From assembly GCA_963765765.1 (NCBI GenBank), contig CAVXYC010000003.1, forward strand, positions 1-16,806: a DNA stretch of 16,806 nt, in the 5' to 3' direction. Below the pieces are notes generated by a model. It worked only from the letters and a program-made list of their open reading frames with translations. It was not told where the DNA came from and ran no database searches. Position 1 is the stretch's first letter, and every line of letters starts with the position of its first letter. Source of the DNA: an uncultured Chloroflexia bacterium (GTDB lineage: Bacteria; Chloroflexota; UBA6077; JACCZL01). Shown piece after piece: positions 1 through 16,806 of this stretch. The position numbers were made by a program, and so were the translations under genes.

Positions 1-145
1 CTCGCTGAAGCTGGAGCCGCGTGAGTGATTCCAGTGGCAGTGCGCCGTCCCGGCGGGCAATCTCGGTCGCGGTTCTGGGCAGCAGAGGCTCGGACACCTT
101 CGGCTCGGTGGCGATCTCGCTTGCCACGAGTGGCCGCTTACTCAC
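1..145 (-). CDS. 5' end of a hypothetical protein running off the window edge (MSKRPLVASEIATEPKVSEPLLPRTATEIARRDG...)
   Basis: Frame is open from GTG 145-143 to position 1, with GGAG just upstream; same orientation as the upstream genes. No recognisable motif in 48 codons. Confidence 0.4.
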   Translation of the reverse strand, partial: MSKRPLVASEIATEPKVSEPLLPRTATEIARRDGALPLESLTRLQLQR

Positions 146-332
146 TGACTCCACGACTAACTCAATCAGCAGAAAGCGATGGATTCCGGCCGGCCGCCTT
201 TAACACCAGAGTTGCAGACCGCGACCGAAGAGCAGCCTGATCTAGACGGCCACGGTGGCCAGGACGATAGCGTGGCCGCTATTGGGCAGAAGTGCCTTTG
301 AGTAAAGCGAGTTGGCGGCTCGTCTCGGCCAG

Positions 333-1273
333 CTACGCCTGGTGGAGTCCGCGAGCCTGTCGCGAGCGAGCAATGAGCTGGCGTTCGTGGGCGCGAATCC
401 GTCGTGTTCGCGGAAGCTCCTTGAGATTCCAGCCCAAGGCATAGACAAAGATTGCGGCATTCGCTAGAAGATTGGACGGCCGCATCCGGCGCGTGATGGC
501 GTTGCTTGTGTCGACTTCGAGAAATGGATTGAATGCCAGACTCGCTGTAGCCAGCGTGATCCGCAGGCTGGTCATCAGGTCCGCGGTCTTGTAGTAGAAG
601 CGCAGGTTGTTGCGCATAGCCAGCTTCGAGGCGCGCAGCTTGACGCCGCCGAAGAAGCCGCCGGAGGTAATGCCACCGGGATCTCGCAGTTGAGCAGATG
701 GTCGCCGGCCTGCATCGCGCGCCACTGGAAGTCGTTCTCCTCGGCGTAGGCGAAGTAGACCTCGTCGATCAGGCCAACGCGGCGGTAGATTTCGGTCCGG
801 GCGATCATCGCGCCGCCCTTGACGTTGTCCGTCTCCAGACGCGCGGGGACTTGAGCGTCTTGCAGATGCGCTCGAACTCGTCCTCGTCGCCGCGCACGCC
901 ATCGCCGATCACGGTGAAGCCGAGCATCGCCGCGTCCGGGTGCGCCGCCAGCACGTCGAGCGACATCCGCACCCAGCGCGGGTGGTACTTCATGTCGTTG
1001 TTGAAGATACCGACGTACTCGGCGCCATTCTGGAGCGCCCACTTGATGCCGGTATTGCAGGCCGCGGCCGTGCCCCGATTGCGCCCGTGCTCAAGCACGG
1101 TCACTTGTGGGAATTGCTCCCGGGCGTAGGCGATACGAGTCGTCGGTCGAGCCATCGTCCACCACGATCACTTTGAAGTTCGGCCAATCGGTGGCCAGCA
1201 TCGACGGCACCGAGTAGGGCAGGTGCTCCAGCCCGTTGTAGTTGGTGATGACAGCGCACACGAGCGGCTCCAT
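333..1273 (-). CDS. Glycosyltransferase family 2, ~313 aa after repairing 3 frameshifts (~1135, ~835, ~670)
   Basis: Stitched from four ORFs: MEPLVCAVITNYNG...VIVVDDGSTDDS / NRGTAAACNTGIKWA...YVGIFNND / GGAMIARTEIYRRVGLIDEVYFAYAEENDFQWRA / RNNLRFYYK...HQA*. These are GT2 motifs in canonical order. ATG 1273 lies 5 nt after the SDR stop. Confidence 0.9.
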
Positions 1274-1278
1274 CGGGC

Positions 1279-2153
1279 TTAGCCGATCAGCGAGCGCGAG
1301 AAGCCGCCGTCTACGTTGACGGCGGCGCCGTTGACGTAGGAGGCGCGCTCCGAGCACAGGAAGACGATCACGCTGGCGATCTCCTCCGGCAGGGCCAGCC
1401 GACCCATCGGGCGGTAGGGCGCGCGGTCGTACTTCTGGAGGATCTCGGCAGGGTCCGTGCTCAGGCGGCGGGCCACCGTCTCGGCCATATCGCGCGCCAG
1501 CTCGGTGGCGGTGGTACCGGGGCAGACGCTGTTGACCAGGATGTTGTCGTTCAGCAGGTCGGCGGCCAGGCAGTTGGCCAGCGCGATCTCGGCCGACTTG
1601 GTCACGTGGTACTCCCACTGATTGGCGCCGCGCTGCCCGGCCACCAATCGACGAGACGAGTACGATCCGCCCCCAGCCGTTGCGGCGCAAATGCGGCAGC
1701 GCCGCGTGGACCAGCCAGATCGGCGCCCGGACATTGACCGTGTGCGAGTATTCCCAGTCGGCCTCGGTCGCGTCGTCGAAGCCGTAGGGCACGCTCCAGC
1801 TGCCCTGCTCATCGACTTTGAGAGGAACCTGGTTCGGATCGTGCGTCCGGTAGCGCTCGGCCATCACCGACGAACCGGCGTTATGAACGACGATGTCCAG
1901 CCTGCCGAACGTCTCCACGGTTTGCTGGACAAGCCGCTCGATCTCCTCGCGCCAGGGTGATGTCGGCCTGCGTCGCCAGCACCTTGGCGTCAAGCGCCTG
2001 CAGCTCCGCTTCGGCCACCAGCAGGCCCTCGCCGCCGCGCGCGCCAATGCTGACTCGGCAGCCCTCCTCGGCGAACATGCGCGCCGTGGCCAGGCCGATG
2101 CCCTTGCTGCCGCCGGTGATCAGCGCGACGCGACCGCGAATAGACAGGTCCAT
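1279..2153 (-). CDS. Classical (FabG-like) SDR oxidoreductase, ~290 aa after repairing 2 single-base insertions (~1955, ~1645)
   Basis: TGGSKGIG Rossmann motif, GRLDIVVHNAG, GRIVLVSS, catalytic YHVTK (1597-1611), VNSVCPG and C-terminal YVNGAAVNVDGG. The ATG overlaps the cupin stop (TAATG, 2151-2155). Confidence 0.9.
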
Positions 2154-2581
2154 TATGTGTGCCTCACGGGAGCGGGGTCGACCACCTCGGGGAACGTGTC
2201 GGCATCGGCCGGGTCGTACTCCTCGCTGATGTAGCCGACGACAACCAGTGCCTCATCGCCCGAGTTGACGATCGCATGGGTCTGGCCGGGCGGCACGTGG
2301 ATTGTCGCCGGGTTCTCGGCGTCCAGCGGATGGGTGGTCTGCTCGCCGTTCGTGCGATCGCGCAAGACCAACTCGCCCTTGCCATGGACGGCCACGAACC
2401 ACTCGTGCTTGCGGGTGTGGTAGTGATTGCCCTTGACGAAGCCCGGGTGGGCGGCGGTCACGTAGAGCTGACCGAAGGTCCGCTCCGGTAGGTGTCCGCC
2501 GCGCAGCAGCTCCACCACCCAGCCGCGCTGGTCGCGATGCATCTCCAGCGGCCGCACGTCCGGCTCAGATCTCGCTGACAT
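2153..2581 (-). CDS. Stand-alone cupin resembling the C-terminal epimerase domain of CapF/WbjC
   Basis: Intact 142-aa ORF with HRDQRG, GQLYV..HPG..KGNHYHTRKHEWF, VPPGQTHAIVNSG and EEYDPADADTF. GGAGG SD at 2588-2592; overlaps the dehydratase end by 17 nt. Confidence 0.85.
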   Translation of the reverse strand: MSARSEPDVRPLEMHRDQRGWVVELLRGGHLPERTFGQLYVTAAHPGFVKGNHYHTRKHEWFVAVHGKGELVLRDRTNGEQTTHPLDAENPATIHVPPGQTHAIVNSGDEALVVVGYISEEYDPADADTFPEVVDPAPVRHT

Positions 2582-3587
2582 ACGCCACCTCCGTCGGCGC
2601 GAGCCAGCCCTCGCGCTCGAGGATCTCGGCTAGCTCGGCCTTGTTGAGCAGATAGGTGTTAGCCGAGGTGTACTCCGCCATGCTGACCCGTGGCCGCTCG
2701 GCGTAGGCCGCACGCATCCGCTCGGAGAAGAGCTGCGGCAGGATGATGAAGGTATCGCCGTGGTCCACCGTGCGCTGTGCCTCCTCTTCCGAGACGAGCA
2801 CCTCGTGCATCTTCTCACCAGGCCGCGTGCCCACCTCCTGGATCGGCACACGGCCGTTGGGCGAAAGCCGCTCGACCAGCACCTCGGCCAGGTCGATCAC
2901 CCACGCGGCCGGCCCCTTGAGGACGAAGATCTCGCCGCCGTGGCTGTGCTCGAGCGCCTGGAAGATCAGGCTGGTGGCCTGCTCCAGGCTGATGATAAAG
3001 CGGGTCATCTCCGGCACGGTCACCGTCACCGGACGGCCCTGGCGGATCTGGCTGCGGAAGAGCGGGATCACCGAGCCGCGTGAGCCAAGCACGTTTCCAT
3101 AGCGGACGCACGCCACGGTAGGGCCCAATCCGTCCAAGCCGGCCGCGACGATCAGGCGCTCCTGCAGGGACTTAGTAATACCCATGACATTGACCGGCTT
3201 CACGGCCTTGTCCGTGCTGATCGCGATGAGTCGTTCGACGCCCGCCTCCCGCGCGACCTCGATGACGTTATTGGCACCCAGCACATTTGTCTTGATCGCT
3301 TCCATGGGCGCGTATTCGCACGACGGTACCTGCTTGAGCGCCGCGGCGTGAAAAACAACGTCCACGCCACGCATAGCTGGTTGGAGGGACGCGGTATCGC
3401 GGACATCGCCGAGCATGAAGCGCAGCCTCTGCACGTCGCCATACGCATGGCGCATGTCATCTTGCTTCTTCTCGTCGCGCGAGAAGACACGAATCTCCTT
3501 CACGCCGCGCCGGACGAGCTCACGCACAGTGTACTGGCCGAAGGATCCTGTCCCGCCCGTAACCAGCACGACCTTGTTTTCTAGCAT
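2565..3587 (-). CDS. fnlA: Soluble UDP-GlcNAc 4,6-dehydratase/5-epimerase, CapE/WbjB/FnlA type (Polysacc_synt_2)
   Basis: Intact 340-aa ORF with TGGTGSFG, FSRDEKKQDDMR, HAAALKQVPSCE, STDKAVKPVNVMGITK (Met replaces the SDR Tyr, as in CapE), VRYGNVLGSRGSVIP, MTRF and RPGEKMHE. No N-terminal membrane domain. Confidence 0.9.
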   Translation of the reverse strand: MLENKVVLVTGGTGSFGQYTVRELVRRGVKEIRVFSRDEKKQDDMRHAYGDVQRLRFMLGDVRDTASLQPAMRGVDVVFHAAALKQVPSCEYAPMEAIKTNVLGANNVIEVAREAGVERLIAISTDKAVKPVNVMGITKSLQERLIVAAGLDGLGPTVACVRYGNVLGSRGSVIPLFRSQIRQGRPVTVTVPEMTRFIISLEQATSLIFQALEHSHGGEIFVLKGPAAWVIDLAEVLVERLSPNGRVPIQEVGTRPGEKMHEVLVSEEEAQRTVDHGDTFIILPQLFSERMRAAYAERPRVSMAEYTSANTYLLNKAELAEILEREGWLAPTEVAYVSEI

Positions 3588-3592
3588 CCAAT

Positions 3593-3598
3593 CTCCTT
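3593..3598 (-). promoter_or_regulatory. Shine-Dalgarno site of the dehydratase gene
   Basis: AAGGAG 5 nt upstream of ATG 3587. Confidence 0.75.
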
Positions 3599-3680
3599 CA
3601 CGATGTGCGCCGCTAAGGATGCCCCGAATGGGGGAGCCTACGCCAGCCTGTGACCCACTAGGCCACCCTATGAATCATGC

Positions 3681-5023
3681 TCAGACTCCATCCGCGGTCG
3701 GCCCGCGCGAACGAGTCACGCCATGCTTCACTAGCTGCGCATACCAGCCGATCTCCCGCCAGCCCGGTATGAGCGCTGCCACGGGTGATCGCGAGTGTTT
3801 GAGATACAGTGCAGCCATGATACAGGCGCCCAACACGTATGCGATGGAGAGTCCAGCTGAGGCCCCGGTGATTCCGAGCCACTGTATAAGCGTAATCTGA
3901 AGCAGGCTCGCAAGGATGAGATTGAACCAGGCGACCAGCGACGGCGTCCCGAACCGCTTCACCGAGACGAAATACCCGGAGAGCAGCTGAGTAATCCCGT
4001 GCGCCACGACACAGGGCAAGGCCACGACTAACGGTTCGTACGAAGGCAGAAAGCCCTGGCCGTAAAGCAGAATGATTCCGCCCGGCCCACCACTAGGAGC
4101 GTGAGCGCCGCGGCAAGGAGCCACAGCAGCGTGTGGCGGCACACGGAGCCCGGTGATCTCGGCGATGTCGCTGGACTGATCGCCGAACTGAGCCAGCTCC
4201 GTCTGGAGGACCACGCGGGTCGCAAGTGATACGAAGAGTGTCCAGCGCGCCAAGCCGAGCCCGGTCGTGTACCAGCCCACTGCCTCAAGGCCCACCATGC
4301 TGTTGACGATGAACACGCCAATCTCCGCCGCGAGAAACGCGGCTATCATCCCAAGCTGCACCGAATTACCGGCGCGCGCGACGGTTTTCGCGAGCGAGCG
4401 GTTGAAGGACCACGGCCAGCCATTGCGGCGCAGCAGGACACCCACACTGACGAGCGCGGCCAGCATCTCCGCGCCAACGTACGCATACATAGCCATCTTG
4501 ATTGGCTCGGAGACCGGCAGGAACACGATGGCCGTGAGCAGGCACAGCGCCCCCGCGCGCAGTACGGTGAGCGCGTTGTACGCCACCAGGTCACCCTGGA
4601 GCTGAATCACCCGGCTTGAGAACTGAAAGCTCAAACTGAATGCCGTGGAAGCAACTGCGACGGTCAGGAGTGGCAGCTCCACGCCGCGGAACGCGCTGTC
4701 CGTGAACGCTAGATACAAGGCGGGTAGGAGCAGCAGCGCCAACACACCGGAGCCGATGGCGATGACCTGCGTGGTTCCAGCCAGCGACCGCGCCGGGTGT
4801 TCGGGTCGATTCACATAGCTCAGGAGCACTTCGGGCACGCCCCATTGAGCCAGCGCGGCAATCACGCCTGCCGCGCGTAGAGCGACGCTATAGGCGCCCT
4901 TCCCCTCCGTTCCAAGCACCGGGCGATGATGACGCTCGTGACTAGGGCAAAGCCGAAACTCACGATGAGCGCGCCAAAGCTCAAGACGCTGCCCCGGACG
5001 ATCCGCCCACGACGCGCGCTCAC
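3681..5023 (-). CDS. wzx: Wzx-type polysaccharide flippase, ~447 aa after repairing frameshifts at ~4920, ~4150 and ~4085
   Basis: GTG 5023 gives MSARRGRIVRGSVLSFGALIVSFGFALVTSVIIAR, continuing into VLGTEGKGAYS; also has GLEAVGWY, LLYGQGF and WLGITGASAGLSIAY with many hydrophobic segments. Between ~4150 and ~4085 the alternative frame restores a TM helix (SVCRHTLLWLLAAALTLLVVG). Confidence 0.85.
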
Positions 5024-5735
5024 GTGACGCTCACAGAAATGTCGGAACTACCATGCATACACCGGACAAGCTTCCAACGGCGACTGGTACCTGAGAACCC
5101 CTGGCGTGGCACTCGCGCGGCGCGGTCTCCGCATACCATCGAGCGAAAGCGCGGGAGCCCCAGGTGCTCGTATGAGCCTGTGGGCTTCGCGTCCCCGTGT
5201 ACCCAGACGCGGTAGGTGTACTGGGAGCGCCAAACCGGTCTTCCTTCACGATGCGATAGCGGGTGTGGAGATAATCGTCAACCTGAACGATGCCGCGGCT
5301 AATGTTCTCATAATGCGTCATGTCCGCAACGACAACGGGCAAGCTCTGTGTCTGCATGCGGTCGATCATGTGCTGCTGATCGATGGACAACTCCCAGAGG
5401 CCCGGCATGAGAAATACCTGGCCCGCGCCAAACGGTCAATCCGAGGAGTAAAACAACTCGGGTGCGAAAGAGTCGGACGGATTCGTATAGCTGTTGACCC
5501 ACCGAGCCAGGGCGTGATCCGCCGCTGCCGACTACGTCCCAGGCATCGATCGGTGGCGAAGTTGCCAGCAGTCCGTCGTTGCTCTGACCTGGCTAAATAG
5601 TCCCATGGGACCTCGCTGGCCCGCGGCGCGGATTCCATCGGGCGGGGTCATAAAAACTGACCGGCGAGAACGTGCCGATACTCACCCACGTGAAATGAGC
5701 AATAGTGCCGCGACAGCCAGGTGACCGACCGGGCC
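5020..5735 (-). pseudogene. Decayed 3' fragment of a membrane-protein gene (probable GT-C-associated extracytoplasmic tail)
   Basis: Protein-like pieces in shifting frames: LAVAALLL/TWVSIGTF, LATSPPIDAW, LARWVNSYTNPSDSFAPELFYSSD*PFGAGQVFLMPGLW...DDYLHTRYRIV, YTYRVWVHGDAKPTGSYEHLGLPRF. In-frame TGA at 5436-5438. The last frame stops at 5020-5022, overlapping the wzx start (GTGA). The family call is pattern recognition, not a search result. Confidence 0.55.
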
Positions 5736-6071
5736 GAGCATCGACGACGGTAAACCCTGAAGTACCGAGCCCGCCAGTAGCGGAGCAAGCGCCAGACAGG
5801 CCGCGCCCAGGACCAAGGACGTCGTGACGACCAGTGACAGCGCGGAGCCAATGACCGCCGCCGACTGAGCACCGCCTCTACCAAGTGAGCCGAGCATGAC
5901 CTCCGGAATGCCCCTGGGCGACGGCGACGACGATACCCGCGGTCCGGACGGCCAGCGCATACGCGGCTCGTCCTTCGACACCGAGCAACCGGCTGATGAA
6001 CATTCCGGCGACTAGCCAGAAGCCAAGCGTCAGCAGGCTATCAACGCTGGCCCGAGCGAATCGACTTACAT
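5736..6071 (-). pseudogene. Truncated 5' fragment (~110 codons) of a second Wzx flippase
   Basis: ISRLLGVEGRAAYALAVRTAGIVVAVAQ/GIPEVML aligns by eye with the intact wzx IARVLGTEGKGAYSVALRAAGVIAALAQWGVPEVLL. Frameshift at ~5913; no clean in-frame start (ATG 6071 is followed by TAA); similarity ends near 5740. Confidence 0.75.
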
Positions 6072-6331
6072 GAAACTGGGGCTCTTGGCAATAGGGTTCG
6101 TCGAAGTTTCGGGCTGCGTGGCTGCCTGACGATTCACCGAATGCTACGGTCGTCCGAACCCCCGGAAGCCCTGCGCTGCTCACGCTCGGTGGCTCCGGAT
6201 CGAACAGGTTCCTGACCCGCCTGCCTGGGTCCGGTAGCCTTCGGTGCCATGGTGCTGCTGGAGTTTCACGGGACCTCTGCGGCGCAGCCGTCCCGGAAGG
6301 GTGCAAGCGCCACCGGAGTACTTGAGGGTCG

Positions 6332-8495
6332 TCACTGAGCCGCCTGGACCGTCTGCCCAATGTCTGCCAGTCGATCTTGTATGGCAGGTTCCATGGGCGC
6401 GACCACGGAGGCTCGCCGATACCACTCCTGCGCTTGCGCTGGGTCCCCATGATCCCTGCAGAGGTCTCCAATTTCGAGATACGGCCAAGGCACGCTTGGA
6501 TATTGAGCAGCCAACTGCTCCATAGTGGCCGCGGCAACGTACTGGCCGTCCGTCTGCTCGACGGCAACTGCCAGGCCATGCCACGGCAAGCGCTCCGGTG
6601 GTGCCACGTGAATCGTTGAAACATTCACCTGTATCGCCGTTCGCCATTGGCTTCTTCGAAGCGCAGTGGCCCCCCAAGAGATTAGTTGTGGAGTTGCCCC
6701 AGCACGGGTCCATGCATCGATCGCTCTCGAGACATCGCCGTTATCGCGGTACAGGCGCCCGAGCTGAAACGTCGTACGTTTGTCATCAGGATCAGTCAGC
6801 GACTGCGCATCGTTGAGTAGTCGACGAGCGGCCGAGCGTTGCGATTGGACCGCGTGGACCACGGCGAGATTGCGGTACACGGCGAGGTTAGAAGGATCTC
6901 GTTCCATCGCATAGAGGAGGAGTTGTTCCGCGTCCGCCAGTCGTTCGTCGCGCTCCGCTCGCGGCCTATCCACACCAATGCTCGCCTTGGTGACCTCAAC
7001 GGCGCCTTGATTGAGATTCAATGCAGCTAGAAGTCGGTCCACGAAACTCATCCGCACTTCTGATGAAGATGCCGTGGACGGTGGCTGAGCGCGCACGAAT
7101 AGCGGCAAAGTGAACACGACACAAATGAGGCCTACGCCGACGACAGCGATCACCTTGGCCACTGAAGGTCGGGATAATACCGAACTCGATAGTGTCGTTT
7201 TGGTCTCGAGCTCGAGATGACCACCGGCCACGAGAAGCGCCAGAGCAGAGAAGAGCATAACCATGCCGATAGCCGTGAGCGCGACAATCTCGGTGAGCCC
7301 GGCCACAAGAAGCACGAGCAGGGCCCCGGATGGCCGACACGATGGCTGATCTGGCATCCGGGTAATTGATCCGAGAAAGCGTTCGCCACGCTGACACCAA
7401 GCCAATCAGCACGAGTCCGACGAGGCCGATGAGGCCGAGCGGACCTTGCTCCAGATACGTTTGGAGAAAGATATTGTGGGAGTGGCTGAAGCGCGGATCG
7501 ATGGGGATGAAATACGTCTCATAGATCTCCTGGACCGAACGAACGCCTAGGCCCACGCCCGTAAAGCGAAAATCGCCCAGAAGGAAAAACAAGTTGTCCC
7601 AGAACTCCACGCGCCGCTGTATGGAGCCGAGGTCGGTAATGGGACTGGAAAGCACACCTAGGAAGTGATGACCCGGCCCACTACCAGCGAGTGCTAGTCC
7701 GCTCATGATAAGCAGCACGCCCAGAGCGGTGGCTACCCCACCAACGAGAAGCCAGCGCATGCGTCCGGCAAAGAGGAGCACCGTTGCCACAGCCGCACTC
7801 AGCATTGCCCCGCGGTTTCCTGCCAACAAGAGAAACACGCCGAAGTAGAGCAACACCAGGCTGGCCAGCACACGTGTCTTGCGCGTTTGCGCGGTCATTA
7901 GCGGCCCCAGCGTCAGTCCGACGCCGAATGCCGAAAGCGTGCCCAGGCCCGAAGCGCGGAGTCGATACCGCTGCAGTACGTCATCCTGATCCAAAATGAG
8001 CTGGCGAATCGGCTCTAAAGCACCAGCCCATCCGATCAAGCCACTGGGCAAGCGATCGAGCGGAAGGAGGAATGGTGTGACCACTAAGAACATGATCGGC
8101 GTGGCGACAATAGTGATACCGAGCATGACACCGGCGACTCGCCTGGCGCCGTCTGGTGACGTCGCGGCCAGGAAAACCAGCGTGGACGCCGCGACGCCAG
8201 CCAGGATTCCGAACAGGCGGATTTCGGCGGCGCCAGGACGGATTGATATTGCATACCCTACCAGCGCGCCCGCGATGTACGGGGCTAATGAGAGCCAATA
8301 GGGCAACCCGGCACCCGCCCCGACCAGTGCACGGCCCCGACCAAGCAGAATAGCCGCGAGAGCTGCCAGCCCGATCCAGGCCGTTGGTAGTGGGGCTGTC
8401 AAGAGACCCACGAGGGCCACTACGGCTATCGTAAGCCAGACCTTCTGGCTGAAAGAGGGAGCTTCGTGTATCAACGGCAGAGCAGCTGAGGTCAT
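6332..8495 (-). CDS. O-antigen ligase-like (Wzy_C/WaaL family) membrane protein with C-terminal TPR repeats, ~720 aa after removing one inserted base at ~7330
   Basis: Multiple TM segments, GNRGAML, SIQRRVEFW...FTGVGLG and HSHNIFLQTYLEQGPLGL. The second frame continues ALLVLLVAGLTE and then TPR-like helices (AMERDPSNLAVYRNLA, FQLGRLYRDNGDVSRAIDAW, PWPYLEIGDLCRDHGDPAQAQEWYRRA). Confidence 0.85.
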
Positions 8496-9373
8496 GATCC
8501 TGAGGAAGTGAAGCGCAAATTCTTACGCCAGCCACGAACTGTTTCCTGGCGCGGAACTACGTATGCGCCACCTGCATCTCTCCGAGCACTAGGGTCAGCC
8601 TTCGGTTCGAGTTGCCCCGGCGTCTATTGTTGAGATAGTGCTCTGACCTCCGCGCATAGGGTCAATCGCTGCAGAGTTCACAGTAGGTTTCAGACGATTG
8701 CAGAGGCCTCGAGCAAATACTGCATCTCCCCGCACCACTTAGTATGCGGCCATCTGCTCGTCGAATTTAATTGGAGCTGGGTGCGATCGGGCCGTTAAGT
8801 TTCATCAGCGCGGGGAGTACAGAACTCGGCTGCCGAATCCGTCGATTCAAAATCTCTTTTCGTTTGATCCTACAGTATCAGGCATGAGTTGGGCGATCCC
8901 CCGAGGGAGTAGCTCCGGGTCTCCCCTCACTCACCCGCTGCACCTTAGAGGCGGTTAATCGCGGCTGGAGAGCACTACGAAATGTACATGGCTCGGACGG
9001 CGAACAGTTCCCGAGGGCGACGAGTCGATTCCACTGCTGGTGGCACCACGCGAACTCCGCACCAGGTATGGCTCGCCCTCGGTCGAGCCGGCACCGGACG
9101 TCTGCTTGCTGAGCTCTCCCCCACCCACTCCCCGCCTCGTCGGCTGCGATACTTGAGGTCACAGAAGTCACTCAGAGATCCGCACCGTGGGGCGAGGAGG
9201 ACCGAGCCCAGACTTGATCGTCGTCGTCCGCCGTCCAGGCTTCTACCCGGTGATTCTGGGCTCCATGCAAGTACCTCGGGGCAACGATGATCACAATTCC
9301 CCACTGACGCTTTGACGACCATCTAACTCAAATTAGGGGCGCCTTGAAGCCGCAGTGGCGGATGGTTGCCGCG

Positions 9374-9469
9374 CTGCAAACTTGGGTATCATCAACTCTC
9401 GAAGTAGTGACCGCCAAGCCTTGACTGAGCGGACGCTCGGCACTTGAGCCCACTTCCACCTGCAAACTT
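9374..9469 (+). repeat. Two copies of CTGCAAACTT (9374-9383 and 9460-9469) upstream of the plus-strand GT-C gene
   Basis: Exact 10-bp direct repeat read from the sequence; function unknown. Confidence 0.5.
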
Positions 9470-9492
9470 CTTACCATGCTACTGACTCGTTG

Positions 9493-12188
9493 ATGACCTC
9501 CGCTCTACGAGCGGGCCACCCGGCGACGCTGACGCGCTCTGACGCTCCTGGCTCCACAAGTCGAACTGCCGTTGGGCATACCTGGATGCTCCTGCTCGTA
9601 CTCGGGCTGGCACTAGGGCTGCGGCTTTGGGGCATAACCTGGCAATTACCCTGGCGGCTGCACCCAGACGAGGTCAACTACGTCGAGTACGGTCTTACTT
9701 CTGCTGCTGAACTGGACTTCAGCTCCCAATACACCAATCAGCCACCGCTATTCCGCCATCTTCTCACCGTCGAGTACCTGGCGCTCGACCGCCTAGGGCT
9801 CCTGGGCGGACCGCTTGAGTCCGCCGAAACGATCCTACAAGGGGATCGTCCCGAGAGCCACCCCACGCTCGCGCGCGCGTATGCTGCCGGCCGGGTTACA
9901 TCGGCCATTCTGGGAGCGGCAACTGTCCTGGTCTTGCTGCTGACTGGTCGGGATCTGCTCGGTACGCCGGTCGGACTATTGAGTGCGCTGCTACTCAGTG
10001 CGAGCTTCGCCCATGTGCGAGAGTCTCATTACGCCCTCAGCACGGTACCGGCCATGTTCTTCGCCTCGCTCGCCGTCTATGCTTCCGCGCGATTTTTCTT
10101 GCGCGGCGGTCTGTGGCGGTTGTTGGCTTGTTGCGTGTGCGCCGCAGCGGCTGCCGCCACTCGCGATGCCGTGTCTGTGGTCGCAATTGTCCCCATCGTC
10201 GCTCTCGTCCTCCGTCAGCGACGACTGCGCCGACTTGAGTTGTACCGAACGGCTTTGGTTGTCCTTGCAGTTATGTCGGTCGCTGTCGCTGGGGCATTTG
10301 TAATCCTGAGTCCCCAATCTGTCTTCGGTCAGAGCTCCCTTACAGCGGAGATTCTCCGCGTCCAGAGTGGCCTTATTGAAGGCCTATCGAGCTGGCCCCG
10401 GTTTCGAGATACAGTGTTGTCCGTGCGGGGCCATATGTCCAAGGCCGGCCTCGGGCCAGTGCAGGGGCAGGCCGATGTCCCGGTCACGCGACTGTACCTG
10501 ACGTCGCTGGCGCAGGGCTTCGGCCTCGTGCCACTGCTCCTCGCGTGCGGGGGCCTCTGCCTGCTCATTCGACGACGTCCGTTGGAGACAGCGCTGCTCG
10601 GTAGCTCCTTCGCGGCTTACGTACTTCTCGTGATGGTTCAGGAACGATTCTGGGTGCGTTTCGCTATTCCGTTACTGCCGTTCCTTGCCACCTGCGCTGG
10701 ATATGGACTGTACGCGTTTCCGCGCTTCCTACCGGTTGCCTGGCGGACAAAGGCCGCCGCAGCGCTACTGGTAGTGGCTCTCGCCCAACCCGCGGCGAAC
10801 CTGTCACTATCCAGTTGGCTCTTTGTGCGAGCCGGATACCAGAGTCGTCGCGCGTGATTGGATCCTGAGCACGCTGCCCCCCTCCAGCCACGTCCGAGCA
10901 ACCGCCCACGCCCTCCCCGGCATTGTCAGCGCGGAAATCAACCGCTCGCGGGCGGATCTCGCTGGCGGCGTCCCCATCTCCCACATCTCGCTTGATGGCT
11001 TCGCTGACGAGCTGACGGGTCACGGGTGTGGAGATGTGGTTGCAATCAGCAGCTTCGACCTCACCCTATACGACGTGCCCGATCAGATCGATCCGAACTT
11101 GCAGCATCTGCGCGAGCACGGACAGTTGCTCACTCAATTCAGCCCTGGTCGCAATGGCGACCTACCCTGGGATCCTGACGAAATCTATGGTCCGTTTTGG
11201 AATTTGTCTGACAGGGAGCGACCCGGCCCCACTGTTCAGGTGTATGCGATGGGACCGTCGTGCGAGGAGCGCGGCCCGGAGTTCGCCTCGCCCGATCTTC
11301 TGGCTCTTGCCCAGGTCCACAACGCTGCCGTCCTCGGCCGCGGTATCGGGCCGCGCGCTCAGAATCCCATTGTCGACCAAATGGCCTCGGCGCCGCTGCT
11401 ACCGGAACCTCCGGTCGCCGCTGCCGTTGGACGATTCTTCCCGAACGACCCGACCGCGTACCTCGTCGCCGTTCTGTTCGACGATGAACACGAGATGGTG
11501 GCCTACCGTCTAGATAGCGAAACTCCTCCTGAGCGTGCCCGAGTCGATGCGACCCCTGTGGAAAGTCGCCTCGAGGTAGTTCGGCATGGAATGGCGCCTG
11601 TCGATGTCGATGGCGATGGCGTGGATGAATTGGCCATCATGAAGCGTGGACGAGGTGAAAAGGCTCAATTGGAGCTGTATCGGCTCGGAGCCGAAGATAG
11701 TCCTCTGATGGCGAGTGGGACCATGGATTCCATGAACGGTTCGGAAGTGACCGCGATGGCACCCGTTCCGCCCGACCTGACGTATCCATCAGGGAGCGTG
11801 GCACTGCTCTATCGGCACGGAGACACCCTCACTATTCGTCTAGCGCGTGTTCAGATGTCGGGCCAGACCGCCCAACTCGAGCCTATTGGACCGCAATACT
11901 TCCGTCCGCCGCCCGGGAGTCCGACGTACCGTATTTCGTTCGCGGTCGGCGACTTCGACGGCGATGGCCGAAATGAATTTGCTCTTCTGGATAGGCAGCG
12001 TAACGCGGCAAACATCTTCAAGATCCGCGACTGGCGAACCCACCGAGCGCGTAACACTCAGCCACTACGATCGGTGGGCGCTGCCATCGGGCACCACGGA
12101 CATGCTGGCCCTCTCCTCGCCACCCGGGCGGGGCGCGACTGACGGTCAGATCCAGCTACTCGCAGGTGATGAACCCACCAACAAGTAG
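9493..12188 (+). CDS. GT-C fold glycosyltransferase (PMT_2/ArnT-like) fused to a C-terminal domain with FG-GAP-like motifs, ~897 aa after removing single bases at ~10823 and ~12026
   Basis: LRLWGITWQLPWRLHPDE (acidic first-loop motif), GRVTSAILGAATV, HVRESHYA, RFAIPLLPF, then PDTRVVARDWI and ERPGPTVQVY. The tail carries VDVDGDGVDELAI (~11600-11640) and GDFDGDGRNEFAL (~11948-11986); the last frame ends ...AGDEPTNK* at 12188. Confidence 0.8.
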
Positions 12189-12589
12189 GGCCTATGCAGC
12201 TTCTCGCGCCTGATGTCTGAGGCAGTGCATGCCTGACAGGTTGTGTGTGACCCACATGCCCCAATCGCTGTCGGACCGACGCAGATCCGCAAGGTCAGAG
12301 TCCGCTGGTCAAACCTCGATCTTCAGACGGCCCGCCTGGATCGGCGCGCGGTGCATCGACGTCAGTCGAGTTTCAGGCTCCGCCTCGCCCGTCAACCCAG
12401 GCATCATTTGTCGACCAATACGGGGATCACCTTTACGCACCGCGCGGCCGTGGCTGCATGGGCGGCCTCGACTCAGCATCCACCAGTGTATGTCCTGAAG
12501 TGAGCCCAGCTCTGAACGGACGGGGCCCTGAGGCCGGGACAAGCGAACACCCAGCGCCCGGGATAGACCTATCGCGGCGCCATCGCCGG

Positions 12590-14497
12590 TCAGCGACGTC
12601 GGAACCAGTGCTCGTGCCACAGAGCCAGATTCAGGAGGTTCCAGATCTTGAAGCTATTGTCTGCTCGCTGATCACGCTGATCGTCCAGCAAAGCCTGAAC
12701 CGCTCGGGGCTCGAAGTGCTCACGAATGATCGACGCCCCCGGTAGCACCTGTTGTGAAAACTGGAGCAATCGAGGCGAGAGCATATTGCGCGAGGAGCCA
12801 CAGAAACCCGCTTTCTGCCGATAAATGATCTCGGGGGGCAGTATCCCCTCGGCCGCGCGCTTGAGCACGTACTTCGTCTCGCCGTCGCGGTATTTCAGCG
12901 TGGACGGGATACTCAAGGCTAGCTCGACGACCTTGTGATCCAGGAATGGCACTCGCGCCTCGATGGACTGGGCCATTGACATCTTGTCCACGCGCATGAG
13001 CAAAAGCTCGGGTAAGCGGTGATTCAGCTCCAGGAATGTCATCCGGTGGAGCTGATCCTGACCCGGAGCAAGAGTCTCCAGGCGATCAAGCTGCGCACGA
13101 ATGACATCGAACGAGTCCACAGGAGCGTGACCGTTACGACGATTCAACAGCAAGTCGCGCTTTTCCGATTCCCAGAAGGCAATCGCGCCACTCCAGAACA
13201 GCTCGCGGTCATGCGCAGCCCGATGCAGAAAGTCCCGCCGCGTGGGCGATAGCGAGGGTCCCACGAGCGTGGAGGCAGCACCGCGGAGCAGGCCAGGCAT
13301 CCGCATGAATGGCTTCCAGGCTCGGTTGTAGAACGAGAGGTAGCGTTGCCAGCCGGTATAGCCACAGAAGAGCTCATCGGATCCCTCGCCAACCTGGACC
13401 ACGATGGTGCCATTCTTCCGCGCCAACTCGGATACGAAGTGAATCGGCACGCACACCGGATCCGCGAGCGGCTCATCCTGGTGGTACACCATCTTGCGGG
13501 AAGAAATCGACAAACGTCTGGTCGTTGATGGTGGTCTCGTGGTGGTTGGCGCCGAACTCCTTGGCGACCTGGCGAGCCCAGTGAAATTCGTCGCTGATCT
13601 CGTCGCCCTCGATGCTGACCGAGAACGTATCCACCGGACGGTCCATCAGCTCGCTCATGAGCGCCACGTTCAAGCTGGAATCGAGCCCACCACTCAGGAA
13701 CACGCCGAATGGCACGTCGCTCATCATGCGCAGCTTGACTGACTCTCGAAGCTTCTCACGCAAACGCTCTACGTATTCCCACTCAGGTCGAGGCGGATCA
13801 TCCTCGCGGAAGCACGCGGGGTCCCAGTAGCGCCGTGTTGAAATATCGCCGCCTGCTGAAACGGTCATCGTATGACCGGGTGGCAGCTTCTGGATGCCCC
13901 TGAACAACGTGAACGGTGCTGGTGTGGACGCGAACGTCAAGATAGTGATGCAGCGCTTCCTGATCTAGCTCACGCGAAACCAGCGGATGGGATAAGAGCG
14001 CCTTGATCTCAGAGGCAAACAGGAAGACGCCATCGCGCACGGTGTAGTAAAGCGGCTTGATACCGATACGGTCGCGCGCCATGAACAGCCGTTGCTGGCG
14101 CTCATCCCAGATGGCAAAAGCAAACATTCCCCTGAGATAGTTGACGCAGTCCGCCCCATACTCTTCATAGAGATGGACGATCGTCTCAGTATCCGCACGG
14201 GTGCGATACGGATGGCCGCGTCGCTCGAGCTCCGAGCGGTGATCGGCGTGGTTGTAGATCTCGCCGTTGAACACGATCCAGACATCGTCCGTCTCATTGG
14301 CCATCGGCTGATGGCCGCCGGCAAGGTCTACGATGCTGAGGCGACGAAATCCCAGCCCGACGCGATGATCCGGCGAGATGTAAAGTCCGCCGTCGTCCGG
14401 ACCTCGATGAAGCATGGTGTCTGACATCGCTTCGACGAGCTCAGGGTGTGACCGGCTCGGAGCGACCGAAATTAAATACGCCGCAGATTCCGCACAT
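12590..14497 (-). CDS. asnB: Asparagine synthase (glutamine-hydrolysing) family amidotransferase, ~634 aa after repairing 3 single-base insertions (~14445, ~13940, ~13495)
   Basis: ATG 14497 gives MCGICG (Ntn catalytic Cys); also HRGPDD, RRLSIVDL, FNGEIYNH, ARDRIGIKPLYY, FASEIKAL, LSGGLDSS, GEGSDELFCGY and RVDKMSMAQSIEARVPFLDH. Confidence 0.92.
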
Positions 14498-14511
14498 GGA
14501 GGGGCGCGGGA

Positions 14512-14517
14512 ATTATA
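14512..14517 (-). promoter_or_regulatory. Candidate sigma70 -10 box for asnB
   Basis: Perfect TATAAT on the minus strand, 14 nt upstream of the ATG, in a GC-rich context; no convincing -35. Confidence 0.6.
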
Positions 14518-14720
14518 TGCCGAACTGCAATTGAGGCCTCTGGTCCTCGTGGCCCAGAAGTCCACGGAGAGAGACATCAGCCTCCCATGTGAATCACGGA
14601 TGGAATTTCTATTCCAGCCCTGGACCCGATGTTTCCGTCTGACTGCTCCATATCGGCTGGGGTGTACGACTGGAACGGAAATACCAAGCGAGCGACAACG
14701 GGTCAGAGCACGCATGCGCT

Positions 14721-14835
14721 AAGCGCCCTGGAGTACGGTGTGCGAGAGCGCCACTTTGGATTCGACGCAATTTCGCCGGCAGAGACATCGCGGAAGTAAA
14801 GGAGGCGCTCCCGCACACCGCACTCCAGGGCGCTT
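14721..14835. repeat. 32-bp inverted repeat (30/32 matched) with a 51-nt spacer; REP/MITE-like hairpin
   Basis: AAGCGCCCTGGAGTACGGTGTGCGAGAGCGCC (14721-14752) versus GGCGCTCCCGCACACCGCACTCCAGGGCGCTT (14804-14835); begins 6 nt past the GT-C stop codon. Confidence 0.9.
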
Positions 14836-14841
14836 CACGAG

Positions 14842-16806
14842 CTACGAACGATTTCGGATGACCGTGAAGAGGAGGCGGCCCGTCGGATCCCGATGCGGCT
14901 GGCGATCCGCATCACCGACAGAAGACGAGATAGCCGCGATCACTCGATTGGCTTCAGGTGTGCGCGCATCAACAATGAATGATTCGCCCCGGGTATCATA
15001 GGGGGGCTCGAACCTCGCATCGTAAACGGCATTCGGGGCCAGGAATCGAATGATATCGATGGTTCGAGATGCCTCTGGCCCGCCGATCAGTACGATAGGT
15101 TCCGGCAGCTCCTCGCTCGCCAGCAGCCGCCCTGCCGTCGTAGCAAACCCTGCTGGGTGCCACTTAGCGATGTATCGGTTGAAATAGCTCGACGTGTTCA
15201 GCCCGGCCACGATAACCAGCAGCATGCAGAACACAACGGTCAGGTGCCGGCGAGAACGGCTATTGAACGTCACCTGAAGCGCGTCACGCACCGTGCTCAG
15301 CCCCAGACTTGCAAGAATGATGACTCGCCGGAAGAGCGATCACCGCTCGTGGCGAGAACGGGATGCCGTCGGTCAACGTGACGCCCGCCAGCGTCAAGAC
15401 CAGCCAGCCGAGCAACAACGCATGGCTGACCAAAAAGGGCCGTGCAAGAGCCACGGCGCAGCCGACGACAAAGAGCACTCCGCTCACTGGGTCGAGAAGC
15501 GGGTCCTTACTGCCGAATTGGCTACTGGTGTCCCAGGGCAAGTTGAACATTTCCAGTGCTCGCTGCGCCTGAAATCGGAGTACCTGATCGGTACTCTCCA
15601 GCTTGTACGTCCGTTGGACAAACTCAAAGTTTTGCGGAGAGAATAGCGACACCCGGTCGGTGCGCGCGACCGCGGCGGATGGATCCTGCGCGTAGACGGC
15701 GAGGAGCGGCAAGACGGTCACAAGCGCTCCAGCGGCCAGCCAGCCGATCCGAACGGCCCACCAACGTAGCGGCCCCTTACGCGTAAGCACGCCGAGCATG
15801 ATGATCCCGAAAACGACGAGCACTGAAAGCCGGGCTGTGTAGTAGACGTAGAAACACATCCCGAGCGCGATACCTCCTCCGGCAAACGCCACGGGGCTGC
15901 CTCGCAGGACGCCGCGAGTCACCAGGTAGATGCTGGTAAGCGAGAACACCATCGCATCCATGTAATGGAGGCCCATGCGGCTCAAGTGGATGTGCCAGTG
16001 GGAAAACGTAATCAAAGCGCCCGCCGCTACCGCCGCGAATCCACCGAACAACAGCCGCGCAAGCGCCGCTGTCAACCCAATAGTCACCAGGCCACCGATC
16101 ACGGATGTGATGCGAAGCCCCGTGAGGGAATCACCGTCCAGCAGCATCGCGGGCGCGTGGAGAGCGAAGCCGAGTGACGGGTACTGGTCCCAGCCCAGGG
16201 CAAGCATCGCGGGCATCTCACCACGCAGAACCTTACGCGTTTCCAGGCCCATGGTGGCTTCATCAATGTGAACATCGGGCGGGACGGTATCCAGCAGTGG
16301 GAGCCGAGCCAGGATCGCGATGGTAATAATTCCCAGGGCGAACAACGGACACGAGCCGGAGTTTCAGGCATAGTCGGGGAAGCCGTGCGCCGCCCGCGCC
16401 GACCACGATCGAAGCCAGTCCGGCGCCCCATGCCAGCAGCGCCAGAAGCGAGCTATCACCCCGAACGCCGAGAACCGCCGCGGCCGTCGCTGAAACGCCG
16501 CCCACGAGCAGACAGGATCGTGCTCGTCGACTAGTGGACTTCTGTGAGCTGGTCTGGTCGAGCGCGAGAACCGAATCTCCAGTGAGTTTCGTCCGCGCAG
16601 CCACGATGAATAACAGGGCGACCGCGACCCCGTAGACCAGCCGCCCGCTAGATCGCATATCGAGCGGCGTGAAGAGCGTTTGTCCGATGCAAGCTAAGGA
16701 GACTGCGAGTAGCACGAGCAACGCGGCCGCACGGCCAAAGTCCCATGAGGAGCGAGGCGCGGCAACGTTCAACGATGCATCAACCGGGTCGGTGAGAAGA
16801 GTGCCA
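14842..16806 (-). CDS. GT-C fold glycosyltransferase (PMT_2/GT39-like) with extra N-terminal TM segments; frameshifts at ~16345 and ~15325; start at TTG 16772 or beyond the window
   Basis: ARLPLLDTVPPDVHIDEATMG, GLRITSVIGG, SHWHIHLSRMG, YVYYTAR, PLLDPVSGVLFVVG and SPRAVIALP, continuing VIILASLGL...NTSSYFNRY. The N-terminal frame is open to the window edge. Confidence 0.85.

Follow-up and report, generated by a model that had tools for sequence, protein, structure and literature searches.

A cell-surface sugar operon of a soil bacterium, in the order wzx - capE-type - cupin - SDR - GT2, was found in the window, which is the whole contig of 16,806 nt (16.8 kb) and ends about 330 nt past the GT2 gene. 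The capE-type, cupin and SDR genes are all real and all lie on the minus strand. With slightly less than even confidence, we propose that they encode three enzymes that together convert UDP-GlcNAc into a UDP-2-acetamido-2,6-dideoxy-L-hexose, with the SDR acting as C4 reductase. In the first step, backed by strong homology, the MxxxK dehydratase would form UDP-2-acetamido-2,6-dideoxy-beta-L-arabino-hex-4-ulose. The free metal-binding cupin would then epimerise C3, by analogy with the cupin domain of CapF, and the adjacent 290-aa classical SDR may reduce the 4-keto group, a step assigned from the gene position only. The route would yield UDP-L-RhaNAc or UDP-L-PneNAc, with a configuration at C4 that is not predictable. 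Without a CapG-type 2-epimerase, the sugar would pass straight to the downstream GT2.

A broader proposal is made more tentatively. The free CapF-type cupin could be a modular C3 epimerase that is joined to at least four kinds of finishing enzymes, namely CapF-N-type SDRs, RmlD-type SDRs, an aminotransferase together with an acetyltransferase, and here a classical SDR. The locus would then hold the first FabG-like SDR (with an insert of about 25 aa) that serves as C4 ketoreductase of a UDP-2-acetamido-2,6-dideoxy-L-hexose pathway, by non-orthologous displacement of the extended SDR. A point against this role is that no classical SDR is known to reduce an NDP-4-keto sugar. L-FucNAc, L-PneNAc, L-RhaNAc and L-QuiNAc are rare L-configured N-acetyl-6-deoxyhexoses that mark bacterial surfaces, and pathways to such L-sugars are annotated via the CapE/CapF/CapG template. 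If a classical SDR does finish the pathway, annotation rules that seek extended SDRs miss such routes, and enzymologists making these UDP-sugars would have a new reductase scaffold. Independent of the role of the SDR, our survey showed that the "split" arrangement of a free cupin and a separate reductase is widespread in uncultured lineages.

The dehydratase and the free-standing cupin

The gene for the CapE/FnlA-type UDP-GlcNAc 4,6-dehydratase/5-epimerase (positions 2565 to 3587, minus strand; 340 aa) is preceded at a distance of 93 nt by a gene of the same direction for a Wzx-type flippase (3681 to 4919, minus strand; Pfam PF01943, 30.5 bits). The dehydratase matched Pfam Polysacc_synt_2 (PF02719) at 337 bits, and its best relatives in the PDB were FnlA (4j2o, E 2.2e-93), CapE (3vvb, 1e-86) and FlaA1/PseB (2gn4, 5.5e-73). 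Its active-site motif reads STDK...MGITK, with Met replacing the Tyr of SDRs (MxxxK). MGITK aligned to MGISK of CapE, and the MxxxK motif, STDK(A) and the Glu of GEK aligned to M134, D125/K126 and E257 of CapE, respectively. As described for CapE, residues D125, K126, M134 and E257 are required for activity, and the CapE/FnlA/WbjB subfamily has MxxxK instead of the YxxxK of SDRs (PMC3699295). At the "latch" loop of CapE (residues 287-309), a segment of similar length aligned with only weak similarity. The scores of the dehydratase were below the NCBIfam cut-offs for both PseB (336.2 bits, cut-off 407.75) and FnlA (330.6 bits, equivalog cut-off 730). When 43 cupin-linked dehydratases were compared, Met was present in 36 and Tyr in 7. 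The motif AVKPVN.MG is that of the group usually partnered by an RmlD-like reductase and a free cupin. The MxxxK motif and the closest solved structures, FnlA and CapE, bear out the CapE-type dehydratase of the first-pass annotation.

The cupin gene (2153 to 2581, minus strand; 142 aa as written) starts with an ATG at 2581, which has a Shine-Dalgarno-like GGAGG site 6 nt before it (2588 to 2592, minus strand). As already described in that annotation, it overlaps the dehydratase gene, which has its stop at 2567-2565, by 17 nt (2565 to 2581, minus strand); contigs of two metagenome runs crossed this junction without gaps (2487-3004 in X1 and 2505-2748 in X2). PF14667 matched the cupin at 96 bits over the full profile (1-111 of 111), and residues 240-355 of Cap5F matched with an E-value of 9e-16. 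The match to NCBIfam WbcJ covered positions 251-368 only (65 bits against a cut-off of 500), and a full-length WbcJ/CapF-type match was not found in the genome. The gene encodes the cupin alone, and the N-terminal extended-SDR reductase domain is absent. The AlphaFold model of the cupin reached a pLDDT of 94.4, and its top five fold matches were all CapF (TM 0.80-0.81, rmsd 1.5-2.4 A). In an alignment of 41 sequences, H53, H55, E60 and H102 were invariant. Residues K50, G51, H53 and F62 aligned to K285, G286, H288 and F297 of CapF, which line the Zn pocket; in CapF, the product of CapE is first epimerised by the cupin domain, and the SDR domain follows with an NADPH-dependent reduction (PMC5393024). 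The PF14667 and Cap5F matches and the CapF fold confirmed that the equivalent of the CapF C-terminal domain is present in a gene of its own.

A role of the cupin as FdtA/QdtA-type 3,4-ketoisomerase in place of a 3-epimerase, with the SDR reducing a 3-keto sugar, is quite improbable. An FdtA mutant structure did appear among the distant fold matches (rank 31), and Pfam FdtA gave a match as well, but this was weaker than that of PF14667 (37.6 against 96 bits), and in the fold comparison CapF ranked first, with an E-value better by six orders of magnitude.

One base of the C-run 2174-2177 was left out at 2174 in the X1 and X2 contigs. Without the extra C, the cupin has its stop four codons sooner (TGA 2164-2166), and if the run is one base too long, the real length of the cupin is probably 138 aa. 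The TAATG at the junction of cupin and SDR is present as letters, with the SDR start ATG (2153) inside it. The coupling that had been deduced from it is probably an artefact of the assembly, since without the extra C the cupin stop lies about 10 nt before the SDR ATG. The spacing in the operon, from the dehydratase to GT2, amounts to an overlap of 17 nt, then about 0-10 nt, and then 5 nt.

The SDR gene and its reading frames

The SDR gene (1279 to 2153, minus strand) was recognized by pieces of Pfam adh_short/adh_short_C2. Positions 1-60, 61-142 and 141-195 of adh_short were found in three different frames, with breaks near 1954 and 1636. All catalytic motifs (TGGSKGIG, NAG and S...YHVTK) were present when read across the three frames; 9 of 120 listed homologs were used for the motif alignment. 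An insert of about 25 aa follows the NAG motif. The FabG-like SDR that had been annotated is a classical SDR starting at ATG 2153, but it does not form a single open frame in the window; the two frame breaks had been overlooked.

The gene was compared to independent soil-metagenome contigs (X1 to X4) with 93-99% identity to the window. The base at 1636, probably an extra base in a G/C run that accounts for the second break, was left out in X1 (4.46 of 4.46 depth), X2 (2.7 of 2.7) and X4 (2.4 of 5.18), while the X3 contigs end at about 1636-1637 and are uninformative for it. The base at 1954, probably the extra base of the first break, was left out in X1 only (contig 1470-2003, with 12 other letters and 2 gaps); the X4 contig ends at 1953 and is uninformative here. 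Omission of both bases resulted in a continuous frame of 290 codons with the same stop. In X1 and X2, a "joint" that linked 1570 to 2526 was dismissed as a chance or foreign match, since its shorter side comprised only 21 letters.

The GT2 glycosyltransferase gene (333 to 1273, minus strand) begins 5 nt past the SDR stop and is also frame-broken, with pieces of Pfam PF00535 in two frames. The contigs showed indels at 667, 674, 834 and 1134, and when all four were applied, the frame extended to 313 codons compared to 60 as written. As deposited, the two breaks in the SDR and the several breaks in GT2 could indicate a decaying locus, with both genes as true pseudogenes and a dead pathway. We rejected this explanation as highly improbable: correction by the independent contigs, which do not have the extra bases, made both genes readable in one frame, and the essential rpoB, uvrA and a 2-epimerase gene on contig C1 are broken in like manner in the same assembly. 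The bases missing in independent contigs and the similarly broken rpoB and uvrA genes indicate that the frame breaks of SDR and GT2 are assembly errors and not gene decay.

The SDR matched generic SDR families only (NCBIfam). The closest protein in 401 genomes of the phylum had 40% identity, restricted to the middle part, and the closest ones in a large protein set had 44-54% identity, restricted to the C-terminal part. Close relatives of the SDR were thus not found in either set.

Sugar reduction can also follow transfer, as with WreQ of Rhizobium etli, and DprE2 is a classical-SDR enzyme that acts on a lipid-linked keto-sugar. The 4-keto sugar might likewise be moved to a lipid carrier first and be reduced by the SDR in its lipid-linked form. 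Only two features speak for such an order of events: the position of the gene, and an SDR that belongs to a type other than the nucleotide-sugar (extended) one. We consider it improbable, given that the insert is polar, not hydrophobic, and that a Pfam search of the window did not find an initiating phosphoglycosyl transferase.

Reductase partners of free cupins

CapF-type cupins often stand free: among the best 150 database representatives, 113 have fewer than 200 aa. While a homologue search with the cupin returned only the cupin itself and one match at 42% identity, an exhaustive search of representatives was richer. The closest relative (L121) showed 53% identity and is preceded by an extended SDR. 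In a quick tree, the two cupins were placed on a long branch (SH-aLRT 92, not starred), from which no origin was drawn. Twelve of 41 related genomes gave a cupin match, to a 150-aa RmlC-like protein beside ABC transporters and dehydrogenases, and these proteins were discarded as not orthologous.

An alignment of nine cupin sequences served to find related loci. In all, 160 related loci were compared, 80 in genomes and 80 in metagenomes. An extended-SDR reductase was located directly upstream of the cupin in 61 of 80 and 67 of 80, respectively, and wherever an adjacent reductase was identified (128 loci), it was an extended SDR. A classical SDR within 4-5 kb of the cupin was found in none of the 80 genome loci and in none of the 80 metagenome loci. 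Conservation of the SDR beside capE and cupin, proposed in the first-pass annotation as a check, was thus not observed in any of the 160 related loci. Nor is the "split CapF" special to this locus, since free cupins of this family occur widely, as a rule behind an extended-SDR gene. In the open literature searched, we found no published description of this "split" form with a free cupin and a separate reductase. The finishing partners of free cupins included CapF-N-type SDRs, with WbcJ as the top NCBIfam match (positions 2-213, about 106 bits), and RmlD-type SDRs; in one locus (L194), the free cupin is accompanied by an aminotransferase and an acetyltransferase. Since the partners that process the 4-keto sugar vary, a change of partner is plausible.

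We also looked for other candidate enzymes in the window and in the rest of the genome, which is 92% complete, so that an off-contig reductase is possible. A Pfam scan of the window did not reveal another reductase or an aminotransferase. A CapF-N-type reductase was found neither in the window, in agreement with the earlier reading, nor elsewhere in the 92%-complete genome, in which the best score against a profile of cupin-adjacent reductases was 132 bits, compared to 214-442 for genuine partners. A UDP-GlcNAc 2-epimerase (PF02350, CapG/FnlC-type) is likewise absent from the window, as had been stated for CapG. The genome has a single PF02350 gene, on C1, and its neighbours (a WecC-like dehydrogenase, a GT4 and a WbpM-like protein) do not form a CapG-type context.

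It is possible, if rather unlikely, that C4 is reduced by an extended SDR from elsewhere and that the classical SDR acts on another sugar or on a non-sugar substituent. Candidates are an RmlD-like orphan (C14:189124-190032), a generic Epimerase-family protein, an off-contig gene, or a gene in the missing 8% of the genome. The exclusive use of extended SDRs in the 128 loci points in this direction, and so do the generic family matches of the SDR and the end of the contig just past GT2. The RmlD-like protein matched Pfam RmlD_sub_bind at 249 bits and could moonlight, but its score against a profile of cupin-linked RmlD-like proteins (225 bits) was lower than that of genuine cupin partners (277-488). 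Moreover, the genes around it are unrelated (PEP carboxylase, prephenate dehydratase), and rmlB and rmlC, scattered in the same genome, account for its presence. The tight packing of the SDR between cupin and GT2 would also be odd for an unrelated enzyme. The SDR gene, with gaps of at most about 10 nt on either side and intact in independent contigs, would occupy the place that is held by a CapF-N-type or RmlD-type extended SDR in related loci. Its product is a candidate C4 reductase; this assignment rests on the operon position and on the lack of an alternative, and it fits the operon logic, with this locus as the only example here.

Comparison with known pathways

UDP-L-FucNAc is synthesized by CapE/CapF/CapG in S. 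aureus, by WbjB/WbjC/WbjD in P. aeruginosa O11, and by FnlA/FnlB/FnlC. The window resembles this pathway in the first enzyme, which belongs to the same MxxxK subfamily, and in the cupin, which is homologous to the C-terminal domain of CapF and has kept its metal and pocket residues and its fold. It differs in that the cupin is encoded by a separate gene, that the N-terminal extended SDR of CapF is missing and a classical SDR is next to the cupin, and that the locus is without a CapG/FnlC 2-epimerase.

The pathways to UDP-L-RhaNAc and UDP-L-QuiNAc are not known to need a cupin, and they use an extended SDR as reductase, unlike the window with its cupin and candidate classical SDR. WbvB/WbvR/WbvD of V. 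cholerae O37 (PMC6765297) and Mg534/Mg535/Mg536 of Megavirus (PMC10117803) each combine a CapE-like dehydratase and a separate C4 reductase, as is proposed for the window.

The "split FnlB" loci (L030-L197) stem from uncultured Nitrospinota, CPR bacteria, DPANN archaea, Binatia and others. They share with the window a free PF14667 cupin of 130-150 aa, and their operons often include a dehydratase with MxxxK (36 of 43 dehydratases). In these loci, the reductase (CapF-N- or RmlD-type) is located directly upstream of the cupin, whereas in the window the dehydratase is directly upstream and the classical SDR downstream. The FnlA-like neighbours of split FnlB have the PF08485 tail, which the window dehydratase lacks.

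In Campylobacter jejuni, heptoses are modified by C3/C5 epimerases of the cupin type and by C4 reductases that are separate from them (PMC7949155; PDB 7m14, 7an4, 8dco). Unlike in the window, the substrates are GDP-heptoses, the cupins are RmlC-like, with only distant fold matches to the window cupin, and the reductases are extended SDRs. Both systems follow one logic, in which a free cupin epimerase handles a 4-keto nucleotide sugar before a separate reductase takes over.

Operon layout and reading frames

The source assembly comprises 6.49 Mb in 33 contigs and is, by estimate, 91.8% complete and 6.85% contaminated; the window (16,806 bp) is its contig C3 in full. The polysaccharide operon is encoded on the minus strand and starts with the gene for a Wzx flippase (4919..3681). 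After a gap of 93 nt it continues with the genes for a dehydratase of 340 aa (3587..2565), a free cupin of 142 aa as deposited (2581..2153), a classical SDR (2153..1279) and, after another 5 nt, a GT2 (1273 to about 333). Elsewhere on the contig, Pfam matches indicated a Wzy_C/O-antigen-ligase-like protein, two PMT_2 glycosyltransferase-like proteins, a TPR protein, an FG-GAP protein and an asparagine-synthase-type amidotransferase.

The cupin and dehydratase genes share 17 nt, from the cupin ATG at 2581 to the dehydratase stop, and a well-spaced GGAGG lies ahead of this ATG. Contigs of two other runs crossed this junction without gaps, and the overlap described in the first-pass annotation was thus upheld.

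The SDR is spread over three frames in the window: adh_short positions 1-60 are encoded by the frame starting at 2153, 61-142 by a second and 141-195 by a third, which also matched positions 133-236 of adh_short_C2 (Pfam). Such breaks could point to a locus in gene decay. We aligned Logan contigs from four soil-metagenome runs (X1 to X4, three studies) to positions 300-3700. Base 1636 was missing from contigs of X1, X2 and X4 (in X4 for 2.4 of a depth of 5.18), and base 1954 was missing from X1. One X1 contig covering 1470-2003 showed 12 other differences and gaps exactly at 1636 and 1954. The X3 contig and one X4 contig end at the break sites and were uninformative there. With both bases removed, the SDR ATG at 2153 opened a single frame that reached the unchanged stop after 290 codons, and four contig indels (667, 674, 834, 1134) extended the GT2 frame to 313 codons compared to 60 as deposited. 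Frames were also broken in rpoB (C20:326017-329370; model positions 599-724 in a different frame from the remainder), in uvrA (C20:424314-427273; three frames) and its paralogs, and in the UDP-GlcNAc 2-epimerase gene (C1:166754-167750; two frames). We therefore read the breaks in the SDR and GT2 genes as assembly indels and rejected gene decay. Conserved genes whose coding sequence is distributed over two or three frames, the essential rpoB among them, occur throughout the assembly, and the asnB-like amidotransferase (window 12590-14715) has its Asn_synthase and GATase parts on separate ORFs. The deposited sequence is error-rich, which calls for caution wherever a "pseudogene" or an "overlap" is read from this genome.

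This also applies to the TAATG coupling of the cupin to a FabG-like SDR proposed in the first-pass annotation. The ATG at 2153 and the motifs TGGSKGIG, NAG and S...YHVTK, read across the breaks, supported a classical SDR, but one that lies in three frames as deposited. In the X1 and X2 contigs (one study) the C-run at 2174-2177 was one base shorter, which would shorten the cupin by four codons, to a TGA, and leave a gap of about 10 nt with a GAGG up to the SDR ATG. The coupling is therefore probably an artefact; cupin and SDR are tightly packed under either C-run length. An apparent joint of 1570 to 2526 in X1/X2 contigs, skipping 955 bases, fits with only 21 letters on its shorter side and probably arose by chance or from foreign sequence.

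Dehydratase and free cupin

The dehydratase matched Pfam Polysacc_synt_2 with 337 bits. Its closest solved structures were FnlA of A. baumannii (4j2o, E 2.2e-93) and CapE of S. aureus (3vvb, 1e-86), with FlaA1/PseB (2gn4, 5.5e-73) ranking behind both; NCBIfam was ambiguous (PseB 336 bits, cut-off 408; FnlA 331 bits, cut-off 730). The CapE group is defined by MxxxK and a "latch" loop, and CapE activity depends on D125, K126, M134 and E257 (PMC3699295). MGITK of the dehydratase aligned with MGISK of CapE, placing Met where the usual SDR Tyr would be; STDK and GEK were aligned too, and the "latch" region aligned weakly. Among 43 dehydratases near free cupins in other loci (at least 200 bits to the dehydratase of the window), 36 had Met and 7 Tyr at this position. 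Within this comparison the motif of the window's dehydratase, AVKPVN.MG, was that of the subgroup usually neighbouring an RmlD-like reductase, and not of the FnlA-like AVYPINAMG subgroup.

The cupin matched PF14667 over its full length (96 bits, Pfam) and Cap5F at residues 240-355 (phmmer, E 9e-16), which confirmed a CapF-type cupin as a gene of its own; the NCBIfam WbcJ model covered it by positions 251-368 only. K50, G51, H53 and F62 aligned with K285, G286, H288 and F297 of CapF, and H53, H55, E60 and H102 were invariant across 41 aligned free cupins. The four CapF residues line the Zn pocket; in CapF, the product of CapE is first epimerised by the cupin domain, aided by Zn, and then reduced by the SDR domain with NADPH (PMC5393024). 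The cupin could instead be a ketoisomerase. In an AlphaFold model built from the 41-sequence alignment (pLDDT 94.4), the top five PDB fold matches were all CapF (TM 0.80-0.81, rmsd 1.5-2.4 A, E about 1e-12), which argues against this function, followed by RmlC/ChmJ-type epimerases (E about 3e-7). Homology provides good support for a predicted CapE-type dehydration with C5 inversion by the dehydratase and C3 epimerisation by the cupin.

Candidates for the third step

The 4-keto sugar then needs reduction or amination, and the classical SDR is the sole candidate of the operon. The most economical reading is hence that the SDR would reduce the 4-keto group at C4, giving UDP-L-RhaNAc or UDP-L-PneNAc, which by established pathway knowledge are C4 epimers. 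We consider this assignment possible rather than probable, as it derives from position and the missing alternative, without conservation in its favour. From the Arg following its second beta-strand, the SDR may use NADPH, if the rule we assume here applies. About 25 aa are inserted after NAG; the insert was absent from 9 aligned homologs (of 120 listed). Alternatively, the SDR may reduce a lipid-linked keto sugar.

The C4 reductase could also be encoded outside the operon. No full-length CapF/WbjC was found in the genome. We also searched it with profiles from cupin-adjacent reductases; the best match to the Epimerase-type profile reached 132 bits versus 214-442 in true partners. An RmlD-like gene was present (C14:189124-190032), but with 225 bits it scored below true cupin partners (277-488) and its neighbours are unrelated. 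Since rmlB (397 bits, over the cut-off) and rmlC (200 bits) are scattered on other contigs, an ordinary dTDP-rhamnose role accounts for this gene. A 763-aa fusion ORF (C15:206457-208745) carries an RmlD-like domain in its C-terminal third only (residues 484-738). The lack of CapG noted for the window extended to the genome: the sole UDP-GlcNAc 2-epimerase (C1) lies beside a WecC-like dehydrogenase, a GT4 and a WbpM-like dehydratase, judged from gene content not a CapG context.

Free cupins and their partners in other genomes

An exhaustive search of 1.84 billion protein representatives with the cupin gave 1,953 matches at E <= 1e-3, of which 571 reached E <= 1e-10; identity was 46% for the best. 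By length, the best 150 comprised 113 below 200 aa, 6 of 200-299 aa and 31 of at least 300 aa, the latter being the fused CapF-like form. We compared the best 80 of 121 confirmed loci from genomes (rich in Nitrospinota, with CPR bacteria, DPANN and other archaea, and Binatia, Acidobacteriota and Myxococcota MAGs) and the best 80 of 378 from metagenomes. A conserved dehydratase-cupin-classical SDR neighbourhood was not borne out: a profile from 119 classical SDRs found none in either set, its one match per set being a CapE-like ORF (23 bits), and the three SDR pieces of the window as queries had no match in these loci. A dehydratase gene immediately preceding the cupin was otherwise seen in a single locus (L108), which encodes a YxxxK-type enzyme there and has no SDR gene after the cupin. 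The nearest relative of the cupin (L121, 53% identity) sits after the tail of an extended SDR. The order dehydratase, cupin, classical SDR is thus unique among the 161 loci seen. The free CapF-type cupin is not special to the window; its classical-SDR partner is. Neither a free CapF-type cupin nor a split CapF/FnlB was described in the open-access literature we searched, and among the publications listed, none presented a classical SDR as a nucleotide-sugar 4-ketoreductase.

Under slightly different distance rules, an extended SDR lay directly upstream of the cupin in 61 of 80 genome loci (45 Epimerase-type of 270-285 aa, 16 RmlD-like) and 67 of 80 metagenome loci (48 and 19), a further 9 metagenome contigs leaving no room upstream. 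Two of four tested 270-285-aa proteins, both from loci with FnlA-like dehydratases, had the N-terminal two-thirds of WbcJ as top NCBIfam match (about 106 bits); in the other two, a model for dTDP-glucose dehydratase scored equal or higher. Because of the WbcJ matches, this type looks like a detached CapF/FnlB N-domain. Where it occurred with an FnlA-like dehydratase (PF08485 tail), a 2-epimerase followed in five of seven annotated loci (L046, L066, L074, L075, L101) and was not seen within the annotated part of L069 and L087. From their gene content, loci of this kind are assigned to the L-FucNAc pathway in a split-FnlB form; the seven, in which the detached SDR has about 270 aa, come from CPR bacteria and one gammaproteobacterial MAG. 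In about 70 loci, mostly Nitrospinota (e.g., L038, L043, L054), the free cupin follows a CapF-N-like SDR of about 285 aa; no CapE-type dehydratase (at least 200 bits) lies within 5 kb of the cupin, and two more Epimerase-family genes of about 320 aa are often found upstream.

In L194 (1134-4384) an MxxxK dehydratase is followed by a PglD-like acetyltransferase, a DegT aminotransferase, the free cupin and Wzx; here an aminotransferase instead of a reductase is predicted to finish the 4-keto sugar. The trio of MxxxK dehydratase, RmlD-like reductase and free cupin recurs in L032, L033, L050, L057, L061, L081, L086, L102 and 19 metagenome loci, in Binatia, Myxococcota, Actinomycetota and other MAGs. 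It is apparently undescribed so far, and its product is probably UDP-L-RhaNAc or a relative. Nine of ten annotated loci of the RmlD-like type lack a 2-epimerase; in L052 one separates the RmlD-like gene from the cupin. The order dehydratase, RmlD-like reductase, cupin resembles the WbvB/WbvR logic for UDP-L-RhaNAc with a cupin added (PMC6765297, PMC10117803).
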